Part shown: piece by piece, positions 1-64,000 of the stretch | How the letters are laid out: the number at the start of each line of letters is the position of its first letter | Position numbering within the stretch: the stretch's first letter is position 1 | IMG/VR virus record: IMGVR_UViG_2974729448_000001 | Location: 3,318-67,317 of that record | From: a virus | Taxonomy: Duplodnaviria; Heunggongvirae; Uroviricota; Caudoviricetes; Crassvirales | DNA length: 64,000 nt | Reading direction: 5' to 3' (one strand) | The notes under the pieces: generated by a model | The model's database searches: none | The model's input: only the letters and a program-made list of their open reading frames with translations | Told to the model about the DNA's origin: nothing | Made by a program: the position numbers and the translations under genes

Positions 1-9703: not shown

Positions 9704-10156
9704 TTAATTCAATTTGAATTGACTCTTAAGGTCTTCTATAATTTGATTGACCTCTTCCTTAGTGTAATAGTTAGATAAATCCCCTGCAATCTGCATATTG
9801 GATTTAATCTCAATACTATTAACCATTATATTACTGTTGGTCAGTGTATTATCACACTGACTGGCATCATCTACAATAGTAAATACAGAAGATTCAGTTA
9901 TTCTTGCATCATACTCTTTTGACCATGATGCTTCAAAACTATAATTACCAACTCTTGTGTTTCTTCCTTTTATTGTAAATTGAACTTGATTAGTATTCAG
10001 AATAATATAGTCTGTTACTTCAAGCCTTCTGCCATTATTATTCACATAAATAATAAGGTTACTTACTGTATCTAAATCTTCCTTAATGGGCACTCCATCA
10101 GCTATTTTAGTTATACTCCAAGTAACCTTAATATCATTTCCTCTTAAAATGTTCAT
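9704..10156 (-). CDS. stand-alone paralog of the giant fibre N-terminal domain
   Basis: 150-aa ORF. MNILRGNDIKVTWSITK...FTIKGRNTRVGNYSFEASWSKEYDAR aligns with MEIVKGNDIKVVWAITK...FTIKGSVQRTGEYSFEVSYSKSYDAR at the N-terminus of ORF 4357..9702. Also shares the DLSNYYTK motif. Confidence 0.5.
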   Translation of the reverse strand: MNILRGNDIKVTWSITKIADGVPIKEDLDTVSNLIIYVNNNGRRLEVTDYIILNTNQVQFTIKGRNTRVGNYSFEASWSKEYDARITESSVFTIVDDASQCDNTLTNSNIMVNSIEIKSNMQIAGDLSNYYTKEEVNQIIEDLKSQFKLN

Positions 10157-10620
10157 GCTGTTGGGTCATCTACAATACTACCATCTGACTTAATAACTAC
10201 TGGTATACTGGTATCATCTATTAAGAAAAGAGTTCCTCCTGTTATAACTCCTGAAGGATTCTTAACAAGCTCTAAGCTTTTTACACTCTTAGAAAATGTT
10301 GCCCATACATTATAAAATTCTACTCCACCAGATACAGGTTTAGTAAGATTAGTTCTCATCTCACCTACATCTTGCATATCTTCATCTGTATAGTCATTAG
10401 TAGATAATCCCTTACCTTCTACAGCCTTTACAGCATCAGTAATTCCATAACCTTCTAAGGTTGTAGGCTTGTCAGTTACATCATTAAAAGATATAGAACT
10501 GTCCTCACCTAAGACAGTCCATTTTCCATTATTAAAATACCTTGCAGTACCTTTATGTAACCACAGCATATTGGTTGGTACTGGATAAGGTGATATTGCT
10601 ATTCCATTTAAACTTTTCAT
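10153..10620 (-). CDS. tail fibre protein carrying phage tail-fibre repeat motif
   Basis: 155-aa ORF containing DKPTTLEGYGITDA, the conserved phage tail-fibre repeat (xPTTLxGYGITD). Confidence 0.55.
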   Translation of the reverse strand: MKSLNGIAISPYPVPTNMLWLHKGTARYFNNGKWTVLGEDSSISFNDVTDKPTTLEGYGITDAVKAVEGKGLSTNDYTDEDMQDVGEMRTNLTKPVSGGVEFYNVWATFSKSVKSLELVKNPSGVITGGTLFLIDDTSIPVVIKSDGSIVDDPTA

Positions 10621-10624
10621 ATTA

Positions 10625-13048
10625 TTATTTATTAGTAGTACTTGGTTTTTTCTTTAAAGCCTGTCTTTTAATACTTGCATCAGTTCTTGCCTTTTCTTTA
10701 TCAAGTTCTAATTTTTGCTTATCAAGCTTTAGTTTCTCATCAAATTCTCTTATTTTCTCTTCAAGAGAAGCCTTAGCTTCTTCAGAAAATTCATCTGGGC
10801 TAATACCATCTCCTTCTATGTCATTCTTTGACAGTTGAGCTACAATAATTTTAGTTTGATTATCTCTTATATTAGCCTGCTCTTTTTGTTCTAATTCAGC
10901 CTGTTTCTGTTGCAGTTGAGCTTGAGCTACCTGTTGTTGAGCTTCAAGTTGTTGCTGTTGTTGCTGAGACTGTCTTTCTCTAATATCTCTCTCATCTTTT
11001 TCAATAAGTCTCTGTTTTTCTGCAAGAGATGAAGAGGTATAAAGCTTAGTAATAGTAGAGAAGGATAATGTCTGAGTTTGAAGAGCTGCTTGAGCTAATG
11101 TATCAAGCTTAGCTTGAAGTTCCTGTGTTCCATTACTATTATCCACAACCAAACCATAATCTGCTTCAGAGAATTCATCACCATCAATCTCCATTATTCT
11201 GGTTGATGTATCAGATAATATATACTGAAACTTCTTACTTCTTCCTTTCATTGCTACTTTAGCTGTTTCAAGAAATGCTTCAAGTACTCTCTTTTTAACA
11301 TCATCATGAATTACAAATAACCATTCAGTAATATGACTTGATTGCAAAGTAGCTCTTTCTACTCCTCCAACAGTTTCTCTATTAGATATCTGACCCTCTC
11401 TTTGCTTTGTAATACCTACAACTTCAGACATTTCCATCTTAATAAATTCAAGCAGATTTATCTGTTGCTGTATATAGTTTCCTATGTTAGTTTCTAACAT
11501 ACCTCTACTTGCATTATTAAGACCTCCTGCAAGTTTTCCAGTGGCAGCACCTATATTACCTTCCTTGAAACTATCAACTACTGCAATATGATTGGTTCTT
11601 GCAAAATATATCCATTTCTCAACTTCCCAACCTCTTGGAATCTTAGCTAAATCAAGTTCAAGAATTGAACCCCAATTTGAAGCAATAGCCTTATTTAATC
11701 TATCATGAATTGCATCATATAAATAGTTATAAGGTTTCATCATATCTACAAGAGAGAAAGGTTTAGTATCATTTAGATTATATACTGAACCAATAATACC
11801 AAAGTGGCATCTTGATGGGTTACTTAGCCTATTATATTGAATAACTCTTGGACCCATATCAATAAATATACCATCCTTTGCATCTCCAATTAGTGTACCT
11901 TGCCAAGCTTCATTTATCCAGAATGATTGTGACTCCTCTCCTTTATCCTTATCTATAACATAATTTTCAGGATAGAAATCATAAGTTTCTTCTCCTGTTT
12001 GAGGGTCATAAGACTTAACCTTTAATATTTTCTTTTTAGATTTCCAGTATAACCTAAGTACTCTCAAGTTTCCTGCAAGGTCATAAGGGAGCAAAGAGCC
12101 AGCTATTCCCTCAGAGAATAATCCAGCAGGGTCAAAAAAGTAAGAACCCCCAGATACAGTTACTTCATCTCCCATCATACTTGGATTAACAAACTCAAAT
12201 CTTTCATCCATATTATCCATGCTATCAGCAGCAGCTTGACCTACATGGTCTGGAAGATTCTCTATATACTCTATATCCTTTTTAGTAAGAGAATCATAAT
12301 ATGTATCAATTACCCTTCCTGGACTCCAGTAATCTTCAAGTATAATAATATCTGCATCCTCAATCTTGTTACTGTATCCACTCTTGAATACTCTAATCTT
12401 TAGAGGATTAATTCTTTCAATGGTAGGCTCACCTCCTACAATATCACATTGATAAATCTCTTCACCAACTGTCATTGCATCCATAAAGCCTTGATTGAAT
12501 ATTAATGGAATATTATATTCCTTAATATAGTGATTAAGTAGGGCATTAGCTCTTATTTCCCTTAAATCCTGCCATTCATAGGTATAATAATCATTAAGCT
12601 TTTCAAGCTTATTGTTAAAGTCATCCTCTGAAATAGAGTCATCTCTCATAAGCTCCTGAAGGTCCTGTAATAGAGCATTCTTCTTGTTAGTCTCTATCTC
12701 AGATATTGCAGTTGGGTTTGTAACTACTACTCTAAAATCAAAAACTCTTTTTGATTCTTCACCCTTAAGCACATTAAGCTTACTATTAATTATAGGATAA
12801 TGTTGTAGTCTCTCAGGTATATAACCTGCCTTAATATCATCAGGATTAATGATAATCTCAAGGTCTTGCATATGCAATTTTCCATTCAATAAATCATAGT
12901 TTATTTTCTTATGAATTACTGACTTTCTTACCAGATTATAATTAAAGAATGTCTTTTGGTTTGCCCATAACAGACAGTCCTTTCTCCATTGCTTAGTTTT
13001 CTTAGAGAAAGGAAGCATCTGTCTGGGAAAGTTTATATTATCTGCCAT
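10625..13048 (-). CDS. portal protein (candidate)
   Basis: 807-aa ORF immediately downstream of terminase large subunit. Size typical of portals of large podo/crAss-like phages. Q-rich C-terminal coiled coil. Assignment mainly positional. Confidence 0.5.
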   Translation of the reverse strand: MADNINFPRQMLPFSKKTKQWRKDCLLWANQKTFFNYNLVRKSVIHKKINYDLLNGKLHMQDLEIIINPDDIKAGYIPERLQHYPIINSKLNVLKGEESKRVFDFRVVVTNPTAISEIETNKKNALLQDLQELMRDDSISEDDFNNKLEKLNDYYTYEWQDLREIRANALLNHYIKEYNIPLIFNQGFMDAMTVGEEIYQCDIVGGEPTIERINPLKIRVFKSGYSNKIEDADIIILEDYWSPGRVIDTYYDSLTKKDIEYIENLPDHVGQAAADSMDNMDERFEFVNPSMMGDEVTVSGGSYFFDPAGLFSEGIAGSLLPYDLAGNLRVLRLYWKSKKKILKVKSYDPQTGEETYDFYPENYVIDKDKGEESQSFWINEAWQGTLIGDAKDGIFIDMGPRVIQYNRLSNPSRCHFGIIGSVYNLNDTKPFSLVDMMKPYNYLYDAIHDRLNKAIASNWGSILELDLAKIPRGWEVEKWIYFARTNHIAVVDSFKEGNIGAATGKLAGGLNNASRGMLETNIGNYIQQQINLLEFIKMEMSEVVGITKQREGQISNRETVGGVERATLQSSHITEWLFVIHDDVKKRVLEAFLETAKVAMKGRSKKFQYILSDTSTRIMEIDGDEFSEADYGLVVDNSNGTQELQAKLDTLAQAALQTQTLSFSTITKLYTSSSLAEKQRLIEKDERDIRERQSQQQQQQLEAQQQVAQAQLQQKQAELEQKEQANIRDNQTKIIVAQLSKNDIEGDGISPDEFSEEAKASLEEKIREFDEKLKLDKQKLELDKEKARTDASIKRQALKKKPSTTNK

Positions 13049-13120
13049 AGTCTTCCATATTTAATTTTATCACAAAAGTAAGTAAAAATCTTCACTTAAC
13101 CAAGCATATAAGTGATTTCT

Positions 13121-15376
13121 TTATTTAAATGCTCCATTCAAACTAAATTTACTGAATTTATTGGGATTCTTATAATTGACAGTAAAGAATCTATCATTCC
13201 CTAAATAATCCTTTGGTACTTCTTCTGAATCCTTTGAAGGGTTTCCATTATACAATATCATCTTCTCCTCTCTATACAACATAACCATACCTAATGCCCT
13301 AATTCTATCCACATTTATCTCTGGATTAAATGCAATTAACTCTTCAATTAATGCCCTGTTCCTTAGGTTAAATAGATTATATGTAGTAACTTCCTGAACT
13401 TCTGCTTCACCTTGAATAGTAAATGTAACAGGCTTCATTAACCAATCTCTAATAAGACTATTAGCATACATATTAATGGCTGCTGTAGCATTAACACCTT
13501 TCTGGTTACTACCAAAGTTGCTGTATTTAATAAGCTGTTTGTCTCTTAAATATTCAGGAGTATCAGCAAGTAAATGAGTACAATTCATTTTCTTAAAATA
13601 AGCAAAGATACCCTTCTTATTTGATTCATATAGACAGTTTGCATTATAAAATAAACATAATAGTCTTACTATTTCAAAGTTATCATCTGCAAATGCTTGT
13701 CTACCAGTATATTCAGCCACAATCTTATCAGTCCATAAGTCAAGGACAAAAGTAGATGATAAAGAAGAAGACTCTGCTTGGTCATTATCTACAGGGTCAT
13801 GTCCAATAATATATCTTGTATGGGGAACCTTACCACTTCTATCCTTCTGAGGCATTTCAAAGATTTCTATAGCACCTGGAGTGTCATTCTCAACTCCATA
13901 TTTTCTAATTGGAATATCATCAGTTGGAATGAACTCTACCTCTTCCTTTCCTTGAACTAACTTACCTACATACACATCATCAAAAGCATGTACATCTTGG
14001 TCTAATTGACTCAATCTTTCTGTAAGAGAAGTAATAGGATAATAAGCTGCTTTAACCTTAATAATAGCTTCTGCTGGTGTAATAGGGTCCTCAGCAATTA
14101 CTCTAAGTACTGATTGGGGGTCTGCACTATACTTAGCTTTATGTCTTGCAAGAAGTATTTCTATTAAAGCTTTAACTACGTCAGATACTCCATCTTCATT
14201 ATAACACCCTGCCCTATTAATATAAGCAGGAAAAAAGTACCCAAAAGTAGATTTACCCTGTTTTGGTTTATCATATACATTCTCAAGAGCATATATATTA
14301 TACCCTTCTGGATAATATAATAGTGTTTTAGCAGAAGTAAAATCTGATTCTTTTTCACTTGCAGTACCTACAAGATACTGACATGCAAAAGTATAGTCTC
14401 CATCCTCTACTGACTTTCTTGTTACATCATATAAAGAAAGAAGGTCTTTAAAATTACCCATTTCTTCATATAATATCCAACCTCTCTTACCTCTTAACTT
14501 ACCAGAATCATCCTTAGCTGATACAGCCATTACTTGATTTAATGAACCCTTCTCAATGCCATATTCATCTTTATAACCCATCTGCCAAGACATCTCATTA
14601 GGAGAGTTCTTTAACATAAGATGAGGAAAAGGAGTATTAGCAAATACAAAGTTAATTGCAGGTTTAAACTTGGATAAGGTACCATCCTTATCATCCTTCA
14701 AGTATTCCTTTTGATAAGCTGTAAGTACAGTAATAACCCTTCTTTTAGATTCCTCACTTTCTCCAAGTATAAGGTTATGTCCCATAATTGCAGAAAGGGA
14801 ATATGATTTACCACAACCTCTCTTTGCAAGTTCAATACCATGGTGACCTTTCTCTCTTGCTTGATATAAGTAATGGAATCTCCAATCTATACCTTCAAAA
14901 AAGAATGGAAAGGACTCCTTTCTAATGGCTTTCTTCCTTCCTTTCTCTACTACATTGACAAGCATTGGCTGATAATTAAGAAGCCAATAATGATAACCTG
15001 AAACCCAAGCACCATCAGATTCTCTAACATAACCCTCCCAACATCTTCTTCTTTCTTCATCCCAAAACTTTCTGTACTCAGAGTTGGGATTACTATTAGG
15101 CTTTAGAAAGGTATAACATCCATGATTCATATAATGAATGGCTGCCTGTCTAAAGTAATTGGCATCTGTCATTATAGGAGGATTGGTCACATCTACAATA
15201 GCTCTTCCCTTTTCATCTCTTGGCAAATCTTTATAATAAGGTCTATCAGGAGCTATAAGTCTCTTAATAAATTCTACACTTCCAAGAATTTCAAGTAATT
15301 GCTCCTGAACCTCCTGAGGAAGAGAGTTCATCAGTTCCTCAGTAAGTTCAGTTTGATATTTATTCATCTGAATCAT
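13121..15376 (-). CDS. terL: terminase large subunit
   Basis: ORF track 13121..15505. First 43 codons look non-coding (hydrophobic nonsense) so the start is placed at the internal Met (MIQMNKYQ). Walker A AKRGCGKSYS, Walker B-like WILYEEMG, nuclease motif IIGHDPVDND. Confidence 0.75.
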   Translation of the reverse strand: MIQMNKYQTELTEELMNSLPQEVQEQLLEILGSVEFIKRLIAPDRPYYKDLPRDEKGRAIVDVTNPPIMTDANYFRQAAIHYMNHGCYTFLKPNSNPNSEYRKFWDEERRRCWEGYVRESDGAWVSGYHYWLLNYQPMLVNVVEKGRKKAIRKESFPFFFEGIDWRFHYLYQAREKGHHGIELAKRGCGKSYSLSAIMGHNLILGESEESKRRVITVLTAYQKEYLKDDKDGTLSKFKPAINFVFANTPFPHLMLKNSPNEMSWQMGYKDEYGIEKGSLNQVMAVSAKDDSGKLRGKRGWILYEEMGNFKDLLSLYDVTRKSVEDGDYTFACQYLVGTASEKESDFTSAKTLLYYPEGYNIYALENVYDKPKQGKSTFGYFFPAYINRAGCYNEDGVSDVVKALIEILLARHKAKYSADPQSVLRVIAEDPITPAEAIIKVKAAYYPITSLTERLSQLDQDVHAFDDVYVGKLVQGKEEVEFIPTDDIPIRKYGVENDTPGAIEIFEMPQKDRSGKVPHTRYIIGHDPVDNDQAESSSLSSTFVLDLWTDKIVAEYTGRQAFADDNFEIVRLLCLFYNANCLYESNKKGIFAYFKKMNCTHLLADTPEYLRDKQLIKYSNFGSNQKGVNATAAINMYANSLIRDWLMKPVTFTIQGEAEVQEVTTYNLFNLRNRALIEELIAFNPEINVDRIRALGMVMLYREEKMILYNGNPSKDSEEVPKDYLGNDRFFTVNYKNPNKFSKFSLNGAFK

Positions 15377-15680
15377 AGCACAACTCCTTAAATTTTTCTT
15401 TATTAATATACTCCAGAAGAGATTTGGTAATAGCAGTGGTAAGGAGAGACATAACTTTACTCTCTTCTGTATCAACAATAATTCTACCAGAATACTCAGC
15501 ACCAAATGCAGGAATTCTCTCCTTCTTATTTACAAACCAAACCTGTATTCTATAAGTCTTTTGTGACTTAACTACAGGATTAGTATCTATTATCTTATGT
15601 AATACAAAGTACCCTTTCTTTCTATTAGAAAAGGATTCATAATAAATATTAAGTCCTTCTATTATATCATTTATTTCCAT
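15360..15680 (-). CDS. hypothetical protein (possible small terminase subunit by position only)
   Basis: 106-aa ORF directly upstream of terL with slight overlap. Confidence 0.25.
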   Translation of the reverse strand: MEINDIIEGLNIYYESFSNRKKGYFVLHKIIDTNPVVKSQKTYRIQVWFVNKKERIPAFGAEYSGRIIVDTEESKVMSLLTTAITKSLLEYINKEKFKELCYDSDE

Positions 15681-15682
15681 AA

Positions 15683-16225
15683 TTACAAGTCCTCATAAAT
15701 TGCTTTTTCCTGTGCTCCTCTTACCTTATCATTTTGTGCAAGTTCCTTAACAAGTGCCCTTTCAGCCTCATCAAGGTCTTTAATTAAAGAAGGAATTTGT
15801 TTAATAGTAGCTGTCACTGTATTTAAGGTATATACAGGCTTGCCTTTATCATCTTCTTTGGTAAGGTCAATATCTCTTAGTAACTGCCTCAATTTATCTA
15901 CTGCAAGTCTTGTATCTTCAAGAAGTAAGGCTGAAGTTGTCTTAAAACTTGCATATAACTTCATAGCCTCCTTAACAGTACTATCAGGCTCCCAACTTGG
16001 TTTTAAACCTTCTCCTTCTTTAATAGCTTTAGACCTTTCCTCTCTGTCAACTATGTATTGATAATCACTTCTGGGGTCCTCCATGAAATAGCAATACCCA
16101 AGTTCCATTATAGCTCTTTCTTTTGATGCTGACTTATCTCTGTTCCACACTTGTCTAAATGCCTTAAGTGCAAAAGCCTCTTCTGAGATTGTCATGTTAT
16201 AACCTTCATATCTAAATAACTTCAT
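15683..16225 (-). CDS. hypothetical protein
   Basis: 180-aa ORF, first gene after the terminator. Confidence 0.4.
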   Translation of the reverse strand: MKLFRYEGYNMTISEEAFALKAFRQVWNRDKSASKERAIMELGYCYFMEDPRSDYQYIVDREERSKAIKEGEGLKPSWEPDSTVKEAMKLYASFKTTSALLLEDTRLAVDKLRQLLRDIDLTKEDDKGKPVYTLNTVTATIKQIPSLIKDLDEAERALVKELAQNDKVRGAQEKAIYEDL

Positions 16226-16230
16226 ATACT

Positions 16231-16266
16231 AAAATAAAAAAAAAAGCCCGCCTTAATAGGCAGGCT
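16231..16266 (-). terminator. intrinsic terminator (GC-rich hairpin + T-run on minus strand; A-run on plus strand, possibly bidirectional)
   Basis: AGCCCGCC-TTAATA-GGCAGGCT hairpin (16245..16266) abutting an A15 tract (16231..16245) in a ~30% GC genome. Sits between gene 16272..16688 and 15683..16225. Confidence 0.55.
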
Positions 16267-16271
16267 TAAAA

Positions 16272-16688
16272 TTAGTTTAATTCAAGCTTAGGAGTATCAA
16301 CCACAATGGTTGGATTTTCATTAAACTCCTCAATCTCTGCAACAAATTTAACATCACCATCTTGAATCATCATATGTTCTACTCCATCAATATCCATGAT
16401 GTCAAACTTGTATCCTATTACAGGGTTATCCTTAATAACCCCATCTTGCAGTGAACCAGGTTTATGTTGCATTACTGCATATCTTTTAGGATTGATATAT
16501 ACAATATCACCTACTTCAATACCTCTTACCATTGGTCCAACAGCTACTACTGTCTGATACTCTTTTACTGAACCAGCTCTGGTACTATCTATAATACCTC
16601 CTGTAGTCTTTAGGTCAGTAGGATACTTATTTAATGTGACTACCATGTTATTAAACATGGGTTTAACTTTCTTGATTGTTGTAATCAT
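16272..16688 (-). CDS. hypothetical protein
   Basis: 138-aa ORF. Confidence 0.4.
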   Translation of the reverse strand: MITTIKKVKPMFNNMVVTLNKYPTDLKTTGGIIDSTRAGSVKEYQTVVAVGPMVRGIEVGDIVYINPKRYAVMQHKPGSLQDGVIKDNPVIGYKFDIMDIDGVEHMMIQDGDVKFVAEIEEFNENPTIVVDTPKLELN

Positions 16689-16891
16689 AGCTTTATTTTT
16701 AAATCTTTCAATCTATATTCAAGAGCCTCTTTATATACTCTCATTCCTGTAAGTTGCTGTATCATACTAATATACTGTACTTTACCTACTTTTTCTTGAA
16801 AGTTATCAGTAGATAAGGCAGTTTCTAATTTAGAAACTCTTTCATCTAACTGTTTATATTCTTCTACTAATCTAACTTTGAAATCTTCCAT
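16685..16891 (-). CDS. hypothetical small coiled-coil protein
   Basis: 68-aa ORF, overlapping start/stop with neighbours. Confidence 0.35.
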   Translation of the reverse strand: MEDFKVRLVEEYKQLDERVSKLETALSTDNFQEKVGKVQYISMIQQLTGMRVYKEALEYRLKDLKIKL

Positions 16892-17150
16892 CTCTTAACT
16901 TCTTTATATGTTTAAACTTCTTCTTTACTCCTATCATTCTATCATAAGTACATGATAGTTTACCTATTGAAGGTATATTAAAGTTAGTTCTTAACTTATC
17001 AAACTCTTCTTTAGTTAGGTCTTCCTTTAGTGGCAAGGATTTTATGGACTCTCTTATGAACTTCCAGTAAGATTCATAGGCTTCTTTTACCACTTCTACT
17101 GGTATTTCAAGTTCATTAGACACTTGTTTTAATGCTTCTGAATATATCAT
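16872..17150 (-). CDS. hypothetical protein
   Basis: 92-aa ORF. Confidence 0.35.
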   Translation of the reverse strand: MIYSEALKQVSNELEIPVEVVKEAYESYWKFIRESIKSLPLKEDLTKEEFDKLRTNFNIPSIGKLSCTYDRMIGVKKKFKHIKKLRDGRFQS

Positions 17151-17530
17151 TGAAACTCAAAGAATAACATTAATTTAAATGAACCTGTACTTTCATCCAT
17201 ATTAGGAATAAACTTTGGATTAATCTTTCCATCAATAATAACCCTATTCTTTCTAAACTTACCCATGATTACTTGAAAATGAGCTGGAGAAATATTACAT
17301 TCTTCTCTGACTTTTCTCTTAGTATCTTCATTCATTGTAATCTGGTCAAGTACCTCTGGGTCAGTTATAACCTTACTTAACTTATGTCTTATTCTTACAA
17401 AAGCTGTTATAACTTCCATTTCTCTTTCTGTAAGATTATGAAATGGTTGTAGAAACTCAAACCAATATTTAAAGAAATTCCCATCAGCCTTGCAAGGAAT
17501 CCTAATTACTCCATCTGCTCCCTTGCCCAT
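17147..17530 (-). CDS. hypothetical protein
   Basis: 127-aa ORF. Confidence 0.4.
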   Translation of the reverse strand: MGKGADGVIRIPCKADGNFFKYWFEFLQPFHNLTEREMEVITAFVRIRHKLSKVITDPEVLDQITMNEDTKRKVREECNISPAHFQVIMGKFRKNRVIIDGKINPKFIPNMDESTGSFKLMLFFEFQ

Positions 17531-17539
17531 ACTACCTCC

Positions 17540-17848
17540 TTATTCTTTATTCTCTTCAGGAGAATCTACTTGTTCTGTTGGTTCTGCCATAAGAGACTGA
17601 AATTCAGCAGCACATTTTTTGATAAAATCTCTATCCAAAGGTACCTCAGGAGTAGAGGTAATAATTCTCCATAGCCATTCAAGTCTCTTGAAGAAGTTAG
17701 ATAGATTGGCTTCCTCTAAACTCTTAGCAAGTTGCTGATTCTGTAAATATAACTGTCTTGATTGCTCTGAAACCTGATGTAGAGCATTCTTTAATTCCTC
17801 TTCATTAAGAGGTTGTCTCATCTTTAATGCTGATGTATCTTTATCCAT
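17540..17848 (-). CDS. hypothetical protein
   Basis: 102-aa ORF. Confidence 0.35.
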   Translation of the reverse strand: MDKDTSALKMRQPLNEEELKNALHQVSEQSRQLYLQNQQLAKSLEEANLSNFFKRLEWLWRIITSTPEVPLDRDFIKKCAAEFQSLMAEPTEQVDSPEENKE

Positions 17849-18059
17849 TTTTATTATTTGTTAAATAACTTCCACCATATCTTTGTCCATATAACTTCTC
17901 CCAAGCAAATATACTGGAAGAATCCATCTCTGTACCTCCACACTTAGTACAGTAGTCAGTTCCATCTGCACTTCTTATTGCTAAAGATAGGCAATGATGG
18001 CAATAGACAACTGGTTCAGCATTATAATCAACCTTATTTTTGTCTTCTCCCTTATCCAT
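17841..18059 (-). CDS. small zinc-ribbon protein
   Basis: 72-aa ORF with CHHC...C(x2)C spacing (CHHCLS...CTKCGG). Confidence 0.35.
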   Translation of the reverse strand: MDKGEDKNKVDYNAEPVVYCHHCLSLAIRSADGTDYCTKCGGTEMDSSSIFAWEKLYGQRYGGSYLTNNKNG

Positions 18060-18233
18060 AATATTGCTTAGTTATAATATACTAAATATATCTGTCCTCC
18101 TAAAGGAAACATACTAACAATGTCCTCCTTCTTAATATCAAGCTCTATAGCTTGTTTTATAACATCTCTGACTGTTGCACCTACAACAGCAGTAATTACT
18201 TTTCTACTCATTCTTATTATACTTAATTAATTG

Positions 18234-18304
18234 GGGGCAAGCAAGGAGTCGAACCTTATCTTTAGCCTATGAAACTAATATGCTACCATTACACCAACTT
18301 GCAA
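18234..18304 (-). tRNA. tRNA-Met/Ile2-like (anticodon CAU)
   Basis: Hand fold on minus strand: D-arm GTGT/AATGGTA/GCAT, anticodon stem TTAGT/GCTAA, loop TTCATAG, T-arm TAAGG-TTCGACT-CCTTG. Acceptor pairs imperfectly at positions 1-2, so ends are +/-2 nt. Confidence 0.5.
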
Positions 18305-18305
18305 G

Positions 18306-18377
18306 AGCAGGTAGAGAGAATTGAACTCTCATCAAAAGATTGGAAATCTTCTACACTAACCATTGTGCTACACCTGC
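18306..18377 (-). tRNA. tRNA-Gly (anticodon UCC)
   Basis: Acceptor GCAGGTG/TACCTGC, D-arm GCAC..GTGT, anticodon stem GAAGA/TCTTT with loop TTTCCAA, T-arm GAGAG-TTCAATT-CTCTC. Confidence 0.6.
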
Positions 18378-18382
18378 ATAAA

Positions 18383-18826
18383 TCATCCTTTACATAGTCT
18401 AAATAAGTACTTATACTTATTAATATTATGAATAAAGGTCTCAGTCTCACTTCTTAATCCAGCATTTACCTTATCAGAGGGTAAACTTTCATAAAAGTCT
18501 TCTACTTTAGGTAGCAATGAATGCAACATCATTGAACCATCTGTATCTTCAATAGCTATACCTTTTATATCATTTGGACCAAACTGACCATATATTCCTT
18601 GGCATTCCTCAGCTATGCTATCTTGATAATCACTTAATATCTCAAGAAATTCATCAAGTCTTTCATGTATATTCATTGCTGGGGCAGCCCAATGTAGATT
18701 CTTTGCTTTAGTTTTATAACCTTCAAGTATAGAAATATACTGTGTAAACTTCTTTAGTTTTGAAGTCTCTTCAATATGTTCTTCTTTAGAAATTAAAGGA
18801 GTATAATCTCCAAATATATTATCCAT
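18383..18826 (-). CDS. hypothetical protein
   Basis: 147-aa ORF lying inside the tRNA array. Confidence 0.4.
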   Translation of the reverse strand: MDNIFGDYTPLISKEEHIEETSKLKKFTQYISILEGYKTKAKNLHWAAPAMNIHERLDEFLEILSDYQDSIAEECQGIYGQFGPNDIKGIAIEDTDGSMMLHSLLPKVEDFYESLPSDKVNAGLRSETETFIHNINKYKYLFRLCKG

Positions 18827-18891
18827 AGTATTATTATTTAATAATGCAAATGTAAGTATTATAATCTACATATGCAAGTAATTTACAATAT

Positions 18892-19104
18892 TTATTTAGC
18901 CTCTTTTAAATCTTTAAATATATCTTCCAAGAAAGTAAGAGAGACTATAGTTCCAGCTATATCAGCTAAGAAGTTACTTAAGAACTCACTACTTCTACTC
19001 CTAAAGAGTCTTGACTCTACCTTTAATAATTCTTTGAAGATAGTAATCTGATTCCTGTTTAGTATCTCCTGATTTCTTATTATTAAGTCTAACTTGTCTT
19101 CCAT
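18892..19104 (-). CDS. hypothetical small protein
   Basis: 70-aa ORF inside tRNA array. Confidence 0.3.
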   Translation of the reverse strand: MEDKLDLIIRNQEILNRNQITIFKELLKVESRLFRSRSSEFLSNFLADIAGTIVSLTFLEDIFKDLKEAK

Positions 19105-19117
19105 AAATAGTTATTAG

Positions 19118-19191
19118 TACTGAGGGTAGGATTTGAACCTACTGTCTTGAGTGTATAAGACTCCTGCATTTACCACTTGTGCTACCTCAGC
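19118..19191 (-). tRNA. tRNA-Ile (anticodon UAU)
   Basis: Acceptor GCTGAGG/CCTCAGT, anticodon stem GGAGT/ACTCA (one mismatch) with loop CTTATAC, T-arm GTAGG-TTCAAAT-CCTAC. Confidence 0.5.
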
Positions 19192-19202
19192 TTGTATTAT
19201 AC

Positions 19203-19523
19203 TTAACCAGTATAACTTCTCCTACTTGCATCAGTAGGATTAATAATAGTTCCATTTATTTCAGTCCTGTCGACTTGTTCTACTTCCTTATTTTCAAACT
19301 CTATTTCAAACATATTAGATAAGGACTGAAACTCTGCCTTTCTACATTTTAAAGTACTCTCAAGAGTTCTTACTTCCTGTCTGGCTTTATCAAGACTTTC
19401 TTCTAAGTTTATTATATCATAATACTCTTTTATGATATATTCCTTAGCTTTAGTACTCATTAAATCTGGATGCTTAAAATGAACATCCTTTATTTTACTT
19501 TTATCTTCTACTTGTACCTTCAT
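19203..19523 (-). CDS. hypothetical coiled-coil protein
   Basis: 106-aa ORF inside tRNA array. Confidence 0.35.
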   Translation of the reverse strand: MKVQVEDKSKIKDVHFKHPDLMSTKAKEYIIKEYYDIINLEESLDKARQEVRTLESTLKCRKAEFQSLSNMFEIEFENKEVEQVDRTEINGTIINPTDASRRSYTG

Positions 19524-19537
19524 ATATTACTATTTTG

Positions 19538-19612
19538 CTGGGATGATAGGACTTGAACCTACTATCACCTGATTAACAGTCAGGGGCTGTATACCACTTA
19601 AGCTTCATCCCA
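19538..19612 (-). tRNA. tRNA-Asn (anticodon GUU)
   Basis: Acceptor TGGGATG/CATCCCA, anticodon stem CCTGA/TCAGG with loop CTGTTAA, T-arm GTAGG-TTCAAGT-CCTAT. Confidence 0.6.
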
Positions 19613-19682
19613 ATGTGGGGCTTATAAGGTAGCCCCAAACCTATCACCTAAAAAACACACATCATGAAAACATAGTGTGGAT

Positions 19683-19751
19683 ACATGTGGGACTTGAACC
19701 CCAACTTCACTTTGCAAAAGTGATGTGTTAGCCATTTACACTACATGACCC
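19683..19751 (-). tRNA. tRNA-like, probably degenerate (anticodon arm reads UGC/Ala but T-stem and acceptor pair poorly)
   Basis: D-arm GTGT/AAATGGCTA/ACAC and anticodon arm TCACT-TTTGCAA-AGTGA are clean. The T-stem has only 3 GC pairs (GGG/CCC) and no 7-bp acceptor could be paired by hand. Coordinates approximate. Confidence 0.3.
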
Positions 19752-19856
19752 ATATTGAGTTTTACTTTTATCCCAAATGCCAAGGTAAAAGAAAACCATT
19801 CATTAACTTGTAGTACTCCAAATTAGCAAATGTTTTATCCAAAGAAAAACCTTTTG

Positions 19857-19930
19857 TAGAGTAGAGAAGACTCGAACTTCCAATGTCTGCATCCCAAATG
19901 CAGGGGGTTAACCAATTACCCAACTACTCT
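19857..19930 (-). tRNA. tRNA-Pro (anticodon UGG)
   Basis: Acceptor AGAGTAG/CTACTCT, D-stem GGGT/ACCC, anticodon stem CTGCA/TGCAG with loop TTTGGGA, T-arm GGAAG-TTCGAGT-CTTCT. Confidence 0.65.
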
Positions 19931-19936
19931 ATGTTG

Positions 19937-20023
19937 CGGAGAATACAGGACTTGAACCTGTACATCCTTTAAGACTACTGACAGTTTAGCAAACTGCTCC
20001 CTTACCATTAGGGTTAATTCTCC
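19937..20023 (-). tRNA. tRNA-Ser (anticodon GCU), type II with long variable arm
   Basis: Acceptor GGAGAAT/ATTCTCC, anticodon stem GCAGT/ACTGT with loop TTGCTAA, ~19-nt variable region, T-arm ACAGG-TTCAAGT-CCTGT. 87 nt. Confidence 0.55.
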
Positions 20024-20211
20024 ATTTTTAGATATAATCCACAGTGACATTTATCATTTTCTCTGTAATCACTACATGGACATTTCTTATCTTCTCCTGT
20101 ATTATGACAGGGGCATTCCCCATCATTTATCTCACATCTCTTCAGGATAGAGTTTACTACTTTATCATTAGGGTTTAAAACCCAACCTTCCTTTCTTAGT
20201 ATGTTTACCAT
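20014..20211 (-). CDS. ferredoxin-thioredoxin-reductase catalytic-subunit-like (FtrC-like) CPC/CPC/CHC protein
   Basis: 65 aa from internal Met (MVNILRKEGWVLNPND...ECPCHNTGEDKKCPCSDYRENDKCHCGLYL). The GW(V/Y)LNPD...CPC(H/R)...CPC...(K/E)CHC(G/M)L(Y/F)L pattern matches plant/cyanobacterial FtrC. The track start at 20280 would overlap tRNA-Asp, so the internal start is preferred. Last 3 codons overlap the 5' end of tRNA-Ser. Confidence 0.5.
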   Translation of the reverse strand: MVNILRKEGWVLNPNDKVVNSILKRCEINDGECPCHNTGEDKKCPCSDYRENDKCHCGLYLKMEN

Positions 20212-20230
20212 AATTATTATCTTAAATTTG

Positions 20231-20304
20231 CAGTCTATGAGGGAATTGAACCCTCCATCTCCACATTGACAGTGTGGCATGTTAAACCTCTACACCAATA
20301 GACT
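20231..20304 (-). tRNA. tRNA-Asp (anticodon GUC)
   Basis: Acceptor AGTCTAT/ATAGACT, D-stem GTGT/ACAT, anticodon stem CCACA/TGTGG with loop CTGTCAA, T-arm GAGGG-TTCAATT-CCCTC. Confidence 0.65.
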
Positions 20305-20309
20305 ATAAG

Positions 20310-20383
20310 TTGCAGGGAGTGGATTTGAACCACTGTTCTCCTGTGAATGTGCACAGGTGAGATAACCACTTCTCCACCCTACG
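20310..20383 (-). tRNA. unusual tRNA with CAU-containing non-canonical anticodon loop (initiator-like features; possible pseudogene)
   Basis: Acceptor CGTAGGG/CCCTGCA with a C1.A72 mismatch. D-stem GAGA/TCTC (A11:U24). Anticodon region CCTGTG-CACATT-CACAGG folds as a 6-bp stem with 6-nt loop, or a 5-bp stem with 8-nt loop GCACATTC, never 5+7. T-arm AGTGG-TTCAAAT-CCACT. Confidence 0.45.
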
Positions 20384-20495
20384 AGACTTTGATTAACATT
20401 GATTACACTCTCTATTGCAACTTAAGAGTTTTTCAGAACCAAAGTTGTCAAATACTGCAAGATACTTGACAGTAACTTCTTGCACAGTTACTTTG

Positions 20496-20569
20496 TAATG
20501 GGTAGGGGATTTGAACCCCTAATGACTACCTTGAAAGAGTAGTGACTTAACCAATTTGTCCAACCCATC
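20496..20569 (-). tRNA. tRNA-Glu (anticodon UUC)
   Basis: Acceptor GATGGGT/ACCCATT, anticodon stem CTACT/GGTAG with loop CTTTCAA, T-arm AGGGG-TTCAAAT-CCCCT. Confidence 0.6.
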
Positions 20570-20682
20570 ATTTAGATATTCTATCTTCACAGACCAAATA
20601 TCTTAAAACAGAAAGGAGGTGTCCTTAAATTATCACTCCTGATAAATGAACCCTCTTATAATTTCAAACCAACATATTTTAG

Positions 20683-20753
20683 TACCCCCTCAAGGAGTCG
20701 AACCTTGTCACTAACTTTAGAAGAGTCATGTGCTTCCAATACACCAAGGAGGC
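20683..20753 (-). tRNA. tRNA-Arg (anticodon UCU)
   Basis: Acceptor GCCTCCT/AGGGGGT, D-stem GTGT/GCAC, anticodon stem TGACT/AGTTA with loop CTTCTAA, T-arm CAAGG-TTCGACT-CCTTG. Confidence 0.6.
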
Positions 20754-20766
20754 ATCCTTATTATTG

Positions 20767-20837
20767 TTACCCCAACCAGATTTGAACTGATAATCTAACA
20801 TCCAAAATGTTGTGTGTTACCATTACACCATGGGGCA
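20767..20837 (-). tRNA. tRNA-Gln (anticodon UUG)
   Basis: Acceptor TGCCCCA/TGGGGTA, D-stem GTGT/ACAC, anticodon stem CAACA/TGTTA (one mismatch) with loop TTTTGGA, T-arm ATCAG-TTCAAAT-CTGGT. Confidence 0.55.
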
Positions 20838-20852
20838 ATATTCCTTATCTGA

Positions 20853-20884
20853 ATTGACTTTGCAAAGGTAAGTAAAATAAGTAA
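20853..20884 (-). promoter_or_regulatory. Bacteroidetes-type promoter (-33 TTTG, 20-nt spacer, -7 TACCTTTG) for the minus-strand tRNA array
   Basis: Minus strand reads TTTG-catatattacttattttact-TACCTTTG ending ~16 nt upstream of the tRNA-Gln 5' end. Matches the Bacteroides consensus TTTG...TAnnTTTG with 19-21 nt spacing. Confidence 0.45.
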
Positions 20885-20954
20885 TATATGCAAATTATTC
20901 TGCAAATATTTTATTCAACCTATAAAAGAAATCTCCAGAAGTGAAGAATAAAGA

Positions 20955-21353
20955 CTAATCTTGATATACTCCACCTAATTTATTAGCATTTCTTTCAGTA
21001 AAGAAAGAATAATAGTTCCATTCAAAGTTGAATAGTCTTGCTATTCTTATAGCTATATTATGTAATACTGAAGGTATACCTATTAATATAAGATAAAACC
21101 ATCCAAGATACATAGATTGAACAGAGTGTCCATATTCATGTTTAATAGAAAATTCACCAGCATTTGTATTTAGGAATATATAATCCCCAAGAGAAAATGA
21201 TGAAGGAATAATCTTACTATATATTAAATACTTCTCATTATATTTACCAGCATAGTATGACCAATATCCAAGTAGATTACATAGCATAAATGCTAAGAAG
21301 TTCTGTGGAAATTGCCATATCCAAAGCAAAGTTCTAATTAAAAATTTCTTCAT
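20955..21353 (-). CDS. hypothetical membrane protein
   Basis: 132-aa ORF with several hydrophobic segments. Confidence 0.4.
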   Translation of the reverse strand: MKKFLIRTLLWIWQFPQNFLAFMLCNLLGYWSYYAGKYNEKYLIYSKIIPSSFSLGDYIFLNTNAGEFSIKHEYGHSVQSMYLGWFYLILIGIPSVLHNIAIRIARLFNFEWNYYSFFTERNANKLGGVYQD

Positions 21354-21793
21354 GTTAATTCCTTTGTTTTCTTATATCCTTCAATTAGCCCTTCTATATA
21401 TGAAGGGTCTGAAGTCCTCTCATTATCTATTCTTAAGATATTTATATTGGGATAAGCTCTTTTTATAGCTATCTCTCTGTTTAAATCAGCTTCAGTTTGA
21501 GAAGCTTCTTTGTGATATTCTCCATCCACTTCTATTATAAGTTTTATATCAGGAAGATAGAAATCTGCAATGTAGAACTTTTGTATATTACCTACCAAAT
21601 CTCTAATATAAATTATTTTTTGAAATTCATACTTTATAAAGTTTCTATCCAGAAAACTTCTAAAGTTCTTTTCAGCACTTGTACATTTAGATATTAAATC
21701 TTTTCTAAATGCTTTTGCTCTATTCATTATAATAGAATTAAGTTCTTTGCTATAACCACCTCTTTCAAGAGAGTTCATTGTTTTATGTTTCAT
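21350..21793 (-). CDS. DUF559/Vsr-like endonuclease-fold protein
   Basis: 147-aa ORF with YIADFYLPDIKLIIEVDGEYH, matching the DUF559 / very-short-patch-repair-type PD-(D/E)xK signature (vDf.lp..kl.IEvDG..H). Confidence 0.45.
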   Translation of the reverse strand: MKHKTMNSLERGGYSKELNSIIMNRAKAFRKDLISKCTSAEKNFRSFLDRNFIKYEFQKIIYIRDLVGNIQKFYIADFYLPDIKLIIEVDGEYHKEASQTEADLNREIAIKRAYPNINILRIDNERTSDPSYIEGLIEGYKKTKELT

Positions 21794-22528
21794 TAATGTA
21801 TAATATTAGCTTTAGGAATTTTATTTCCTCGCGAAATGTTAATCAATTAGATTAATATTCTTACTTGTTAAGTATCTTATAGATATAGAAGAGACCAGCC
21901 CCCTACTTTACATGGCTGGGACTCTAAGAACAAATATTCTTAGAGTTCTATAGTAGCTGTTAATGGCGGTTATATATTATTAGTTTTACTCTTGTTATCT
22001 CTGGACTGCCTTCTATTATGAAGGAAAGCCTCTGCTTCAATTACCTCTGCCCTATTATGATACCCTTTATTCTCTCATATTGGCTTGAAGACACTAACAA
22101 CATACTATATACTCCTTGTCTATAAGACTATCTCTCTGAGATTTATCTCAGTGGGGGCAAAGATATGTAAAATAAATAACATATGCAAATATTTTATGAA
22201 AGTTTAACTATTGAGTATAATATTGAAGATTAAATTAATTTTTTTTTTATTTTTTTTTTAATTTGATTTATTGCCATGAGGGAGATATAATGTATAATTA
22301 CTCCCCCCTTGTTCTTGAGTTTTGGGTTGTACCCCCTGGGTTTTGTGAAGAGGAACCAGCTCATTACTTCTCCTTTACACTTGAATTTAAAATTAAATAT
22401 TATGATCACAGTTACATTATCTCATGCTATAATTATAGCAGTATCATCTATTCTATTAATAGGTTTTACAATCTATCTATTGTTAAAGAGCAGTAAGTAA
22501 TTTACTGCTCATTACTCTTCCTATATCC

Positions 22529-22840
22529 TTGAATATTAACAATTTAAATATATACATTATGAATATCTTTAGTTCTTTGAAAGTTTATGCAGGTAAATGG
22601 AGTGTTAAATCTACAAGAGAGTTCACTTCTGAAGAGATAAATGCTGTCACTTCTGCTGAGGTTGTTCCTTCCAAGTATGGTAACTCAGTATTATTCTATA
22701 TGGTTAATGGAGGCAATGTTTATATTCCTCTGTCCAATACATCTACTGCAAGTGTAGGTGATACAGTTGATTTAACTAAGGCTACTATCATCACATTAGA
22801 AAAGCAAGGTGAGTCAGACATTATTAAGATAGAAGTATAA
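22529..22840 (+). CDS. early small protein, paralog 1
   Basis: 103-aa ORF. ~45% identical to ORF 23053..23340 (SLK.YAGKWS.KS.R.F..EEINAV.SA.VV.S..GNSV.F...G.N.YIP.SN....AVG..VDLTKA.I.TLEKQGESDI..I). Followed by its own terminator. Confidence 0.55.
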   Translation: MNINNLNIYIMNIFSSLKVYAGKWSVKSTREFTSEEINAVTSAEVVPSKYGNSVLFYMVNGGNVYIPLSNTSTASVGDTVDLTKATIITLEKQGESDIIKIEV

Positions 22841-22873
22841 GTGAGGGTAATCCCTCACTTTCTTTTTTCTTTT
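22841..22873 (+). terminator. intrinsic terminator
   Basis: Perfect hairpin GTGAGGG-TAAT-CCCTCAC followed by TTTCTTTTTTCTTTT. Confidence 0.6.
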
Positions 22874-23052
22874 ATATGATAGGAGCAAGCAATAAAAAGC
22901 AAGGCTCATTACTCCTCCTTGGAACTTGCAGTTTACACTAAGTTATTTGTTTAGAGCAAAGCTCATTACTCCCCCTTTGCCCTTGACAATACACACAATT
23001 TATGTGTAATTGTTATAATTAACATATTTCATTAACATTAAATTTTATCATT

Positions 23053-23340
23053 ATGAATGTATTTGCAAGTTTAAAGAGTTATGCAGGTAAGTGGTCACTC
23101 AAATCATCAAGAAAGTTTGACCTTGAAGAGATTAATGCAGTTGACAGTGCTAAGGTTGTTGCATCTCAGAGTGGTTATGGTAATTCTGTCATGTTTATTA
23201 TGAAGACAGGTACTAACCATTATATTCCTTGTAGCAATGACTGTACTCTGGCTGTAGGTGAATCTGTTGATTTAACTAAGGCAGAAATACTTACACTTGA
23301 GAAACAAGGTGAGTCAGATATTCTTCGGATTAAAGCTTAA
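23053..23340 (+). CDS. early small protein, paralog 2
   Basis: 95-aa ORF, paralog of 22529..22840, own terminator downstream. Confidence 0.55.
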   Translation: MNVFASLKSYAGKWSLKSSRKFDLEEINAVDSAKVVASQSGYGNSVMFIMKTGTNHYIPCSNDCTLAVGESVDLTKAEILTLEKQGESDILRIKA

Positions 23341-23394
23341 AGTAAAGCTTTAATATAACTGTGTAAATGTCTGAGTTATAAGTGGTTAACTGAG

Positions 23395-23440
23395 TGAGGG
23401 GTCTAACAAAAACCCCTCATTCCCTTACCTTTTTTATTTC
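23395..23440 (+). terminator. intrinsic terminator
   Basis: Hairpin TGAGGGG-(11 nt loop)-CCCCTCA followed by a T-rich run (CCTTTTTTATTT). Confidence 0.45.
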
Positions 23441-23922
23441 AGCATCATACAACAACAGGTTTAATACATAAACTTATTTACTGTGGAATCAACATTTACC
23501 AATGACCTGATATGGACAATAATAGCAGCTTTAGCTATAACAATAGCAGGTATAATTGCATCAAGAGATACTAAAAAGAGTTAAAATAAACCATAATTAG
23601 ATTACAGCAGAAGAACTTTAGAAGTTTTAAACTCACACAGACATCCACATGAAAGATTAGTTCTAAAGTAAATAGAGGTCAGCAAGTTACATTCAGACTA
23701 TACAATCTAATATTACATTAGCATATAATAGTAGTAATTGTACAAGACTTGGTCCATCCTACTAAAGAATATACAAGTAATAGGAACAGAAATAAGATAG
23801 AGTTGAATTAAAACAGAAAAAGTATATCTCTTATATCTAATTATATAATAACAGGAGTAGATAGGTAAAACTGTCTACTCCTTTTTACACTTTATTTTGT
23901 TCAATTTAAATCATATATAATC

Positions 23923-24126
23923 ATGGTAGTATCAATAGCAACATCACCAGTTACTTACATTCCTATGATGACAGTTCCTAACTTTCAAATAGGAGAAAAA
24001 GTAATATCTGAATTAAAAGAAATTTGTCCAGACAATGTATATACATTGGTATCTGGCAGTAATGATGATAAAGATGAAGTCAACATCCAACCTTATACTG
24101 ATTGGGATTGGAAGTTCCTACATTAA
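23923..24126 (+). CDS. hypothetical small protein
   Basis: 67-aa ORF. Confidence 0.3.
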   Translation: MVVSIATSPVTYIPMMTVPNFQIGEKVISELKEICPDNVYTLVSGSNDDKDEVNIQPYTDWDWKFLH

Positions 24127-24169
24127 ATATCAATTAAGACAAAAGCCTATAATTTAATATTATCAAAAT

Positions 24170-24427
24170 ATGAAAAGAGTAACAAGTTACGCATTGAACT
24201 GTCTTGTAGAACAAGGTATTTCAAATGAAAACATTAAGAAACTGGTTAAAGCAATTGAGAATCAAACAAGGGATAATATCTTGACGCCTGAACAGGCTAT
24301 AGAGATATTGTTAGATGGTGAAATACATGTAGAAAAGATACATCAACAAGCCACAATTGACCCTGATTCTCAACTTCCGAAGCCAATGTCTAACAAGCAC
24401 ATGAAAGCAGTTGAGGTGTATATTTAA
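24170..24427 (+). CDS. hypothetical small protein
   Basis: 85-aa ORF. Confidence 0.35.
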   Translation: MKRVTSYALNCLVEQGISNENIKKLVKAIENQTRDNILTPEQAIEILLDGEIHVEKIHQQATIDPDSQLPKPMSNKHMKAVEVYI

Positions 24428-24618
24428 TAAGCCATATGAAATATAAAATAGAATTTAAAAGTCGTTTATGGTAGAGACTATGTATATTGTGATGAATACT
24501 TTGTGGATGATTACTTTGTACAACCACTCAAACCAAATGGCACAAAATTATGCACTATTGCAAGAACTAATATAATATCCATTAAGTCTATTTAAGTAAC
24601 TAACAAATAACATTTACC

Positions 24619-24837
24619 ATGCGAAAAAGAATTAACAGAGCATGTGTTGCTTCATCAAGTAACTATACTCAATCAAAGAAAGCCCATAAAGCTATGCTTC
24701 AGGAGAACCATGATAACAATAGTGCTTTATTTCTTATAATTAACACTACTGTTTCTACTAAACCTCTTACTGATTTAGAGAGATTTGAGATAGGACTAAA
24801 GAATCATATTGAACAATATAAACTTAGAAGAGTATGA
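24619..24837 (+). CDS. hypothetical small protein
   Basis: 72-aa ORF. Confidence 0.3.
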   Translation: MRKRINRACVASSSNYTQSKKAHKAMLQENHDNNSALFLIINTTVSTKPLTDLERFEIGLKNHIEQYKLRRV

Positions 24838-25170
24838 AAAAATTAGAATACACATTAATACATATAGCAGAGTTATTACTCTCTATCTTGATAGTATTAG
24901 GATTAAATATCTTCATTGACTTGGATGGTATTAGTTTACCCCTTATCATTATCATCTATTTTTTATTACCTTCAGGAGAAAGTTTCAAATACATAAAGAG
25001 ATTATTTTAAATTATTTCTTACAAAAATGAAAACAATGCAGGATTTTAAGAATGAAGAGAGTGCTAAACAGTACTCTCTTCTCAAGTCTCAAATAGGTAA
25101 GCCATTAGGTCAGATACTGAGAGACTGTAAGAAACTAAATAAAGCAAATATAAACTAAATATTAATAAGC

Positions 25171-25383
25171 TTGGGTATGGGTCAATTAACACTAAAAGAT
25201 GTTAGAAACATTATGCTTTCCAGACTTCAAGAAATGGAAGAGAAAGAGGCATCAATGACAAAGGAAGAGAAACTTCTTAGAGATAAAAAGAGACAAGAAT
25301 CTATAAAAGGCTGTGAGTCTAATCATGACTCTGATAGATATGTATATATCAATGGACGTGAATATATAGACCACGGCTGGTAA
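25171..25383 (+). CDS. hypothetical small protein
   Basis: 70-aa ORF. Confidence 0.3.
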   Translation: MGMGQLTLKDVRNIMLSRLQEMEEKEASMTKEEKLLRDKKRQESIKGCESNHDSDRYVYINGREYIDHGW

Positions 25384-25401
25384 AAAAAAAAACAATAAAC
25401 T

Positions 25402-26106
25402 ATGGTACGGACAATTTATGTAGTATTTGTAAAAAGCAAATTATCAAATACTTTTGGCTTGAAAAGATATATGTTTCTGTGTTCATTTGATATTATAAAG
25501 GAGGGAGATATTATCAAAGACCCAAGATATTCATCACTTATGCAGGTAGTAGCAATTGATAATTGTAGTTCAAGAACACAAAAAGGATTCACCTTAGTTG
25601 ATATCCAGATTGAAACTCTAAACGGTAAACCTCTTTTATATAATGACTTTTATATTAATCAACAGAGGAATGAACTGAAAGAGAAAAGAAACATCACTAT
25701 ATCTCTTAAAGAAGCAAGGGAATGGTATAAAGGAGATAATTCTACTCTTAGAGAGATTGCATTAAAAGCTTACTCTGAAGAAGAATTAATAGGCTATTAT
25801 AATATTGCAAGAATAGTTGCTACAGGTTATTTTGGTGCTCCTACTCCTAAAAATTATATAGACAAATTAGGAGTACTGAATAAATTAGCAACATTAGCAG
25901 AATATTACAATAATGGATGGAAAATGGAAGCTGGTAAGACTGGTTATTTCCTTAGTCAAGCTCTACTGAGTACTTCAGGGGAAAAAGTAATATATATAGA
26001 TTATGAAGTCAGTATAGTACATGCAGGTGTTGTGTATTTCAAGAATGTAGAAGATATCAGAAAAGCAGTTGATATACTTAAAGATGAATTAGACAATTTA
26101 TTTTGA
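25402..26106 (+). CDS. hypothetical protein
   Basis: 234-aa ORF preceded by an A11 tract. Confidence 0.45.
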   Translation: MVRTIYVVFVKSKLSNTFGLKRYMFLCSFDIIKEGDIIKDPRYSSLMQVVAIDNCSSRTQKGFTLVDIQIETLNGKPLLYNDFYINQQRNELKEKRNITISLKEAREWYKGDNSTLREIALKAYSEEELIGYYNIARIVATGYFGAPTPKNYIDKLGVLNKLATLAEYYNNGWKMEAGKTGYFLSQALLSTSGEKVIYIDYEVSIVHAGVVYFKNVEDIRKAVDILKDELDNLF

Positions 26107-26163
26107 TATTGATATAAAGTGATTATTTAGAAGTAGCTATGTTGTGAAACATGGCTACATTCT

Positions 26164-26235
26164 GCCCTCATAGTTCAGTGGATAGAACAAGAGTTTCCTA
26201 AACTTTAGACAGAGGTTCGAGTCCTCTTGGGGGTA
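26164..26235 (+). tRNA. tRNA-Arg (anticodon CCU)
   Basis: Acceptor GCCCTCA/TGGGGGT (two G.U pairs), D-stem GTTC/GAAC, anticodon stem AGAGT/ACTTT with loop TTCCTAA, T-arm AGAGG-TTCGAGT-CCTCT. Confidence 0.6.
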
Positions 26236-26243
26236 CTAAATAA

Positions 26244-26330
26244 GAATACATAGCTTAATGGTAAAGCTTGGTGTGATAAACTGTAACTCATGTCTAACAG
26301 TGATATAGGTTCAAATCCTGTTGTATTCTT
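26244..26330 (+). ncRNA. tRNA-like element without a canonical anticodon arm
   Basis: Perfect acceptor GAATACA/TGTATTC, D-arm GCTT-AATGGTA-AAGC, T-arm ATAGG-TTCAAAT-CCTGT. The 36 nt between D- and T-arms contain no 5-bp stem + 7-nt loop; an exhaustive hand search was done. The only helix is ACTGT-(12 nt)-ACAGT. Confidence 0.4.
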
Positions 26331-26339
26331 ATTTATTTT

Positions 26340-26643
26340 GGGGCATGATTTGGTTTTGATTGCTGATTATTTGGTAAGAGAACATGCAGAGACTGATGGA
26401 GAGACATCAAAACAATAACTGACAACACTTATAGAGTTGCTGCCTAAATTAGGCTAAGCAGCACTTGCTTTGAAACAGAAAGGTGCAAACAAAGGATTTC
26501 TTGCATAGATTAATGCAAGTGGTGGATTGTGTTGATTTCTGGTCAACCCCAGTGGATAACTAACCACATCAAAAATAGTAAGCATGTGTAATTCTTTTAT
26601 TAAAGATTGGTAAGACAAGGGTTCGAGTCCCTTATGCTCCACC
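26340..26643 (+). ncRNA. ssrA: tmRNA (SsrA)
   Basis: 5' end GGGGCATGATTTGG resembles E. coli GGGGCUGAUUCUGG. 3' end GGTTCGAGTCCCTTATGCTCCACC has a T-arm plus acceptor pairing with the 5' end, including the G3.U70 wobble. Internal tag-like frame ...D-N-T-Y-R-V-A-A-TAA (26421..26447). The 64-aa minus-strand ORF 26454..26648 overlaps and is discounted. Confidence 0.75.
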
Positions 26644-26794
26644 TGCATAGATTTCTTTGTTGAGGGTCTTTAGGATGGGTAAATAATAAGAACCTGAGTG
26701 CTGGTAGGTAAGTTACTTTTCTTGTTTTAGGTTGTACTTTGTTCTTAGTAAAGAATCAAAGCAATTAGAAGATAACTCTTAATAAACATAATAT

Positions 26795-27214
26795 ATGGAA
26801 GAAGTTTTAGTATCTCTGGAGACAGCTAAGCTGTTAAAAGAAAAAGGTTTCAATGTTCCTTGCAGATATTGTCATTGTAAGGAAGTGCAGGGTGGTGACT
26901 GGAAAATCAAGGACTATATAGAAGAAAAGAAAGGAACCATTTATGAAAGTGAAAGTGACACTGAAGTAAATTGGAACTCAAACATATATACTTTTGTACC
27001 TTTCTATTCAGCTCCTACTCAGTCATTAGCTCAAAAGTGGTTAAGAGATGTTCATAAGTTAATCATTAATGTTATTGCTAAAGACGACAATATTTGGACA
27101 TATACCACTGGTTCTATGGAAGGCTTTATAAATATTGATGGGGACTATGAAGATTACCCCACTTATGAAGAAGCTCTTGAAACAGCATTACAAGAAACAT
27201 TAAAATATATCTAA
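26795..27214 (+). CDS. hypothetical protein
   Basis: 139-aa ORF. Confidence 0.4.
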   Translation: MEEVLVSLETAKLLKEKGFNVPCRYCHCKEVQGGDWKIKDYIEEKKGTIYESESDTEVNWNSNIYTFVPFYSAPTQSLAQKWLRDVHKLIINVIAKDDNIWTYTTGSMEGFINIDGDYEDYPTYEEALETALQETLKYI

Positions 27215-27216
27215 TT

Positions 27217-27441
27217 ATGAACTACAAAGAAATGCTTGAGGCAGCTAAGTCTCATAGAGTTACACACCCATCAATGGAGAGTGATGATGATGAACCATTT
27301 TGGATAACATTCTGTGAGGGTTGTGGATTCTGGCATAGCAAAGATGGCATAGCTTTGTCAGATGAAGAGTTTCAGAATGACTTACAGGCAGGTATTACAG
27401 ATAATCCTGCTCTTGAGGAAGGTTGGGAAATAGTAAAATGA
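27217..27441 (+). CDS. hypothetical small acidic protein
   Basis: 74-aa ORF. Confidence 0.35.
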   Translation: MNYKEMLEAAKSHRVTHPSMESDDDEPFWITFCEGCGFWHSKDGIALSDEEFQNDLQAGITDNPALEEGWEIVK

Positions 27442-27532
27442 ATAAAGATATGAAAGTAGCTTATAGAAAAAGAGGAGTAGTATTCATGTTAATTGCAACA
27501 TGTAGTGGTAAACAACTAAAAATATATAAGTA

Positions 27533-27991
27533 ATGGATTTAACAAAGATATTAGAAGGTCAGGAGAATACATTATTGTACTCTCCTTTATTTGGGAAGGT
27601 AATATTTAAACTTATTGATAAAAGTGGAAAGTATTTTCCTATTGTCTGTTTTTCACCTGAAACACGTCAAAATGTATTCTTCACAAGAGAAGGGTACTAT
27701 TTCACAGAGTATAAGGATGCTGAATGTGTGTTATTTCCATCAAAATCTAACAGAGATTGGAGTAACTTCAAACAAGACTTACCAAAAGGTACTCCTGTTA
27801 TGGTCAGTGAGAGTTTCAAAAGTTCATGGCTGTTTAGATATTATGCTGGGGATAGTTATGCCTATCATGACCAAGAATCATCCTCTAATACATGTAAGAG
27901 TCTGTGGAAGTACATTATTCCTACAGATAAATTCAACTTTAAAGATAAAACTTTTAATATAGAAGATAACTATGGTACAGCTAATAGGTGA
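27533..27991 (+). CDS. hypothetical protein
   Basis: 152-aa ORF. Alternative-frame ORF 27615..27962 discounted. Confidence 0.4.
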   Translation: MDLTKILEGQENTLLYSPLFGKVIFKLIDKSGKYFPIVCFSPETRQNVFFTREGYYFTEYKDAECVLFPSKSNRDWSNFKQDLPKGTPVMVSESFKSSWLFRYYAGDSYAYHDQESSSNTCKSLWKYIIPTDKFNFKDKTFNIEDNYGTANR

Positions 27992-28385
27992 GTTTATCCT
28001 AATTGGAGTAATAGGAGGATTGTTGGGCATATTCTACATGAATTGTCTTAAGGCTGAAGGAATGATATTCAATGGGTTTTATTATAGAATACTCAAACCT
28101 TGGGCTGAACTTGAGAATGATTTAGAAGAGGAATGTATCTATTATCAATTATCCTTTGCAGATAAATTAAGAAAGTGGATATCCTATCCTCTTGGTTATT
28201 GTGTATACTGTAGTTCTACTTGGATTACATTCTTCTTATGTGCATTATGGCTCATTAACTGGCAATCATTGCCTGATTGGAACATGATAGTAATAGGAGT
28301 ATTAGCTGCAACAGGTGTACAACATTTAATAGTAGCTTGTGCTTGTAGATTCCTAATTTATAAACACCCAGACTTAGATTTCTGA
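27972..28385 (+). CDS. hypothetical integral membrane protein
   Basis: 137-aa ORF with ~4 hydrophobic helices. Confidence 0.4.
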   Translation: MVQLIGEFILIGVIGGLLGIFYMNCLKAEGMIFNGFYYRILKPWAELENDLEEECIYYQLSFADKLRKWISYPLGYCVYCSSTWITFFLCALWLINWQSLPDWNMIVIGVLAATGVQHLIVACACRFLIYKHPDLDF

Positions 28386-28395
28386 TAAAAAAAAA

Positions 28396-28764
28396 ATGAA
28401 ACTGATTAAATCAACAATCAAAAGAGACAAGCCTATTGGTGAATTACCTCATGGCAGAGTAAAAATTACAATGCTGGATGAACAACCAGAGAGTATTTGG
28501 GTAGCCAAAGATGAAGAGAACAAAGTAATGTATCTCTTAAATCATGCTCTTATGTTTTATCCTGTACCTTCTTGGGGAATGGAATTGCCTCTTACATTAG
28601 GTTCAATAGACCTATATAAATACAGAGGAGATTCCATTGATGAAACTCAATTCACAGTATGTGAGGAAGCATACAATAGCTTGAGTGACTTCTTAGATGA
28701 AGAAGGAAACTTTGATATTGAAGGTTATATAACTTTTTGTAATTCAGAAGAAGATAAACAATGA
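28396..28764 (+). CDS. hypothetical protein
   Basis: 122-aa ORF preceded directly by an A10 tract. Confidence 0.4.
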   Translation: MKLIKSTIKRDKPIGELPHGRVKITMLDEQPESIWVAKDEENKVMYLLNHALMFYPVPSWGMELPLTLGSIDLYKYRGDSIDETQFTVCEEAYNSLSDFLDEEGNFDIEGYITFCNSEEDKQ

Positions 28765-28903
28765 CAACATTTGAGTATGGAAATGGCTATTTGCCAGAGA
28801 TATGGTATTAAATAACTAAAGATATGTTAAAGTGAATAATATATTTGCATATATGAAAACTTTAGCATATCTTTGCAATGTCTAACAAATAAAACATAGT
28901 AAT

Positions 28904-30325
28904 ATGTGTTCTAAATTAAATCCGTCATTAAAACCATCATTAAAATTAGATGATGTTAGATTGGCTGGTGGTTCTGGTGCTAAAGCAGCTAAACAATCAG
29001 AAATAGAATTGCTAAGAAGAGTAGTTTTAGCCAATCTACTTTGGGAAGATGTTGCCTATATAGATGGCAAGAGTGTAGCTGATGAAATCAAAAGACTAAT
29101 TCCTCTATGTAAAGGTAAGGATGTAGCTAATCTTGCTCTTGAAGCAAGAATCAATCAGAAGCTCAGACATACTCCACTATTTATAGCAGTAGAGATGTGC
29201 AGATATCCAGAGCATAAGACATATGTAAAGGAATTACTTCCTATGATTATTACAAGAGCTGACATGTTGACAGACTTCTTGGCATTATATTGGAAGGATG
29301 GAAAGAAGCCTATCTGTAATCAAGCTAAGAAAGGATTGGCAGCAGCTTTTCATAATTTCAATGAATACAAGTTTGCTAAATATGACAGGGATGCAGCCAT
29401 TAAGTTAAGAGATGTCATGTTCTTATGTAGACCTAAGCCAAATAATGAACAGGAAGCTGAACTATTCAAAAAGATAGCTGACAGGACTCTTACCCCACCT
29501 GAAACTTGGGAAGTATTACTTTCTGCTGGTAAAGATAAGAAAGAGACTTGGCAATACCTTATTAATAATGGAAAGATTGGAGGTCTTGCAATGCTGAGGA
29601 ATATTAGTAATATGATGAAAGCTAATGTAGACAAGGAAATCATAAGATATGGTCTTAGAAGTTTAAAGTCCTCAATGCTTTTACCTCTTGATTTCTTTAA
29701 ATCTGCAAGAATGGCTACTGAATTTAAGAGAGATATTGAAGATGCAATGATTGAATCATATAAATCTCTTCCTAAATTGAAAGGAAATACCTTATTCATT
29801 GTAGATGTATCAGGTTCCATGCTTTCTAATTTATCAGGTAAATCATCATTTTCAAGACTGGATGCTGCCTGTGCAATGGCTATGTTGGCTATTAACCAGT
29901 GTGAGAGATATGAACTTGTAACTACAGCAGGAGATGATTATAGAAGAATTCAATCATCTGAACATATTAAATATCCTGAGAGAGGATTTGGAGTGTTCAA
30001 TCAAATAAAACAGTCAATGGGTAAGATTGGTAGTGGAGGTATCTTTACTAAACAATGTCTTGACTGGTGTAGGAAGAAGTTTGGAGGAGTCAAGTTTGAT
30101 AGAATAATCATATTCTCAGATTCACAAGATATTGATTATCACTATGATAAGACTATACTTCCTGAGCCTTTTGGTAAATGTAATTACATCTGTGATGTTT
30201 CAGCAGAACTTAGAGGTGTGAATTATAAAGGCAGATGGACAGCAGAAATTGGTGGTTTTTCAGAGCATTTCCTTACTTATATTGCAGCTTTAGAAGGATT
30301 GCAGAATAAGTTTGAGGAACAATAA
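28904..30325 (+). CDS. rsr: Ro60/Rsr orthologue (TROVE domain + vWA domain)
   Basis: 473-aa ORF. PLFIAVEMCRYPEHK, MLRNISNMMKANV and the MIDAS region LFIVDVSGSM...AACAMAMLAI align by eye with Ro60 (as I recall it: PMLFALAI..., LLRNLGKMTANSV, LLAVDVSASM...AAAMCMVV). N-terminal ~300 aa are helical-repeat-like, C-terminal ~170 aa vWA. Confidence 0.75.
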   Translation: MCSKLNPSLKPSLKLDDVRLAGGSGAKAAKQSEIELLRRVVLANLLWEDVAYIDGKSVADEIKRLIPLCKGKDVANLALEARINQKLRHTPLFIAVEMCRYPEHKTYVKELLPMIITRADMLTDFLALYWKDGKKPICNQAKKGLAAAFHNFNEYKFAKYDRDAAIKLRDVMFLCRPKPNNEQEAELFKKIADRTLTPPETWEVLLSAGKDKKETWQYLINNGKIGGLAMLRNISNMMKANVDKEIIRYGLRSLKSSMLLPLDFFKSARMATEFKRDIEDAMIESYKSLPKLKGNTLFIVDVSGSMLSNLSGKSSFSRLDAACAMAMLAINQCERYELVTTAGDDYRRIQSSEHIKYPERGFGVFNQIKQSMGKIGSGGIFTKQCLDWCRKKFGGVKFDRIIIFSDSQDIDYHYDKTILPEPFGKCNYICDVSAELRGVNYKGRWTAEIGGFSEHFLTYIAALEGLQNKFEEQ

Positions 30326-30512
30326 TATAATGTCATTAGTGTATTACAGATTTACATCAATAATCTTTTAAATTATCCAGATAACTATAATCTGTTAAAT
30401 GTTCTATGGCATTTTTCTTATAAAGACATCATTAGTGTAGCACAGAGTTACTTCATAAATAGTCATAAGCAAAACTCACTCTTTGCACTATTCTATGATG
30501 TCTTTTTTCTTT

Positions 30513-30654
30513 GGAGGGATAGCTCAGTTGGTAGAGCAGCAGTATAAATGAAAATTACACTTTAGTCATGGTTCCACAGCAGTGTTGGTGTAGATTAGAG
30601 TTACTTCAAAGCCTTGTAAGCTGCGGGTCATTGGTTCAAGTCCAATTCCCTCCA
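30513..30654 (+). ncRNA. tRNA-like RNA with ~76-nt insertion replacing the anticodon loop; candidate Y RNA (YrlA-like) partner of Ro60
   Basis: GGAGGGA-TA-GCTC-AGTTGGTA-GAGC-A-GCAGT[76-nt insert]GCTGC-GGGTC-ATTGG-TTCAAGT-CCAAT-TCCCTCC-A. Canonical acceptor, D-arm, T-arm and anticodon-stem-like pairing, with no anticodon loop. Lies 188 nt downstream of the Ro60 gene. Confidence 0.5.
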
Positions 30655-30847
30655 CAAAAGATTAGTGATTATAACACTTACTTCAACAATAATTTAACAG
30701 AAAAAAAAAATTGGTATTTTTTCAATATATAATTTAAAAATTAGTGTTATAGCATGTCCTATCTTAAGGCTGTCAGTGTTTCTGGCAGCCTTTTTTATTG
30801 TAAGTTTTTCTTATAAATATATTATTAACATCTAAAAAAAAAAAATC

Positions 30848-31204
30848 ATGAAAGAAAATGAAGCAAAAGAGTTAGTTAAATTGTTAGGTCTTGATAAACC
30901 TATGGACCCAGATGTAATTAAGCTTCTATTTGAAGCTGTTAAAGAGATTGGAGATAAAGTGGGAGATGAAAATGCAGAGGAGGCAAGAGACACAATAGAT
31001 AAGGCTATGGACAGTCTTAAAGATAACCAAACAAAGGCTATGATTATCTCTTATCTACTTAGCAAGCTCCCCTTGGAGCTGACTAATTTCCTAATGGAAA
31101 ATATGAAGGAATTAGTTATGGCAAGTACTCTAAGTAATATTACTGGAGGTTCTGAAGATGACTCTATTCAGTCTAAACTATTAGAATTGATGAAGAGTAA
31201 CTAA
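30848..31204 (+). CDS. hypothetical acidic helical protein
   Basis: 118-aa ORF preceded by an A12 tract. Confidence 0.4.
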   Translation: MKENEAKELVKLLGLDKPMDPDVIKLLFEAVKEIGDKVGDENAEEARDTIDKAMDSLKDNQTKAMIISYLLSKLPLELTNFLMENMKELVMASTLSNITGGSEDDSIQSKLLELMKSN

Positions 31205-31430
31205 GAAATTTAAACAAAGTAAGTACAACATTTATATCTTAAGAAATATGCAATTTATACAGTTGATAGGAGGGTTATTAGCTATAGCAATAATCATAAC
31301 ACTGTTTATCAGATATAACCCAAAATTAGATTTGATAACCACTAATAACAAATATACCCTTCTATTGTGGTATAACAAATATAATATGTTAGGAAGTAAA
31401 AGTAGGACTTATACTGTAATCTTTTAAGGC

Positions 31431-31616
31431 ATGAAGGTTTTATTAGTGGCTGCATGGATTGTGATTGCCATGTGGAGTGTATCTATTGCATTCCACATGA
31501 TGTCAGCTTCCAATACAGTGGAGAATGTTATAGGATTCTTCTTATTAGTAATTATTGGCTTGGTGTCCTATAACACTAAGTGTTTTTCAAGTTTTAAATT
31601 TAAAAGAAGGAAATGA
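31431..31616 (+). CDS. small membrane protein
   Basis: 61-aa ORF, two hydrophobic helices. Confidence 0.3.
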   Translation: MKVLLVAAWIVIAMWSVSIAFHMMSASNTVENVIGFFLLVIIGLVSYNTKCFSSFKFKRRK

Positions 31617-32401
31617 AAAGTAGATTTGTTTTAGGAATGCTCACTGCCCTTATTATGGTGAGTGTAATGTTTACATCATGTGAAAGAATTGATGCAGGAT
31701 GTGAAGGTATCAAAGTGAATCTCTATGGAGATGATAAGGGAGTTGGAGATGTTGCTTTGGTTACTGGTAGAGTATGGTATAATCCATTTACTACTGAAAT
31801 CTTTGAATATGAAACATATGTCAAGACTGTAGATTATCCTCCTTTCAAGATTAATGCACAAGATGGTTCAGAGTTTACAGTTGACCCAACAGTTTCATTG
31901 AAGATTATTGATGGAAAGTCTCCTGAAGTGTTCAAGAAGTATAGAAAGGGATTAAATGAAGTAATTACTGGAACCTTATTTAATTATGTAAGAGATGCTT
32001 TTAGGATTCAGCTTAATAACTTTACTACTGATTATATAGTTAGTCACAGAGACAGTATTGAGAAAGCTATAGAAGCTCATCTTGGTTCATCATTGGCAAA
32101 AGAGAACTTTCAGTTGGAGCAATTAACTTCAGGACTCAGTTATCCCCAGACTATTGTAGATGCTGTAGATGCAAAGAATAAAGCTGTTCAGCAAGCAATG
32201 CAAGTTGAGAATGAAGTGAAGGTAGCTGAGGCTCAGGCTAAGAAGCTTATTGTAGCTGCTGAGGCTGAATATAGAGCTAATGAATTGAAAACTAAAGCTT
32301 TGACTCCTGCCATTCTTGAACAAATGTGGATTGAGAAATGGGATGGTAAATTACCTGTATATGGTCAGGTTCCTACCCTATTTAAGAATATAGGACAGTA
32401 G
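31613..32401 (+). CDS. SPFH/band-7-like lipoprotein
   Basis: 262-aa ORF. Signal peptide ending in lipobox-like FTSC. Alpha-helical AEAEAEYRANE segment typical of SPFH (HflK/C, stomatin-like) proteins. Confidence 0.45.
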   Translation: MKSRFVLGMLTALIMVSVMFTSCERIDAGCEGIKVNLYGDDKGVGDVALVTGRVWYNPFTTEIFEYETYVKTVDYPPFKINAQDGSEFTVDPTVSLKIIDGKSPEVFKKYRKGLNEVITGTLFNYVRDAFRIQLNNFTTDYIVSHRDSIEKAIEAHLGSSLAKENFQLEQLTSGLSYPQTIVDAVDAKNKAVQQAMQVENEVKVAEAQAKKLIVAAEAEYRANELKTKALTPAILEQMWIEKWDGKLPVYGQVPTLFKNIGQ

Positions 32402-32403
32402 CT

Positions 32404-32757
32404 ATGTTTTGGTTTATCATAGCCTTGATTAGTGTACTGATATCAGGTACACTACTCTTTTGTTCTCATGAACAGAAAATTGACAGGAAGAAGAACTGTA
32501 ACTTTTGGGAAGACTATGAATGGGAGGATGTTAGTTCTGAAAGGTTTAAATTTCCTCTATGGGCTGTGCTTGTATTACTTATAATATCACTTACACCTGT
32601 GCTCAACTTAATTTTAATCCCTATAATAATAACTGTGTATATTATACAACTTCTTAGGGAAGATGATGCATATGGTATAAAGACAACTGCTCGAAGGATT
32701 GTAGTAAGATGCAAGTGGGTAGACTGGCTTCTTAAATTTCTAAACAAGAAGATATGA
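32404..32757 (+). CDS. two-TM membrane protein, holin candidate
   Basis: 117-aa ORF with two transmembrane segments, immediately upstream of the peptidoglycan hydrolase gene. Confidence 0.35.
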   Translation: MFWFIIALISVLISGTLLFCSHEQKIDRKKNCNFWEDYEWEDVSSERFKFPLWAVLVLLIISLTPVLNLILIPIIITVYIIQLLREDDAYGIKTTARRIVVRCKWVDWLLKFLNKKI

Positions 32758-33236
32758 AAGAAAGAAAGATTGATGTTTGCTGTTTATTAGCCTTTGTCTG
32801 CCTTTTGATAGGTCAGACATGGTTATGTTATAGGATAGATAAGCTTGAGAAGAAAGATGAACCAAAGGTACATGTTAAACTTGAACAACCTGACTTTCTT
32901 ATGTCTGATAATCCTAAAGATGACCTCATGAAAGTGTTAGAATATTATGGAGTATTACATCCTGAAATAGTCTATGCACAAGCAGTACTTGAAACTGGTC
33001 ATTTTAGGTCTAAGGTGTGTAAGGAATATAATAACTTGTTTGGATTGTACAATAGTACAACAAAAGACTATTATAAGTTTAATCATTGGACAGAGTCAGT
33101 AATTGCTTATATTAACTACATACAGTATAGATATACCCCTCCAAACAACTATTATAAGTTTTTGGAGAGGATAGGCTATGCTCAAGATAGTTTATATGTG
33201 AGTAAATTAAAAAATATAGTGAAGAGAAATGAATAG
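32754..33236 (+). CDS. peptidoglycan hydrolase, glucosaminidase (GH73/FlgJ-like) family endolysin
   Basis: 160-aa ORF, N-terminal hydrophobic anchor. AQAVLETGHFRS...NNLFGLYN matches the glucosaminidase-domain signature (AQa.lESGwg.S...NNlFGik). Confidence 0.6.
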   Translation: MKERKIDVCCLLAFVCLLIGQTWLCYRIDKLEKKDEPKVHVKLEQPDFLMSDNPKDDLMKVLEYYGVLHPEIVYAQAVLETGHFRSKVCKEYNNLFGLYNSTTKDYYKFNHWTESVIAYINYIQYRYTPPNNYYKFLERIGYAQDSLYVSKLKNIVKRNE

Positions 33237-34404
33237 AAAGCAGGCTCAAGAAGAGATAATGAAGATAAAGAGTAGTGCTATACTCTGTGAGTTACCAACT
33301 TCTTTTGGTAAATCTAAGATAGGAATTGATTTAGCTTTAAGAGATAATCCTAATGGAATACTTATAGTAGTACCCAGATTAGTGCTTATAAACAACTGGA
33401 AAGAGGAGTTTATCAAGTGGGGATTAAAGTCTTGGTTAGATAGAGTGTACTTCAGTACTTATGTTGGATTAAATAAGCATGTAGAGTCAGATTGGGATTG
33501 TGTTATATTTGATGAAGTACAACACATGTCAGAAAGATGCAGGGAATTTGTATCTACTATGACTATATATCATTCCATTATGCTTTCAGCAACAGTTACC
33601 AAAGATATGAAGTGGGAACTTAGTCAGTTGTTTCCTGATTTTCAGTGTTATACAGTGAAGATGAAGGATGCCATAGACAATGAAATCCTTCCTGACCCAA
33701 GAGTATTTCTTATACCTCTTGAGCTTGATAATAAACATGCTGTACATACAATGATAGAGCATCCCAAAGCCAAGATTGTGAAAGAATGTCTATATAAAGA
33801 CAGGTGGTCATATCTTAGGGATAAATCAGTTCAGGTACATATTAAATGTACTGCATATCAATATGTTACAGAGTTGGGAGCTAAAATTGACTATTGGAAG
33901 AAGCAATATATGAGAACAAGAAATGAAGGAGTAAAGACAAAGTGGTTATTCCTTGCAGGTCAAAGACTCAAGTTTCTTTCACAATTAAAGAACCCTATTA
34001 TCTTATCTCTTCTGGAGAGGCTGAAATCTGAAAGAGTACTTACATTTTGTAGTTCCATTGAACAAACAGAAGTTTTAGGAGAAAACTGTATCAACAGTAA
34101 GAGTGAGAAATCTTCTGAGGTGCTTAGTATGTTCAATCATAAGAAGATTAATCATATTACAGCCTGTAACATGCTTAATGAAGGTATGAATCTTGTAGAT
34201 TGTAGAATTGGGTTATATGCCAATCTTAACAGTAGTGATATTATCATAAAACAGAGATTAGGCAGAATCTTAAGACATAAGGAACCTATTATTATTATTC
34301 CTTACTTTGTCAATACAAGAGAGGAAGAACTCATTGAGAAGATGGCTGGAGATTATAATCCTGACTTAATAGTAAAAACAAATTTAAATAAAATAACATT
34401 ATGA
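33229..34404 (+). CDS. SF2 (DExH-box) helicase
   Basis: 391-aa ORF. Motif I TSFGKSKI, motif II DEVQH, motif III SAT, motif VI QRLGRILR. Confidence 0.6.
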   Translation: MNRKQAQEEIMKIKSSAILCELPTSFGKSKIGIDLALRDNPNGILIVVPRLVLINNWKEEFIKWGLKSWLDRVYFSTYVGLNKHVESDWDCVIFDEVQHMSERCREFVSTMTIYHSIMLSATVTKDMKWELSQLFPDFQCYTVKMKDAIDNEILPDPRVFLIPLELDNKHAVHTMIEHPKAKIVKECLYKDRWSYLRDKSVQVHIKCTAYQYVTELGAKIDYWKKQYMRTRNEGVKTKWLFLAGQRLKFLSQLKNPIILSLLERLKSERVLTFCSSIEQTEVLGENCINSKSEKSSEVLSMFNHKKINHITACNMLNEGMNLVDCRIGLYANLNSSDIIIKQRLGRILRHKEPIIIIPYFVNTREEELIEKMAGDYNPDLIVKTNLNKITL

Positions 34405-34805
34405 AAAATAGAGTTCATATTTCTAAGACCAAGTTTCATGTAGATGAAAAGAGTAAAGTTGTTGTTTGTGTTATTAATGCAGACATGCAACTCAGTAAAC
34501 ATAAAGCTTGGGATGTCATCTCTGAAAACATGTGGAAAAAAGAATATCCTCATGTTGATTTTTGGGGAGGCTTTACAACAAAAGCTGTATCAAGGTGTAA
34601 CCCTGATGATACATTTGACATTGAGAAGGGCAAGAGAATTGCAGAATCAAGAGCTAAAGCAAAGGCATTTATTATAGCTACAAATGTCTACTACTGTATT
34701 CATAAGAGTCTTGAGAGGTATCTTGACTCTGTAGCAGATTCAAATCAAGCTTGTAGCTTAGCTGCTGCTGTAGAAGAGGAGCATGTTGAAGAGCTAATTA
34801 AGTAG
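34401..34805 (+). CDS. hypothetical protein
   Basis: 134-aa ORF. Nested alternate-frame ORF 34444..34677 discounted. Confidence 0.4.
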   Translation: MKNRVHISKTKFHVDEKSKVVVCVINADMQLSKHKAWDVISENMWKKEYPHVDFWGGFTTKAVSRCNPDDTFDIEKGKRIAESRAKAKAFIIATNVYYCIHKSLERYLDSVADSNQACSLAAAVEEEHVEELIK

Positions 34806-34806
34806 T

Positions 34807-35403
34807 ATGACAATAACAATAGATGAAGAAGTATGCAAGAAGTATGGCTTGACCTTGCAAGAGGTCTTGCTATTGCTTCTTGTAAAGACAGAAGGAGATA
34901 CTCCTGCTGTCTTACAAAGCTTGGAGGAAAAAGAAGCTGTAGTTAAGGAGGGGCTATTCAACAGATATCTTATCACTTCTCCTTGGGATGATAGACTTTC
35001 TGGAGTATTGTTAGATTCAGATAAAAACAGGCAGCCCCAAGATAGGATTGAAAACCTTGCATTAAGTATGATGGAAATATTTCCTAAGCAGAAAAAGAGT
35101 GGAACATGCCATTATTTCAGAGGCAACAAGAAAGATATTACCTTAAGACTTAAGAAATTCTTCAAGTTATATGGTGACAAATACTCTGATGAACAAATAC
35201 TGGATGCAACAAGGAGATATGTAGAATCTTTCAATGGTAACTATGCTTATATGAGAGTATTGAAGTATTTTATCTGGAAAGATGAAGTAAAGAGAAACTC
35301 AGAAGGTGAAGGTTATGTTGCAGAAACTTCAGATTTAGCAACTTTCATTGAAAATTCTGGAGTTGATGAAGGTAGATTTGACTGGACAAGTAGTTTAAAT
35401 TAA
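34807..35403 (+). CDS. hypothetical protein
   Basis: 198-aa ORF. Confidence 0.4.
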   Translation: MTITIDEEVCKKYGLTLQEVLLLLLVKTEGDTPAVLQSLEEKEAVVKEGLFNRYLITSPWDDRLSGVLLDSDKNRQPQDRIENLALSMMEIFPKQKKSGTCHYFRGNKKDITLRLKKFFKLYGDKYSDEQILDATRRYVESFNGNYAYMRVLKYFIWKDEVKRNSEGEGYVAETSDLATFIENSGVDEGRFDWTSSLN

Positions 35404-35404
35404 T

Positions 35405-36610
35405 ATGGAGAAAGATGTATTTGACAGGGCACTTGATAAGCTTAAATTAAGAAGAGATAGAATAGAAAGTGGTTTAGTTAATTGTATTCCATTATCTTTT
35501 CCAAGATTAAGGAACTGGCTTCCTGGAATTGAAAAGAAGAGGTATGTAATTGTTACTGCAAATCAAAAGGTAGGAAAGTCAAAACTTGCTGACTACATGT
35601 TTGTGTATGAACCATTCTTTTATTCTATTGAGAATCCTGATAAAGTTAGGGTGAAAATGTTGTACTTTACTCTTGAAATGGGTAAAGAAGAGAAGTTCTA
35701 TGAATTCTTGTGTCACTTGCTATTTAAACTTGATAATATAAGAATATCCCCTACTGAATTGAAGAGTACTTCTAAGGCTGTTGATACACATATATTAGAG
35801 TTGTTGGAGAGTGAAAGGTATAAGATGTATATAGACAAGTTCAAGGAAACTGTTACTTACAATGATACAGACAGAAATCCAACTGGTATTAACAAGACCT
35901 GTAGAGCCTTTGCCTTGAATAGAGGTAAACTGCATCTTAAGAAAGTTCCTGCAAAGGATGAACAAGGTATGCCTTATGATAAGGAGATAGTTGATTATTA
36001 TGAACCTAATGACCCTGAGGAAACTGTAATAGTTATTATAGATAATTACTCAAATCTTCTGTCAGAAAGTGGAATGAATAAGATGCAAACCATAGAGAAG
36101 ATGAGTAAATATGCTATTACTTTAAGAGACCAATTAGAGTTTAATATAGTAGCAATTCAACATCAAGCCCAGTCTCAGGAGGGCATTGAAAATCAAAAGT
36201 TGAATAAACTGTATCCTACTTCAGATGGCTTGGCAGACTGTAAGACTACTACCAGAGATGCAAATCTTGTGCTTGGTTTATATAGTCCATTTAAATATGG
36301 ATTGGAGAATCATGAAAGATATAATATCAGAGACTTCAGGAACTATATCAGGTTTCTTCAAGTAATTGAAGACAGAGATAATGGAGCTGGAGGTCAAATC
36401 TGTCCATTATTCTTTGATGGAGCAGTTAGCTTCTTTTCTGAATTACCACTTCCAGACCAACATGATAAAATTCAAGAATATGTGAGTTATATAAGAAACT
36501 TAGAGAGAAGCAGAAATCAAGTTATTAATATACTTGTTTCAGGTAAAGTTAAAAACAAGAAGAATAAATTGCGGAGGTTAATTAAATTACTTACCTTTGC
36601 AAAAGTTTAA
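35405..36610 (+). CDS. DnaB-like replicative helicase (C-terminal RecA-fold domain)
   Basis: 401-aa ORF. GLVNCIPLSFPRLRNWLPGIEKKRYVIVTANQKVGKSKLA fits the DnaB pattern (tG...LD....G...g.L.iiaarP.mGKT). Walker B-like IVIIDNYS. Confidence 0.6.
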   Translation: MEKDVFDRALDKLKLRRDRIESGLVNCIPLSFPRLRNWLPGIEKKRYVIVTANQKVGKSKLADYMFVYEPFFYSIENPDKVRVKMLYFTLEMGKEEKFYEFLCHLLFKLDNIRISPTELKSTSKAVDTHILELLESERYKMYIDKFKETVTYNDTDRNPTGINKTCRAFALNRGKLHLKKVPAKDEQGMPYDKEIVDYYEPNDPEETVIVIIDNYSNLLSESGMNKMQTIEKMSKYAITLRDQLEFNIVAIQHQAQSQEGIENQKLNKLYPTSDGLADCKTTTRDANLVLGLYSPFKYGLENHERYNIRDFRNYIRFLQVIEDRDNGAGGQICPLFFDGAVSFFSELPLPDQHDKIQEYVSYIRNLERSRNQVINILVSGKVKNKKNKLRRLIKLLTFAKV

Positions 36611-36625
36611 ATCAATTAGTAGAAC

Positions 36626-37333
36626 ATGAAAGGATTAATTTTAGCTAAGTCAGGTTTTGGAAAGTCAACTTCTATTGGGGAGATACCAGAACTTGGGCTG
36701 AAGGGTTTAGACCCCAAAGTGACTTATTTAATAAGTTGTGTGAATAAACCTTTGCCTTTTAGAGGTGGAGGCAGTAAGTACAAAGTTACCACTCTGAAAG
36801 ATATTAGTAAAGGTAACAGGATTATAACCAATGATGCAAAAGAGGTGGCTCAAATTATTGAGATATTAGCCAGTCCTCAGTCTCCTTTTACTAATATAGT
36901 ACTTGATGATATGAATTATATCAGTCAGGACTTCTATATGAAGAATGCAATGAAAGGTGGTTGGGACACTCCTAAGCAAATTGGTTATGGAATGGGATTA
37001 ATCTTTGATGCAATCAACCTTGTGCCAGAAAATAAGAACATAATCTGTCTTGCTCATTATGAAGAGTATAAAGATAAGAATGGTGATAGTATCTCTTATA
37101 AATATAAGAGTACTGGAAACATGGTTGATTCATATATTACTCCTGAAGGTAAATTTGAAGTAGTTCTCTATGGTAAATCTTCTTTTGATTCAAAAGAGAA
37201 GAAATCTATTAGAGAATTTGTTACCAATGATGATGGAGTTTATCCTGCAAAATCTCCTGTTGGAATGTTCCCTTTATATATTCCTAATGATTTGGGTCTT
37301 GTGGTAGAAAAGGCACAAGAATACTATGGATAG
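36626..37333 (+). CDS. P-loop ATPase (AAA_24/Sak4-like recombination ATPase candidate)
   Basis: 235-aa ORF starting MKGLILAKSGFGKST (N-terminal Walker A as in phage AAA_24 ATPases). Confidence 0.45.
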   Translation: MKGLILAKSGFGKSTSIGEIPELGLKGLDPKVTYLISCVNKPLPFRGGGSKYKVTTLKDISKGNRIITNDAKEVAQIIEILASPQSPFTNIVLDDMNYISQDFYMKNAMKGGWDTPKQIGYGMGLIFDAINLVPENKNIICLAHYEEYKDKNGDSISYKYKSTGNMVDSYITPEGKFEVVLYGKSSFDSKEKKSIREFVTNDDGVYPAKSPVGMFPLYIPNDLGLVVEKAQEYYG

Positions 37334-37616
37334 GGAAGAGGTACTTAGGATAAATAAACTTGTTTATTCTATAGGAGCTTATGGGGCTAATGCAGTGTAT
37401 GCTTCTGATATAAGTAACTTATTAACAAGTTATTGTCAGGAACATGGAAAACCTGTAGAAGAAACAGTGATGTTTGTCTCTTTTCTAATTAACAATAGGA
37501 TAGCACATCCTTACTTCATAGAAGCTTTAGATTACTATGAAAAGAAATATTCTATTGTTAAATTATGGAGTAAACCTGACTATGATGGTCGAAGAAGTAT
37601 AATTTCAGTATATTAA
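37326..37616 (+). CDS. hypothetical protein
   Basis: 96-aa ORF. Confidence 0.35.
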   Translation: MDREEVLRINKLVYSIGAYGANAVYASDISNLLTSYCQEHGKPVEETVMFVSFLINNRIAHPYFIEALDYYEKKYSIVKLWSKPDYDGRRSIISVY

Positions 37617-37631
37617 AAAACAAAAAGAAAA

Positions 37632-38027
37632 ATGAAAATTTTAAGTAGAAATGAGTTGGCAACTATTAAAAGAACTGCCAAAAATGTGAGTGGTATGAGA
37701 GCTAAAAAAGCTAAACTTGAGGACAAAATTAGTACTCTCCAAGCTGAGCTTGATACAGTTAATGAAGTAATTGATAGCTTTGAATTACCCATTGTGAAGA
37801 TGACTGGAGGTTTCACTTCTGAGCAAGTTCTTGCTGGTGAAATGGAAATTGCTGCAAGTCTTGAAGCTACACAAGCAGAAGGAGAAGTAAGTGAGGAAGT
37901 AGTAGAGGTAGTTGAAACTCCAGCAGAAGGAGCAGTATATATTAACCCTGAAGTAAAATCCCCTCTTGAAGCAGCTAATCCCTTTGCAGGAACTACTTCA
38001 ACTTCAGATATGCCTTTTGCTGAGTAA
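37632..38027 (+). CDS. hypothetical acidic coiled-coil protein
   Basis: 131-aa ORF. Antisense 158-aa ORF 37613..38089 is hydrophobic low-complexity and discounted. Confidence 0.45.
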   Translation: MKILSRNELATIKRTAKNVSGMRAKKAKLEDKISTLQAELDTVNEVIDSFELPIVKMTGGFTSEQVLAGEMEIAASLEATQAEGEVSEEVVEVVETPAEGAVYINPEVKSPLEAANPFAGTTSTSDMPFAE

Positions 38028-38058
38028 ATAAATAAAAAAAAAAAACTATAGAATAAAT

Positions 38059-38979
38059 ATGAATATGGACAATAATGTTTTAATGGCAATTGTAGTAGGT
38101 AAGAAATCTGAAGAAGGCTCTTTTAAAATGTATAAAGGCATTGGAGCCTTCAATATCATTGCAGTTAATCCTAACAAGTCTGAACTTGAAGCTATTACAG
38201 GAAGGGAAATTGAGAATGAACCTGAGTATTTAGGTACTACTGATGATGGTAATAAATCTATGAGAATAGTGTTCTATGCCAAGACTGATACAAGTGCATC
38301 TGTTAATAATGGCATTGAATTGTTGTTGCCTATCAGCTTCACATTAGTTAAAGCTCAGAGAATTGGTCAAACTTCTGGAAAGATTCAGATTATTGACAAA
38401 TATGGTAGAACTGCTTGGGCTACTCCTGAAGAGTATTCTTCAAAGAATATCCCTCAGTATGCAAAAGGTCCTGCAAACATCAGTGCAGACTATAGAGCAG
38501 CATGTCAAGGTGAGGAAGCCCTTGTTAACTTCCTGATTCAATGGTTGAATATTCCTGGACCTGCCACTTATAAGAATGGTGTATGGACTACTAAGCCTAA
38601 TCCCTCTGACAGTGAGGTATCAGTAGATATGAATGCCTTGTTCTCAGGAAATGTAGAAGAACTCAAGAGCTTGGTAAGTATTGCTGCTCCCTATATTGTT
38701 AAAGGAGCTGTTGGTATTAAGACTGTTGAAGGAGAACAAGGTACAAAGCAGTATCAGACAGTCTTTAATAGACAGTTTGCAAAGAATGCCACAACTGATT
38801 ATAGTAAGCTTGATGCAGCAATTGCTGAGTTTCAGAGTGCAGGTGGTGCACCTAACACTGAATTCTCGACTCAACCTCTACATGAAAATGTAGTTGAAGC
38901 TACTTCATTTACTGCACCTACTGCTGATAATGACCCATTAGGAGCAGCAACAGCTCCAGCATCAACTCCTTGGGGATAA
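38059..38979 (+). CDS. hypothetical protein (possible ssDNA-binding protein by position in replication module)
   Basis: 306-aa ORF between ATPase and primase. No motif recognised. Confidence 0.35.
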   Translation: MNMDNNVLMAIVVGKKSEEGSFKMYKGIGAFNIIAVNPNKSELEAITGREIENEPEYLGTTDDGNKSMRIVFYAKTDTSASVNNGIELLLPISFTLVKAQRIGQTSGKIQIIDKYGRTAWATPEEYSSKNIPQYAKGPANISADYRAACQGEEALVNFLIQWLNIPGPATYKNGVWTTKPNPSDSEVSVDMNALFSGNVEELKSLVSIAAPYIVKGAVGIKTVEGEQGTKQYQTVFNRQFAKNATTDYSKLDAAIAEFQSAGGAPNTEFSTQPLHENVVEATSFTAPTADNDPLGAATAPASTPWG

Positions 38980-39006
38980 GTAGAACTTAAAACTTAAAAA
39001 AGAAAC

Positions 39007-39999
39007 ATGGCTATTAGTATTGGTAAACCTAATATAAAACTTGAAAATATAATGTCGAGAGTATCAGACCTTGATATTATAAACTATTATTTTGGGGTTA
39101 ATAATGTCCCCTGCATTGTATCAAGTCCATTAAGACCTGATAATCATCCATCATTTGGCTTTTATAGTATTGATGGAAAGAAGATACATTGGAAAGATTT
39201 ATCTACAAAAGATAGTGGAGGAGTTATTGATTTGTTAGGATTATATTGGGGAAAAGGTTACAATGATGTTTTAATACAGCTTTGGGAGGACCTACCCAAA
39301 TTTACTAATACTGATGGTTATGGCACATTAGGCAATAGAGGTGTAATAAGAAATACTGCTTATAGCAGCTCTATTGAGCTTAAGTGTAAAGTAAGGGAAT
39401 GGAAGAATTATGACTTAGAGTACTGGGGTTCATATGGAATCACACTTAAATGGTTGGAGTATGCAGATATATACCCTATATCATATAAGATAATTATCAA
39501 GGATGGAAGGAGAATGACCTTTCCAGCAGATAAATATGCTTATGCTTATGTGGAATATAAAGAAGGAAAAGTCACTTTAAAGATTTACCAACCATTTAAT
39601 AAACATGGTTACAAATGGAGTAACAGGCATGATAGGTCAGTAATAAGTCTATGGACTAAAGTACCTGAATTTGGAGATAAGATATGTATCTGTTCCTCAA
39701 TGAAAGATGCTTTATGTTTATGGGCAAATACTGGAATACCAGCCATTGCCATTCAAGGAGAAGGATATGGTATCAGTGATACTGCTGTTAGTGAACTCAA
39801 AAGAAGATATAAAGAGATTTATATACTACTGGATAATGATGAAGCAGGTATCATTGATGGTAGAAAGCTGTCTGAATCCACTGGGTTCACTAATAAAGTG
39901 TTACCAGAAATAGAGGGAAATAAAGATATCTCTGACCTCTATAAGTGTTTAGGAGATAAAGAAAAGTTCAATAGCATTATGTTTGAACTTTTAAGATAA
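39007..39999 (+). CDS. DNA primase (Toprim domain)
   Basis: 330-aa ORF. ICICSSMKDALCLWANTGIPAIAIQGEG...IYILLDNDEAG matches the Toprim E...DxD architecture of DnaG-type primases. Confidence 0.55.
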   Translation: MAISIGKPNIKLENIMSRVSDLDIINYYFGVNNVPCIVSSPLRPDNHPSFGFYSIDGKKIHWKDLSTKDSGGVIDLLGLYWGKGYNDVLIQLWEDLPKFTNTDGYGTLGNRGVIRNTAYSSSIELKCKVREWKNYDLEYWGSYGITLKWLEYADIYPISYKIIIKDGRRMTFPADKYAYAYVEYKEGKVTLKIYQPFNKHGYKWSNRHDRSVISLWTKVPEFGDKICICSSMKDALCLWANTGIPAIAIQGEGYGISDTAVSELKRRYKEIYILLDNDEAGIIDGRKLSESTGFTNKVLPEIEGNKDISDLYKCLGDKEKFNSIMFELLR

Positions 40000-40058
40000 A
40001 AAGATTTATTTTAGGAAACAAAAAAAAAAACAAATTATTCATTCTAAAAAAAAAAATC

Positions 40059-40337
40059 ATGGAAACAAGAAAAATTACAGTTATTAACAGTAAAACTCAG
40101 TCACAGAAAGTAATTGAAAATTCTACAGCAACAACTCTTGGAGAGCTTAAGGCTGAGATGAGACAGTTAGGAATTGACTATAATGGAATGGCATTTATGG
40201 AAGGTCATATCAGAGCAGAGTTGAAAGATGATGCCTCCATCCTTCCTACCAATATTCCTTACAAAGGACAGATAGTAAATGATTTGACTTTCTTGCTGAC
40301 TGCACCTGAAAAGAAAATTAAAAGCGGAAAATTCTAA
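40059..40337 (+). CDS. hypothetical protein
   Basis: 92-aa ORF preceded by an A11 tract. Confidence 0.35.
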   Translation: METRKITVINSKTQSQKVIENSTATTLGELKAEMRQLGIDYNGMAFMEGHIRAELKDDASILPTNIPYKGQIVNDLTFLLTAPEKKIKSGKF

Positions 40338-40338
40338 C

Positions 40339-40854
40339 ATGGAAATATGGAAAGATATCGTAGGATATGAAGGACTCTATAAAGTATCCAACTTAGGAAG
40401 AATTAAAAATAAGAAAGATAGATTATTAAGTCCATACCATAATACTAATGGATATATTAGTGTTGATTTATATAAAAATGGTAAGGTAAATAAATTAAGA
40501 GTACATAGAATAGTTGCAGAAGCATTTATTCTTAACCCTAACAATTTGCCTATTATAAATCACAAGAATGAAGATAAAACTGATAATAGTGTGTCTAATC
40601 TTGAGTGGTGTAATTATTCTTATAATCTTTCCTATGGAAATAGAGTAGAAAAAATGTTCAAAACAAGATTAGATAAAAACACTAAAACAGCTCAGAAAGA
40701 AGTTATACAGTATGATTTAGAAGGTAATATATTGAATATATTTACATCTATATCAGAAGCAAGTAAGTTAACTGGAATAAGCTGTGGAGCTATTTGGCAA
40801 TCTTGTAAAAAGGGACATATTACTAATAAAAAGTTTAAATGGAATTATAAATAA
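40339..40854 (+). CDS. HNH homing endonuclease (NUMOD4 + HNH_3)
   Basis: 171-aa ORF. N-terminal WKDIVGYEGLYKVSNLGRIKN (NUMOD4-like). VHRIVAEAF...NHKNEDKTDNSVSNLEW (HNH_3 motif). Confidence 0.7.
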   Translation: MEIWKDIVGYEGLYKVSNLGRIKNKKDRLLSPYHNTNGYISVDLYKNGKVNKLRVHRIVAEAFILNPNNLPIINHKNEDKTDNSVSNLEWCNYSYNLSYGNRVEKMFKTRLDKNTKTAQKEVIQYDLEGNILNIFTSISEASKLTGISCGAIWQSCKKGHITNKKFKWNYK

Positions 40855-40869
40855 AAAAAAAATTAAATT

Positions 40870-41262
40870 ATGGAAACAAAAATTATGACCAGAAATGAAC
40901 TGATTGCAGAAGCAAAAAGATTGGGATTTCCCTCAAATCCTACTCAGGCTAAGAGTTCAGTACTTCAGGATTTCATTGAAGGAAAGGCTATGAAAGCTAC
41001 TCCTGTAAAAGAAGAGAAGAAAGTAAAGAAGGTAGAAAAGTCAGAAGAAGTTGGTGTAGATGTTCCTGACTATACTGGAACCCATTGTAGTTGTGACTCT
41101 GCAAATGTTCTTAAAATCATTGTAGAAGCTTTGTATTCAAAAGATATTCTTTCAGAAGCAGACTATATAACCTGTATGAAGGCTGTTGGAGCAAAACCCA
41201 AGAAGAAAGAAAAACTTTCAGAAGGTGAAATTAGTGATATGTTCAACTTTGTCGAAAGATAA
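40870..41262 (+). CDS. hypothetical protein
   Basis: 130-aa ORF. Confidence 0.4.
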   Translation: METKIMTRNELIAEAKRLGFPSNPTQAKSSVLQDFIEGKAMKATPVKEEKKVKKVEKSEEVGVDVPDYTGTHCSCDSANVLKIIVEALYSKDILSEADYITCMKAVGAKPKKKEKLSEGEISDMFNFVER

Positions 41263-41351
41263 ATATTAGAAAAAAAAAAAATAGTAATAATAAGGATAGT
41301 AAGTTAGTAGTAGGGTAGGGATGTATAATCTCTACCCTATTTTTTTTATTT

Positions 41352-42656
41352 ATGACAAGAGAAGAGATAATAGAAGAAGTCCATAAAGCATATGATGAAT
41401 TTATGGATAAACCACGGAAAATACTTCAAATATTTGAAGATTTCTTTGGAGAAGATAAGGTGGACATGCAGGGATATCCACCATTTGAAGAGATATTGAA
41501 TGGCTTTGATAGGATAGATGTTAGGAGTATGCTGAGTGAACTTTATCCCAATAGTACTATTGACAGTATTCTTGAAGAAAATCACATTATAGAAAGAGAG
41601 ATTCTTGAGTTACCTGTTACCTCAGAGAGTGTTCTTATGAAGTGTATATTTCCTCATTTAAAGAAATTTATTGAAAGGACATTTAATGATTTGTATATTC
41701 TTGTTCATTTTCCAAGTGTTAGAGTTACTAATGAATATGGTAGATATATAGATATTCAACATCTTTATGCTAAAGTTCCTTTTTATAGTGATGGAAAAGG
41801 TAAAGGATACTTCAGCTTAAATAGGTCTGAATACCCTCTTGACCAGTTTATATGCGGTTATATGCACAGTCACATAAATATTATACCTGTTAATAATTTT
41901 ACAGCATTCCAAGCTCCTTGTACAGGAACAGGACCAATTAATTCTACATTATCTACTCTTTGTTGCAGCTTTGATGAATCAATATGGCAACTACTCTGTG
42001 TAGAACTTGACAAGTATGTAAGAGTTGAGTCTATTGCAGGAGTTCCATATAATAGATTAGAGAATGTATCATTAAATTTTAGAGGCAGTACTTATCATAG
42101 ATTTACCTTAAATTCCTTAAATGGTACTTCTACTAACTTAAGGTTCTTTGCTACTGAAGATGGCAAGAATAGGAAGTCTTTTATTAAATACTTATTAGAA
42201 AGTAATAAGCTAAAGTTCAACTTTAAAAATGGAAGTTATAGCATAGCTATGTCTCCTGTAGAATACATCATTACTGTAAGTGATGCCTTCATTGATTGGG
42301 CTAATAAAGAGTATGTTGAGGGTAGATTTGGTTATTCATTTAACTACTTCTTGGAAGCAGAGATTCTCAAGAAGGGAAAGGTAAAGAATGATATTATCTT
42401 TATATCAGGAAGCAGAAATGTCAGATTGTCAGATTATGAAAGTCATATTGGAAAGAAAGTTTGCACTTTCAAGGGAAAGGATGTTAATTTGGTCATAAAA
42501 GCACCATCACAAGAAGATTCTAATGAGGTATTATTCCTCAACACAGATGTTGCTGAGAGGATATTAAACAGTGTTTTATTAATATTAAATAGTAAATATG
42601 GAAGAGAAACAGGAGAAACCAACCTTGGAGCTGGTTCACAAAAATACTGCATTTAA
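41352..42656 (+). CDS. hypothetical protein
   Basis: 434-aa ORF immediately upstream of the JAB gene, slightly overlapping it. Confidence 0.45.
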   Translation: MTREEIIEEVHKAYDEFMDKPRKILQIFEDFFGEDKVDMQGYPPFEEILNGFDRIDVRSMLSELYPNSTIDSILEENHIIEREILELPVTSESVLMKCIFPHLKKFIERTFNDLYILVHFPSVRVTNEYGRYIDIQHLYAKVPFYSDGKGKGYFSLNRSEYPLDQFICGYMHSHINIIPVNNFTAFQAPCTGTGPINSTLSTLCCSFDESIWQLLCVELDKYVRVESIAGVPYNRLENVSLNFRGSTYHRFTLNSLNGTSTNLRFFATEDGKNRKSFIKYLLESNKLKFNFKNGSYSIAMSPVEYIITVSDAFIDWANKEYVEGRFGYSFNYFLEAEILKKGKVKNDIIFISGSRNVRLSDYESHIGKKVCTFKGKDVNLVIKAPSQEDSNEVLFLNTDVAERILNSVLLILNSKYGRETGETNLGAGSQKYCI

Positions 42657-43815
42657 GTTGGTTATACCATCAGATGTAGAAAAGAAAATAAGATTATTAT
42701 GTCAGAACATTTGGAGTGTAGAATGGTCTGGAATATTGTTTTATAAGGTAGAAGGCAACTTTGAAGACAAATCTTTAACTGTAAGATGTGTTGATATATT
42801 CCAGATGGATGAAGGAAGTGCAGCCTATACTGAATTTGATATGTCAGCAGATGTAGCCAGCTATATGATTGACCACCCTGAATTAATGGATGGAAGTACT
42901 TATCAAGGCTTGATTCATTCACATAATAACATGTCTACCTTCTTTAGTGGAACTGACACTGCAACCTTAAGCTCAGAAGGAAGTGACATGGCTCATTTTG
43001 TATCACTGATTGTGAACAATGAAGGTAAATATACTGCTGCCATTACAAGGAAATATAAGTGTGTTCAAAAGGTAGTAAAGGAATTTAGTTATCCTTCATG
43101 GAATGATGAAACTGTAACTGGTGAAGATAAGTTTGACATAGAAGAAGAGGTTCTTGAATGGTTCAATCTTAACATTGTATTTGAGAATGCAACTGACAGT
43201 TTTGAAGCTGAAATGCTTGAAAGGATTAAAGAGATTAGGAAAGCTAAAGAGGCTGCAAAGCCAGTACATACTAATTACTATCAAGCAAATGAAAATTCAA
43301 GAGGTATATATCAAGGACAGAAAAGGACAGGCACATATGTTCCATTTGGTCAGTATAACATAAAGAAAGAAGATTTTTCTTTTGAGACTACTGTGCCAAC
43401 AGCTAATCTCTCAACTAAACCAAAGCAAACTAATCTTCCTTTTGAGGATTATGAACAAAATATTCCTTATGGAAAAGTTCATGTTAATGAAGAAATTGTT
43501 GATACCATAGTTAAACAGATAATTACTGGAAGTGTGATTATTCCTGCTCCGGCTAAAATTGATTTAAGTAAATGGGTATCCTCTATGGACACTTTGTACA
43601 GAAACAGGTTTGGCTCAATTAAAGAGTTTGAAAGTTTTGCTGCAAGTTATATTGACTTTCTCATTAACTTTACAAATGACCCTGATATTGTTCATCTTGA
43701 TGCAACTGAAATGGCTGCAATCTTGGCTTTTGAAGTTACATTGAAACTTAAAGATTTGCCTAAGAATCCTTGGTTAAACTGTTATTTAGATATGTTAGAT
43801 GATTATATATTGTAA
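42598..43815 (+). CDS. JAB/MPN (JAMM) metalloprotease-domain protein
   Basis: 405-aa ORF. N-terminal domain with EWSG...HSHNNMSTFFSGTD = JAMM motif E-x(n)-H-x-H-x(7)-S-x(2)-D. Confidence 0.7.
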   Translation: MEEKQEKPTLELVHKNTAFKLVIPSDVEKKIRLLCQNIWSVEWSGILFYKVEGNFEDKSLTVRCVDIFQMDEGSAAYTEFDMSADVASYMIDHPELMDGSTYQGLIHSHNNMSTFFSGTDTATLSSEGSDMAHFVSLIVNNEGKYTAAITRKYKCVQKVVKEFSYPSWNDETVTGEDKFDIEEEVLEWFNLNIVFENATDSFEAEMLERIKEIRKAKEAAKPVHTNYYQANENSRGIYQGQKRTGTYVPFGQYNIKKEDFSFETTVPTANLSTKPKQTNLPFEDYEQNIPYGKVHVNEEIVDTIVKQIITGSVIIPAPAKIDLSKWVSSMDTLYRNRFGSIKEFESFAASYIDFLINFTNDPDIVHLDATEMAAILAFEVTLKLKDLPKNPWLNCYLDMLDDYIL

Positions 43816-43818
43816 GAT

Positions 43819-45030
43819 ATGGAAGCAATAGATTTTAATTTTGGAAGAATAGAACATTTACTACCTCCTAATACATTTGAAAGTGATTATGGTGCTCTGG
43901 GTAGTCCCATGGAACTATTAATGGAATATATTAATATTAATAGTGGATATTGTACTATTGAAAGTAATGAACGCATGGAGAATGATGTATATAGGATATG
44001 TACAAATAGAAGAAATATAGATGAATATCATACATATTATGTGAATAGAAAGTGGATGATGGCTTTAGTTTCTTCCACAGAACCTGGTTATTCCCCTATA
44101 CCAAGAATTCTTGATGTATTAGATGGGTTAATCTCTAATTCCATAAAGATAGAAGGAATTACAGAAACAGGTTATCAAAACATGGTCAAGGTACACTTTA
44201 AAGCACCTGATGGTGATGTTATTGATAATATTACTGTATGTGACTTATGGAAAGATATATTAGGGGCTTATACAAGAGTGAGAGGCCCTATTATTCCTGT
44301 AAACTCTGGAAGTTTACATGTAGATGAGACTACAAGTAGATTCAGTGGTGCAATTTGGTACAAAAACATACAAAATAAAACTATTATCCTTGCTGGTGTA
44401 GGGGGTATTGGAAGTTATGTTGCCTTCTTACTTGGAAGAATTAAGCCTCTAAACATTGTACTTTATGACCCTGATATAGTTGAACCTGCCAATATGTCAG
44501 GTCAGTTATATAGTAAAGATGATGTAGGCTCAAAGAAAGTAGACAGTATATCTAATATGATTAATAAATATGCTAATTATCACAGTATGATATGTCTATC
44601 AGAAAGGTTTACTGCTGAAAGTGAAGCTACAGATATTATGATTTGTGGTTTTGACAACATGGAAGCAAGGAGATTGTTTTTTAATAAATGGCTTAATCAT
44701 GTAGGTAATAAACCTGAGAGTGAGAGGTCTAAATGTTTATTCATTGATGGTAGATTGGCAGCAGAAGAATTTCAAGTCTTTGCTCTTCAAGGCAATGATG
44801 ATAGAGCTATAGCAGAATACAAAGATAAATGGTTGTTCAGTGATGCAGAAGCAGATGAAACTATTTGTAGCTATAAACAGACAACATTCATGGCAAATAT
44901 GATTGCATCAGTTATGGTCAATATATTTGTTAACTTTGCAGCTAATGAATGTGAGCCTCTATTTCCAAGGGATGTTCCATTTATAACCTCTTATTCTGCT
45001 GATACAATGTATTTTAAAGTAGAAATGTAG
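43819..45030 (+). CDS. E1-like (ThiF/MoeB-family) adenylyltransferase
   Basis: 403-aa ORF. ILAGVGGIGSYVAFLLGRIKPLNIVLYDPDIVEPANMSGQLY = Rossmann GxGxxG plus the D-x-D-x-V-E-x-x-N-x-x-x-Q signature of E1/ThiF enzymes. ~190-aa N-terminal extension of unknown type. Confidence 0.65.
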   Translation: MEAIDFNFGRIEHLLPPNTFESDYGALGSPMELLMEYININSGYCTIESNERMENDVYRICTNRRNIDEYHTYYVNRKWMMALVSSTEPGYSPIPRILDVLDGLISNSIKIEGITETGYQNMVKVHFKAPDGDVIDNITVCDLWKDILGAYTRVRGPIIPVNSGSLHVDETTSRFSGAIWYKNIQNKTIILAGVGGIGSYVAFLLGRIKPLNIVLYDPDIVEPANMSGQLYSKDDVGSKKVDSISNMINKYANYHSMICLSERFTAESEATDIMICGFDNMEARRLFFNKWLNHVGNKPESERSKCLFIDGRLAAEEFQVFALQGNDDRAIAEYKDKWLFSDAEADETICSYKQTTFMANMIASVMVNIFVNFAANECEPLFPRDVPFITSYSADTMYFKVEM

Positions 45031-45031
45031 T

Positions 45032-45781
45032 ATGAGAGCAGAGAGAATAGGAAGTATTATTAGATGTAACTTTTCAGACCTTCATTATATTGTTCCTTTT
45101 CAGGGAAGAAGTTTATCTAATTATTCTGAGAATAATATATTTGAGAGGTTTATTGAGGTTGATTTATCAGGAAATTCCATAGAATGTCCTGTCATGTGTA
45201 GAGTGCCTATAGAACAATATCTACGTAATTATACAAGGGAGACAGTTGAAAAGGTAACAGTTCCTTTATATACTAATAATGTACCTGTACCAAAGAGAAC
45301 AGCTTCTTCTATATTTAAATTCTTTGATACACAAGCTATAGACAGGCTTAGTAAAGTCACCACTAATAAAGGTGAAATTTATTACGGAGGAAAAGGAATT
45401 ATACTTAATTCAGAATTTAAGGTATTAGTATTGTGTGTTTGTGAATATGAACAGGGAGAGAATAGTGGTATGACAATTCCCTATATTTGTGGATACAGAG
45501 CATATATTCATCCTTCTGTATTTTTATCAAGTGGATTAGTAGAGAAAGGTATTATAAAGACTTATATTCCATCAATTGTAGATGGAAGAATTTATTGTTA
45601 TGATACAAGTAATGCCCTTGCATTATCTAATAGTCTTGAAGTTGAAGTCATTATTTCTGATGTAACTGATAAATTTATCAAGACTCCTGTTAAACCCAAG
45701 ATTGAATCCTTCACAGTAGAGAATGTAAATAAGTTCTTATTAGACAATCTTGATGAAATATGTAATATTACAAAATTATGA
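45032..45781 (+). CDS. hypothetical protein downstream of E1 (possible third component of the conjugation-like module)
   Basis: 249-aa ORF, tightly coupled to the E1 gene (stop/start 1 nt apart). Confidence 0.35.
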   Translation: MRAERIGSIIRCNFSDLHYIVPFQGRSLSNYSENNIFERFIEVDLSGNSIECPVMCRVPIEQYLRNYTRETVEKVTVPLYTNNVPVPKRTASSIFKFFDTQAIDRLSKVTTNKGEIYYGGKGIILNSEFKVLVLCVCEYEQGENSGMTIPYICGYRAYIHPSVFLSSGLVEKGIIKTYIPSIVDGRIYCYDTSNALALSNSLEVEVIISDVTDKFIKTPVKPKIESFTVENVNKFLLDNLDEICNITKL

Positions 45782-46443
45782 GTTTTGAGGAATATTTTGG
45801 TGGATGGGTAAAGGTTATAGATAAGAAAGAGTTAAATAATGTAGTTGGGCAAGTAAGTCTTATTAGAAGAGATTTACTCTGCCCAGCATACACTGATATA
45901 TTTAAGGCTTTTAATCTATGCTCTTATGATTCCCTTAAAGTTGTGATGATAGGACAAGACCCCTACCCTCAGGAGGGGGTAGCCACTGGTATCCTATTTG
46001 GAAATAAGGAGGGAACTGAGTTGTCTCCTTCACTTAAAATAGTTAAAGAAGCTTGCATAAACTTTGAGATTCCACATAATAGTGTTATCTTTGACCCGAC
46101 TTTAGAAAGTTGGGCTAAACAAGGAGTATTGATGATTAATTCTGCATTGACCTGTGAAGTCAATAAGGTAGGTAGCCATACAATGATGTGGAGACCCTTT
46201 ATGACTAAATTACTTAGGAATTTATCAGAGATTAACACTGGAATTATCTATGTACTATTTGGGGAAAATGCTAAAACTCTAAAGCCATATATTAACTCAA
46301 AGTCAAATATTATTCTTGAGGAGAAGCATCCTGCATATTATGCAAGAATAGAGAACAGAATGCCTTCAACAGTGTTTGAAGAAGTAAGTAAATTAACTAA
46401 AGAGAAATATAATGAACCTATCATATGGTTCAAGGAATATTAA
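45778..46443 (+). CDS. ung: uracil-DNA glycosylase (family 1-like)
   Basis: 221-aa ORF. VVMIGQDPYPQEGVATGILFGN...SPSL matches Ung [22 protein letters not shown]...PPSL. C-terminal HPAY corresponds to the HPSPLS His motif. Confidence 0.7.
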   Translation: MSFEEYFGGWVKVIDKKELNNVVGQVSLIRRDLLCPAYTDIFKAFNLCSYDSLKVVMIGQDPYPQEGVATGILFGNKEGTELSPSLKIVKEACINFEIPHNSVIFDPTLESWAKQGVLMINSALTCEVNKVGSHTMMWRPFMTKLLRNLSEINTGIIYVLFGENAKTLKPYINSKSNIILEEKHPAYYARIENRMPSTVFEEVSKLTKEKYNEPIIWFKEY

Positions 46444-46462
46444 CTGTAAAAAAAAAAAAAGT

Positions 46463-46936
46463 ATGAAAAAATTTATTATTAGTTCAACAGGAGAAGAAGT
46501 TAATGTTGGAGATGTTATTGAAATCAGAGTAACAGATGATACTATTCCTATGTTACTTGAAGCAGGTATTATCCAAGAATCTGGAACACATCTTGACATT
46601 GATTATTACATTGAACATCTTGCAAAAAGGATTAAATGGAATAAGGGAAATGTCATAAAATACCTTTCTAACCTTTCTACTATTCAGCCTGATGCAGTAT
46701 ATAGAATTCTCCTTAAAGAGATAGCTATAACATTTGACGAAAAGTATGACAATAATATAAGGAAAGAAAATACTTTATATTATATTAGTACTCTTAACCA
46801 TGAAATATGTTCTATGAAGGTGAATGAAAATGTCAAGAAACATCTAAAACTTTTTGCTGCTTTCAGAACTATTGATGATGCTCAGGCTGCTCTTCATATT
46901 ATGAAGCCTTTTACAGATGTTTTGTATGGTGAATAA
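46463..46936 (+). CDS. hypothetical protein
   Basis: ORF track 46412..46936. Start moved to the Met at 46463 (MKKFIISSTGEE), which follows an A13 tract and avoids overlap with ung. Confidence 0.4.
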   Translation: MKKFIISSTGEEVNVGDVIEIRVTDDTIPMLLEAGIIQESGTHLDIDYYIEHLAKRIKWNKGNVIKYLSNLSTIQPDAVYRILLKEIAITFDEKYDNNIRKENTLYYISTLNHEICSMKVNENVKKHLKLFAAFRTIDDAQAALHIMKPFTDVLYGE

Positions 46937-47408
46937 AAAAGTAATAAATGCTACTCCTGAAGAGTATAGTGATATAAGGTTTAAGTCCAAGATTGAGGTA
47001 ATGGTCTATAAGACCTTGCTTCAATATGGGTTTAAGCCTGAATATGAAACTCATACTTATACAATTTGGGAAGGATTTAAACCTACTGTACCTTTTTACA
47101 CCCGTAATAAAGCTAAGGTTACAATACTTAACCTTAAGAAACTTATTAATATAACTTATACTCCAGATTTCTATATTGAGTATGAAGGATTAAAGATAAT
47201 AATTGAAGTAAAGGGGTCTACCAATGATGTATTTCCCTATAAATTCAAGATGTTCAGATGGCATATTGAGAATATGCCTGATAAGGATAATTATCTTATA
47301 TTTGAAATATTTACTAAGAGACAATTATTGGAGTCCATAGAAATAATCAAAAGTTATGCAACCAGTAGAAAAGATAAGGAAACTTCTAAAGGAATTACCA
47401 AAGAGTGA
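46917..47408 (+). CDS. PD-(D/E)xK nuclease-fold protein (candidate)
   Basis: 163-aa ORF with PDFYIEYEGLKIIIEVKG (D...E-V-K arrangement). Confidence 0.3.
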   Translation: MFCMVNKKVINATPEEYSDIRFKSKIEVMVYKTLLQYGFKPEYETHTYTIWEGFKPTVPFYTRNKAKVTILNLKKLINITYTPDFYIEYEGLKIIIEVKGSTNDVFPYKFKMFRWHIENMPDKDNYLIFEIFTKRQLLESIEIIKSYATSRKDKETSKGITKE

Positions 47409-47634
47409 CCAACAATTAGGAGAGCAGTTTCTTCAAACAAGAGATTTTGAATCATTGAAGGACCTTGTAGATTCAGCTATTCTAAGAGTGAAAAGGAGTG
47501 TAAAAAGTGATAATCCTAAACAGGAATATGTTGATGTAGATTTATTCAGTCTCATGGGATTAAAAGCAGAGATTGATGTATATATTGAATTAATTGAGGG
47601 TCCTACAATTGAAGAAGATTCAGAATATGATTAG
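47356..47634 (+). CDS. hypothetical protein
   Basis: 92-aa ORF. Confidence 0.3.
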   Translation: MQPVEKIRKLLKELPKSDQQLGEQFLQTRDFESLKDLVDSAILRVKRSVKSDNPKQEYVDVDLFSLMGLKAEIDVYIELIEGPTIEEDSEYD

Positions 47635-48667
47635 TATAAAAGAATTAGCATGGAATGTTACTGAAGAAGAATATAGAGCAGACCCAGCATTAAGTTATTC
47701 TACTTTAAGTAGATTTGAAAGAGAAGGATGGAGAAATCTGTCCTCTCTCTTTGATAAGCAAGATACTCCTGCTTTACTATTTGGAAGTGCAGTGGATTGT
47801 ATGCTTACTGATGGTGAACAGGCTTTCAATGACAGGTTTATTGTCTGTGAGTTTCCTAACTTATCTGATAATCTGATTATTATTACAAGGTCATTGTATT
47901 CTAAGTATGGAGATACTCACAGAAGGGTTGATACTATTGATGATGAGGTGATTAGTGAGATAGCTGTGGCTAATGGTTATTATGCAGGAGCATCCTATAA
48001 AGCTACAAGGATAAAGAAGATAAAAGAAAACTGTAATGAGTACTACTCTCTACTTGCATTAGCAGGAAATAAGACTATTATATCGCAGAGTGATTATAAT
48101 GATGTCAGTATATGTGTAGGTGAGTTGGAGACTAATCCAGTGACTAAAGAGTTCTTCTTTATTAATCCTTGGGAACCACATATTGAGAAGCTATTCCAGT
48201 TAAAATTCAAGGCTGAATGGAATGGAATACCTGTCAGATGTATGTTTGATGAGTTGATAGTAGACCATGTGAACAAGGTTATATATCCAATTGACTTAAA
48301 GACTACTGGATATCCTGAGGAGGAATTTCAACATTCATTTATGAAATGGAGGTATGATATCCAAGCCATGCTCTATACATATATCCTTCAGGAGTGTATT
48401 AAAAGAGACCCTTATTTCAGTCAGTTCAAGATTCAGCATTATCAATTTATTGTAATTAACAGAAGAACAGTTGCTCCAATTATATGGAAATTCCATGGTA
48501 ACTTTGGCACAGTAGATTTAAAAGATGAAGAGGGTAATATCTATAGGAATTGGAGGAAGATTCTTACAGACCTAAATTATTACCTTAATAGTTCTAATCT
48601 AAAATATAGTAAGGAAGTGATAGAAAATAATTGTATTATGCAAATAAAAAGTTTAGTACCAGCATGA
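47594..48667 (+). CDS. hypothetical protein, possible YqaJ/lambda-exonuclease-like PD-(D/E)xK exonuclease
   Basis: 357-aa ORF containing IYPIDLKTT (D-x-K) after acidic residues. Weak. Confidence 0.3.
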   Translation: MRVLQLKKIQNMISIKELAWNVTEEEYRADPALSYSTLSRFEREGWRNLSSLFDKQDTPALLFGSAVDCMLTDGEQAFNDRFIVCEFPNLSDNLIIITRSLYSKYGDTHRRVDTIDDEVISEIAVANGYYAGASYKATRIKKIKENCNEYYSLLALAGNKTIISQSDYNDVSICVGELETNPVTKEFFFINPWEPHIEKLFQLKFKAEWNGIPVRCMFDELIVDHVNKVIYPIDLKTTGYPEEEFQHSFMKWRYDIQAMLYTYILQECIKRDPYFSQFKIQHYQFIVINRRTVAPIIWKFHGNFGTVDLKDEEGNIYRNWRKILTDLNYYLNSSNLKYSKEVIENNCIMQIKSLVPA

Positions 48668-51213
48668 CAGAGTTAGAATATTTTAAAGGAGATGAATTGG
48701 CAGCTTCTACTTGGAGAAACAAGTATGCAGCAGAAGGAGAACAAACTCCTGATGATACACATAAAAGGATAGCAAAGGAATTTGCAAGAATAGAAGATAA
48801 TTATAGGTGGGAAGGTAATATAGATAAAGTCTTTAGTAGCTTATCAAATTATGGTTACCAAAGAACACATCTTGATGAAGAAGCTATCTATCAATTATTC
48901 AAAGACTTTAAGTATATTGTACCTGGAGGTTCAGTTATGTCTGGTGCAGGTACAAATCAGTTAGTTTCACTATCTAATTGCTTTGTAATAGATAGTCCAA
49001 AAGACAGTTATGCAGAGATAATGAAGACAAGAAGCCAGCAAGCTCAACTTATGAAGAGGAGAGGTGGAGTAGGATATGACCTATCTGAACTCAGACCAAG
49101 AGGAGCTAAGGTAAATAATGCAGCCAAGTCTTCAACAGGTGCAGCATCTTTCATGGATGTATGTTCTGATATTACTAATGAAGTTGCTCAGAATGGAAGA
49201 AGAGGTGCTCTTATGCTAAGTATGAGTATCAATCATCCTGATATTGAAGAGTTTATTACTAAGAAACAGGACTTAACCAAGGTAACTGGAGCTAATATAT
49301 CAGTTAAAGTTACTGATGAATTCATGCAAGCTGTAATGGAAGATAAGGATTATATCCTTAGATACCCAGTTACTATCTCTAATGAAGATTTATTTGGAAT
49401 GGATTTAATTGTAGAAGAAGTATTAAACTCTTCTAAGTATAATGAATTAGAGAGAGGATTTAGTTGTAATAGTTATTACAAGAAAGTAAGAGCAAGAGAA
49501 TTATGGAATACTCTTATGCACTGTGCTTGGAATACTGCTGAACCGGGGATTATGTTTGAAGGAGCAATGCACAACTATTCTCCTGATGGTGTATATCCTG
49601 ACTTCAAGATGGTGAGTACAAATCCATGCGGAGAGATACCAATGGGTCCATTTGATAGCTGTAGATTGATTCATATTAATCTTAGCAGTTATATCATAGA
49701 CCCATTTACAGATAAGGCTCACATTGATGAAGAACTACTCTATATGCACTCTTATGAAGCTATGAGATTAGCTGATGATTTAGTTGATTTAGAGATTGAA
49801 GCAGTAGACAGGATTATTGAGGCTGTAAAAGATGATACCACTAATACTGAATTAGAGCTATGGGAGAATATTAAGGAGACTACTCAAATGGGTAGAAGAG
49901 CTGGTCTTGGATTCACTGGGCTTGCTGATGCAATAGCTATGTTAGGTTTAAAGTATGACTCTGATGAAGGTATTCAGAAAGTTGAACAACTGATGAAGAT
50001 TATGTTTAAAGGTCAGCTTGATAGTAATATTGATATGGCTGTTGAGAGAGGTAAATTCCCTGTTTGTAATACACCAGTTGAGTTTGAAAATGTAGGATAT
50101 GAGGGAGGTAATCTGTGGTATAAGAAATTAGCTAAGGATTTTCCATCTGAATGCACAAGAATGCTCAAATATGGTAGAAGAAACATTAGTTGGTCAACTG
50201 TAGCTCCTACTGGAACTGTAAGTATTATGGCTGGCACAAGCAGTGGTATTGAGCCTGTATTCATGCCTTTTTATCAAAGAAAGAGGAAATGTATGGATAC
50301 TAAGGATAGAGTGGATTATGTAGATAAGGTAGGTGAGAAATATACCTTGTTTACTGTAGTTCATCCTAACTTGAAGAGATGGGCTGTAACTACCTTGAAT
50401 TACAGTGAAGAGGAAGTCAATGATTGGTCTGTTGGAGTATGGCATGAAGTGTGGAAAGAAAGTCCTTACTATGGTTCTACTGCACCAGAGATTGATTGGA
50501 GACAGAGAGTCAAGCTGCAAGGAGTGGTTCAAAAATATATCACTCACAGTATCAGTAGTACAGTTAATCTGGCTAAGGAAACTACAGAAGAAGAGATTGC
50601 TGACATCTATATTGAATCTTGGAAACAAGGACTGAAAGGCATTACTATTTACAGGGATGGTTGTAGGGAAGGTGTATTAACTAAGGTTGATAAGCCTAAG
50701 ACTATTGAAGGAAGACAAGCTCCTAAGAGACCAAAAGAGTTGGAAGCTGATTATTATCAGGTTAAATCTAAAGGTGAACAGTTTATAGTTCTTGTAGGTC
50801 TATTAAATGGAAAACCTTATGAAATATTTGCATTCAGACCTCTTAGTGCTGTTAATGTTCCACAACATAAAGGAGTAATAACTAAGATAGGTAAGATGCA
50901 CTATAGTTTCACCTCTGAGTATATGCAATTATCAAACTTGCAGGAGGCTAATATTAACATTGAAGAACAAGCAGCTACTCTATATTCATCTATGTTATTA
51001 AGGCATGGTGTGGATATTAAGTATATTATCAAGACTGCAAAGAAGGTAAATAGTAATATTACTTCATTTAGTTCAGCAATGTGCAGAGTTCTATCAAAGT
51101 ATGTTTCAAAAGAGGAGATAAAAGGTGAAGTGTGCCCTGATTGTGGCTCAGTTTTAATCAGAGAAAATGGTTGTGTACATTGCAGTTCCTGCGGGTGGAG
51201 CAGATGCAGTTAG
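48631..51213 (+). CDS. nrdJ: ribonucleotide reductase, class II (adenosylcobalamin-type, NrdJ-like) with C-terminal zinc ribbon
   Basis: 860-aa ORF. Active-site NPCGEIPMGPFDSCRLIHINL (NPCGE is class II-type; class I has NxCxE). C-terminus CPDCGSVLIRENGCVHCSSCGW zinc ribbon. No ATP cone. No NrdB/NrdG partner in window. Confidence 0.7.
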   Translation: MYYANKKFSTSMTELEYFKGDELAASTWRNKYAAEGEQTPDDTHKRIAKEFARIEDNYRWEGNIDKVFSSLSNYGYQRTHLDEEAIYQLFKDFKYIVPGGSVMSGAGTNQLVSLSNCFVIDSPKDSYAEIMKTRSQQAQLMKRRGGVGYDLSELRPRGAKVNNAAKSSTGAASFMDVCSDITNEVAQNGRRGALMLSMSINHPDIEEFITKKQDLTKVTGANISVKVTDEFMQAVMEDKDYILRYPVTISNEDLFGMDLIVEEVLNSSKYNELERGFSCNSYYKKVRARELWNTLMHCAWNTAEPGIMFEGAMHNYSPDGVYPDFKMVSTNPCGEIPMGPFDSCRLIHINLSSYIIDPFTDKAHIDEELLYMHSYEAMRLADDLVDLEIEAVDRIIEAVKDDTTNTELELWENIKETTQMGRRAGLGFTGLADAIAMLGLKYDSDEGIQKVEQLMKIMFKGQLDSNIDMAVERGKFPVCNTPVEFENVGYEGGNLWYKKLAKDFPSECTRMLKYGRRNISWSTVAPTGTVSIMAGTSSGIEPVFMPFYQRKRKCMDTKDRVDYVDKVGEKYTLFTVVHPNLKRWAVTTLNYSEEEVNDWSVGVWHEVWKESPYYGSTAPEIDWRQRVKLQGVVQKYITHSISSTVNLAKETTEEEIADIYIESWKQGLKGITIYRDGCREGVLTKVDKPKTIEGRQAPKRPKELEADYYQVKSKGEQFIVLVGLLNGKPYEIFAFRPLSAVNVPQHKGVITKIGKMHYSFTSEYMQLSNLQEANINIEEQAATLYSSMLLRHGVDIKYIIKTAKKVNSNITSFSSAMCRVLSKYVSKEEIKGEVCPDCGSVLIRENGCVHCSSCGWSRCS

Positions 51214-51216
51214 AAT

Positions 51217-51711
51217 GTGAAAATTTTAAATGGAAATATAAAGATGAAAATTAAAGTAAAAGAAATCACCTCTGGTTGTTTTCCTGTGAGAACAGGAGAG
51301 GATAAATCAGATTGTTTTGACTTATGTCTGGCAGAAGATGTGACTTTAAAGAAAGGTGAAGTCTATGTTGCAAAGTTAGGTATTGCAACTGAACTTCCTA
51401 AAGGAATTGTAGCTAAAGTTTATAGCAGAAGCAGTGCTCCAAGTAAATTAGGAGTAACTATTGCTAATGGTATTGGATTCATTGATACCATTTATAATGG
51501 TGATACTGATGAATGGAGAGCACCATTATATGCTTTCAAGGCTGTAACAATTCCTAAAGGCACAAGAGTATGTCAGTTTGAGGTTAAATTATCTCAATTT
51601 GCTACTGTATGGCAGAAGATAAAATGGCTCTTCTCTTCAAAACCACTTCTGGAGCCTGTGGAGTTTCTTGGAAATAAAGGAAGAGGCGGCATTGGAAGTA
51701 CAGGAAAGTAA
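51217..51711 (+). CDS. dut: dUTPase (trimeric)
   Basis: 164-aa ORF. Motifs RSSAPSK, GIGFIDTIYNGD, RVCQFEV and GNKGRGGIGSTGK match dUTPase motifs 2-5. Confidence 0.85.
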   Translation: MKILNGNIKMKIKVKEITSGCFPVRTGEDKSDCFDLCLAEDVTLKKGEVYVAKLGIATELPKGIVAKVYSRSSAPSKLGVTIANGIGFIDTIYNGDTDEWRAPLYAFKAVTIPKGTRVCQFEVKLSQFATVWQKIKWLFSSKPLLEPVEFLGNKGRGGIGSTGK

Positions 51712-51735
51712 TAACTAAAAAAAAAAGATGAAAAC

Positions 51736-52245
51736 ATGGTAATTAACATAACAAGTATATTGTTTGTAGTATGTATTGTACTAATCTTCGCATTATTTGC
51801 AGAGATAGTAACTTCGTGGAGAAAGTATAATAAAAATGTAGCTAAAAATATGTCACTCAGGGAGAGTTTGGATTTAGCCAATCTCCCTATATTGACATTT
51901 ACCATTGGAGAGAAGAAGTATAACTTCTTACTTGATACTGGTGCAAGTAATTCTGCAATTAACAAAAGTGTACTTGGGGAGATAGTACATCAATCCAGTA
52001 AAAGAAAAGATTATGTCTATGGTATGGAAGGGAATAAAGTAGCTTCAGATTATGTTACTATGGATATAGTATATAAAGACACTCCTTTTGCAGAAGAATT
52101 TCTTGTAATAGACCTAAGCCTGACATTTGATAATATTAAGAAGGACTTTGGAGTGAATCTTCATGGTGTTCTTGGTAACTCTTTCTTCAAAAAATACAGA
52201 TATGTAATTGATTTTGAAAAATTAGTGGCTTACCCAAATGAATGA
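51736..52245 (+). CDS. retropepsin-like aspartic protease with N-terminal membrane anchor
   Basis: 169-aa ORF. N-terminal TM helix then FLLDTGASNSAIN, the D-T/S-G-A active-site motif of retroviral-type/bacterial single-domain aspartic proteases. Hydrophobic-Ile-Asp near the C-terminus (EFLVIDL). Confidence 0.5.
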   Translation: MVINITSILFVVCIVLIFALFAEIVTSWRKYNKNVAKNMSLRESLDLANLPILTFTIGEKKYNFLLDTGASNSAINKSVLGEIVHQSSKRKDYVYGMEGNKVASDYVTMDIVYKDTPFAEEFLVIDLSLTFDNIKKDFGVNLHGVLGNSFFKKYRYVIDFEKLVAYPNE

Positions 52246-52507
52246 TATAATTGAATTAAATGCAAGAGGAGAAGAGCATAACTTCTTGAAGAAACTTTCT
52301 AAACCAGACAGTAAAGAGTCCAAAACTTATGTACTAAAGGTAAGTAATCCTTGTATAAGAGCTGGCTATATTACTGATAAAAGGCAATTTATAGACCCAG
52401 CAGGTGGTCCTATGATTGTAGAAGGTGAGAGAATTGAAGAAGCTGATGCAATAGTAAGTTCAATAAACTACATTGTAGGATATGGATATACTGTAACTTT
52501 CCAATAA
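52238..52507 (+). CDS. hypothetical protein
   Basis: 89-aa ORF. Confidence 0.35.
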   Translation: MNDIIELNARGEEHNFLKKLSKPDSKESKTYVLKVSNPCIRAGYITDKRQFIDPAGGPMIVEGERIEEADAIVSSINYIVGYGYTVTFQ

Positions 52508-52521
52508 AAGAAAAAAAAAAA

Positions 52522-54843
52522 ATGGTTTATGTAGTAACACAACAGATACTACCTGAATCTGACAAGTATCAAATTGTATCTCCACAAGCTGCATTACATA
52601 TGCTTGAACCTCTTAGAAAGGTTGGCTTAGATACTGAGACCAGAGGATTTGACCCATATACAAAAGAACTCATAATGCTCCAGTTGGGGTGTTATGAGTT
52701 TCAAGTAGTAATTGATATAACTACTGTAAGTATAGATTTCTTTAAGGAGTTCTTAGAATCTGATAGATTATTCATAGGCTGGAATATCAAATTTGATATG
52801 AAATTCCTCTTTCATCAGAGAATAGTCCTGAAGAATGTATATGATGGGTTCTTAGCAGAGAAACTGCTTTGGATGGGCTTTCCTGCTGGTTTTCATTCTA
52901 TGGCACTTAAGGCAGCAGGTCAGAACTATCTTGGTATAGAACTTGATAAAACAGTTCGAGGTAAAGTGATGTGGGCTGGTCTTTCTGAAGATGTTATTGA
53001 GTATGGTGCAAATGATGTAAAGTATCTGGAGAAAATTATGGATGCTCAAGCTCTTGAATTAAAAAAGAAAGGTCTTGAAGTTGCACTGATATATGAAAAT
53101 AAGTCTGTACCATGGATAGCCTATACAGAATACTGTGGAGTACTTCTTAGTAGGGAAAAATGGGAAAGAAAGATGGTTCTTGATAACTTTACTGCAAAAG
53201 TCTTCAAAGATGCTCTTGATGATTGGGTTATTAACTCAGCCAAAGGAGGAAGTTACTCCTATCACTATCTACAAATAGAAGGATGGGATGACCAAGATGA
53301 GCTTGAAAAAGCAAGAAAGAAGATGAAAGGTGAAAGATGTCCAGAAGCAGATATTAAAGGCAGTGACAGGGGGTATTGTGAAGCTTGGAAAGTCCCAATA
53401 GATGCAAGACTTAGCCCTAAATATATAAGAGAAGATATTCAAGGTGATTTATTTTATGGTTTTCAAGATAAAGCTCAATGCTTGATTAATTGGGATAGCC
53501 CTAAACAGGTTATCCCTTTATTCAAGTCACTTGGGTTTGATTTGTTAGCTAAAGATAAGGATACTGGAGAATTTAAAGATAGTATAGAAGCAAAAGTAAT
53601 AGAGCCTCAACAGGATAAATCAACTATTGCCTATCTATATCTTCAATATAAGGCAGCTAAGAAGGTAACATCTACTTATGGTCAGAATGTAATAGACCAG
53701 ATAAATGAAAAGAGTGGAAGGTTACATACTAACTTTAATCAATTGGGGGCAGATACAGGAAGATTAAGTTCAGGAGGTAAAGATAAAGCAAATAGTATTG
53801 AATACCTCAACTTTCAGAATTTTCCAGCAGGAAAAGAGACAAGAGCTTGTTTTGTTGCTGGTAAAGGAATGAAGTGGATAAGCTGTGATTATAGTGGTCA
53901 AGAGAGTAGAATCATTGCAGATGTAACAAATGACCCAGCTATGATTGACTTGTTCAATAATGGTTGTGGGGATATTCATTCTCTTGTAGCTAAGATGGCA
54001 TATCCTGATATTATAGGAGACTGTCCTATTGAAGAAATAAAACATAAATTCAAGCACTTAAGAGGAGAAGCAAAAGGTGTTGAGTTTGCCATCAACTATG
54101 GTGGTGATGCCAATACTATTACTGGAAATAAGGGAATTCCTATACAAGAAGCTAATAAGATTTATAATAACTATATGAAGGGTTTCAAAGGTATGAAAAA
54201 ATATCAGGACTATCAAAGGTTATTTGTAATGAAATATGGCTATATTATAGTTGATAAGATAAGTCAGAGAAAAGCTTATATTTATGATTATGATATATTG
54301 ATGGGGATTAAAGAAAGGTTCACCCAAGACTTTTGGGCTACCTATAAACCCTATAAAGGTAAGGAGAATAAACTTCTTCCAAAGCAGGTCAAGAATGAAC
54401 TTTATCAGAGATTTGCAAGAGGAGATAATTTCAATTCAATGGTAGGAGTATATAATTATACAACTAAGAAAGCTGGTAAGGAGGTTACAAGAGAAGTCTA
54501 TGTTAGTATAGCTGATGTATATGTACATCCAGTGAAGCATTTCTTCAAGAGAAAGTCTGCATCTGAAAAACAAGCCATTAATTATCCCTGTCAAGGATGT
54601 GGTGCAACAATGTTCAAAACTGCATCTATCTTCTTATGGGAATATTTGCTTGAGCATAATTTATTGTTTAAAGTGAAACTTTGTATTCCAGCACATGATG
54701 AGTGGAATATAGAGGTTCCTGAAGAGATGGCTGATGAAATGACAGAAGTTTTAAAAGATTGTATGAAAAGAGCAGGAGCATTCTTCTGTAGGAGTGTTGA
54801 ACTTCCTGCTGAGGGAGAGCCAGCAGATTATTGGATACATTAA
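52522..54843 (+). CDS. polA: DNA polymerase I (family A) with 3'-5' proofreading exonuclease
   Basis: 773-aa ORF. Exo I LGLDTETRG. Motif A ISCDYSGQESRI, motif B RGEAKGVEFAINYGG, motif C IPAHDEWNIEV. A12 tract abuts the start codon. Confidence 0.9.
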   Translation: MVYVVTQQILPESDKYQIVSPQAALHMLEPLRKVGLDTETRGFDPYTKELIMLQLGCYEFQVVIDITTVSIDFFKEFLESDRLFIGWNIKFDMKFLFHQRIVLKNVYDGFLAEKLLWMGFPAGFHSMALKAAGQNYLGIELDKTVRGKVMWAGLSEDVIEYGANDVKYLEKIMDAQALELKKKGLEVALIYENKSVPWIAYTEYCGVLLSREKWERKMVLDNFTAKVFKDALDDWVINSAKGGSYSYHYLQIEGWDDQDELEKARKKMKGERCPEADIKGSDRGYCEAWKVPIDARLSPKYIREDIQGDLFYGFQDKAQCLINWDSPKQVIPLFKSLGFDLLAKDKDTGEFKDSIEAKVIEPQQDKSTIAYLYLQYKAAKKVTSTYGQNVIDQINEKSGRLHTNFNQLGADTGRLSSGGKDKANSIEYLNFQNFPAGKETRACFVAGKGMKWISCDYSGQESRIIADVTNDPAMIDLFNNGCGDIHSLVAKMAYPDIIGDCPIEEIKHKFKHLRGEAKGVEFAINYGGDANTITGNKGIPIQEANKIYNNYMKGFKGMKKYQDYQRLFVMKYGYIIVDKISQRKAYIYDYDILMGIKERFTQDFWATYKPYKGKENKLLPKQVKNELYQRFARGDNFNSMVGVYNYTTKKAGKEVTREVYVSIADVYVHPVKHFFKRKSASEKQAINYPCQGCGATMFKTASIFLWEYLLEHNLLFKVKLCIPAHDEWNIEVPEEMADEMTEVLKDCMKRAGAFFCRSVELPAEGEPADYWIH

Positions 54844-54915
54844 AAGATGGGAATTATTGAAGGAGTTATATTATGAAGTCTAATTGTTATTGGACTCCTA
54901 TCTCTATTATGCTAT

Positions 54916-55173
54916 GTGCATAATTCAGAGAAAAAGAAGATATATGTTTTACCTCAGTCAGGTGTTCAATGTAAGATACTTCATATAGTACCAATGAAAC
55001 ACCCAGATAAGTGTAACTGGCTATATGGAGTTGTATACATTAACTTAAATGATGGAAGAATTTATATTAGAGAAGAGGAAGATTTCTTTAACACATTAAT
55101 ACCACTTAAAGAATATAAGGAGAATTTAAAAAAGGAGGATTTAAAAAATGACAATGTTAAAAGTAGGAAGTAA
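54916..55173 (+). CDS. hypothetical protein
   Basis: 85-aa ORF. Confidence 0.3.
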   Translation: MHNSEKKKIYVLPQSGVQCKILHIVPMKHPDKCNWLYGVVYINLNDGRIYIREEEDFFNTLIPLKEYKENLKKEDLKNDNVKSRK

Positions 55174-55654
55174 AGTTAGGTATGAAGGGAAAAGTGGTGA
55201 CTATTTTACTAAAGGAGAAGAGTATACTATAAGTGATATAAAGGACTATGAGATTATTTTAGAGGATAATGGCACTAAAAACCCTATTCATAGTTGGAGT
55301 TATCCAGTGTTTTTTGACAATTTCTGTTTATTAAATTCTCTTGAAGAAGAGCAGGTAAAAGAGAACTCAAGTACTATACCTGCTAAAAGGTTTAAGAGAA
55401 TTACTGGAGAAATGCTTAGGACTTTCATCAAAAAGAATCAGGACTATGGTGACTCCTTCTTCATATCATGTAATGAAGAAGGATTGGCTGCATCAAGGAT
55501 TAGAATTGGTGATAAGTGGCTAAGATTCAAGAAACTATCCAAAGGAGGTGAAGCTATGGTTAAAGATGAGTCTATCAGAGACACACTCTTAGATATGGCT
55601 AATTATGCCATTATGACAGTAATGTGGATGGATAATCAAAAGAAGGGAGTATGA
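55148..55654 (+). CDS. hypothetical protein
   Basis: 168-aa ORF. Confidence 0.4.
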   Translation: MTMLKVGSKVRYEGKSGDYFTKGEEYTISDIKDYEIILEDNGTKNPIHSWSYPVFFDNFCLLNSLEEEQVKENSSTIPAKRFKRITGEMLRTFIKKNQDYGDSFFISCNEEGLAASRIRIGDKWLRFKKLSKGGEAMVKDESIRDTLLDMANYAIMTVMWMDNQKKGV

Positions 55655-56058
55655 TTATAGCAGTGGATTTTGATGGAACTTGTGTTACACATGAGTTTCC
55701 ATATGTAGGAAAAGAAATAGGAGCAGCAGAAGTCTTAAAAGAGTTAACTGATAAAGGTCATAAGATTATACTGTTTACTATGAGGAGCCATCCTGAGGAG
55801 ATAAATCAAAAAGGTATTGCCTATTCTGATGCTCTACAGGATGCAATAGACTGGTTTAAGAAATATGATATCCCTTTATTTGGTGTAAATGAAAATCCAA
55901 CTCAAAAAGGCTGGACTTCATCACCTAAACCTTATGCCCATATCTATATTGATGATGCAGCTTTAGGAGTTCCCTTGAAGAAGGATTCTCTTTCTGAGAG
56001 ACCTTATGTTGATTGGGGTATAGTTAAATATTATCTTCATGTAAAGAATATATTATGA
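55651..56058 (+). CDS. HAD-superfamily phosphatase-like protein (possible nucleotidase)
   Basis: 135-aa ORF beginning MIIAVDFDGTCV (HAD motif I DxDGT). Confidence 0.4.
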   Translation: MIIAVDFDGTCVTHEFPYVGKEIGAAEVLKELTDKGHKIILFTMRSHPEEINQKGIAYSDALQDAIDWFKKYDIPLFGVNENPTQKGWTSSPKPYAHIYIDDAALGVPLKKDSLSERPYVDWGIVKYYLHVKNIL

Positions 56059-56330
56059 CAGAAAAACAAAGAAGATGGCAGGAAAGGAATAAAATACTCT
56101 GGAGATTGAAGGGTATGTATATTGTTACAGCAAGCTCTAATAATATATTAACTGCTACTGAAACAGAAAAGATTTCACAGGCTATGACTTTAATTAGAGA
56201 TGTAGTAGATAATTCAACTCAGTCCAGTAGAGAATTAGGCTTTAATGCTGTAGAGAGATGTAGAATTTGTGGTAAGCCTGTTTATAAGAATGGCTTATGC
56301 AAGAAATGTAATGAATCAATGGGTTATTAA
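56055..56330 (+). CDS. small protein with C-terminal zinc ribbon
   Basis: 91-aa ORF ending CRICGKPVYKNGLCKKCN. Confidence 0.35.
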   Translation: MTEKQRRWQERNKILWRLKGMYIVTASSNNILTATETEKISQAMTLIRDVVDNSTQSSRELGFNAVERCRICGKPVYKNGLCKKCNESMGY

Positions 56331-56643
56331 TATGGCAGTACAACAAGGAATTTATTGTGCCCCAGACAGTGTAGTCCCTAATAGAGATAGGGCAGATGTA
56401 GGGTGTGCTCCTAATGGAGTTATGAAACTTTGGGTTGTTGAATTTAATCTATATGGTATGCTTGATAAAGGTTGTGCAGTAATTAAAGCTGCCAATCCAA
56501 AAGCTGCTATTGATATATTAAAATCTTCAGGCATGTATAATGGAAGTCCAGAGAAATATTTGGTTACCAGAGTGGAAGAAATTATTGTACCACCTTGTTC
56601 TGGTTTAATGGCTGAACAGATTGTATCATTTGATGAAAAGTAA
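56269..56643 (+). CDS. hypothetical protein
   Basis: 124-aa ORF. Confidence 0.35.
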   Translation: MVSLFIRMAYARNVMNQWVINMAVQQGIYCAPDSVVPNRDRADVGCAPNGVMKLWVVEFNLYGMLDKGCAVIKAANPKAAIDILKSSGMYNGSPEKYLVTRVEEIIVPPCSGLMAEQIVSFDEK

Positions 56644-57187
56644 AATGAATAAGAAACTTAGGTTATTAGTAACAACTAAATGTCCTAATAAATGTCCCAT
56701 GTGTTGCAATAACTCATGGGATTTTTCATCTTTACCAGTAGTGGATAGATGGGACTATGAAGAGATAATGATAACTGGAGGAGAGCCTTTAATTCATACT
56801 AATAAAGTAACTGAATTAATAAGGTCTATTCGAGTTATCAGTGAAGTTTATACAGATATTCCAAAGGTATATGTGTACACTTCAATAGCTGCTTGGGATA
56901 GAGTAAGAACTATATTAGCTTATGCAGATGGTATAGTTTTGACTCCACATAGTCAGAATGATATTGATAGGTTTGTGGAACTGAACAATATGATGCAAGA
57001 GCTTAAAGGAACTAAACTTGATTTTGCTAAAGGTAAATCACTTAGACTTAATCTCTTTGCTGATATGAAACTTCTCCTTCCTGAGCACATTGATTTGTCA
57101 CTATGGAATATCAAAGAAATGGAGTGGGTAAAAGATTGTCCAGTACCACAGGGTGAAGATTTCAGAAGGATTAAGGAACTTTGGTAA
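56621..57187 (+). CDS. radical SAM protein (small, QueE/NrdG-like size)
   Basis: 188-aa ORF. LLVTTKCPNKCPMCCNN = CxxxCxxC cluster motif. IMITGGEPL glycine-rich SAM motif. Confidence 0.55.
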   Translation: MYHLMKSKMNKKLRLLVTTKCPNKCPMCCNNSWDFSSLPVVDRWDYEEIMITGGEPLIHTNKVTELIRSIRVISEVYTDIPKVYVYTSIAAWDRVRTILAYADGIVLTPHSQNDIDRFVELNNMMQELKGTKLDFAKGKSLRLNLFADMKLLLPEHIDLSLWNIKEMEWVKDCPVPQGEDFRRIKELW

Positions 57188-57629
57188 CATGAGGCAATTT
57201 ACACACAAGGAATTTGTTAAGATAGTTATAGCTAATGGTTTCTGTTATGACAGACATAATGGAGACCATGCTATCTATCTTAATAATAAAGGAAGGCATA
57301 TCAGTATTCCAGATAAACTTGCATGTGTTATTGCAGCTCGGCTAATAAAGGAAAATAATTTAGAGACAAATATTAAAAAACTTAAAAAAGAAAAGAGAAT
57401 GAGTAATTTACCAGCAGGAGCAAAGTATGATAGTAGAGCTCCTTTCAATGAACCTCTTAATGTAGAGTATAAAAGATTTGTCAGTGCAAGTATCTCATAC
57501 TATGATACAGTGGAATTGCCTACTGGAGCCAATGAAGAGCAGATTAATGAAGCCTTTAAAGAGAAAGTAAGTAATGGGCAGTTTCCCAAGGAATTTGATA
57601 TTGATGAAGTAATAATATTGGAGGAATAA
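57153..57629 (+). CDS. hypothetical protein
   Basis: 158-aa ORF. Confidence 0.35.
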   Translation: MKISEGLRNFGNMRQFTHKEFVKIVIANGFCYDRHNGDHAIYLNNKGRHISIPDKLACVIAARLIKENNLETNIKKLKKEKRMSNLPAGAKYDSRAPFNEPLNVEYKRFVSASISYYDTVELPTGANEEQINEAFKEKVSNGQFPKEFDIDEVIILEE

Positions 57630-57630
57630 T

Positions 57631-57936
57631 ATGAAAGTAATAGGGACTAATTCCAAAGATGAGACTTGTTTAGTAAAAGTTGGCATGAGAGAACTTGCAA
57701 ATATAATGGGTTTTTATAGTGAGCATGATGCTGAATTTAAGAAACAATTAAATTCTGCATTGTTGGGAAACTCTATAAATGTATCAAAAGTTTATGCTAA
57801 CTATTATAGGGTTAAGAATATAATTGAAGGCACTCCTTACTGTACAGCCTTAGTTAAGTTGAATGAAATGATAAATGCTATAAAACCTATTAATGATTTA
57901 ATTAAAGAAGTAAAAGATACATATGAAGCTGATTAA
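57631..57936 (+). CDS. hypothetical protein
   Basis: 101-aa ORF. Confidence 0.35.
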   Translation: MKVIGTNSKDETCLVKVGMRELANIMGFYSEHDAEFKKQLNSALLGNSINVSKVYANYYRVKNIIEGTPYCTALVKLNEMINAIKPINDLIKEVKDTYEAD

Positions 57937-58825
57937 ACCATCATTTGAAATTTGGGAACAGGGAGCTGGTCCTGAAGGTATATATAAACAGATAGAGAGA
58001 GCAGGTAGAGTATGTTATAAATCAGAAGATAAGATAACAGAGACTTCTGCTAAGGAGTTTGTGGAGAGAATGATAAAATCTGGTCATGGTGCTATGTTAG
58101 AACATGGCACTGTATATTTGTTTTGTGATAGAGGAATCCTTGAGGTAGGGGATACAGGCAGATGTAGAAGCATAACAGAATTAAGCCATAATAAGTACTC
58201 TAAGTCTAAATGGTTAGAAGATGGACTGTATATTACAACTAATTATAGGGTTTTAGTAGAAAATGATTGGCTTGACACCTTAAAATACATCTGTGAACCA
58301 ACAAACTATCATGCTAAGAGATATACTGTTAAGTTCACCTGTGATAGAGGTATAAGTCATGAGTTTGTAAGGCATAGAGTGATGTCCTTTGCTCAGGAAA
58401 GTACAAGGTATTGTAACTATAGTAAAGATAAGTTTGGTAATGAAATTACTTTTATCTATCCTAATTGGTTCAGTAAGTATTTTGATGATGATTATTCAAG
58501 TTTTAATACTGTGGATTGGCAGATTGGGTTAGATATAGCTTGTGCAGAAACTAATTGGTTATATGCTATGTTATATGCTGAAAAAGCATATTTTAGTAGC
58601 CTTGATAATGGAATGAAACCTCAAGAAGCCAGAGCTGTATTACCTAATAGTCTCAAGACTGAACTGGTAGTAACTGGTTTTGTAAATGATTGGAAACATT
58701 TCTTTGAGTTAAGGGATGCTGGTAGTGCACATCCTCAAGCAAGAGAACTGGCACACCCATTACACATGGAATTTTTTAGAAGAAAGTATTTGGTGAATCT
58801 TTATGATGAAGCTAATCCTGATTAA
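57923..58825 (+). CDS. thyX: flavin-dependent thymidylate synthase ThyX
   Basis: 300-aa ORF with the ThyX signature RHRVMSFAQES (RHR-x7-S). Confidence 0.85.
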   Translation: MKLIKPSFEIWEQGAGPEGIYKQIERAGRVCYKSEDKITETSAKEFVERMIKSGHGAMLEHGTVYLFCDRGILEVGDTGRCRSITELSHNKYSKSKWLEDGLYITTNYRVLVENDWLDTLKYICEPTNYHAKRYTVKFTCDRGISHEFVRHRVMSFAQESTRYCNYSKDKFGNEITFIYPNWFSKYFDDDYSSFNTVDWQIGLDIACAETNWLYAMLYAEKAYFSSLDNGMKPQEARAVLPNSLKTELVVTGFVNDWKHFFELRDAGSAHPQARELAHPLHMEFFRRKYLVNLYDEANPD

Positions 58826-58841
58826 TAATTAAAAAAAAAAC

Positions 58842-60248
58842 ATGAGAACAAACTTAATTAAAGTAAAAGAGCTACCTAAAGTAGCAGAGAGTTCTGCTAC
58901 TGATGGTATGCTTGACATGGTTATTGCATTTGATACAACTGGCTCTATGTCAGCTTATATCAATGCAGTTAAGAACCATGTAAAAGAGTTAGTGCCAAAG
59001 TTATTCAGTTCCAATCCTGATTTAAGGATTAGCATTGTAGCTTTTGGTGACTATTGTGATATGAAGAGTAAGGATGATTTTGGTAGGGCTTACCAAGTAT
59101 TAGACTTAACTGATGATGAAAACAAAGTTATTGATTTTGTCAAGAAGGCTGAGAATACATATGGAGGTGATGGTGATGAGTTCTATGAATTGGTCATTAA
59201 GAAAATCACTGAGGAAACTTCATGGAGAGAAGGTTCAACTAAAGCTGTACTACTTATTGCTGATGCACAACCTCACAGGGTGGGTTACAGTTACAAGGAT
59301 ATTGTAAGTAAAGCTCAGATTGATTGGAAGAAAGAGGCTAAGAAGGCTGCTGAGAAAGGTATTAAATTTGATACTATGACCATTGAACCTATGTATGTTA
59401 AATGGTATCAGGAACTTTCTGCTATTACTAATGGCATCAGTGTTCCTTTCAAGAATAGTAGTAAAACTTCTCAGGTAGTTGAAGCTGCTGCATTGAGTAG
59501 GGGTGGAGAAAGAACAAGAGGCTTATATAAAGCTACTATGGATTCCTTTAAAGGGGATGCAGAAATGACAGCAGTATATAATGCTTATTCAAAAGAAGTA
59601 ACAGATCAAAAATCAAGAACAATGAAAATCAATATTAAAGAGATAGCAGTAGGTGATGTATTCTCAGAAGAATCACATTACATTGTTGAAGAGATTGGTA
59701 AAGATACAATCAAATTCAAACATACAGAGAGTGGAAAATCAGTTACATTAGGTTATGGTTATGTTCAAGACCTGCTTAATACTTCTGACCAGTATGACAA
59801 AGAAGTAAAAGTGACTAAGGAAGATAAGAAAGATGGTACTCCGGGTATAAGGACAATCTTTGAGGGTATCAAATCTTCTGAGGTATTCACTGTTGTGTTC
59901 CAAAAGCAGGATAAGAATAAGACCAAGAAGCAGTATGAAGCTAAAAGGGAAGCCCAAAGAGAAGAAGCTGTAGCTATTATTGACAAGGCTAAGAAGCAGA
60001 AGAAGTCAATGGCTGAGGCTTATAAACTTGCATTGGAACATATTCAGAATAATCCTATTAAGGACTTCATTGAAGGAGAAGATAGGGTACTGAGAGGCTA
60101 CAAGATGCAGTTTGTTTCCAGAGATGGTAAATACAAATGTATGGATATGGATGTTGAAAGAGGTCCAAAAGAAACTGGTGAAAGACTGGTTAATATCAAT
60201 ACAATTAAGCAACTTATCTTCAATGGAGTTAAGTATGTAGTTGAATAG
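58842..60248 (+). CDS. von Willebrand factor A (vWA) domain protein
   Basis: 468-aa ORF. N-terminal MIDAS VIAFDTTGSMS (DxSxS). Lys/Glu-rich C-terminal half. Confidence 0.55.
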   Translation: MRTNLIKVKELPKVAESSATDGMLDMVIAFDTTGSMSAYINAVKNHVKELVPKLFSSNPDLRISIVAFGDYCDMKSKDDFGRAYQVLDLTDDENKVIDFVKKAENTYGGDGDEFYELVIKKITEETSWREGSTKAVLLIADAQPHRVGYSYKDIVSKAQIDWKKEAKKAAEKGIKFDTMTIEPMYVKWYQELSAITNGISVPFKNSSKTSQVVEAAALSRGGERTRGLYKATMDSFKGDAEMTAVYNAYSKEVTDQKSRTMKINIKEIAVGDVFSEESHYIVEEIGKDTIKFKHTESGKSVTLGYGYVQDLLNTSDQYDKEVKVTKEDKKDGTPGIRTIFEGIKSSEVFTVVFQKQDKNKTKKQYEAKREAQREEAVAIIDKAKKQKKSMAEAYKLALEHIQNNPIKDFIEGEDRVLRGYKMQFVSRDGKYKCMDMDVERGPKETGERLVNINTIKQLIFNGVKYVVE

Positions 60249-60254
60249 TAAAAC

Positions 60255-60290
60255 AGGGGAGCTTTGACTCCCCTATTCTCTTCTTTCAGG
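60255..60290 (+). terminator. intrinsic terminator
   Basis: Hairpin GGGGAG-CTTTGA-CTCCCC followed by T-rich TATTCTCTTCTTTC. Confidence 0.45.
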
Positions 60291-60397
60291 TTCATAAATA
60301 ATATGCTATATCCCTGAAACTATTATGCTTATCTTATTGCCAGTTTAAAAAATATATTCTACTTTTGCAAAGTAAATAACTAATTAATAAAATATTT

Positions 60398-63300
60398 ATG
60401 AGTAAAATTTGTTATACTCCAGTCAAAGGATTGGATGATGTAATAGCCAATGAAGTGACAGGATGGAATAAATATTTGGTTGCTAATCTTAGAGGTCTTT
60501 ATCAGGAAAGAAATCCTAATGCTGAGACTCCTTCTGCTCAGACACTTGTTGAGTTTAGAAGAGGTCTTAATAAAGAAGATGCTAAGAGAATTCTTGATGC
60601 TATAAATAATCCTGCTGTGTCCTATGCACAGTTGAGAGATGATTTTAGTGCAGAAGAAAGATTCAATAGAATCAGTATGATTTCCACTATGTTCTCTGAT
60701 ATAGTAGATGCTACTCAGGAAGAGTATCCAGATAAAAGTAGAGCTGAGATATGTAATGGTTTCAACCTTGAAGGAAGAAAGGTAGGAGGAGCATCTGGAA
60801 TCTTTAATGAAATATATGACACTTTACAAGAAAGATATAGTGAATATGTTGCTGAAGGTGACTCAGAAATGGCTAATAAATATCAAAAGATATTTGATAA
60901 TTGGGGTGCTTTATTATCCTTTGCAAAGATTAGAATTAGAGAAGCAGAAGACCTTAAATTAGGTCAGAGTATCAACTTTGCTGATAGTGCTAATCCTAAT
61001 AACTTCAATGATAATGACATGACAGAGAAATTTGTTATGGAAGAATCAAAGAAAGAAGGTTGGATGGAACAATCCGACTTTGAATCATCATTTGGTTCTA
61101 TAGGAAAGCAGGTCAGGAAGGTAATTGGTAGGACTCCTAAGTATAAAAACTCTGAACCAGTTCTTGATGACTTGGGATTCCCTGTTATGCAAGACCCTGT
61201 AAGAGTGCATCAGGAACTGTTAGATGCTTTAAGAGGAATAAGCAGTGAAACAGAGATGATGAATGCCCTAAGAGAGTATAGTTCTGTAGCCAATTGGGTA
61301 GGACCATTTATGGAAGAATTAGAGGACCCTCAGGTGAGAACTCAGTTTTATACTGACTTCAAGAAGAATTTTCAACCTTATGCAATGCAGACAGAGAAGG
61401 CAGAAGGTGGACTTAGAAAGTACAAGACTGTATTACTTAATAGAGTAAAAGGTGATAAACTCTATAGTTCATTCCTGACTTCTGTGAAGCTTGGTAAAGT
61501 TGTAAATCCAAAAAATAGTATATTTGAGAAATCTGACCTTTCTACAAGAGTTATGCCTATTAGAGTTGAAAGAATCAAGAGTAAAATCATTGATACTTTA
61601 GCAGAGAATCCTAATAACATTACTGAGAAATCTAAGTTCTGGAGAATGTCTAAAGTTGAGAGAAAACAATTTCTTATTGATGCAACTGAATCTCTTGGTA
61701 TAGATATAGATGGAGATACTCTTGATAGAATAATGAGTAGAAACTCAGACCTTAAAGAGCTACTTAAGAATCTTAAAAGTACCGCAGAGTTTGGACTTAA
61801 TCTTACAAAAGAAGAACAGGAAGGCAAAAAGCAAGTAAGTTATGAGGAACTTGTTAAAAGAGCCTCAAGTACTGAAAAGAAGGGAGTTCTTAGAGAGAAA
61901 ATCACCAAAATGCTTGCTATTGTAGCTAAAAATAGAGAAGGTCTTAAATTAGAGAGTAGGGTCAGATATGGTGATAATACCTTTTATAGTAATGTTATTC
62001 CATCCTTTATGGGGGATAAGATGGATAAAATAACAAGCTTTGCAAAATCTGGTGATATATCAGGTCTTAGAGCTACTCTTGAATCCACTTATCTTAATTC
62101 TTCATATTTCAGATATGATGGAAAGATTCTCAATAAATGGATTGAAGAACTATATAATAGTGATTTGTCTAAGGATGATAACTTTGCATCTAACTTTACA
62201 TATAAAAGATTCCTCGGTACTGATAAGCTGAAGTTTGAAGATTTTACAAGTAAACAGCATACTATTCAACTTCTAAATGAATATTTCTCTGAGAAACAGT
62301 TAAGTTCTAAAAGCCAATATGCTTGGTATCCTGTATTTATTTTAGGTGATAGTGGAGTATCCAAGTTCATTAAAGCTAAAAGATATGGAAGTCAAGAGAT
62401 TCTTGATGGACTTTACAATGTCTATGTTCAAGAAAAAAGAAGGATGGAACTTAGTAAAGCTGCAAACAGTAAGCTTTCTGAGGAAGGATTCAAGACAATA
62501 GATAATATTAGCAGAAGTGATAATAAATTTTCTCTTCTTCCTTTCTTAAATGAACCCAAGTACTCAGAGATGATTAAGGAGGGAAATCTGGAACAATCAG
62601 TCAAAAGAGCTATTCTAACTTATATGAATGAACAGACTGAAGAGTTTAAGAATAAACTTAATAATCTTGGAGTTCTTGAACAACAGAATGGTAAATATAT
62701 ACATCTTAGTCAAGAAGTGAAGGAAGATAATGACTTGAATAAAGTACTTGCTGACTATTACTGGAATACTAAATTTGCTACTATCCAACAGTTACAGATG
62801 ATGACTATTGACCCTTCATTCTATAAAGGAACTAAAGACTTGCAGAAGAGATATAAGGAGATTCATGCTCCTGGAACTCCTCTTAGTCTTGAAGCTATTG
62901 ACCCATTTACAGGTGAGAGATATAGTAATGATGGTATTGAAAGAGCAGTCTACTTTGATGATATTAGTGTAAATGCAGAGGAGACAGACCCAGAATTTAT
63001 GAAAGCAATTGCAAATCACTTTGGTGAGAATTCTGATGTATATAAAGCCTATAAGGACAATACTCTTACAGATGGTCAAGGTTACAGAACTCTTGAAAGT
63101 TACAAGAAAGTAATGGGAATGGCAGGCAAATGGGACCCAAGAATGGAAGCTGCATATAATCAGATACAGTCTTTAAGAACTAAAATAGGTAGAGAATCAA
63201 ATCCATCTATGGAAGATATTAAAGAGTTGACTGATTTAGCTGTAACATTCCAACCCCTTAAACCTTACTTATTTAGTTTTGAGAATTATCCTGTGAATGA

Positions 63301-64000
63301 TACTGATATGCTAAAGATACCAGTCCAGCATAAGTATGCTGAAGCTGTATTAATCCCTGAGTTACTTCCATCTGGAAGTAAGCTGAGAGATATTGCATAT
63401 TGGATGGAAGACCATGTTAATCCTGAAACTGGCAAAAGTGAGCCTATAGACTTACTTGGTTCTACTAAGATGGTCAAGGTAGGTGGATTTGGTTCTACTA
63501 ATATTAGTAACACAGATTCAGGAACTATTAATGATGCACTTAACAAAGGTTATGTTCATCAGTTAAGTTATGCTGATTATAGGATTCAAACCAATGTTCC
63601 TGAGCATATTAATAGCTCACAGTTGTTTGGTACTCAGGTTAGAAAACTTATCATGGCTAAAGTATCTAAGTTTAAAGACTATAGTAACTATGTAAATGGT
63701 AAGACTATTAATTTAGGAGGTACTTATGGTAGTGTTAAGCTTAATGGAAGTAATCTTGTAAGATTCTACAATTCACTTATAACTGCTAATATCCTTGATT
63801 CTTATGATACATTTGAAGAAGCACTTTCAGATGTTAATTCAGTAAGTAAAAGGTTAATTCAGACTGCTGCAAATAATAGTAGAGAGTCCAAGGATAATAT
63901 TGCTGCCTATTCTCTAAATGAAAATGGAAAGTTTACTATGCCATTATTTGAAGGAGGTTTGGAACATGATTCATCTGCTTTGTTCTTTAGTTTATTCAAG
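60398..64000 (+). CDS. 5' part (>1200 codons) of a giant ORF running off the window; candidate virion-packaged RNA polymerase or other giant virion protein
   Basis: Continuous reading frame from ATG 60398 to the window end (frame checked at several points). Other five frames here are stop-riddled. Contains LGIDIDGDTLD (DxDGD) at ~61700. Confidence 0.55.
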   Translation, partial: MSKICYTPVKGLDDVIANEVTGWNKYLVANLRGLYQERNPNAETPSAQTLVEFRRGLNKEDAKRILDAINNPAVSYAQLRDDFSAEERFNRISMISTMFSDIVDATQEEYPDKSRAEICNGFNLEGRKVGGASGIFNEIYDTLQERYSEYVAEGDSEMANKYQKIFDNWGALLSFAKIRIREAEDLKLGQSINFADSANPNNFNDNDMTEKFVMEESKKEGWMEQSDFESSFGSIGKQVRKVIGRTPKYKNSEPVLDDLGFPVMQDPVRVHQELLDALRGISSETEMMNALREYSSVANWVGPFMEELEDPQVRTQFYTDFKKNFQPYAMQTEKAEGGLRKYKTVLLNRVKGDKLYSSFLTSVKLGKVVNPKNSIFEKSDLSTRVMPIRVERIKSKIIDTLAENPNNITEKSKFWRMSKVERKQFLIDATESLGIDIDGDTLDRIMSRNSDLKELLKNLKSTAEFGLNLTKEEQEGKKQVSYEELVKRASSTEKKGVLREKITKMLAIVAKNREGLKLESRVRYGDNTFYSNVIPSFMGDKMDKITSFAKSGDISGLRATLESTYLNSSYFRYDGKILNKWIEELYNSDLSKDDNFASNFTYKRFLGTDKLKFEDFTSKQHTIQLLNEYFSEKQLSSKSQYAWYPVFILGDSGVSKFIKAKRYGSQEILDGLYNVYVQEKRRMELSKAANSKLSEEGFKTIDNISRSDNKFSLLPFLNEPKYSEMIKEGNLEQSVKRAILTYMNEQTEEFKNKLNNLGVLEQQNGKYIHLSQEVKEDNDLNKVLADYYWNTKFATIQQLQMMTIDPSFYKGTKDLQKRYKEIHAPGTPLSLEAIDPFTGERYSNDGIERAVYFDDISVNAEETDPEFMKAIANHFGENSDVYKAYKDNTLTDGQGYRTLESYKKVMGMAGKWDPRMEAAYNQIQSLRTKIGRESNPSMEDIKELTDLAVTFQPLKPYLFSFENYPVNDTDMLKIPVQHKYAEAVLIPELLPSGSKLRDIAYWMEDHVNPETGKSEPIDLLGSTKMVKVGGFGSTNISNTDSGTINDALNKGYVHQLSYADYRIQTNVPEHINSSQLFGTQVRKLIMAKVSKFKDYSNYVNGKTINLGGTYGSVKLNGSNLVRFYNSLITANILDSYDTFEEALSDVNSVSKRLIQTAANNSRESKDNIAAYSLNENGKFTMPLFEGGLEHDSSALFFSLFK

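Follow-up and report, generated by a model that had tools for sequence, protein, structure and literature searches.

What does a short, cysteine-rich open reading frame (ORF) lying between two tRNA genes of a crAss-like phage encode, and what could its product do for the phage? The window analysed here is a stretch of 64,000 nucleotides from the record of the uncultured phage cr106_1 (Crassvirales), in which this ORF is unannotated.

A conserved gene within a tRNA array

The ORF occupies positions 20014..20211 on the minus strand (stop codon included) and is translated, from 20211 to 20014, as MVNILRKEGWVLNPNDKVVNSILKRCEINDGECPCHNTGEDKKCPCSDYRENDKCHCGLYLKMEN*. The product, hereafter mini-FTR, has 65 aa (about 7.4 kDa) and the cysteine motifs C33-P-C35, C44-P-C46 and C55-H-C57, giving the pattern CPC-x8-CPC-x8-CHC. 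Directly upstream lies tRNA-Asp(GTC) (20230..20304, minus strand; ARAGORN, Rfam tRNA 62.2 bits) and directly downstream tRNA-Ser(GCT) (19936..20023, minus strand; ARAGORN, Rfam tRNA 53.4 bits at 19937-20023). A CPC/CPC/CHC mini-protein between tRNA-Ser and tRNA-Asp is present exactly as the original prediction had described it. The 3' end of tRNA-Asp lies 18 nt before the ATG, and the ORF must therefore be co-transcribed with the tRNA array. Because tRNA-Ser starts within codon 63, its acceptor stem takes in the final 10 nt of the ORF: part of that codon, codons 64-65 and the stop. When the region was scanned for sigma-70 promoters and terminators, using a consensus not suited to Bacteroides, sites were no commoner than expected by chance. 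An 88-aa ORF with an upstream start was rejected: it begins inside tRNA-Asp, and homologues begin at the methionine of the 65-aa form, with the pattern M-[IV]-x-I-L-R-K.

We found 332 close homologues of mini-FTR, and wider searches (E<=1e-3) yielded 733 clusters at 50% identity. Comparison with 22 distinct orthologous sequences gave dN/dS values of 0.05-0.13, with synonymous sites near saturation, and the gene is under strong purifying selection. Its orthologue in crAss001, gp5, was induced +16.4/+9.7 log2 at 60 min in RNA-seq data. The dN/dS values, the hundreds of homologues and the transcription of the orthologue rule out a spurious ORF in a tRNA spacer. The homologue searches also bore out that the ORF is kept in related genomes, a point on which the original prediction had been made to depend.

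Of 80 viral loci, 49 have the mini-FTR gene placed between tRNAs, and the 10-nt overlap with the downstream tRNA is found in crAss001 and in 21 of the 80. A stop codon located inside the downstream tRNA is a recurrent arrangement (Ser -10, Pro -7, Pro -18). Together with the co-induction of gene and tRNAs in crAss001, these data would fit a function tied to the surrounding tRNAs, in their modification, repair or expression. Universal linkage is, however, ruled out by the 31 of 80 viral and 18 of 19 genome loci with no tRNA nearby; no tRNA occurs within 6-8 kb of the gene in other phage lineages or at any of the 18 bacterial loci. Moreover, the array also houses unrelated accessory genes (HNH endonucleases, a Dps-like gene and DUF4157), and the fold matches no known tRNA enzyme. 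We therefore regard a tRNA-related function as very improbable.

Family, fold and cysteine ligands

The Pfam profile PF02943 (FeThRed_B) matched mini-FTR with 24.9 bits (E=2.2e-5; gathering score 22), aligning residues 5-64 with profile positions 13-89 of 106. The same profile was matched by 60 of 92 diverse members of the short clade, with a best E of 9.3e-11. In a profile alignment to 1dj7_A, C33, C35, C44, C46, C55 and C57 fall on Cys55, Cys57, Cys74, Cys76, Cys85 and Cys87, and H56 falls on His86. The AF2 model (pLDDT 89.7) has the fold of the catalytic subunit of ferredoxin-thioredoxin reductase (FTRc), and the FTRc core alignment of 61 residues covers the whole 65 aa. The original prediction of a mini-protein resembling this subunit is backed by the above-threshold Pfam match and the alignment to 1dj7_A. 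Its description of the subunit as plant/cyanobacterial was too narrow, given that many bacteria and archaea also have FTRc homologues (PMC9025218, PMC6262447).

Mini-FTR belongs to a large clade of single-domain FTRc-like proteins of about 60-70 aa. Domain fusions detected by Pfam among clade members are limited to HNH/NUMOD homing endonuclease, DUF3310 and coiled-coil extensions, and mini-FTR itself carries no rubredoxin, glutaredoxin or other extra domain. In BFVD, a structural match was to a phage protein of 232 aa that carries the name dihydrofolate reductase. PHROG 38239 is labelled as of unknown function, and NCBIfam has no model for the family.

All six cysteines are invariant among 71 close homologues, which also keep the H56 equivalent in at least 90% of cases, and the CPC-x8-CPC-x8-CHC pattern is present in 99 of 120 homologues. 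Members of the wider clade differ at the H56 position: H and C are the most frequent residues, alongside T, E, V, I, K, R, Y, F and A. The C35 equivalent is absent from about 10 of 145 clade representatives, and about 80% of distant representatives have both would-be redox-pair cysteines.

By homology, a [4Fe-4S] cluster would be held by C33, C44, C46 and C55, while the neighbouring redox-active disulfide would link C35 to C57; H56 separates the two cysteines of the last motif. Reduced ferredoxin is expected to be plentiful in anaerobic Bacteroides. We infer that reduced host ferredoxin would deliver two successive electrons through the cluster, that the C35-C57 disulfide would be cleaved and that the resulting thiol would reduce the disulfide of a redoxin. 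Since the phage itself lacks a thioredoxin, that of the host is the most likely acceptor. The original prediction had pointed to ferredoxin or thioredoxin genes elsewhere in the genome as a check, and none was recognisable: tblastn with E. coli, T4 and Clostridium sequences plus phage thioredoxin, together with an active-site motif scan (both of low sensitivity), found no thioredoxin, glutaredoxin, NrdH, ferredoxin or flavodoxin in cr106_1. The most likely use would be to sustain thioredoxin-dependent reactions in the infected cell independently of NADPH, with deoxynucleotide synthesis by the phage ribonucleotide reductase (RNR) as the best candidate client. We assign a probability of about 0.55 to this reading, in which mini-FTR is a minimal, single-domain member of the family of FTRc and ferredoxin:disulfide reductase (FDR) and passes electrons from host ferredoxin to reactions that depend on thioredoxin, with dNTP synthesis as the probable one.

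Gene neighbourhoods, expression and candidate clients

In several phage lineages the mini-FTR gene is located in nucleotide-metabolism modules, often directly after nrdD-nrdG. These two genes lie within 8 kb of it in 16 of 83 phage loci, and in 6 of the 16 nrdG overlaps its start by 16 nt. Other phage neighbours are dUTPase, ThyX/dNMP kinase and replication genes. The linked NrdDs match T. maritima NrdD best (E 1e-68) and keep the double-cysteine finger loop SSCCRL without Met, plus Glu, which is the signature defined for thioredoxin-type class III RNRs (PMC4493059, PMC9669993). At four of the nrdD-linked loci, the module also includes a thioredoxin gene (WCLPC).

A phage-only family is ruled out by chromosomal copies in rumen Prevotellaceae/Bacteroidales MAGs, on contigs of up to 222 kb, where the flanking genes encode LeuRS, MutS, S41 peptidase and GyrB/ParE. 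Chromosomal neighbours in bacteria, such as mutS and cell-wall genes, mostly say little about function. Three Paludibacteraceae/Scybalocola MAGs have the homologue directly upstream of cysD-cysN-cysH-sulfite reductase, and the CysH matches TIGR02055, 'adenylylsulfate reductase, thioredoxin dependent' (269.5 vs a cutoff of 235.3). By these annotations, the Paludibacteraceae homologue is the first gene of an operon for sulfate assimilation, which contains a thioredoxin-dependent APS reductase.

These neighbourhoods also bear on whether mini-FTR is a disulfide reductase at all. It could instead be a small metal or Fe-S electron carrier or accessory, for example of the radical-SAM activase NrdG, or a structural or regulatory Cys-rich protein. 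The position of its gene directly after, and overlapping, nrdG in several phages would suit such a role, as would the presence of a radical-SAM-like protein in cr106_1, the variability of the His86 equivalent, the loss of the C35 equivalent from some clade members and the severe shortening relative to FTRc. Nevertheless, the redox-pair cysteines are invariant in close homologues and kept in most distant representatives, and the link to the operon of the thioredoxin-dependent APS reductase involves no radical-SAM enzyme. In FTR spectroscopy, moreover, a cluster of this type is not known to act as a low-potential 2+/1+ carrier. We consider a non-reductase function distinctly improbable. The radical-SAM-like protein of cr106_1 has 180 aa (Fer4_12, 21.5 bits); a likeness to phage NrdG was considered for it and rejected, as just the CxxxCxxC motif aligns.

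The RNR encoded in the window is a class II (B12-dependent) enzyme, NrdJ (48664..51213, plus strand; NCBIfam TIGR02504 NrdJ_Z, 495 bits, cutoff 400). Its C-terminus ends in a six-cysteine array, ...CPDCGSVLIRENGCVHCSSCGWSRCS*, which fits the cysteine-rich domain of PMC5704485. In that study, thioredoxins and glutaredoxin gave no activity with an NrdJ of this type, and the native reductant remained unknown. The NrdJ of the window is a candidate downstream client of mini-FTR. Reduction could also be direct, with mini-FTR acting on the six-cysteine domain of NrdJ, or on the active-site or C-terminal cysteines of thioredoxin-type NrdD, without a thioredoxin intermediate. The cysteine array itself, the inactivity of such an NrdJ with the redoxins tried, the failure of tblastn and the motif scan to find a thioredoxin in cr106_1 and the overlap of nrdG with the mini-FTR gene in several phages are all consistent with this. 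However, the FTR/FDR enzymes characterised so far all reduce redoxin-fold proteins (PMC6262447, PMC9176816), and some nrdD-linked phages encode a thioredoxin in the same module. Furthermore, nrdJ is 28 kb from the mini-FTR gene and in a different temporal class, and some NrdJ-bearing relatives lack the gene. Direct reduction of RNR is accordingly quite unlikely in our estimation.

These relatives, cr128_1, DAC20 and cr108_1, have a similar NrdJ and no match for the mini-FTR gene, being absent from the 50 phage records that carry it; strict co-occurrence with NrdJ was not found. In crAss001, gp5 is a late gene that comes on with the tRNAs and structural genes at 30-60 min, whereas NrdJ, a middle gene, comes on at 10-30 min. 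Late expression and the NrdJ-bearing relatives without the gene make the case for a connection to RNR weaker in this phage. The original prediction of a role in thioredoxin state or RNR reductant supply fares accordingly: the nrdD/nrdG loci, the thioredoxin-type NrdD and the cysH operon lend it comparative support, but the same two observations count against it.

The same chemistry might instead serve thiol and oxidative-stress homeostasis late in infection, keeping host thioredoxin reduced for peroxiredoxins and repair alongside a Dps-like neighbour. A gene annotated in GenBank as 'DpsA-like' (18383..18826, minus strand) is embedded in the same tRNA array, and in nearly all crAss001-like loci such a gene follows mini-FTR. 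Its crAss001 counterpart, gp7, was induced +9.9/+9.6 log2 at 60 min (gp5: +16.4/+9.7), which is an association only; gp5 rose together with gp7 and the tRNAs at this time, whereas the nucleotide-metabolism genes were induced at 30 min. Given that host transcription is off from 10-30 min, redox maintenance could become limiting. However, the 'DpsA' label is weak (a sub-threshold DUF5856 match in Pfam and no NCBIfam match), the linkage is confined to one phage lineage, and in other lineages RNR, dUTPase, ThyX and replication genes accompany mini-FTR instead. A role in stress homeostasis is, in our view, unlikely.

Should mini-FTR prove active as a ferredoxin:disulfide reductase, phages that infect anaerobes would be drawing on host ferredoxin for thioredoxin-dependent chemistry, most plausibly deoxynucleotide synthesis. 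The gene is widespread, as the homologue and cluster counts indicate, and usually labelled 'hypothetical'; crAss-like phages are among the most abundant human gut viruses, and the function of their accessory genes has seldom been tested. On the same condition, mini-FTR would be the smallest FTR catalytic core known, a handy minimal model for Fe-S/disulfide chemistry, and a concrete candidate reductant of class II RNRs with a cysteine-rich domain; the physiological reductant of the six-cysteine domain of NrdJ has been an open question since 2017. A bolder proposal, which we regard as unlikely, is that gut and rumen phages use their short FTRc-like proteins as dedicated ferredoxin-driven donors of phage RNRs, including direct or thioredoxin-mediated reduction of this domain. 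crAss-like phages would then have rewired dNTP synthesis to the low-potential ferredoxin pool of the host rather than NADPH.

Comparison with known ferredoxin-dependent reductases

The closest known counterpart, crAss001 Gp5 (AXQ62648.1), is an orthologue with 84.6% identity and also 65 aa, encoded in the same order (tRNA-Asp, gene, tRNA-Ser) with the same 10-nt overlap with tRNA-Ser. There is no difference of substance between the two; the cr106_1 record merely leaves the gene unannotated. Gp5 was reported as a 'putative ferredoxin-thioredoxin reductase' in 2018 (Shkoporov et al. 2018, PMC6235969), in a single sentence that treats it as an auxiliary metabolic gene, without analysis. A phage copy was therefore not unexpected, contrary to the original prediction. 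The annotation of gp5 is already known, and what is new is the comparative evidence linking the family to thioredoxin-dependent enzymes such as RNR.

Canonical FTRc has about 110-117 aa (a catalytic chain of ~13 kDa in plant-type FTR), and about 45 of these residues are missing from mini-FTR, which lacks Pfam positions 1-12 and 90-106. An 8-residue internal deletion shortens the loop between the two CPC motifs from x16 to x8, whereas the CPC-CxC spacing is x8 in both. Plant-type FTR also has a variable subunit, FTRv, which is restricted to oxygenic phototrophs (PMC9025218); the annotation of cr106_1, a phage of an anaerobic heterotroph, shows no such gene. In FTR, the catalytic subunit alone contacts ferredoxin and thioredoxin (PMC9025218).

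Two FDRs differ from mini-FTR in domain content. The Desulfotalea psychrophila glutaredoxin-FDR fusion (PDB 7PWE) has its own redoxin domain, whereas mini-FTR, as a bare core, would need a separate redoxin. The Methanosarcina FDR (PDB 4TPU, 169 aa) has an extra rubredoxin-like domain, which the single-domain mini-FTR lacks. According to the papers that cite the work (Wei et al. 2015, cited in PMC5704485 and PMC9176816), this FDR supplies the class III RNR of M. barkeri, whereas the RNR in the window is a class II NrdJ that is not adjacent to the mini-FTR gene. The operon-like nrdD-nrdG-mini-FTR arrangement of large gut phages parallels this Methanosarcina system, the only characterised FDR-RNR system.

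Reading frame, tRNA flanks and prior annotation

mini-FTR, a 65-aa protein resembling the catalytic subunit of ferredoxin:thioredoxin reductase (FTRc) and the ferredoxin:disulfide reductases (FDRs), is encoded on the − strand at 20211->20014, with an ATG start, 65 codons and a TAA stop when both strands are read (MVNILRKEGWVLNPNDKVVNSILKRCEINDGECPCHNTGEDKKCPCSDYRENDKCHCGLYLKMEN). Its cysteines, C33-P-C35, C44-P-C46 and C55-H-C57, form the pattern CPC-x8-CPC-x8-CHC. ARAGORN and Rfam agree on tRNA-Asp at 20230-20304 (−) and tRNA-Ser at 19936-20023 (−), and together with the ORF reading they bear out the coordinates, cysteine motif and placement between two tRNAs given in the original prediction. 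The 3' end of tRNA-Asp lies 18 nt from the ATG, and the last base of codon 63 is the first base of tRNA-Ser, so that codons 64-65 and the stop fall in the acceptor stem (20014-20023). An 88-aa ORF from the ORF finder, which starts inside tRNA-Asp and lacks homologue support, was rejected.

Phage contexts were compared in 80 IMG/VR loci and three others (83). The −10 overlap with tRNA-Ser also occurs in crAss001 and in 21 of the 80 viral loci: crAss001-like phages carry the gene within a tRNA array, and its stop lies 10 nt inside tRNA-Ser in these 21 loci. A 104-aa variant in 12 crAss001-like loci ends 1 nt before tRNA-Ser; in three loci from different lineages, the overlap is with tRNA-Pro and spans 7 or 18 nt.

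Were RNase P to process the 5' end of tRNA-Ser, the cut would fall within codon 63 and the mRNA would be left without a stop. Two tRNA genes, tRNA-Arg (26164-26236) and tRNA-Ile (26243-26330), come before the phage's own tmRNA at 26340-26644 (+) (Rfam RF00023, 74.3 bits; tag peptide DNTYRVAA by ARAGORN). The presence of this tmRNA is intriguing, given that tRNA processing may strip the mini-FTR mRNA of its stop. Directly upstream of tRNA-Asp, ARAGORN reports a 'tRNA-???' with a two-base anticodon at 20309-20383 (−), its anticodon loop being of 6 nt, or of 8 nt with a 5-bp stem; it matches no Rfam tRNA model at E<=0.01, has no GenBank annotation and is perhaps a decayed or atypical tRNA-like element. 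A further tRNA at 19538-19612 (−) (Rfam, 55.8 bits), missed by ARAGORN and missing from the GenBank record, has the anticodon loop CTGTTAA, read by eye as GTT (Asn).

By tblastn against GenBank phages, mini-FTR matches the uncultured phage cr106_1 (MT774378.1; Crassvirales, Steigviridae, Mahstovirus faecalis) at 100%. Only tRNA-Ser is annotated under the match, and the ORF is thus unannotated in its own record. The crAss001 orthologue, Gp5 (AXQ62648.1, 84.6% identity), is annotated 'putative ferredoxin-thioredoxin reductase' and shows the same tRNA-Asp/gene/tRNA-Ser order and the same overlap. The crAss001 paper (PMC6235969) devotes a single sentence to Gp5, counting it and one other gene as auxiliary metabolic genes, and no further report of a phage-encoded FTR-like gene was found in the searchable literature. 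Since its orthologue carries the label, the cr106_1 protein is an unannotated member of an already labelled family, and the identification is a rediscovery; beyond that label nothing has been published.

Family, conservation and expression

The Pfam profile PF02943 (FeThRed_B) matches mini-FTR with 24.9 bits (gathering score 22), residues 5-64 covering profile positions 13-89 of 106, and also matches 60 of 92 diverse clade members (best E 9.3e-11). In a profile search of PDB sequences, C33/35/44/46/55/57 and H56 align to Cys55/57/74/76/85/87 and His86 of 1dj7_A, the Synechocystis FTR catalytic chain, with a first loop 8 residues shorter in mini-FTR. In FTR structures, reportedly those of Dai and colleagues from 2000 and 2007, Cys55/74/76/85 are said to bind the [4Fe-4S] cluster and Cys57-Cys87 to form the active-site disulfide; on this alignment the full ligand and redox set is kept. 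An AlphaFold2 model from a 71-sequence alignment (mean pLDDT 89.7, pTM 0.74) had as its first 12 Foldseek matches in the PDB only FTR catalytic chains, 4tpu (M. acetivorans FDR) or 7pwe (Desulfotalea Grx-FDR fusion), with probabilities of 0.66-0.99 and query TM-scores of 0.51-0.68. In BFVD the top match was a phage protein of 232 aa under the name dihydrofolate reductase, followed by a 69-aa siphovirus 'ferredoxin thioredoxin reductase'. By profile, motif, histidine and predicted fold, mini-FTR is placed in the PF02943 superfamily, with cluster binding and activity as predictions.

The protein matches 332 others at E<=1e-3 in a 5.8-billion-protein collection, and a profile of 71 close homologues extends the family, at the 50% identity level, to 733 clusters with E<=1e-3, of which 136 reach E<=1e-10; almost all are 55-130 aa long. 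The 71 close homologues share all six cysteines without exception, and at least 90% of them have H56; 99 of the 120 nearest keep exactly CPC-x8-CPC-x8-CHC. Comparison with 22 distinct orthologous sequences of 65 codons gave dN/dS values of 0.05-0.13, at 0.47-1.0 synonymous differences per site. Both the FtrC-like identity proposed originally, through the profile and motif matches, and the conservation of the ORF in related genomes are therefore upheld. In the crAss001 one-step RNA-seq data (Shkoporov et al. 2021; PMC8375218, supplementary sheet Fig. 4b), log2 changes for crAss001_5 were -0.08/+0.17 at 10 min, -7.1/+1.7 at 30 min and +16.4/+9.7 at 60 min, which indicates a transcribed gene of the late class.

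Variation was scored on the best (most similar) 145 of the 50%-identity representatives. The first spacer has 6-16 residues and the second 8, except for two representatives with 7. The residue between the last two cysteines is most often H or C (also T, E, V, I, K, R, Y, F and A), so a catalytic histidine is not required clade-wide. In about 10 of the 145 (P0154, P0157, P0165, P0166, P0190, P0193, P0212, P0222, P0230 and P0239), S, T or N replaces the C35 equivalent (FTRc Cys57), and the third motif is CYC in most of these; the canonical redox disulfide would be impossible there, and this sub-clade may have a different function.

Genomic contexts in phages and bacteria

In 16 of the 83 loci, NrdD or its activase NrdG, of the class III ribonucleotide reductase (RNR), is encoded <=8 kb from the gene, with nrdG overlapping the gene start by 16 nt in six. 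In these phages (L006, L084-L089, L091-L099), several on 147-204 kb contigs with a GC of about 0.30, the gene order is nrdD-nrdG, mini-FTR, then dUTPase and ligases. The linked NrdDs match TIGR02827 (788 bits vs 568) and T. maritima NrdD (4coi, E 1e-68), versus only 4e-6 for Prevotella copri NrdD (8p23), and their activases are nrdG3-type. They keep the PYC cysteine, a double-Cys finger loop (S-S-C-C-R-L, no Met) and a Glu aligned to tmNrdD Glu495. As thioredoxin-using NrdDs are recognized by a third Cys plus Glu, or by Glu without the finger-loop Met (PMC4493059, PMC9669993, PMC9176816), the linked enzymes are of the thioredoxin-using type, not the formate type. Four nrdD-linked loci encode a small thioredoxin (WCLPC) beside ThyX in the same module.

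The NrdD genes of L084-L099 contain up to 9 in-frame TGA codons (e.g. L086, 5352-7490), with 4-9 in most full-length matches, and the L085 thioredoxin (11753-12004) has TGA at the expected active-site Trp (WC..C); these codons indicate putative TGA-to-Trp recoding in nrdD-linked phages. L091 instead has in-frame TAG.

In L065-L075, L080 and L081 the gene lies in the replication module, near a PIF1-like helicase, DnaB and primase. DnaE (Pol III alpha) is split in two in this group (e.g. L065, 6289-11708), one half carrying PHP/NTPase and the other finger/HhH, with mini-FTR and the PIF1-like helicase inserted between them. Six distant representatives were sampled: one lies between dNMP kinase and ThyX, one before dUTPase/dCTP deaminase, one near SbcC and primase, and three have uninformative contexts.

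Screening one genome for each prokaryotic species yielded 19 mini-FTR loci, two of them low-GC and phage-like. Fourteen lie on contigs of high GC (0.47-0.58) from rumen Prevotellaceae/Bacteroidales MAGs; gene GC is adapted to that of the contig, and the loci show three conserved syntenies. One of these (LeuRS, MutS, gene, S41 peptidase, CoaD-like, GyrB/ParE; confirmed by Pfam) marks the genes as chromosomal, with 63-73% identity to the phage protein. The short FTRc-like clade is thus not confined to phages. Exact-sequence look-up placed the chromosomal copies on up to 316 contigs, the longest of 222 kb, under the names 'hypothetical protein' (NCBI) and 'ferredoxin-thioredoxin reductase catalytic subunit' (JGI). 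In two Paludibacteraceae and one Ca. Scybalocola loci (51% identity), the gene directly precedes cysD-cysN-cysH-sulfite reductase in the same orientation; the sulfite reductase is NIR_SIR+TusA, and CysH exceeds the cutoff of TIGR02055 ('adenylylsulfate reductase, thioredoxin dependent'). Every informative context is one of nucleotide metabolism/replication or of thioredoxin-dependent reductases.

Proposed electron route and comparison with known systems

By homology, a [4Fe-4S] cluster would sit on C33, C44, C46 and C55 beside a C35-C57 disulfide; reduced ferredoxin would give electrons singly to mini-FTR, and a redoxin disulfide would then be reduced. In FTR, only the catalytic subunit is touched by ferredoxin and thioredoxin, and the variable subunit, confined to oxygenic phototrophs, is thought to shield the cluster from oxygen (PMC9025218), which makes a bare core plausible in a strict anaerobe. 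FDRs are recognized Fe-S disulfide reductases of archaea and bacteria (PMC6262447), and the M. barkeri class III RNR is supplied by one, according to Wei et al. 2015 as cited in PMC5704485 and PMC9176816. Neither the ferredoxin nor the thioredoxin gene raised in the original prediction, nor a glutaredoxin or flavodoxin gene, is recognizable in the cr106_1 genome by tblastn or active-site motif scan, searches of low sensitivity, so both partners of mini-FTR would be host proteins.

The cr106_1 RNR is a class II NrdJ (TIGR02504) at 48664-51213 (+), whose C-terminus (51130-51213, +; CPDCGSVLIRENGCVHCSSCGWSRCS) has six cysteines (CPDC...CVHCSSC...C), in keeping with the cysteine-rich zinc-finger domain that Loderer et al. 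2017 described (PMC5704485). For the domain studied there, thioredoxins and glutaredoxin were inactive and the native reductant is given as unknown (PMC5704485), which makes a direct route from mini-FTR to NrdJ a candidate. The RNR reading for cr106_1 is limited as follows: crAss001 gp5 is induced at 60 min alongside tRNAs, the DpsA-like gp7 and tail genes, with NrdJ (gp69), ThyX and dUTPase being middle genes, up at 30 min and then roughly stable; and phages with related NrdJs, cr128_1 (69.5%), DAC20 (58%) and cr108_1 (52%), are outside the 50 records carrying mini-FTR. The Dps-like neighbour suggests instead a redox or iron theme, but that annotation is itself weak: the 'putative DpsA' label at 18383-18826 (−) is inherited from crAss001, DUF5856 scores 31.3 bits (cutoff 34.6), and the product matches no Dps/ferritin family at E<=1e-3 and no NCBIfam model. 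A 180-aa product of the middle-gene module (56645-57187, +), annotated 'HxsC-like radical SAM maturase', weakly matches Fer4_12 (Pfam, 21.5 bits; cutoff 22) and TIGR03977 (27.9 bits; cutoff 268), has only the CxxxCxxC motif in common with phage NrdG, and is a predicted small radical-SAM-like protein.

We give somewhat better than even odds (about 0.55) to a disulfide reductase that depends on ferredoxin and acts through thioredoxin, probably in the service of dNTP synthesis; the alternatives receive less weight. To the published label, this work adds four points: a short clade spanning Bacteroidales and phages is defined, its members also occur on chromosomes, expression in crAss001 is late, and the gene is repeatedly linked with thioredoxin-type NrdD/NrdG and with an operon for a thioredoxin-dependent APS reductase. 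Compared with known systems, mini-FTR is a bare core without the N- and C-terminal segments of FTRc, and itself carries none of the family's partner modules (variable subunit, rubredoxin domain, glutaredoxin domain). It is too short for a heterodimeric plant-type FTR, judged on length alone, lacks the second domain of a rubredoxin-type FDR and the redoxin domain of a Grx-FDR fusion, and presumably works like FTRc and FDR.

What the first reader, a model, noticed from the sequence alone, without database searches (positions are those of the whole stretch)
26340..26643. Phage-encoded tmRNA (SsrA) with tag reading frame ending ...YRVAA
The 5' end GGGGCATGATTTGG and the 3' end GGTTCGAGTCCCTTATGCTCCACC form an acceptor stem with the G3.U70 wobble that defines alanine identity, and both closely resemble E. 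coli tmRNA termini. An internal frame reads ...T-D-N-T-Y-R-V-A-A-stop (TAA at 26445), which follows the pattern of ANDENYALAA-type degradation tags. tmRNA genes are uncommon in phages. Together with an Ro60/Y RNA module and a 13-gene tRNA complement, this points to heavy investment in translation and RNA quality control.
Basis: partly seen in the sequence, partly recalled or inferred. Interest (0 to 1): 0.7.

Follow-up and report, generated by a model that had tools for sequence, protein, structure and literature searches.

The report
tmRNA gene in a crAss-like phage
This is a genuine but compact ribosome-rescue RNA (tmRNA) gene in a crAss-like gut phage; the public record for that phage already annotates it, so it is a confirmed, fairly ordinary example of a known though uncommon phage feature.

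Summary
Confirmed. ARAGORN and Rfam both call a tmRNA at window 26340-26643 (+). Rfam RF00023 scores 74.3 bits against a threshold of 47, E = 5e-27. The tag is DNTYRVAA, with the stop codon at 26445-26447.

The window is 100% identical to GenBank MT774378.1 (uncultured crAss-like phage cr106_1, Steigviridae), and that record already annotates this feature as "transfer-messenger RNA, SsrA".

I found 58 homologues in viral metagenome contigs. Across 49 unique sequences:
- The acceptor stem, including G3:U, never varies.
- The T-stem covaries.
- 92.7% of proposed pairs hold, against 37-51% in shifted controls.
- The tag frame is always preserved.

The gene is short: 304 nt against about 395 nt in Bacteroides hosts, whose tag is GETNYALAA. 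It has a plain hairpin where pseudoknot 1 normally sits. I found no SmpB in the window, so the RNA must use host SmpB, AlaRS and EF-Tu.

It is an old, diverged phage lineage, not a recent capture from the host and not an integration remnant. It is also dispensable: three relatives carry broken copies, including the cultured phage tikkala.

Some relatives carry a group I intron in the T-loop, and GenBank does not annotate it. The Ro60/Y-RNA module is real but is distributed independently of the tmRNA.

The parts
26340..26643 (+). tmRNA (ssrA) gene, one-piece standard form, 304 nt including the discriminator A and CC
   Evidence: ARAGORN. Rfam RF00023 at 74.3 bits, E = 5e-27. Annotated as tmRNA in MT774378.1 at 29657-29960.
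26340..26346 (+). Acceptor stem 5' strand GGGGCAU. G3 forms the G3:U wobble, which is the alanine identity element.
   Evidence: All 7 pairs never vary in 49 unique homologues, including G:U at pair 3.
26634..26643 (+). Acceptor stem 3' strand AUGCUCC (26634-26640), discriminator A (26641) and CC (26642-26643). The next base is T, so the CCA end must be completed after transcription.
   Evidence: Sequence and pair counts. Relatives have A then CA at this point.
26617..26633 (+). T-arm: stem AAGGG/CCCUU with loop UUCGAGU
   Evidence: 100% paired in 49 sequences, and 4 of 5 pairs show compensatory changes: AAGGG/CCCTT, GAGGG/CCCTC, TTGGG/CCCAA, AGGGG/CCCCT, TCCAG/CTGGA.
26358..26387 (+). Helix 2, 5' strand. 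This long helix connects the tRNA-like domain to the rest of the RNA and ends in the conserved CAUGC.
   Evidence: 26 pairs, 99-100% paired, with many GU<->AU changes. C48:G243 changes to U:A in 7 sequences. Rfam alignment.
26582..26615 (+). Helix 2, 3' strand (GCAUG ... AAGAC)
   Evidence: Same evidence as the 5' strand.
26394..26409 (+). Hairpin UGAUG-GAGAGA-CAUCA at the position of pseudoknot 1. I found no second stem.
   Evidence: 98% paired, with A57:U68 <-> U:A in 5 sequences. The 5' flank AGAGAC and the loop GAGAGA are both purine runs and cannot pair with each other.
26415..26420 (+). AUAACU, the frame-setting sequence just upstream of the resume codon. The AUAA tetramer lies 2 nt before the codon, the same spacing as E. 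coli AUAG-UC-GCA.
   Evidence: U77, A78, A79, U81 and G82 never vary. A preference for AUAG/AUAA is reported in PMC4236655.
26421..26447 (+). Tag reading frame GAC AAC ACU UAU AGA GUU GCU GCC UAA = DNTYRVAA*
   Evidence: ARAGORN. In homologues the frame length is only ever 27, 30 or 42 nt, a stop codon is always present and Tyr never varies.
26436..26462 (+). Helix 5, which holds the end of the tag frame with the stop codon in its loop
   Evidence: 10 pairs, 93.9% paired. Rfam alignment.
26463..26500 (+). Candidate pseudoknot 2: a hairpin whose loop GAAA pairs with the downstream UUUC
   Evidence: Stem cells 76-99% paired and loop-to-downstream stem 88.8% paired, but no compensatory changes. 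This is consistent with the pseudoknot and does not prove it. Relatives carry 15-145 extra nt inside this region.
26501..26518 (+). Hairpin UUGCAU-AGAUUA-AUGCAA
   Evidence: 5 of 6 pairs show changes on both sides, but only 74-85% of cells are paired because the alignment is poor across length classes.
26531..26566 (+). Candidate 3' pseudoknot (GUUGA/UCAAC with loop CUGG pairing CCAG), followed by hairpin UGG/CCA (26553-26555 with 26564-26566)
   Evidence: Stem 1 has 4 of 5 pairs with compensatory changes. Stem 2 is 69.9% paired, with CUGG/CCAG changing to CUAG/CUAG in L020. The hairpin is 100% paired, with G:C <-> A:U in 10 sequences.
26164..26330 (+). Two tRNA genes on the same strand, directly upstream (tRNA-Arg CCU at 26164-26236, and an 88-nt tRNA with anticodon GAU at 26243-26330). 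The gap to the tmRNA is only 9 nt, so they probably share one precursor transcript.
   Evidence: ARAGORN and Rfam. Co-transcription is inferred from the spacing. No promoter-like or terminator-like signal rose above background.

Best explanation
This is a functional one-piece tmRNA encoded by a virulent crAss-like phage of Bacteroides.

Proposed mechanism:
1. It is probably transcribed together with the two upstream tRNAs.
2. Host tRNA-processing enzymes trim it, and the CCA end is completed.
3. Host alanyl-tRNA synthetase charges it with alanine through the G3:U pair.
4. Host SmpB and EF-Tu deliver it to ribosomes stalled on broken or stop-less mRNAs.
5. Translation resumes at GAC, positioned by the upstream AUAA-CU sequence. 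The tag A-DNTYRVAA is added and translation ends at UAA.
6. The ribosome is freed, and the tagged fragment is marked for host proteases through its C-terminal VAA.

The likely benefit is to keep ribosomes available during infection, when mRNA breakdown produces many stop-less messages. It is an accessory function, not an essential one.

What is shown: the gene, its conserved fold, its conserved tag frame, its phage location and the absence of SmpB in the window. What is inferred: expression, charging, use of host SmpB, and the benefit to the phage.
For: - Two independent detectors agree on the coordinates.
- The window is identical to a complete phage genome that already annotates the gene.
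- There are 58 homologues in viral contigs, most of them 90-100 kb long.
- On 49 unique sequences, 92.7% of cells are paired against 37-51% when partners are slid. 22 pairs have compensatory changes, a count reached by 0 of 500 shuffles. G3:U never varies, and the T-stem is 100% paired with 4 of 5 pairs covarying.
- Tag frame lengths are only 27, 30 or 42 nt, a stop codon is always present, Tyr never varies, and the other changes are conservative: R/K and V/A/M.
- The resume context AUAA-CU|G matches the known AUAG/AUAA preference.
- The tag resembles the host tag GETNYALAA, found in 96 of 105 Bacteroidota tmRNAs recovered with a pattern written for that tag, so that proportion is built into the search. 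The phage variant GNTSYRVAA shares G, T, Y, A and A at the same positions.
- A hairpin in place of pseudoknot 1 is compatible with tagging in E. coli (PMC4236655).
- Intron-carrying alleles keep exons that rebuild a perfect T-arm and acceptor stem.
- No SmpB appears in 29 ORFs scanned against Pfam, nor in the record's annotation for 1-88 kb.
Against: - There are no expression, charging or tagging data.
- Three relatives carry broken copies: tikkala, L004 and L040. Tikkala is a cultured phage, so the gene is dispensable in the laboratory.
- Variable sites in the tag frame show no third-position excess (2/5/3 by codon position, small sample). Evidence for selection on the peptide therefore rests on frame and motif conservation only.
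- Pseudoknot 1 is absent, and pseudoknots 2 and 4 are only partly supported.
- The phage RNA is only 63-77% identical to the Bacteroidota tmRNAs compared (63-74% for Bacteroides) in its best-conserved ends. Compatibility with host SmpB is assumed, not shown.
Confidence: 0.8

Rival explanations
1. It is a decoy or competitor. The phage RNA binds host SmpB or stalled ribosomes to block or redirect host trans-translation, for example to blunt a rescue-dependent defence, and productive tagging is not its purpose.
For: A phage precedent exists. [quoted passage not shown] The phage encodes no SmpB of its own. The RNA is reduced in size and lacks pseudoknot 1.
Against: A pure decoy would not need a tag frame. 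Here the resume context, frame length, Tyr, C-terminal Ala-Ala and stop codon are conserved across 58 homologues.
Confidence: 0.07
2. It is a working tmRNA whose altered tag (basic residue, ...Y-R/K-V-A-A) sends tagged proteins to a different fate than the host tag does. For example, it might escape a host adaptor or engage a phage protease.
For: Phage tags consistently carry R or K where the host tag has A (YRVAA against YALAA). The record annotates an aspartyl protease and a protein with a metalloprotease domain.
Against: The C-terminal hydrophobic-Ala-Ala end typical of degradation tags is kept. Nothing links the phage proteases to the tag. I ran no test.
Confidence: 0.08
3. It is a decaying, non-functional relic of an old capture from a host.
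For: Broken copies exist in three relatives. The gene has lost about 90 nt and pseudoknot 1 relative to host tmRNAs.
Against: 52 of the 59 loci examined (58 homologues plus the window) are intact, and 6 more are intact after splicing. There is compensatory covariation in several helices, and the identity elements never vary. Ten near-identical loci of the same short class come from different contigs.
Confidence: 0.04
4. It is an integration-site fragment (attP-type copy of the host ssrA 3' end), or a host ssrA gene beside a prophage.
For: tmRNA genes are common integration sites, and phages can carry ssrA fragments (PMC9004378, PMC11915505).
Against: The gene is full length, with its own 5' end and tag. 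It sits inside a complete 101.7-kb phage genome with no integrase in the annotation I inspected. The longest runs identical to the host 3' end are only about 9 nt.
Confidence: 0.01

Closest known systems
Bacterial one-piece tmRNA (SsrA, Rfam RF00023), in particular Bacteroides ssrA
   Same: It has the tRNA-like domain with G3:U, the T-arm, long helix 2, a resume codon after a U-A-rich motif, a short tag ending in hydrophobic-Ala-Ala, and a stop codon in the helix 5 loop. The 18 nt before the resume codon are almost the same as in the host in one phage class: ATCAAAACTTTAACTGGC against ATCAAAACTTTATCTGGC.
   Different: It is 304 nt against about 395 nt. It has a hairpin in place of pseudoknot 1. 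The tag is DNTYRVAA against GETNYALAA. Identity in the conserved ends is only 63-77%, no closer to Bacteroides than to other Bacteroidota. It is encoded by a phage, with no adjacent or co-resident smpB.
Other phage-encoded tmRNAs (huge phages, PMC7162821; Melnitz-type marine phages, PMC9004378)
   Same: It is a complete tmRNA carried by a lytic phage alongside tRNA genes. The proposed role is to maintain the hijacked translation apparatus.
   Different: Huge phages are reported to encode SmpB as well as tmRNAs, and this phage has none. Melnitz has a permuted two-piece form with a riboswitch, and this one is the standard one-piece form. I found no paper in the searchable library that discusses the crAss-like lineage.
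Intron-form tmRNA genes (group I intron in the T-loop; PMC11915505)
   Same: Six relatives (cr128_1 and five IMG/VR contigs) have a group I intron after the second T-loop nucleotide, which is the paper's subsite 3. The paper reports that subsite only from the class Bacteroidia. The U.G pair at the 5' splice site, the terminal G and the P10 pairing are all present.
   Different: The window's own gene has no intron. The phage introns are about 870 nt long and carry an endonuclease ORF on the opposite strand. The homing endonuclease genes that paper detected were of the LAGLIDADG type, found by a search aimed at that type.
Mycobacteriophage DS6A tag-less tmRNA-like RNA
   Same: It is a phage-borne derivative of tmRNA.
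   Different: DS6A's version lacks a tag frame and acts as an inhibitor. This gene keeps a conserved tag frame.

Membership tests
tmRNA (SsrA, Rfam RF00023) | Covariance-model score above the curated threshold | tested here: met
   74.3 bits against a gathering score of 47, E = 5.1e-27, full-length match to model positions 1-374. ARAGORN also calls it.
tmRNA (SsrA, Rfam RF00023) | Acceptor stem formed by the 5' and 3' ends, with the G3:U70 alanine identity pair | tested here: met
   GGGGCAU/AUGCUCC. All 7 pairs, including G:U, never vary in 49 unique homologues.
tmRNA (SsrA, Rfam RF00023) | T-arm with a tRNA-type loop, and no anticodon arm | tested here: met
   AAGGG-UUCGAGU-CCCUU. 100% paired, with 4 of 5 pairs compensatory. 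Helix 2 takes the place of the anticodon arm.
tmRNA (SsrA, Rfam RF00023) | Internal tag reading frame with a defined resume codon and a stop codon, ending in a hydrophobic/Ala-Ala degron | tested here: met
   GAC...UAA = DNTYRVAA*, preceded by AUAA-CU. The frame is preserved in all homologues.
tmRNA (SsrA, Rfam RF00023) | Typical complement of four pseudoknots (usual, but not universal) | tested here: inconclusive
   The pseudoknot 1 position holds a hairpin with no second stem. Two candidate pseudoknots have partial support (88.8% and 69.9% of cells paired, few compensatory changes). There is no room for a fourth at 304 nt.
tmRNA (SsrA, Rfam RF00023) | Works with SmpB | not testable with these tools
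   No SmpB in 29 window ORFs scanned against Pfam, nor in the annotation of MT774378 for 1-88 kb. Use of host SmpB is inferred.
tmRNA (SsrA, Rfam RF00023) | Alanylation and trans-translation activity | not testable with these tools
   This requires biochemistry or infected-cell proteomics.
Intron-form tmRNA gene | Group I intron interrupting the T-loop | tested here: not met
   The window gene is continuous. Met only in relatives L003, L013, L038, L043, L053 and L063.
ssrA-derived attachment-site fragment | Partial 3' fragment identical to host ssrA, plus an integrase | tested here: not met
   The gene is full length and only 66-74% identical to Bacteroides tmRNAs over the 3' 60 nt. There is no integrase in the annotation I inspected.
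   TROVE is met (Pfam E = 1.5e-11, 28904-30325). The adjacent 143-nt element at 30513-30655 folds as a cloverleaf with an extended anticodon arm, but its energy z-score is only -1.4 and no Rfam family matches it. Its PhiCrAss001 homologue scores 46.6 bits on the tRNA model.

The most novel reading that the evidence does not exclude
The crAss-like tmRNA lineage may be a specialised phage version of ribosome rescue and not just a spare copy. On this reading, its minimal body (a hairpin for pseudoknot 1), its R/K-containing tag and its strictly parallel G/A variation in the two AGAGAC repeats flanking that hairpin reflect adaptation. The adaptation would let it outcompete or bypass host tmRNA during infection and give tagged proteins a phage-chosen fate. 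In addition, tRNA-like T-loops (in tRNAs, the tmRNA and Y-like RNAs) would act as recombination points that shuffle, delete and intron-seed a small RNA-quality-control island in these very abundant gut phages.
Probability: 0.15. Interest if true: 0.55.

Novelty: already known. Interest (0 to 1): 0.3.

Why it matters
crAss-like phages are among the most abundant viruses in the human gut, and little is known about how they manage host translation. A conserved phage tmRNA that depends on host SmpB is a simple, testable handle on that question: does ribosome rescue limit phage yield in Bacteroides?

The practical value is mostly in annotation. The gene is correctly labelled in one GenBank record. 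In the cultured phage tikkala a broken copy is annotated as two hypothetical proteins. In cr128_1 an intron-split copy has no annotation. The finding adds no new kind of biology.

Tried and rejected
- I looked for a second stem that would make pseudoknot 1 canonical. There is none: the 5' flank and the loop are both purine runs, and no complementary UCUC-type sequence lies downstream.
- I wrote a simple pseudoknot finder for the 3' region. It was too permissive, building stems entirely from G.U pairs, so I discarded its output and read the variants by eye.
- I tested whether the phage tmRNA was recently captured from Bacteroides. It was not. Identity is 63-77% and no higher to Bacteroides than to other Bacteroidota, or to E. 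coli as I recalled its sequence from memory.
- I looked for the missing 3' end of tikkala's copy within 3 kb and did not find it. A weak 'CTTATGCCC' 102 nt downstream is best treated as chance. The real explanation is a fusion to the 3' end of a Y-like RNA.
- I scanned for sigma-70-type promoters and intrinsic terminators around the gene and found nothing above the shuffled background. Bacteroides and crAss promoters are not covered by that scan.
- I looked for a codon-position signature of selection in the tag and found no third-position excess.
- Two of the 60 motif hits, L021 and L032, were chance matches inside coding sequence and were dropped.
- I did not inspect the last 13 kb of MT774378 (88-101.7 kb, outside the window).

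Full report
**Observation.** GGGGCAT at the 5' end pairs with ATGCTCC at 26634-26640 to give a 7-bp acceptor stem with a G3:U wobble, followed by the discriminator A and CC. ARAGORN calls a tmRNA at exactly these coordinates, with tag DNTYRVAA* coded at 26421-26447. Rfam's tmRNA model RF00023 matches end to end at 74.3 bits (threshold 47), E = 5.1e-27.
- The resume codon is GAC, not the preceding in-frame ACU.
- The CCA end is only partly encoded.
- The pseudoknot set is reduced.

**Identity of the window.** The gene is 100% identical to positions 29657-29960 of GenBank MT774378.1 / NC_055871.1. That record is the complete 101,662-bp genome of uncultured crAss-like phage cr106_1 (Crassvirales, Steigviridae, Asinivirinae, Mahstovirus faecalis; human faeces). 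It already annotates the feature as 'transfer-messenger RNA, SsrA'. The record has portal, terminase, replication genes and an RNA polymerase subunit, and no integrase in the 88 kb I inspected. The phage context is therefore certain, and the existence of the gene is already public.

**Family.** Only two other GenBank phages hold a relative:
- Kehishuvirus 'tikkala', cultured on Bacteroides cellulosilyticus.
- Uncultured phage cr128_1.

An exact 17-nt motif from helix 2 found 60 IMG/VR contigs, most of them 90-100 kb long. Of these, 58 are true homologues and two are chance hits in coding sequence. Mature lengths fall into classes of about 302, 307, 316, 335, 377-388 and 439-450 nt. The window belongs to the shortest class. 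The extra sequence in the longer classes lies between the second pseudoknot region and the following hairpin.

**Structure.** I aligned 49 unique mature sequences and counted pairs for a hand-built structure.
- 92.7% of cells are standard pairs, against 37-51% when the 3' partners are slid by 1-3 columns.
- 22 pairs show changes on both sides, a count reached by 0 of 500 shuffles.
- The acceptor stem, including G3:U, never varies in all 49 sequences.
- The T-stem is 100% paired, and four of its five pairs covary.
- Helix 2 is 99-100% paired, with many GU/AU exchanges and one C:G to U:A swap.
- Helix 5 holds the stop codon in its loop.
- The pseudoknot 1 position holds only a 5-bp hairpin (with an A:U to U:A swap). 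I found no second stem, because the flank and the loop are both purine runs.
- Two candidate pseudoknots further 3' have partial support: 88.8% and 69.9% of cells paired, including a CUGG/CCAG to CUAG/CUAG change.

A hairpin in place of pseudoknot 1 supports normal tagging in E. coli (PMC4236655). The reduction therefore does not argue against function.

**Tag.** Across the family the tag frame is only ever 27, 30 or 42 nt long. A stop codon (TAA or TGA) is always present, and Tyr never varies. The other changes are conservative (D/G, R/K, V/A/M) or synonymous (AAC/AAT, GCT/GCA/GCC). The main variants are DNTYRVAA (24 loci), GNTSYRVAA (15) and GNTYRAAA (11). The resume codon is preceded by AUAA-CU, the same spacing as E. 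coli AUAG-UC and the known AUAG/AUAA preference. Variable sites show no third-position excess (2/5/3, small sample), so the case for translation rests on frame and motif conservation.

**Host comparison.** A degenerate pattern for GETNYALAA* hit at least 120 Bacteroidota genome contigs. ARAGORN recovered 105 tmRNAs from them, 96 with exactly that tag and most about 395 nt long. Because the search pattern was written for that tag, the proportion is built in. The phage tags share the G/T/Y/A/A skeleton and the length of the host tag, but they carry R or K where the host has A, and V where it has L. In the conserved ends the phage RNA is only 63-77% identical to the Bacteroidota tmRNAs compared (63-74% for Bacteroides), and Bacteroides is no closer than the others. 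E. coli, recalled from memory, is no further away. In one phage class, however, the 18 nt before the resume codon match the host at 17 of 18 positions. This is an old, diverged phage lineage, not a recent capture and not an attachment-site fragment.

**Partners.** No SmpB match appears in 29 window ORFs scanned against Pfam, and none is annotated in the record. The RNA must therefore rely on host SmpB, AlaRS, EF-Tu, processing enzymes and the CCA-adding enzyme. This step is inferred.

**Mechanism and its standing.** The best explanation is a working trans-translation RNA that keeps ribosomes available during infection. I place it at about 0.8. Rivals:
- A decoy like the tag-less DS6A RNA (PMC11915505). 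The conserved tag frame argues against this.
- A working tmRNA whose altered tag changes the fate of tagged proteins. This is untested.
- A decaying relic. Covariation and 58 intact or spliceable copies out of the 59 loci examined argue against it.
- An integration fragment. This is refuted.

The gene is accessory. Tikkala, L004 and L040 carry broken copies.

**Related loci.** In cr128_1 and five IMG/VR contigs the gene is split after the second T-loop nucleotide by a group I intron of about 870 nt.
- Rfam Intron_gpI scores 86 bits.
- P1 is GGGUU/GACCC with the U.G pair at the splice site, P10 is CGAA/UUCG, and the terminal G is present.
- The intron carries an endonuclease ORF on the opposite strand (PHROG E = 7e-20).
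- Intron-less alleles with the same flanks exist.

This is subsite 3 of PMC11915505, which that paper reports only from Bacteroidia. GenBank does not annotate this tmRNA.

In tikkala the tmRNA body is fused at GGTTCGAGTCC to the 3' end of a tRNA-like Y-type RNA. In PhiCrAss001 that RNA follows the Ro60 gene. One T-loop-to-T-loop deletion therefore appears to have removed the tmRNA 3' end, the intervening ORFs, Ro60 and the Y-like RNAs. GenBank annotates the remnant as two hypothetical proteins.

**The Ro60 claim.** The TROVE protein at 28904-30325 is real. It is followed by a 143-nt tRNA-like element at 30513-30655. TROVE and the tmRNA occur independently among relatives, so they are neighbours here and not an obligate pair.

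**Novelty.** Phage tmRNAs are known in about 2.3% of phage genomes (PMC9004378) and in huge phages (PMC7162821). This particular gene is already annotated. I found no paper that discusses tmRNAs of crAss-like phages. The family description, the intron alleles and the tikkala fusion are modest additions. The verdict is a confirmed, ordinary finding of low to moderate interest.

Noticed in passing
L003:3002-4318 (MT774392.1, cr128_1); also L013, L038, L043, L053, L063: The tmRNA homologue is split in the T-loop (GGGTT|...|CGAAT) by a group I intron of about 870 nt, with P1, P10 and the terminal G intact. The intron carries an HNH/endonuclease VII-type ORF on the opposite strand. Intron-less alleles with the same flanks exist. 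GenBank does not annotate this tmRNA. The site is the T-loop subsite 3 that PMC11915505 reports only from Bacteroidia.
   Followed up: yes
L002:3002-3294 (OQ198717.1, Kehishuvirus tikkala): The only cultured relative has a broken tmRNA, annotated as two hypothetical proteins. Its body is fused at GGTTCGAGTCC to the 3' end of a Y-like tRNA-like RNA, which in PhiCrAss001 follows the Ro60 gene. This implies a T-loop-to-T-loop deletion that also removed Ro60.
   Followed up: yes
window 30423-30504 and 30513-30655: Just after the TROVE/Ro60 gene lie a long stem-loop and a 143-nt tRNA-like RNA (acceptor, D and T arms, with about 80 nt inserted in the anticodon arm). Both look like YrlA-type Y RNAs. 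Neither is annotated, neither is called by ARAGORN, and neither reaches any Rfam threshold. The motif GAGTTACTTCA recurs in them.
   Followed up: partly
window 26243-26330: The tRNA directly upstream of the tmRNA is 88 nt long with anticodon GAU and a long extra arm. That is unusual for an isoleucine tRNA. Tikkala's counterpart is annotated as tRNA-His on the other strand.
   Followed up: no
window 19538-19612 and 20309-20383: The two tRNA detectors disagree here. Rfam alone calls a tRNA at 19538-19612. ARAGORN alone calls one at 20309-20383, with an undetermined two-base anticodon.
   Followed up: no
window 26389 and 26401 (gene positions 50 and 62): The two AGAGAC repeats flanking the hairpin at the pseudoknot 1 position vary strictly in parallel across 49 unique sequences: A/A in 39, G/G in 10, none mixed. 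They cannot pair with each other. This could reflect one clade or a shared contact.
   Followed up: partly
L040 (91-nt remnant) and L004: There are two further decayed copies. L040 lost everything between two TTGGTAAGA repeats, including the tag. L004 keeps a tag frame (GTSYRIAA*) but has lost the 3' half of the tRNA-like domain.
   Followed up: partly
alignment A1, columns about 160-360 (between window 26487 and 26495): Relatives carry 15-145 extra nucleotides here in at least four unrelated-looking versions, so this part of the RNA is a hotspot for insertion or replacement.
   Followed up: no
window 26133-26158: A 9-bp inverted repeat (GTAGCTATG ... CATGGCTAC) lies 5 nt upstream of tRNA-Arg, at the start of the tRNA-tRNA-tmRNA cluster. 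It might be a processing or regulatory hairpin.
   Followed up: no
window 57153-57629, 55651-56058 and 21350-21793: Other RNA- or nuclease-related genes in the window: a HicA-toxin-like mRNase (Pfam E = 7e-6, just below threshold), an annotated polynucleotide kinase/phosphatase, and a DUF559/PvuRts1I-like endonuclease. An mRNA-cutting enzyme would create the stop-less messages that tmRNA rescues.
   Followed up: no

What the first reader, a model, noticed from the sequence alone, without database searches (positions are those of the whole stretch)
28904..30660. Phage-encoded Ro60/Rsr orthologue with an adjacent tRNA-mimic RNA (candidate Ro60-Y RNA module)
The 473-aa ORF has the full Ro60 architecture: a TROVE-like helical region followed by a vWA domain with the MIDAS motif DVSGSM. 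Several blocks line up with Ro60 as I remember it: PLFIAVEMCRY, MLRNISNMMKANV and AACAMAMLAI. 188 nt downstream is a 142-nt RNA gene that is tRNA-like everywhere except the anticodon loop. Bacterial Ro60 orthologues are normally encoded next to YrlA-type Y RNAs, and those RNAs have an effector domain that mimics a tRNA. Ro60-Y RNA pairs are rare in phages and unexpected in a Bacteroidetes/crAss-like-type phage. Together with the tmRNA 2 kb upstream, this phage seems to carry its own RNA-surveillance toolkit.
Basis: partly seen in the sequence, partly recalled or inferred. Interest (0 to 1): 0.85.

Follow-up and report, generated by a model that had tools for sequence, protein, structure and literature searches.

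The report
Phage Ro60 gene with Y-RNA array
A crAss-like gut phage encodes a relative of the Ro60 RNA-binding protein, and right after the gene lie four unannotated structured RNAs, one built into a complete tRNA, that look like its Y-RNA partners, a known kind of system in a new form.

Summary
The window is crAss-like phage cr106_1. The 473-aa ORF (28904-30325) is a real Ro60 relative. It scores above the Pfam TROVE threshold and aligns over its full length to the solved Ro60 of Thermus phage phiLo. GenBank already calls it a TROVE protein, and its crAss001 homologue is a published early gene.

The 142-nt tRNA-like RNA (30513-30654) is also real, conserved and unannotated. Its insert sits in the 5' strand of the anticodon stem, not in the loop. 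A covarying anticodon stem and a 7-nt loop remain.

The insert is a circularly permuted copy of a ~85-nt module. The module has two covarying helices around a conserved internal loop (UAGUG.AG / UGUUCY), followed by GUUACUUCA. It occurs three more times as stand-alone units (30329-30413, 30422-30505, 30658-30765). A terminator follows the last unit.

A model of the module gave 140 hits near TROVE genes in related loci, all on the gene's strand. The same motifs flank Rfam YrlA hits beside TROVE genes of Xanthomonas and Caulobacter phages.

Best reading: a Ro60 plus Y-RNA-like array whose tRNA unit has a new topology relative to YrlA. Binding and function are inferred. This is a new variant of a known kind.

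The parts
28904..30325 (+). Ro60-like protein gene (473 aa): TROVE/HEAT-repeat ring region followed by a vWA domain with a DxSxS MIDAS motif (DVSGSM)
   Evidence: Pfam TROVE 44.6 bits (cut-off 23). vWA_Ro60 22.5 bits, below its cut-off of 27.7. phmmer against PDB: phiLo phiRo60 9L5Y/9KOP, E 3.7e-15, aligned 24-464 against 25-483. A profile of 14 homologues hits phiRo60 at 1.4e-38, human/Xenopus Ro60 at about 1.5e-9 and D. radiodurans Rsr at 3e-5. PHROG 850 'RNA-binding protein', 2.8e-28. Annotated as a TROVE domain protein in NC_055871.
30329..30413 (+). Y-RNA-like stand-alone unit 1. Basal helix Pb (AUGUCAU/AUGGCAU), internal loop UAGUG.. / AAAUGUUCU, helix Pa (ACAGAUU/AAUCUGU), then UACAUCA opening the apical loop
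   Evidence: Covariance model R1: 81.8 bits, E 1.7e-16. The helices covary across the family.
30422..30505 (+). Y-RNA-like stand-alone unit 2. Pb AAAGACAUCAU/AUGAUGUCUUU, loop UAGUGUAG / ACUAUUCU, Pa GCACAGAGU/ACUCUUUGC, then UACUUCA
   Evidence: R1: 73.9 bits, E 1.2e-14. The MFE fold reproduces Pb and Pa, z = -2.9.
30513..30654 (+). Unit 3: a complete normal-topology tRNA scaffold. It has acceptor GGAGGGA/UCCCUCC, D arm, variable loop GGGUC, T arm and discriminator A. It carries a circularly permuted copy of the module inside the 5' strand of its anticodon stem, and the anticodon-like loop CUUGUAA is retained.
   Evidence: Sequence. 52 of 65 loci hold a homologue. Parsing of 36 unique variants. 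Covariation of every helix, including the split anticodon stem. ARAGORN finds it only with the intron option.
30559..30608 (+). The permuted module within unit 3. Pa 5' strand ACUUUAGUC (30559-30567), AUGGUUCC, Pb hairpin CCACA-GCAG-UGUUGG (30575-30589; its closing GG is the GG of the next motif), UGGUGUA, Pa 3' strand GAUUAGAGU (30593-30601), UACUUCA (30602-30608)
   Evidence: It has the same three motifs and two helices as units 1, 2 and 4, in permuted order. Pa pairs covary.
30658..30765 (+). Y-RNA-like stand-alone unit 4, with a long A/U-rich apical loop. Pb AAGAU/AUCUU, UAGUGAU, Pa UAUAACACU/AGUGUUAUA, UACUUCA, and CAUGUCCU on the return strand
   Evidence: Direct-repeat family D1 and inverted repeat I3. 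R1 gives only a weak partial hit of 16.2 bits because of the 60-nt loop. The MFE fold gives Pb and Pa. The Pa sequence covaries relative to the other units (ACACU/AGUGU against AGAGU/ACUCU).
30766..30799 (+). Intrinsic terminator closing the transcription unit (stem AAGGCUGUCAG/CUGGCAGCCUU plus a T run)
   Evidence: 11-bp stem with 6 G-C pairs and a T tract. No terminator was found between the CDS and the array.

Best explanation
This is a phage Ro60 / Y-RNA-like operon. An early transcript encodes a Ro60 homologue (TROVE ring plus vWA domain) and, directly downstream, four small structured RNAs that end at one terminator.

Each RNA carries the same module: a basal helix, a conserved distorted internal loop (U[A/G]GUG.AG opposite UGUUCY, with a 2-bp extension that covaries as AG/CU or GG/CC), a second helix, and the single-stranded tail GUUACUUCA. 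This module is the diverged counterpart of the Ro60-binding stem of bacterial and phage YrlA Y RNAs. There is a graded series: GNCGAA(N)G in YrlA, UGGCGUAG in Caulobacter phage, UGGUGUAG in Xanthomonas phage, and UAGUGUAG in crAss-like phages. I infer that it docks the phage Ro60.

Three units are plain stem / internal loop / stem RNAs, comparable to YrlB or the phiLo Yrls. The fourth joins the module to a tRNA body and so plays the part of the tRNA-like YrlA. Its topology is different, however. The RNA ends sit at a genuine acceptor stem, where RNase P, 3' processing and CCA addition could act. The module is closed by a tetraloop and branches from the anticodon stem, and an anticodon stem-loop is kept.

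By analogy with D. radiodurans and Salmonella Rsr-Y RNA-PNPase, and with phiLo phiRo60-Yrl-PNPase, the RNPs probably tether or sequester a host RNA enzyme early in infection. The tRNA unit would supply the effector-binding face.

Shown here: the homology of the protein; the structure, conservation and covariation of the RNAs; and their strict linkage to TROVE genes. Inferred: binding, processing and the host target.
For: Protein:
- Pfam TROVE is above threshold.
- Full-length alignment to the crystallised phiLo phiRo60, E 3.7e-15.
- The family profile hits phiRo60 at 1.4e-38, human/Xenopus Ro60 at about 1.5e-9 and Rsr at 3e-5.
- TROVE is found in 14 of 14 homologues and VWA_2 in 13 of 14.

RNA module:
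- Four same-strand copies, found nowhere else in the 64 kb: 3 pattern matches against 0.06 expected.
- Model R1 scores units 1 and 2 at E 1e-16 and 1e-14.
- Seed alignment: 91.5% of cells paired against 31-43% for slid controls, and 14 of 18 pairs carry compensatory changes.
- On 113 further hits: 94.5% paired against 27-44%. That alignment is fitted to the model.

Linkage to TROVE genes:
- All 113 hits in 63 TROVE loci are on the gene's strand. Nearly all lie immediately after its stop codon.
- 27 more hits, all on the gene's strand, in 13 of 22 loci whose TROVE protein is 51-68% identical.
- Loci with TROVE proteins only 39-42% identical carry the module upstream on the same strand. One has an exact GGCGAAG.
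- 30 of 33 viral contigs with the exact motif are TROVE contigs from the first scan, and a 31st encodes TROVE elsewhere.

Link to Y RNAs:
- In Xanthomonas phage 10KY502B, five tandem units upstream of the TROVE gene have the layout Pb-UGGUG.AG-Pa-UUACUUC-...-Pa'-UGUUCC-Pb'.
- Three of those units enclose Rfam YrlA hits (55.9, 46.7 and 25 bits).
- CcrColossus has nine tandem UGGCG.AG-type motifs (six exactly UGGCGUAG), some with UGUUCCC/AGUUCCC partner strands, and YrlA hits.

Fused unit:
- Every helix covaries, including the anticodon stem across the insertion.
- It is the circular permutation of the YrlA layout.

Transcription unit:
- There is no terminator until 30766.
- The crAss001 homologue is an early gene (PMC8375218).

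Precedent:
- phiLo phiRo60 binds two adjacent Yrl RNAs and host PNPase (PMC12135203).
- YrlA is encoded within 4 kb of Ro60 on the same strand (PMC4201824).
Against: - No binding, expression or processing data exist for these RNAs.
- Rfam YrlA and Y_RNA gave no hit in 30200-30900 even at E<=10.
- The canonical GNCGAA / CGAA motif is absent from cr106_1. Its equivalence to UAGUG.AG rests on my reading of positional correspondence and a graded series, not on a statistical alignment.
- Some TROVE loci (L049, L054-L056, L063 and several jumbo-phage loci) have no module within 2.5-3 kb.
- In jumbo-phage contigs the stand-alone modules lie inside tRNA arrays, far from the TROVE gene. A tRNA-related role independent of Ro60 is therefore not excluded.
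- The retained, canonical-looking anticodon loop is not explained by a pure Y-RNA role.
- The NCBIfam Rsr equivalog scores only 13 bits against a cut-off of 900, so the protein is a distant homologue rather than an orthologue in the strict sense.
Confidence: 0.72

Rival explanations
1. Unit 3 is an intron-containing tRNA gene. The ~69-nt insert is removed, by an unknown endonuclease and ligase or by self-cleavage, to give a working tRNA: Thr-UGU in cr106_1 and Lys-UUU in many relatives. The gene's position next to the TROVE gene is incidental, or reflects Ro60 helping to process it.
For: Joining the flanks of the insert restores a perfect 5-bp anticodon stem in nearly every lineage, with covariation on both sides of the insert. 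Many variants have a canonical 7-nt loop with U33 and a purine at position 37, such as CUUUUAA. All 36 virtually spliced variants are called tRNAs by ARAGORN, although this follows from how they were constructed. The window has no other tRNA-Thr or tRNA-Lys.
Against: - The insert is a free-standing structured RNA elsewhere. It occurs three times in this locus and more than 100 times in related loci, in circularly permuted form. That marks it as a functional domain rather than a spacer to be discarded.
- It matches no group I or group II intron or ribozyme family in Rfam.
- Its position inside the stem strand fits neither bacterial group I tRNA introns, which lie in the anticodon loop and are at least ~200 nt, nor a bulge-helix-bulge site.
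- The anticodon changes freely on identical tRNA bodies: Lys, His, Glu and Ser all occur on the acceptor stem GAGGAGU.
- The loop is 9 nt in crAss001 and lacks U33 in cr112_1.
- One L190 relative has the module in place of the whole anticodon loop.
Confidence: 0.1
2. The repeated module is not a Ro60 partner. It is an element of phage tRNA arrays, for example a processing signal, a self-cleaving ribozyme, or the binding site of another protein, and it merely tends to lie near the TROVE gene.
For: In jumbo-phage contigs L219, L221 and L222 the stand-alone modules are interspersed among 12-24 tRNA genes, with no TROVE gene within 2-3 kb. In L041 a normal tRNA sits inside the apical loop of a module. 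Circular permutation of a conserved core is also typical of small ribozymes.
Against: - In about 75 loci the module lies directly beside the TROVE gene, on its strand.
- This linkage persists down to 39% protein identity, with the array either upstream or downstream.
- The contig of L222 does encode a TROVE protein.
- The same motifs frame bona fide YrlA hits.
- No Rfam ribozyme family matched.
Confidence: 0.1
3. The shared 24-nt motif (TTAGTG..AGAGTTACTTCA) acts at the DNA level, for instance as an early promoter for the virion RNA polymerase or as a recombination or homing site. The apparent RNA structures would then be by-products.
For: The motif marks recombination junctions. L025 and L051 lack the 5' half of the tRNA. 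L018 carries a foreign 3' half after the motif. In L044 an HNH-like ORF runs into the motif. The region is early-transcribed, and no early promoter motif is known for crAss-like phages (10.1101/2020.03.07.982082).
Against: A DNA-level site does not predict compensatory changes in two helices whose partner strands lie 40-100 nt away, yet these are abundant. The motif is absent from the rest of the 64-kb window, including the other plus-strand genes upstream of the TROVE gene. Recombination between repeated units is expected whatever their function.
Confidence: 0.05
4. Unit 3 and its neighbours are decaying remnants of tRNA genes and duplications, and have no function.
For: The anticodon loop is degenerate in crAss001 and cr112_1. 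Some loci carry truncated or chimeric copies.
Against: The RNA is conserved about as well as or better than the adjacent protein gene at the DNA level: 75-88% against 76-78%. There are invariant motifs and compensatory substitutions in every helix across lineages whose TROVE protein is only 40-90% identical.
Confidence: 0.03

Closest known systems
YrlA (Rfam RF02553), the tRNA-like Y RNA bound by bacterial Rsr/Ro60 (Chen et al. 2014, PMC4201824)
   Same: It is encoded within 4 kb of the Ro60 gene, on the same strand, and often alongside further Y-like RNAs. It combines a Ro60-binding stem / internal loop / stem with tRNA-type D and T arms. The conserved loop motif occupies the same position as GNCGAA(N)G, and UUAC may correspond to the conserved YUAY. 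In Xanthomonas and Caulobacter phages, the motifs seen here flank real YrlA hits.
   Different: - There is no RF02553 hit at E<=10.
- The motif is UAGUG.AG, not GNCGAA.
- The topology is the circular permutation of YrlA. YrlA has its ends in the Ro60-binding stem (the anticodon-stem position) and a closed acceptor-like hairpin. Unit 3 has its ends at a true 7-bp acceptor stem plus discriminator, and its module is closed by a tetraloop.
- Unit 3 keeps an anticodon stem-loop, which YrlA lacks.
Thermus phage phiLo phiRo60 with Yrl1/Yrl2 (PMC12135203; PDB 9L5Y, 9KOP)
   Same: It is the closest solved protein: E 3.7e-15 for the single sequence and 1.4e-38 for the family profile, aligned over the full length with the same DVSGSM MIDAS motif. 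It is phage-encoded, and adjacent stem-bulge-stem RNAs bind it. It forms complexes with host PNPase.
   Different: The phiLo Yrls lie upstream of the gene, carry a CGAA motif, and were not described as having a tRNA body. The proteins are only about 24% identical. Nothing has been tested experimentally for the crAss-like system.
Deinococcus radiodurans Rsr with Yrn1
   Same: It is a Ro60 ring with a Y RNA that has some tRNA-like features. According to PMC4201824, these include a possible anticodon arm, and the orientation of the D and T arms relative to the RNA ends differs from YrlA. It is therefore a precedent for more than one tRNA-derived topology.
   Different: Yrn1 lacks a full D arm and has a 6-nt 'anticodon' loop, and its ends form the Rsr-binding stem. 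Unit 3 is a complete cloverleaf. The family profile hits Rsr (2NVO) only at 3e-5.
Intron-containing tRNA genes (bacterial group I introns in anticodon loops; archaeal bulge-helix-bulge introns)
   Same: A tRNA gene is interrupted in the anticodon arm, and virtual removal of the insert restores a cloverleaf.
   Different: The insert is about 55-72 nt and lies within the stem strand. It matches no intron family. It exists as an independent, permuted, covarying RNA elsewhere.

Membership tests
Ro60 / Rsr (TROVE-vWA RNA-binding ring proteins) | TROVE (HEAT-repeat ring) domain | tested here: met
   Pfam PF05731: 44.6 bits against a cut-off of 23, although only residues 196-244 match. It matches in 14 of 14 family members. 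The alignment to the phiRo60 crystal-structure sequence covers residues 24-464.
Ro60 / Rsr (TROVE-vWA RNA-binding ring proteins) | C-terminal vWA domain with a MIDAS DxSxS motif | tested here: met
   DVSGSM at residues 301-306 aligns to the DVSGSM of phiRo60, and D301, S303 and S305 are invariant in A5. Pfam vWA_Ro60 scores 22.5 bits, below its cut-off of 27.7, and VWA_2 scores 20.2 against 27, so the domain profile alone is sub-threshold.
Ro60 / Rsr (TROVE-vWA RNA-binding ring proteins) | Detectable homology to experimentally defined Ro60 proteins | tested here: met
   The family profile against PDB gives phiRo60 at 1.4e-38, human 9NEN at 1.4e-9, Xenopus 1YVP at 1.7e-9 and D. radiodurans Rsr 2NVO at 3.2e-5.
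Ro60 / Rsr (TROVE-vWA RNA-binding ring proteins) | Equivalog-level match to bacterial Rsr (NCBIfam NF041674) | tested here: not met
   13.4 bits against a cut-off of 900. The protein is a distant homologue, not a strict Rsr orthologue.
Ro60 / Rsr (TROVE-vWA RNA-binding ring proteins) | Closed ring fold with a central cavity; binds Y RNA on its outer surface | not tested
   No structure prediction was run, because the full-length alignment to a solved Ro60 was judged sufficient. RNA binding cannot be tested with these tools.
YrlA Y RNA (RF02553) | Match to the family covariance model | tested here: not met
   No YrlA or Y_RNA hit in window 30200-30900 at E<=10 or at gathering score in the whole window. 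Positive controls beside other phage TROVE genes scored 30-56 bits, E 3e-10 to 1e-2. All of these are below the gathering score of 69.
YrlA Y RNA (RF02553) | GNCGAAN0-1G motif at the Ro60-binding stem | tested here: not met
   It is absent from 30326-30800. The positionally equivalent motif is UAGUG.AG or UGGUGUAG. An exact GGCGAAG occurs in the homologous module of L190, and UGGCGUAG occurs in CcrColossus.
YrlA Y RNA (RF02553) | tRNA-like D and T arms with tertiary-pair nucleotides | tested here: met
   Unit 3 has U8, A14, G15/C48, G18G19, G53, UUCAAGU and C61. The T stem covaries.
YrlA Y RNA (RF02553) | Permuted layout: RNA ends in the Ro60-binding stem, and the acceptor-like stem closed by a loop | tested here: not met
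   The ends of unit 3 are at a 7-bp acceptor stem, 6 of whose 7 pairs covary. The module is closed by a GCAG or GUAA loop.
YrlA Y RNA (RF02553) | Encoded within about 4 kb of the Ro60 gene, on the same strand | tested here: met
   The array starts 4 nt after the stop codon, on the same strand. The same holds in the related loci.
Y RNA in the general sense | 80-130 nt RNA in which the 5' and 3' ends form a stem, then a conserved internal loop or bulge, then a second stem | tested here: met
   Units 1, 2 and 4 are 84-108 nt with the layout Pb / conserved loop / Pa, supported by covariation.
Y RNA in the general sense | Physically bound by the cognate Ro60 | not testable with these tools
   Only genomic linkage and homology of motifs are available.
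Functional (decoding) tRNA | Cloverleaf recognised by standard tRNA finders | tested here: not met
   Default ARAGORN and the Rfam tRNA model at gathering score miss it. The best Rfam tRNA score is 16.6 bits, on a false register. It is found only with ARAGORN's intron option, and the solutions are inconsistent between variants.
Functional (decoding) tRNA | Anticodon and loop geometry conserved among orthologues | tested here: not met
   The loops read as Lys, Thr, His, Glu, Ser, Asn or Pro on near-identical bodies. crAss001 has a 9-nt loop, and cr112_1 has a loop without U33.

The most novel reading that the evidence does not exclude
Unit 3 is a dual-purpose molecule. It would be a tRNA that is processed, given a CCA end and perhaps charged, while permanently carrying a Ro60-docking arm on its anticodon stem. 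The phage Ro60 would then be tethered to an exposed, fast-evolving anticodon loop. This could serve as a decoy or shield against host anticodon nucleases or other tRNA-directed defences, which would explain why the loop keeps its tRNA geometry while its sequence changes between close relatives.

A related evolutionary reading is that this non-permuted form is the ancestral state from which the permuted YrlA Y RNAs arose.
Probability: 0.12. Interest if true: 0.85.

Novelty: new variant of a known kind. Interest (0 to 1): 0.6.

Why it matters
crAss-like phages are among the most abundant viruses of the human gut. crAss001 is one of the few with a culture system, so the prediction can be tested directly: pull down gp96 and look for these RNAs.

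The finding does four things.
- It gives the unexplained early 'TROVE protein' a set of candidate RNA partners.
- It fills 500-900 nt of 'empty' intergenic DNA in crAss001-like genomes with covarying RNA genes that no annotation or Rfam model currently reports.
- It shows that the Ro60-binding module of Y RNAs is a portable unit. It can stand alone, enclose a permuted tRNA-like domain (YrlA), or be grafted onto an intact tRNA. That bears on how tRNA-like Y RNAs evolved.
- It provides a motif set (U[A/G]G[U/C]G.AG, GUUACUUC, UGUUCY) for finding Y-like RNAs that the YrlA model misses.

From my own knowledge, not tested here: commensal Ro60 orthologues have been proposed as triggers of anti-Ro60 autoimmunity. 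An abundant gut-phage Ro60 RNP would be of interest in that context.

Tried and rejected
- Rfam, at gathering score on the whole window and at E<=10 on 30200-30900, found no Y RNA, YrlA, intron or ribozyme. Only spurious miRNA/sRNA hits and a false-register tRNA hit of 16.6 bits appeared.
- I first read the insert as an anticodon-loop insertion or a simple long helix. RNAfold z-scores were not significant. Comparative analysis, not thermodynamics, revealed the structure.
- Group I, bulge-helix-bulge and hammerhead readings of the insert were rejected. The insert is too small. No conserved terminal G ends it. CUGANGA occurs in only a few variants. The geometry is a three-way junction, not a bulge-helix-bulge.
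- The promoter idea could not be tested. The phi14:2 study found no common motif for early promoters.
- Two viral-contig pattern scans were wasted. One pattern, with 14 specified bases, was too loose and gave random hits. The other had the wrong gap length, although by luck it yielded L190.
- The weak R1 hit at 37489-37561 lies inside ORF 37326-37616 and breaks Pa. I rejected it as chance.
- A possible degenerate module after the tmRNA (about 26690-26750) was not supported by R1.
- The supplementary YrlA alignments of PMC4201824 are not held.
- I did not run the large protein searches or a structure prediction. The PDB profile hits already settle the protein's family.


Full report
IDENTITY OF THE WINDOW. 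The region is 100% identical to crAss-like phage cr106_1 (NC_055871 / MT774378, Mahstovirus faecalis, Steigviridae). It is 76-78% identical at the DNA level to Bacteroides phage crAss001, the PhiCrAssBcn isolates and cr112_1. In every record the ORF is annotated 'TROVE domain-containing protein / RNA-binding protein', and nothing is annotated in the 520-900 nt that follow it.

THE PROTEIN.
- Pfam TROVE scores 44.6 bits (cut-off 23). vWA_Ro60 and VWA_2 are just under their cut-offs.
- PHROG 850 'RNA-binding protein' scores 2.8e-28.
- The NCBIfam Rsr equivalog fails, at 13 bits against 900.
- The best solved relative is the Ro60 homologue of Thermus phage phiLo (9L5Y/9KOP). It aligns at residues 24-464 of 473 against 25-483 of 500, E 3.7e-15, with an identical DVSGSM.
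- A profile of 14 homologues (A5) hits phiRo60 at 1.4e-38, human and Xenopus Ro60 at about 1.5e-9, and D. radiodurans Rsr at 3e-5.

The protein is therefore a genuine, if distant, Ro60 homologue. That is not new. The crAss001 homologue was reported as an early-transcribed 'possible ribonucleoprotein component' (PMC8375218). Homologues occur in 83 phage GenBank records and in at least 574 viral-contig stretches.

THE tRNA-LIKE RNA. At 30513-30654 the sequence reads as follows:
- acceptor stem 5' strand GGAGGGA, then UA;
- D arm GCUC-AGUUGGUA-GAGC, then A;
- GCAG, a ~69-nt insert, then C;
- anticodon-like loop CUUGUAA, then GCUGC;
- variable loop GGGUC;
- T arm AUUGG-UUCAAGU-CCAAU;
- acceptor stem 3' strand UCCCUCC, then the discriminator A.

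Default ARAGORN and Rfam miss it. nhmmer finds it downstream of the TROVE gene in 52 of 65 loci.

I parsed the 36 unique variants. In all of them the insert lies within the 5' strand of the anticodon stem, usually after two stem nucleotides. Both parts of the split strand covary with the 3' strand. Examples are GC|AGC-GCUGC, GU|UGC-GCAAC, CU|GGU-ACCAG, CG|AGC-GCUCG, UG|GGA-UCCCA and GU|GCA-UGCAC.

On a MAFFT alignment of 19 diverse variants with a hand-written structure, 95.2% of cells pair, against 35-47% when the partners are slid. Pairs with compensatory changes number 6 of 7 in the acceptor stem, 2 of 2 and 3 of 3 in the two parts of the anticodon stem, 4 of 9 in Pa, and 4 of 5 in the T stem.

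The loop usually has tRNA geometry, but its 'anticodon' is unconstrained. On near-identical bodies it reads Lys-UUU (the commonest), Thr-UGU (here), His, Glu, Ser, Asn or Pro. crAss001 has a 9-nt loop, and cr112_1 has a loop without U33.

THE INSERT IS A COPY OF A REPEATED MODULE. A 24-nt motif (TTAGTG..AGAGTTACTTCA) occurs four times in 30336-30685, all on the + strand. It occurs nowhere else in the 64 kb: 3 matches at up to 3 mismatches, against 0.06 expected.

Reading the related loci showed a complete unit with this order:
1. Pb 5' strand;
2. UAGUG plus 2-3 nt;
3. one strand of Pa, ending AGAGU;
4. UACUUCA;
5. a variable apical loop;
6. the other strand of Pa (ACUCU..);
7. ..UGUUCU;
8. Pb 3' strand.

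In the tRNA the same parts occur in circularly permuted order: Pa strand, AUGGUUCC, a Pb hairpin closed by GCAG or GUAA, UGGUG.., Pa strand, UACUUCA.

Fourteen hand-picked stand-alone units aligned cleanly (A2). With the two-helix structure, 91.5% of cells pair against 31-43% for slid controls, and 14 of 18 pairs show compensatory change.

A covariance model built from them (R1) scores window 30329-30413 at 81.8 bits (E 1.7e-16) and 30422-30505 at 73.9 bits (E 1.2e-14). The fourth unit, 30658-30765, has a 60-nt apical loop and is caught only weakly. By eye it has Pb AAGAU/AUCUU and a covarying Pa UAUAACACU/AGUGUUAUA.

Two further pairs, AG/CU or GG/CC, extend Pb into the 'loop' and covary between unit types (my reading).

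The units are packed 2-11 nt apart. An intrinsic terminator at 30766-30792 follows the last one, and none lies between the CDS and the array.

LINKAGE TO THE TROVE GENE.
- R1 gave 113 hits (E<=0.01) in 63 TROVE loci, covering 440 kb on both strands. All are on the gene's strand. Nearly all lie immediately after its stop codon; the exception is L057, where they lie upstream. 94.5% of cells are paired on that model-fitted alignment.
- In 22 further loci whose TROVE proteins are 51-68% identical, there were 27 hits in 13 loci, all on the gene's strand.
- L065 (42% identity) and L190 (39%) carry the module upstream on the same strand.
- Of 33 viral contigs with an exact match to the motif, 30 are TROVE contigs from the first scan. 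One more (L222) encodes TROVE elsewhere in a 376-kb genome.
- Exceptions exist. Some loci with 58-66% identical proteins have only a terminator after the gene. In jumbo-phage contigs the modules lie inside large tRNA arrays.

CONNECTION TO KNOWN Y RNAs. Rfam holds YrlA (RF02553). It found nothing in cr106_1. It did hit tandem RNAs upstream of the TROVE genes of Xanthomonas phage 10KY502B (55.9, 46.7 and 25 bits), Caulobacter phage CcrColossus and Rhizobium phage RHph_TM30. All of these scores are below the gathering score of 69.

The Xanthomonas region consists of five units with the layout Pb-UGGUG(U/A)AG-Pa-UUACUUC-[apical part]-Pa'-..UGUUCC-Pb'. In three of them the apical part is the permuted tRNA-like domain that the YrlA model recognises. 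The other two are short. These are the same three motifs as in the crAss units.

CcrColossus has nine tandem UGGCG.AG-type motifs (six exactly UGGCGUAG), several with UGUUCCC or AGUUCCC return strands nearby. One L190 unit has an exact GGCGAAG.

The published Rsr-binding motif is GNCGAAN0-1G, located near the 5' stem (PMC4201824). The series GGCGAA(N)G, UGGCGUAG, UGGUGUAG, UAGUGUAG argues that the crAss loop is the diverged Ro60-binding site. That equivalence is my inference from position and gradation.

Opening the acceptor-like hairpin of a YrlA-type unit and closing Pb would give exactly the order seen in unit 3. Unit 3 is therefore the circular permutation of YrlA, with an anticodon stem-loop in addition. 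In L190 a fused unit has the module in place of the whole anticodon loop (closing helix CAAGA/UCUUG), which is the pure permutation.

MECHANISM.
Shown: homology of the protein to Ro60; four covarying RNA units in one transcription unit with the gene; and their evolutionary linkage to TROVE genes.

Inferred:
(a) The phage Ro60 binds the conserved loop-helix module.
(b) Unit 3 is released by the tRNA-processing enzymes and presents a tRNA face to another factor.
(c) By analogy with the Rsr-Y RNA-PNPase complex and with phiRo60-Yrl-PNPase, which attenuates PNPase (PMC12135203), the RNPs act early in infection to redirect or neutralise a host RNA enzyme.

The retained but rapidly changing anticodon loop is not explained by this model. 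It is the basis of the more speculative decoy or shield reading.

RIVALS. The intron-containing-tRNA reading explains the intact anticodon stem. It does not explain the free-standing permuted copies, the unconstrained anticodon, or the absence of any intron signature. A tRNA-array element unrelated to Ro60 fits the jumbo-phage contexts but not the tight linkage to TROVE genes elsewhere. A DNA-level motif (promoter or recombination site) does not predict the covariation. Simple decay is excluded by the level of conservation.

VERDICT. The protein was already known, and phage Ro60 with Y-like RNAs is an established kind of system. What is new is the unannotated Y-RNA-like array in crAss001-type phages, invisible to Rfam, and above all a Y-like RNA built on an intact, non-permuted tRNA scaffold. 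I rate it a new variant of a known kind, of moderate to good interest, and directly testable in the crAss001 / B. intestinalis system.

Noticed in passing
window 26340-26644 (+): A phage-encoded tmRNA (Rfam 74.3 bits; ARAGORN tag peptide DNTYRVAA*), immediately preceded by tRNA-Arg(CCU) and an 88-nt tRNA-Ile(GAU). It is annotated in RefSeq. L062 has a tmRNA in the equivalent position.
   Followed up: partly
window 26243-26330 (+): The tRNA-Ile(GAU) is 88 nt long, which is unusually long for a class I tRNA (Rfam 46.5 bits). cr112_1 has a 91-nt tRNA-Ile in the equivalent region. It may carry an extra arm or an insertion.
   Followed up: no
window 18233-20837 (-): An array of about 12 tRNA genes on the minus strand. 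One is called tRNA-??? by ARAGORN, with a 2-nt 'anticodon' (20309-20383). Another is found only by Rfam (19538-19612, 55.8 bits).
   Followed up: no
window ~26690-26750 (+): Just after the tmRNA lies a sequence with GAGUG...GUUACUUU...UUUGUUCUUAG, which resembles a degenerate copy of the module. Model R1 did not detect it at E<=10.
   Followed up: partly
L002 (cr112_1) 4412-4924; L044 ~4400-4500: HNH endonuclease genes are inserted between the TROVE gene and the RNA array. In cr112_1 the insertion overlaps the TROVE stop codon. In L044 a truncated HNH-like ORF reads straight into the AGAGTTACTTCA motif and replaces the 5' half of the tRNA.
   Followed up: partly
L025/L051 ~4536-4696; L018 5061-5222: These are recombinant forms of the fused unit. 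L025 and L051 join the 5' part of a stand-alone unit to the 3' half of the tRNA unit, so the tRNA 5' half is lost. L018 has the normal 5' half and module, followed by the 3' half of a different tRNA-like sequence whose acceptor strand no longer pairs. The shared motif therefore acts as a recombination point.
   Followed up: partly
L041 2771-2921 and 6-253: A stand-alone module has a complete ordinary tRNA (2805-2876) inside its apical loop, which is the reverse nesting of unit 3. The same small contig has a group I intron (Rfam 85.9 bits) at 6-253, upstream of the TROVE gene.
   Followed up: partly
L219, L221, L222 (jumbo-phage contigs of 142-376 kb): Stand-alone modules are interspersed within arrays of 12-24 tRNA genes, far from any TROVE gene. 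In the contig of L222 the TROVE gene lies elsewhere, at about 127-133 kb of the contig (L290).
   Followed up: partly
L226 (Caulobacter phage CcrColossus) 1598-1665; L228 (Xanthomonas phage 10KY502B) 2259-2326: Two 68-nt features annotated in GenBank as tRNA-Gln and tRNA-Thr overlap regions that Rfam scores as YrlA-like, or lie inside the tandem Y-like units. ARAGORN does not call these two annotated tRNAs (none in L226, only a tRNA-Glu at 2038-2107 in L228). They are probably mis-annotated tRNA-like domains of Y RNAs.
   Followed up: no
10.1101/2020.03.07.982082 (phage phi14:2): [quoted passage not shown] It may be worth checking them for structured RNAs of this kind.
   Followed up: no

What the first reader, a model, noticed from the sequence alone, without database searches (positions are those of the whole stretch)
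30513..30654. tRNA gene whose anticodon loop is replaced by a ~76-nt insert
Acceptor GGAGGGA/TCCCTCC, D-arm GCTC-AGTTGGTA-GAGC, T-arm ATTGG-TTCAAGT-CCAAT and a 5-bp anticodon-stem-like helix GCAGT/GCTGC are all canonical. The two stem strands are separated by ~76 nt instead of 7. The region is too short for a group I intron and has no encoded CCA. Three readings are possible: a Y RNA-like tRNA mimic, a tRNA with an unusual short intron, or a disrupted tRNA. I could not identify an anticodon.
Basis: seen in the sequence. Interest (0 to 1): 0.65.

Follow-up and report, generated by a model that had tools for sequence, protein, structure and literature searches.

The report
tRNA-shaped Y RNA beside phage Ro60
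This is most likely neither a broken tRNA nor a tRNA with an intron, but a tRNA-shaped non-coding "Y RNA" that a crAss-like human-gut phage encodes just after its Ro60 (TROVE) gene; its predicted Ro60-binding hairpin is inserted in the anticodon arm, which is the reverse of the gene order in known bacterial YrlA RNAs.

Summary
Window 30513-30654 (+) has canonical acceptor, D and T arms, and 76 nt lie between the two anticodon-stem strands. The window is crAss-like phage cr106_1, where this stretch is unannotated. A Ro60/TROVE gene ends 188 nt upstream. The insert is a conserved two-helix module: UGUUC-Y / capped bulged hairpin / U-R-G-U-G / 9-bp helix / UUACUUCA. The same module occurs in three stand-alone hairpin RNAs on either side of the element. 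It occurs 2-6 times next to TROVE genes in most of 60 related phage loci. It also marks 59 of 67 bacterial loci that hold a TROVE gene. All helices covary (95.9% paired against 37-49% when the partners are slid). Cutting the element in the hairpin loop and rejoining its ends gives a sequence colinear with classical YrlA RNAs of Caulobacter phage CcrColossus and a Rhizobium phage. It is therefore a YrlA-class Y RNA in tRNA gene order, with an open acceptor end and a closed Ro60-binding stem. crAss-like loci gave 45 tRNA-order calls and no classical ones. Bacterial loci gave 88 classical calls and 4 tRNA-order calls. The "tRNA-Thr(UGU) with intron" call from ARAGORN is incidental, because close relatives have Lys-like or degenerate loops. 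Transcription, Ro60 binding and function are inferred, not shown. Verdict: a new variant of a known kind.

The parts
28904..30325 (+). Ro60/Rsr-like protein gene (TROVE plus vWA domains), 473 aa. It is the presumed protein partner of the RNAs that follow.
   Evidence: Pfam gives TROVE at 1.5e-11 (above its cutoff), with vWA_Ro60 below its cutoff. The protein aligns over residues 24-464 with the Thermus phage phiLo Ro60 structures 9KOP and 9L5Y, E about 4e-15. The public record annotates it as a TROVE domain protein. The crAss001 orthologue is reported as an early gene (PMC8375218).
30330..30412 (+). Hairpin-type Y RNA 'A' (YrlB-like). The RNA ends lie in stem S1 (AUGUCAU/AUGGCAU). It has a bulged U, AG/CU, UG, stem S2 (ACAGAUU/AAUCUGU), UACAUCA, and the 3' strand UAAAUGUU-CU.
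   Evidence: Motif search, fold, module extraction with a shuffle control.
30422..30505 (+). Hairpin-type Y RNA 'B'. It has S1 AAGACAUCAU/AUGAUGUCUU, then U-AG-UG, S2 ending in AGAGU, UACUUCA, the 3' strand ..CUAUU-CU, and a following U-run.
   Evidence: The fold has z = -3.47. Motif search and module extraction.
30513..30654 (+). The finding itself: a tRNA-order YrlA-like Y RNA of 142 nt, including discriminator A at 30654.
   Evidence: ARAGORN in intron mode. Covariance model R1 and its hits. Covariation. Permuted colinearity with classical YrlA.
30513..30537 (+). Acceptor 5' strand GGAGGGA, then U8 A9, then the D arm GCUC-AGUUGGUA-GAGC. A14, G15, G18, G19 and A21 are present.
   Evidence: Sequence. 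The D arm is invariant in alignment A1. The acceptor stem covaries.
30539..30540 (+). G27 and C28, which pair with G42 and C43 (30623-30624). This is the base of the anticodon stem and closes a three-way junction.
   Evidence: Both pairs covary: 100% of cells pair in A1 and 87.7% in A2, with four or five pair types each.
30559..30567 (+). S2 strand ACUUUAGUC, which pairs with 30593-30601. In classical YrlA this corresponds to the anticodon-stem strand that follows the D arm.
   Evidence: Nine base pairs. The four distal pairs show changes on both sides.
30568..30573 (+). Conserved internal-loop strand AUGGUU. The family consensus is (A)AUGUU, followed by C-Y.
   Evidence: Alignment A1. 'UU' precedes C-Y in 124 of 125 good hairpin modules, although the search did not require it.
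30574..30588 (+). S1 hairpin CC-ACA-GCAG-UGU-(U)-GG. It has two proximal pairs (C-G and Y-R), a bulged U, a 3-bp distal helix and a capping tetraloop. In classical YrlA this stem carries the RNA's 5' and 3' ends.
   Evidence: 98% of cells pair and all five pairs show changes on both sides. The Y-R pair is UA in 49 sequences and CG in 25, with no mismatch.
30586..30592 (+). The motif U-G-G-U-G-U-A (URGUG(U/A)A; its first three bases UGG overlap the S1 hairpin above). It is the probable Ro60-contact strand. Compare GGCGUAG in CcrColossus YrlA, the published GNCGAAN0-1G, and vertebrate GGUCCGA.
   Evidence: The published motifs come from PMC4201824. The correspondence is inferred by position and resemblance, not by any test.
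30593..30601 (+). S2 strand GAUUAGAGU.
30602..30609 (+). UACUUCAA. Together with the preceding U it forms the near-invariant UUACUUC, which is the 'YUAY' of published YrlA.
   Evidence: Columns invariant in A1. Used as an anchor. YUAY and the UA kink are described.
30610..30622 (+). Mini-hairpin AGC-CUUGUAA-GCU. It is a relic of the anticodon arm, or the 'V' stem-loop of YrlA nomenclature. ARAGORN reads UGU in its loop.
   Evidence: In relatives the loop is CUUUUAA, CUCUUAA, AUGUUGAAA, a 5-nt loop or a 3-nt loop, so it is not conserved as an anticodon.
30625..30653 (+). Variable loop GGGUC (C48 can pair with G15), T arm AUUGG-UUCAAGU-CCAAU, and acceptor 3' strand UCCCUCC.
   Evidence: Sequence; covariation.
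30658..30765 (+). Hairpin-type Y RNA 'E'. It has S1 AAGAU/AUCUU, then U-AG-UG, S2 AUUAUAACACU/AGUGUUAUAG, UACUUCA, a long A/U-rich apical part, and the 3' strand CAUGUC-CU.
   Evidence: The fold of 30655-30800, which includes the adjacent terminator hairpin, has z = -4.12. Motif search and module extraction.
30766..30798 (+). Intrinsic-terminator-like hairpin of 11 bp (6 G-C) followed by a T-run. It closes the TROVE plus Y-RNA array.
   Evidence: It is the only terminator-like site on the + strand between 28700 and 31000. The next ORF starts at 30848.

Best explanation
The element is a Y RNA of the bacterial YrlA class and the presumed RNA partner of the phage's own Ro60 (TROVE) protein. It is built in tRNA gene order. 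A complete tRNA-like core (acceptor, D arm, T arm, variable loop and the first two anticodon-stem pairs) carries a side arm on its anticodon stem. That arm is the conserved Y-RNA module: helix S2, an internal loop (UGUA against AUGGUU), and a bulged helix S1 capped by a tetraloop. UUACUUCA follows the module, and a small relic of the anticodon hairpin follows that. Classical YrlA has the same parts but is circularly permuted: its ends lie in S1 and its acceptor stem is closed by a loop. Proposed working, with each step marked. (1) Partly shown, partly inferred: the TROVE gene and four module-bearing RNAs (two hairpin-type, this one, one more hairpin-type) lie head to tail within 1.9 kb. The only predicted intrinsic terminator is at 30766-30798, so they are probably one early transcription unit. 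(2) Inferred: the open 7-bp acceptor stem makes this RNA a substrate for host RNase P, 3' trimming and CCA addition. That would mature it and also release its hairpin neighbours, which end 8 nt upstream and start 4 nt downstream. (3) Inferred by homology: Ro60 binds the URGUGUA / UGUUC-Y bulged helix. (4) Inferred by analogy with Deinococcus, Salmonella and Thermus phage phiLo: the tRNA-like domain and the single-stranded UUACUUCA stabilise the RNA and recruit an effector such as host PNPase, which redirects RNA decay or quality control early in infection.
For: Context. The window is crAss-like phage cr106_1. A TROVE plus vWA protein gene ends 188 nt upstream on the same strand. The stretch 30326-30847 has no annotation in the public record.

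Module. The motif TTAGTGWW-N4-12-TTACWTCA occurs 3 times in the 64-kb window, against 0.01 expected. All three copies, plus the TTGGTG variant inside the element, lie within 350 nt. The same motif occurs 2-6 times beside the TROVE gene in most of 60 IMG/VR loci whose TROVE proteins are 42-93% identical to this one; six loci had no match to the pattern.

Structure. In the MAFFT alignment of 10 diverse copies, 95.9% of cells pair, against 37-49% when the partners are slid, and 20 of 32 pairs change on both sides. In the model-fitted alignment of 109 distinct sequences S1 is 98% paired, S2 is 92% paired, and the covariation score is 0.569 against 0.155 in shuffles. Among hairpin-type copies, 125 of 257 distinct anchors find a partner scoring 13 or more, against 10 of 1285 after shuffling.

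Link to Ro60 beyond these phages. A pattern made of the module plus a T arm hit 67 bacterial genome loci, where my estimate of chance is about 2. Of these, 59 hold a TROVE-like ORF within the 8-kb locus, on the same strand as the RNA in every one of those loci, and the other 8 lie near a locus edge.

Homology with published YrlA-bearing phages. CcrColossus has five classical YrlA-type RNAs with GGCGUAG...UUACUUC...T arm...closed acceptor...D arm...GCUUGUUCC. The permuted window element aligns colinearly with a Rhizobium phage TM30 YrlA (score 126, against 53 +/- 5.5 for shuffles and 79 unpermuted) and with a CcrColossus YrlA (92, against 47.5 +/- 5.9).

Topology census. crAss-like loci gave 45 tRNA-order calls and 0 classical. 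Bacterial loci gave 88 classical and 4 tRNA-order.

Precedents. In M. smegmatis, RNase P opens YrlA's 7-bp acceptor stem in vivo and CCA is then added (PMC4201824). Thermus phage phiLo Ro60 binds phage Y-like RNAs and host PNPase in vitro (PMC12135203).
Against: There is no direct evidence here for transcription, processing or Ro60 binding. No Rfam family other than tRNA matches, either here or at classical YrlA loci, so family membership could not be checked against a curated model. The presumed Ro60-contact motif is GGUGUAG rather than the published GNCGAAN0-1G. A Lys-like 7-nt loop (CUUUUAA or CUCUUAA) survives in many distant lineages. This may mean the anticodon-like hairpin has a function of its own that this account does not cover. 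The role of the near-invariant UUACUUCA is unknown. The covariation counts include related sequences and, in A2, a model-fitted alignment.
Confidence: 0.82

Rival explanations
1. It is a functional tRNA-Thr(UGU) gene interrupted by a 69-nt intron, which is removed to give a decoding tRNA.
For: ARAGORN in intron mode makes exactly this call, with a perfect cloverleaf and a canonical loop CUUGUAA. No other tRNA-Thr or tRNA-Lys is found in the window. Many distant homologues keep a 7-nt loop with U33 and A37-A38.
Against: Close relatives with identical acceptor, D and T arms have CUUUUAA (Lys), the 9-nt loop AUGUUGAAA (crAss001), or no hairpin at all (cr112_1). More distant relatives with divergent arms have 3-nt or 5-nt loops. 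The anticodon is therefore not conserved although the body is. The insert lies at 28/29 or 31/32, not at a known bacterial intron site. At 69 nt it is far below group I intron size, and no intron or ribozyme family matches at E <= 10. The insert is the same module found in stand-alone hairpin RNAs next door and in YrlA RNAs of bacteria. Bacteria are not known to have a bulge-helix-bulge splicing endonuclease (established knowledge, also stated).
Confidence: 0.05
2. It is a tRNA pseudogene, probably a former tRNA-Lys, disrupted by insertion of a repeated hairpin element and no longer functional.
For: The body resembles tRNA-Lys/Thr/Phe genes of other phages. The module is a dispersed local repeat. 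The number of copies of tRNA-type elements varies among relatives, and one copy has been lost in this phage.
Against: Every helix of both the tRNA core and the insert is kept by compensatory changes across phages whose TROVE proteins are only 42-93% identical. The D-loop and T-loop tertiary nucleotides are intact. The same architecture recurs in Myxococcota. A decaying pseudogene would not show this.
Confidence: 0.03
3. The repeated 24-nt motif acts at the DNA level, for example as an early promoter or other protein-binding site of the phage, and the tRNA-like element merely happens to contain one copy.
For: The two conserved blocks (TRGTG and GTTACTTCA) are at fixed spacing. They cluster in an early-gene region (PMC8375218).
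Against: In this window the motif matches significantly only beside the TROVE gene. Its flanks form two helices with partners 40-200 nt away, and those helices covary, including a strict R-Y covariation (UA in 49 sequences, CG in 25, no mismatch). The motif also occurs in bacteria from unrelated phyla that have different transcription machinery, always next to TROVE.
Confidence: 0.03
4. It is a tRNA-like processing or decoy element that works independently of Ro60. For example it could be an RNase P/Z punctuation signal, or a decoy for host nucleases that target tRNA-Lys. On this view the link to TROVE is only genomic.
For: The acceptor end is open and 7 bp long. The neighbouring RNAs are very close (8 nt and 4 nt away). 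Lys-like loops are widespread.
Against: The most conserved parts are the module shared with classical YrlA, not the anticodon-like hairpin. The association with TROVE holds in 59 of 67 bacterial loci and across the phage loci. A punctuation role is compatible with the main explanation and does not compete with it.
Confidence: 0.06

Closest known systems
YrlA (Y RNA-like A) of bacteria and some phages: S. Typhimurium, M. smegmatis, mycobacteriophages, Caulobacter phage CcrColossus (Chen et al. 2014, PMC4201824; Wang et al. 2018, bioRxiv 10.1101/312249)
   Same: It is encoded next to the Ro60 orthologue on the same strand. It has a tRNA-like domain with the conserved GCUC/GAGC D stem, the GG D loop, the UUCRANY T loop and a G15-C48 pair. 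It has YUAY (here UUAC) after the helix that corresponds to the anticodon stem. It has the bulged Ro60-binding helix with a G-rich 5' strand. It comes with one or more hairpin-type Y RNAs. At sequence level it is colinear with classical YrlA after circular permutation.
   Different: The connectivity is reversed. Here the 5' and 3' ends lie in a 7-bp acceptor stem and the Ro60-binding stem is capped by a tetraloop. Published YrlA has its ends in the Ro60-binding stem and a loop-closed acceptor stem, with the T arm 5' of the D arm. The motif here is GGUGUAG, not GNCGAAN0-1G. A 7-nt anticodon-like loop is kept, whereas YrlA is described as lacking an anticodon loop.
[quoted passage not shown]
   Same: The end product there is also a tRNA-like domain with an open 7-bp acceptor stem attached to a Ro60-binding stem.
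   Different: In M. smegmatis it is a two-piece RNA made by cleaving a classical YrlA. Here the gene order would give the open acceptor directly, as a single chain.
Hairpin-type bacterial Y RNAs (YrlB, Yrn2) and the Thermus phage phiLo RNAs Yrl1 and Yrl2 (PMC12135203)
   Same: The three neighbours at 30330-30412, 30422-30505 and 30658-30765 have the layout of stem, bulge, stem and apical loop, with the ends in the stem, next to a phage Ro60 gene.
   Different: The element under study has a full tRNA core, which these lack. phiLo Yrls were identified by a CGAA motif that is absent here.
Circularly permuted tRNA genes of red algae and archaea, and intron-containing tRNAs
   Same: They show a rearranged order of tRNA halves, or an insertion in the anticodon arm.
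   Different: Those are processed into decoding tRNAs by the splicing endonuclease and a ligase. Nothing here points to excision, and the anticodon is not conserved.
tmRNA and viral tRNA-like structures
   Same: They are tRNA mimics with a free acceptor end and a large functional insertion in place of the anticodon arm. The same phage encodes a tmRNA 4 kb upstream.
   Different: There is no mRNA-like reading frame or pseudoknot array, there is no match to the tmRNA model, and the partner protein is different (Ro60 rather than SmpB).

Membership tests
YrlA-class Y RNA | Encoded within about 4 kb of a Ro60/TROVE gene, on the same strand | tested here: met
   The TROVE ORF is at 28904-30325 (+) and the RNA starts at 30513 (+). 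The same holds in related phage loci.
YrlA-class Y RNA | A tRNA-like domain with conserved D and T arms and the nucleotides needed for tRNA tertiary contacts | tested here: met
   U8, A14, G15/C48, G18 G19, A21, G53-C61, U54 U55 C56 and A58 are all present in the sequence. The D arm is invariant and identical in type to that of CcrColossus and Rhizobium phage YrlAs. The 3-D fold was not tested.
YrlA-class Y RNA | The conserved YUAY that follows the helix corresponding to the anticodon stem | tested here: met
   UUAC at 30601-30604, within the near-invariant UUACUUC.
YrlA-class Y RNA | The Ro60-binding motif GNCGAAN0-1G on the 5' strand of the terminal stem | tested here: not met
   The element contains no CGAA. 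The equivalent position holds GGUGUAG. CcrColossus YrlAs have GGCGUAG at that position, so this looks like a variant of the motif. That reading rests on resemblance, not on a test.
YrlA-class Y RNA | Topology: RNA ends in the Ro60-binding stem, acceptor-like stem closed by a loop, T arm 5' of the D arm | tested here: not met
   The order here is acceptor 5' strand, D arm, module, T arm, acceptor 3' strand. S1 is capped by the GCAG loop. It aligns with classical YrlA only after permutation.
YrlA-class Y RNA | Bound by the Ro60 orthologue in vivo, and dependent on it for stability | not testable with these tools
   This needs immunoprecipitation, gel-shift assays and genetics.
YrlA-class Y RNA | A match to a curated covariance model | tested here: inconclusive
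   Rfam 15 gave only tRNA hits, both here and at classical YrlA loci in Caulobacter, Bradyrhizobium and CcrColossus-like arrays. The library evidently does not detect this family, so the test says nothing either way.
Decoding tRNA (tRNA-Thr or tRNA-Lys) with an intron | Anticodon and anticodon loop conserved among orthologues | tested here: not met
   The loop is CUUGUAA here, CUUUUAA in L013/L021/L046, AUGUUGAAA in crAss001, and absent or different in cr112_1. All of these have the same acceptor, D and T arms.
Decoding tRNA (tRNA-Thr or tRNA-Lys) with an intron | An insert recognisable as a self-splicing (group I) intron, or placed at a canonical splice position | tested here: not met
   The insert is 69 nt. 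No intron or ribozyme family matches at E <= 10. Its position is 28/29 or 31/32.
Decoding tRNA (tRNA-Thr or tRNA-Lys) with an intron | A spliced, aminoacylated mature form exists | not testable with these tools
   This needs RNA sequencing or acid-gel Northern blots.
Ro60/Rsr protein (the neighbouring ORF) | A TROVE HEAT-repeat ring plus a vWA domain | tested here: met
   Pfam TROVE at 44.6 bits against a cutoff of 23. vWA_Ro60 at 22.5 bits, below its cutoff of 27.7. Near full-length alignment to the phage Ro60 structure 9KOP. No structure was predicted.

The most novel reading that the evidence does not exclude
The tRNA-order form may be more than a topological curiosity. Host RNase P, RNase Z and the CCA-adding enzyme may mature it into a tRNA look-alike with a free CCA end. 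Its Lys-type anticodon-like hairpin, kept in many lineages, would then let the Ro60 particle pose as tRNA-Lys. It could act as a decoy, sensor or repair platform against host tRNA-targeting defence nucleases, or it could deliver Ro60 with PNPase to the tRNA-handling machinery. A further reading is evolutionary. The crAss-like and Myxococcota forms may preserve the ancestral state, showing that YrlA arose from a tRNA-Lys gene that acquired a Ro60-binding hairpin in its anticodon stem and was permuted later.
Probability: 0.15. Interest if true: 0.8.

Novelty: new variant of a known kind. Interest (0 to 1): 0.58.

Why it matters
crAss-like phages are among the most abundant viruses of the human gut, and their early genes are largely unexplained. 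This analysis assigns a 440-nt unannotated stretch after the early TROVE gene to an array of four Y RNAs. It also supplies a simple sequence signature that finds Ro60-associated RNAs in many phages and bacterial phyla. The signature is UGUUC-Y, a hairpin or a distant partner strand, U-R-G-U-G, 9-10 nt, then GUUACUUC. The tRNA-order topology bears on an open question about why bacterial Y RNAs mimic tRNA. If a free acceptor end is tolerated, or even selected, then processing by RNase P/Z and CCA addition may be part of Y RNA biology more generally, as hinted by M. smegmatis YrlA. The form also offers a natural single-chain construct for structural work on a Ro60-YrlA complex. Commensal Ro60 orthologues have been discussed as triggers of anti-Ro autoimmunity, so a highly abundant phage Ro60 particle in the gut is also of some medical interest. 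That last point rests on my own background knowledge and was not tested here.

Tried and rejected
Default ARAGORN and Rfam at gathering score do not see the element. An Rfam scan of 30300-30900 at E <= 10 gave only weak chance-level hits (miRNA, sRNA, a partial tRNA) and no Y RNA, intron or ribozyme family.

Minimum-free-energy folding of the whole element and of the insert alone is not better than shuffles (z = -1.36 and 0.00). By thermodynamics alone the insert looks unstructured. Covariation is what shows the structure.

I first took UAG/CUA plus a longer internal loop as the S1 geometry. After comparing L048, L062 and L045 I revised it to two proximal pairs plus a bulged U.

A possible pairing of UGAA (30549-30552) with UUCA (30605-30608), predicted by the fold, is not conserved in relatives and was dropped.

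A simple structural filter for the IMG/VR pattern hits failed, because many matches span two adjacent RNAs. Counting motifs per locus was more informative. In that scan 73 of the 77 TROVE-less hits have a single motif and cannot be told apart from chance.

The protein homologue search returned only close crAss-like relatives among its top 120 and did not help with host bacteria. Supplementary alignments of Chen et al. 2014 are not held, and two reviews could not be read.

I did not build a second covariance model for the hairpin-type RNAs and did not predict the TROVE protein structure.
Full report
**What is in the sequence.** Window 30513-30654 (+) reads GGAGGGA-UA-GCUC-AGUUGGUA-GAGC-A-GCAGU ... 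76 nt lie between GCAGU and GCUGC, and no CCA is encoded. Default ARAGORN and the Rfam tRNA model at gathering score do not report the element. ARAGORN in intron mode calls it tRNA-Thr(UGU) with a 69-nt insert at position 31/32. Because GCAG occurs on both sides, the insert can be drawn equally well as a 69-nt branch leaving a perfect GC+AGC / GCUGC anticodon stem between nt 28 and 29.

**Where the window comes from.** It is 100% identical to uncultured crAss-like phage cr106_1 (MT774378; Mahstovirus faecalis, Steigviridae). The ORF that ends 188 nt upstream (28904-30325, +) is a Ro60/Rsr-like protein. It has a TROVE domain above the Pfam cutoff and a Ro60-type vWA domain just below its cutoff. 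It aligns almost end to end with the solved Ro60 of Thermus phage phiLo. The public record annotates nothing between this gene and the next ORF, that is window 30326-30847. The crAss001 orthologue is described as an early gene (PMC8375218).

**The insert is a repeated, conserved module.**
- A 24-nt motif, K-U-R-G-U-G, 10-11 nt, then UUACUUCA, occurs four times in 350 nt, at 30336, 30432, 30585 (inside the element) and 30662. It has no other significant match in the 64-kb window: 3 exact pattern matches against 0.01 expected.
- The three copies outside the element lie in long hairpins (30330-30412, 30422-30505, 30658-30765). Each has the layout terminal stem S1, bulged U, R-G, U-G, stem S2, UACUUCA, a variable apical part, the return strand of S2, (A)AUGUU, C-Y, and the return strand of S1.
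- Inside the tRNA-like element the same parts are present in a different connection. The return strand of S2 (ACUUUAGUC) comes first, followed by AUGGUU. S1 is a short hairpin capped by GCAG (CC-ACA-GCAG-UGU-U-GG). Then come UGUA, the S2 strand GAUUAGAGU and UACUUCAA.

**Conservation and covariation.**
- The TROVE protein retrieved 60 IMG/VR loci at 42-93% identity. Most carry the motif 2-6 times beside the TROVE gene; six gave no match to the pattern.
- A covariance model built from ten diverse tRNA-type copies, with a structure I specified, found the element at 96-154 bits in 47 loci. A second, more degenerate tRNA-type copy scored about 46-80 bits in many loci.
- In the structure-blind MAFFT alignment, 95.9% of cells pair, against 37-49% with slid partners. 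20 of 32 pairs change on both sides.
- In the model-fitted alignment of 109 distinct sequences, S1 is 98% paired with all five pairs covarying. S2 is 92% paired with its four distal pairs covarying. The Y-R pair next to the bulge is U-A in 49 sequences and C-G in 25, with no mismatch.
- Among hairpin-type copies, 125 of 257 distinct anchors find a downstream partner with 13 or more contiguous S1+S2 pairs, against 10 of 1285 after shuffling. In 124 of those 125, 'UU' precedes the C-Y anchor, although the search did not ask for it.
- By contrast, plain energy folding of the insert is no better than random (z = 0.00).

**Why it is not a tRNA with an intron.**
- Relatives with identical acceptor, D and T arms have different sequences where the anticodon loop should be. 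These are CUUGUAA here, CUUUUAA (Lys-like) in L013/L021/L046, the 9-nt loop AUGUUGAAA in crAss001, and an unrelated segment in cr112_1. More distant copies have 3-nt or 5-nt loops.
- The body is therefore conserved while the "anticodon" drifts.
- The insert is too small for a group I intron, and no intron or ribozyme family matches.
- The insert is also the unit that exists on its own in the neighbouring hairpins.

**Link to known Y RNAs.** A stricter pattern (UGUUCY, 6-30 nt, URGUG, 9 nt, GUUACUUC, 12-42 nt, GGUUCRA) was scanned against one genome for each of 185,579 prokaryotic species.
- It gave 67 loci, where I estimate about 2 by chance. The hosts include Bradyrhizobium, Caulobacter, Hyphomonadaceae, Acidobacteriota, Myxococcota, Planctomycetes, Flavobacteriaceae and Bacteroidota.
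- 59 of the 67 contain a TROVE-like ORF within the 8-kb locus, on the same strand as the RNA and usually just downstream of it. The other eight lie near a locus edge.
- In most of them the order is the one published for YrlA: S1 5' strand, URGUG, S2, UUACUUC, a small hairpin, T arm, a loop-closed acceptor stem, D arm, S2 return strand, GCUUGUUCC, S1 3' strand.
- Caulobacter phage CcrColossus is cited in PMC12135203 as one of the phages in which Chen et al. found Y RNAs. It has five such RNAs in tandem upstream of its TROVE gene, with GGCGUAG where this phage has GGUGUAG.
- That position corresponds to the published GNCGAAN0-1G motif, and UUAC to the published YUAY.
- When the window element is cut in the S1 loop and its ends are joined, it aligns colinearly with a classical YrlA of Rhizobium phage TM30. 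The alignment runs through the UUGUAAGC hairpin, the T arm, the acceptor stem (UCCUCC / GGAGGA against UCCCUCC / GGAGGGA) and the D arm. The score is 126, against 53 +/- 5.5 for shuffles and 79 for the unpermuted sequence.
- It also aligns with a CcrColossus YrlA, at 92 against 47.5 +/- 5.9.

**How common the two topologies are.** A simple census gave 45 tRNA-order and 0 classical calls in the crAss-like loci, and 88 classical and 4 tRNA-order calls in the bacterial loci.
- The four are a Myxococcota MAG, Sorangium sp. So ce1014, an alphaproteobacterial MAG, and a contig in a Melainabacteria MAG. I take that last contig to be crAss-like because its TROVE ORF scores 837 bits against my profile built from crAss-like phage TROVE proteins.
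- About a third to a half of copies in each set could not be classified.
- The Sorangium copy has a perfect 7-bp GCCAGAG/CUCUGGC acceptor stem with A73.

**What it most likely does.**
- Shown: the element is a conserved structured sequence made of a tRNA core plus the Y-RNA module. It lies in a tandem array with three hairpin-type Y RNAs, directly after a Ro60 gene. A single terminator-like site (30766-30798) closes the array.
- Inferred from homology: the phage Ro60 binds the URGUG / UGUUC-Y bulged helix.
- Inferred from the M. smegmatis precedent, where RNase P opens a 7-bp YrlA acceptor stem and CCA is added: host tRNA-processing enzymes cut this RNA out of the early transcript. In doing so they also free its neighbours, which end 8 nt upstream and start 4 nt downstream.
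- Inferred by analogy with Deinococcus and Salmonella RYPER and with phiLo Ro60-Yrl-PNPase: the particle recruits a host exoribonuclease or another tRNA-binding factor early in infection.
- Not explained: the near-invariant UUACUUCA, and the frequent retention of a Lys-type loop in distant lineages.

**Comparison with what is known, and novelty.** Y RNAs next to Ro60 genes are known in bacteria and in several phages, and so is the tRNA mimicry of YrlA. To that extent the finding is a member of a known kind. Three things are not in the papers I could read or search.
- Y RNAs have not been reported in crAss-like phages, and this locus is unannotated.
- A YrlA in tRNA gene order, with a free acceptor end, a capped Ro60-binding stem and a retained anticodon-like hairpin, has not been described. 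The literature describes YrlA as resembling a circularly permuted tRNA with a closed acceptor stem and no anticodon loop.
- The compact sequence signature that links the phage and bacterial loci has not been described.

The element fails two of the published defining features of YrlA, namely the exact GNCGAA motif and the topology. It meets the others that could be tested. I therefore file it as a new variant of a known kind that very probably works like YrlA. The library I searched lacks most subscription-journal papers, so an earlier description cannot be excluded.

**Verdict.** Confidence in the identification as a YrlA-class Y RNA in tRNA order, partner of the phage Ro60, is about 0.8. Confidence in the specific downstream mechanism is much lower. 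Interest is moderate to high (0.58).

Noticed in passing
window 30330-30412, 30422-30505, 30658-30765 (+): Three unannotated hairpin-type Y RNAs (YrlB-like) carry the same Ro60-associated module. They flank the tRNA-like element at gaps of 9, 7 and 3 nt, with 4 nt between the TROVE stop codon and the first one. Hairpins A and B are each followed by a U-run.
   Followed up: yes
L001:2759-2897 (crAss001), L003:2752-2890, L056:4767-4905 and 5115-5242, and others: Relatives carry a second, and sometimes a third, tRNA-order Y RNA (GGGGAUG...CAUCCCC-A). It has a degenerate D arm and a long extra hairpin like a class II variable arm. The window phage lacks it, apparently through a deletion of about 250 nt between the two ...CC-ACA 3' ends.
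   Followed up: partly
L236 (Sorangium sp. So ce1014, reverse strand about 2150-2310), L223 (Myxococcota MAG), L244: A few bacteria also have the tRNA-order (unpermuted) YrlA next to a divergent TROVE gene. All other bacterial copies that could be classified are classical, apart from L190, which appears to be a crAss-like phage contig binned in a MAG.
   Followed up: partly
L252:1098-1165 (Caulobacter phage CcrColossus NC_019406): The record's 'tRNA-Gln' is really the 5' half (module plus T arm) of a classical YrlA. Five YrlA-type RNAs lie in tandem (about 1090-1880) upstream of the phage's TROVE gene.
   Followed up: partly
distant TROVE loci, e.g. L117:4297-4436(-), L134:2377-2498(-), L147:416-550(+), L062:4777-4911: The small hairpin after UUACUUC often has a Lys-type loop (CUUUUAA or CUCUUAA) in widely separated lineages. 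This hints that the family descends from a tRNA-Lys, or that the loop has a function of its own.
   Followed up: partly
window 26243-26330 (+) and 26340-26643 (+): An odd 88-nt tRNA-like gene is called tRNA-Ile(GAU). It has a weak anticodon stem and a long extra arm. Nine nt after it comes a phage-encoded tmRNA with the tag DNTYRVAA.
   Followed up: no
window 20309-20383 (-): A tRNA-like gene has a 6-nt anticodon loop (CACAUU). ARAGORN cannot assign it and reports 'tRNA-?(ca)'.
   Followed up: no
window 19538-19612 (-): Rfam finds a tRNA here (55.8 bits) that ARAGORN misses. Its loop CUGUUAA suggests tRNA-Asn(GUU). It is absent from the public annotation listed.
   Followed up: no
L013:330-418, L006:796-886, L007:102-191, L018:1312-1401 and others: Related phages have an 88-90-nt tRNA-like gene (GGCACAUUAGCUCAGUGGUUAGAGCA...). 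It has about 15 extra nt in the anticodon or variable region and scores 57-58 bits with the model built here. It was not examined.
   Followed up: no
window 31652-31761 (+): A weak module-like match (AUUA-UGGUG-...-UACAUCA) lies inside the ORF 31613-32401. Its stems are short (4 and 8 pairs), so it is probably chance.
   Followed up: no
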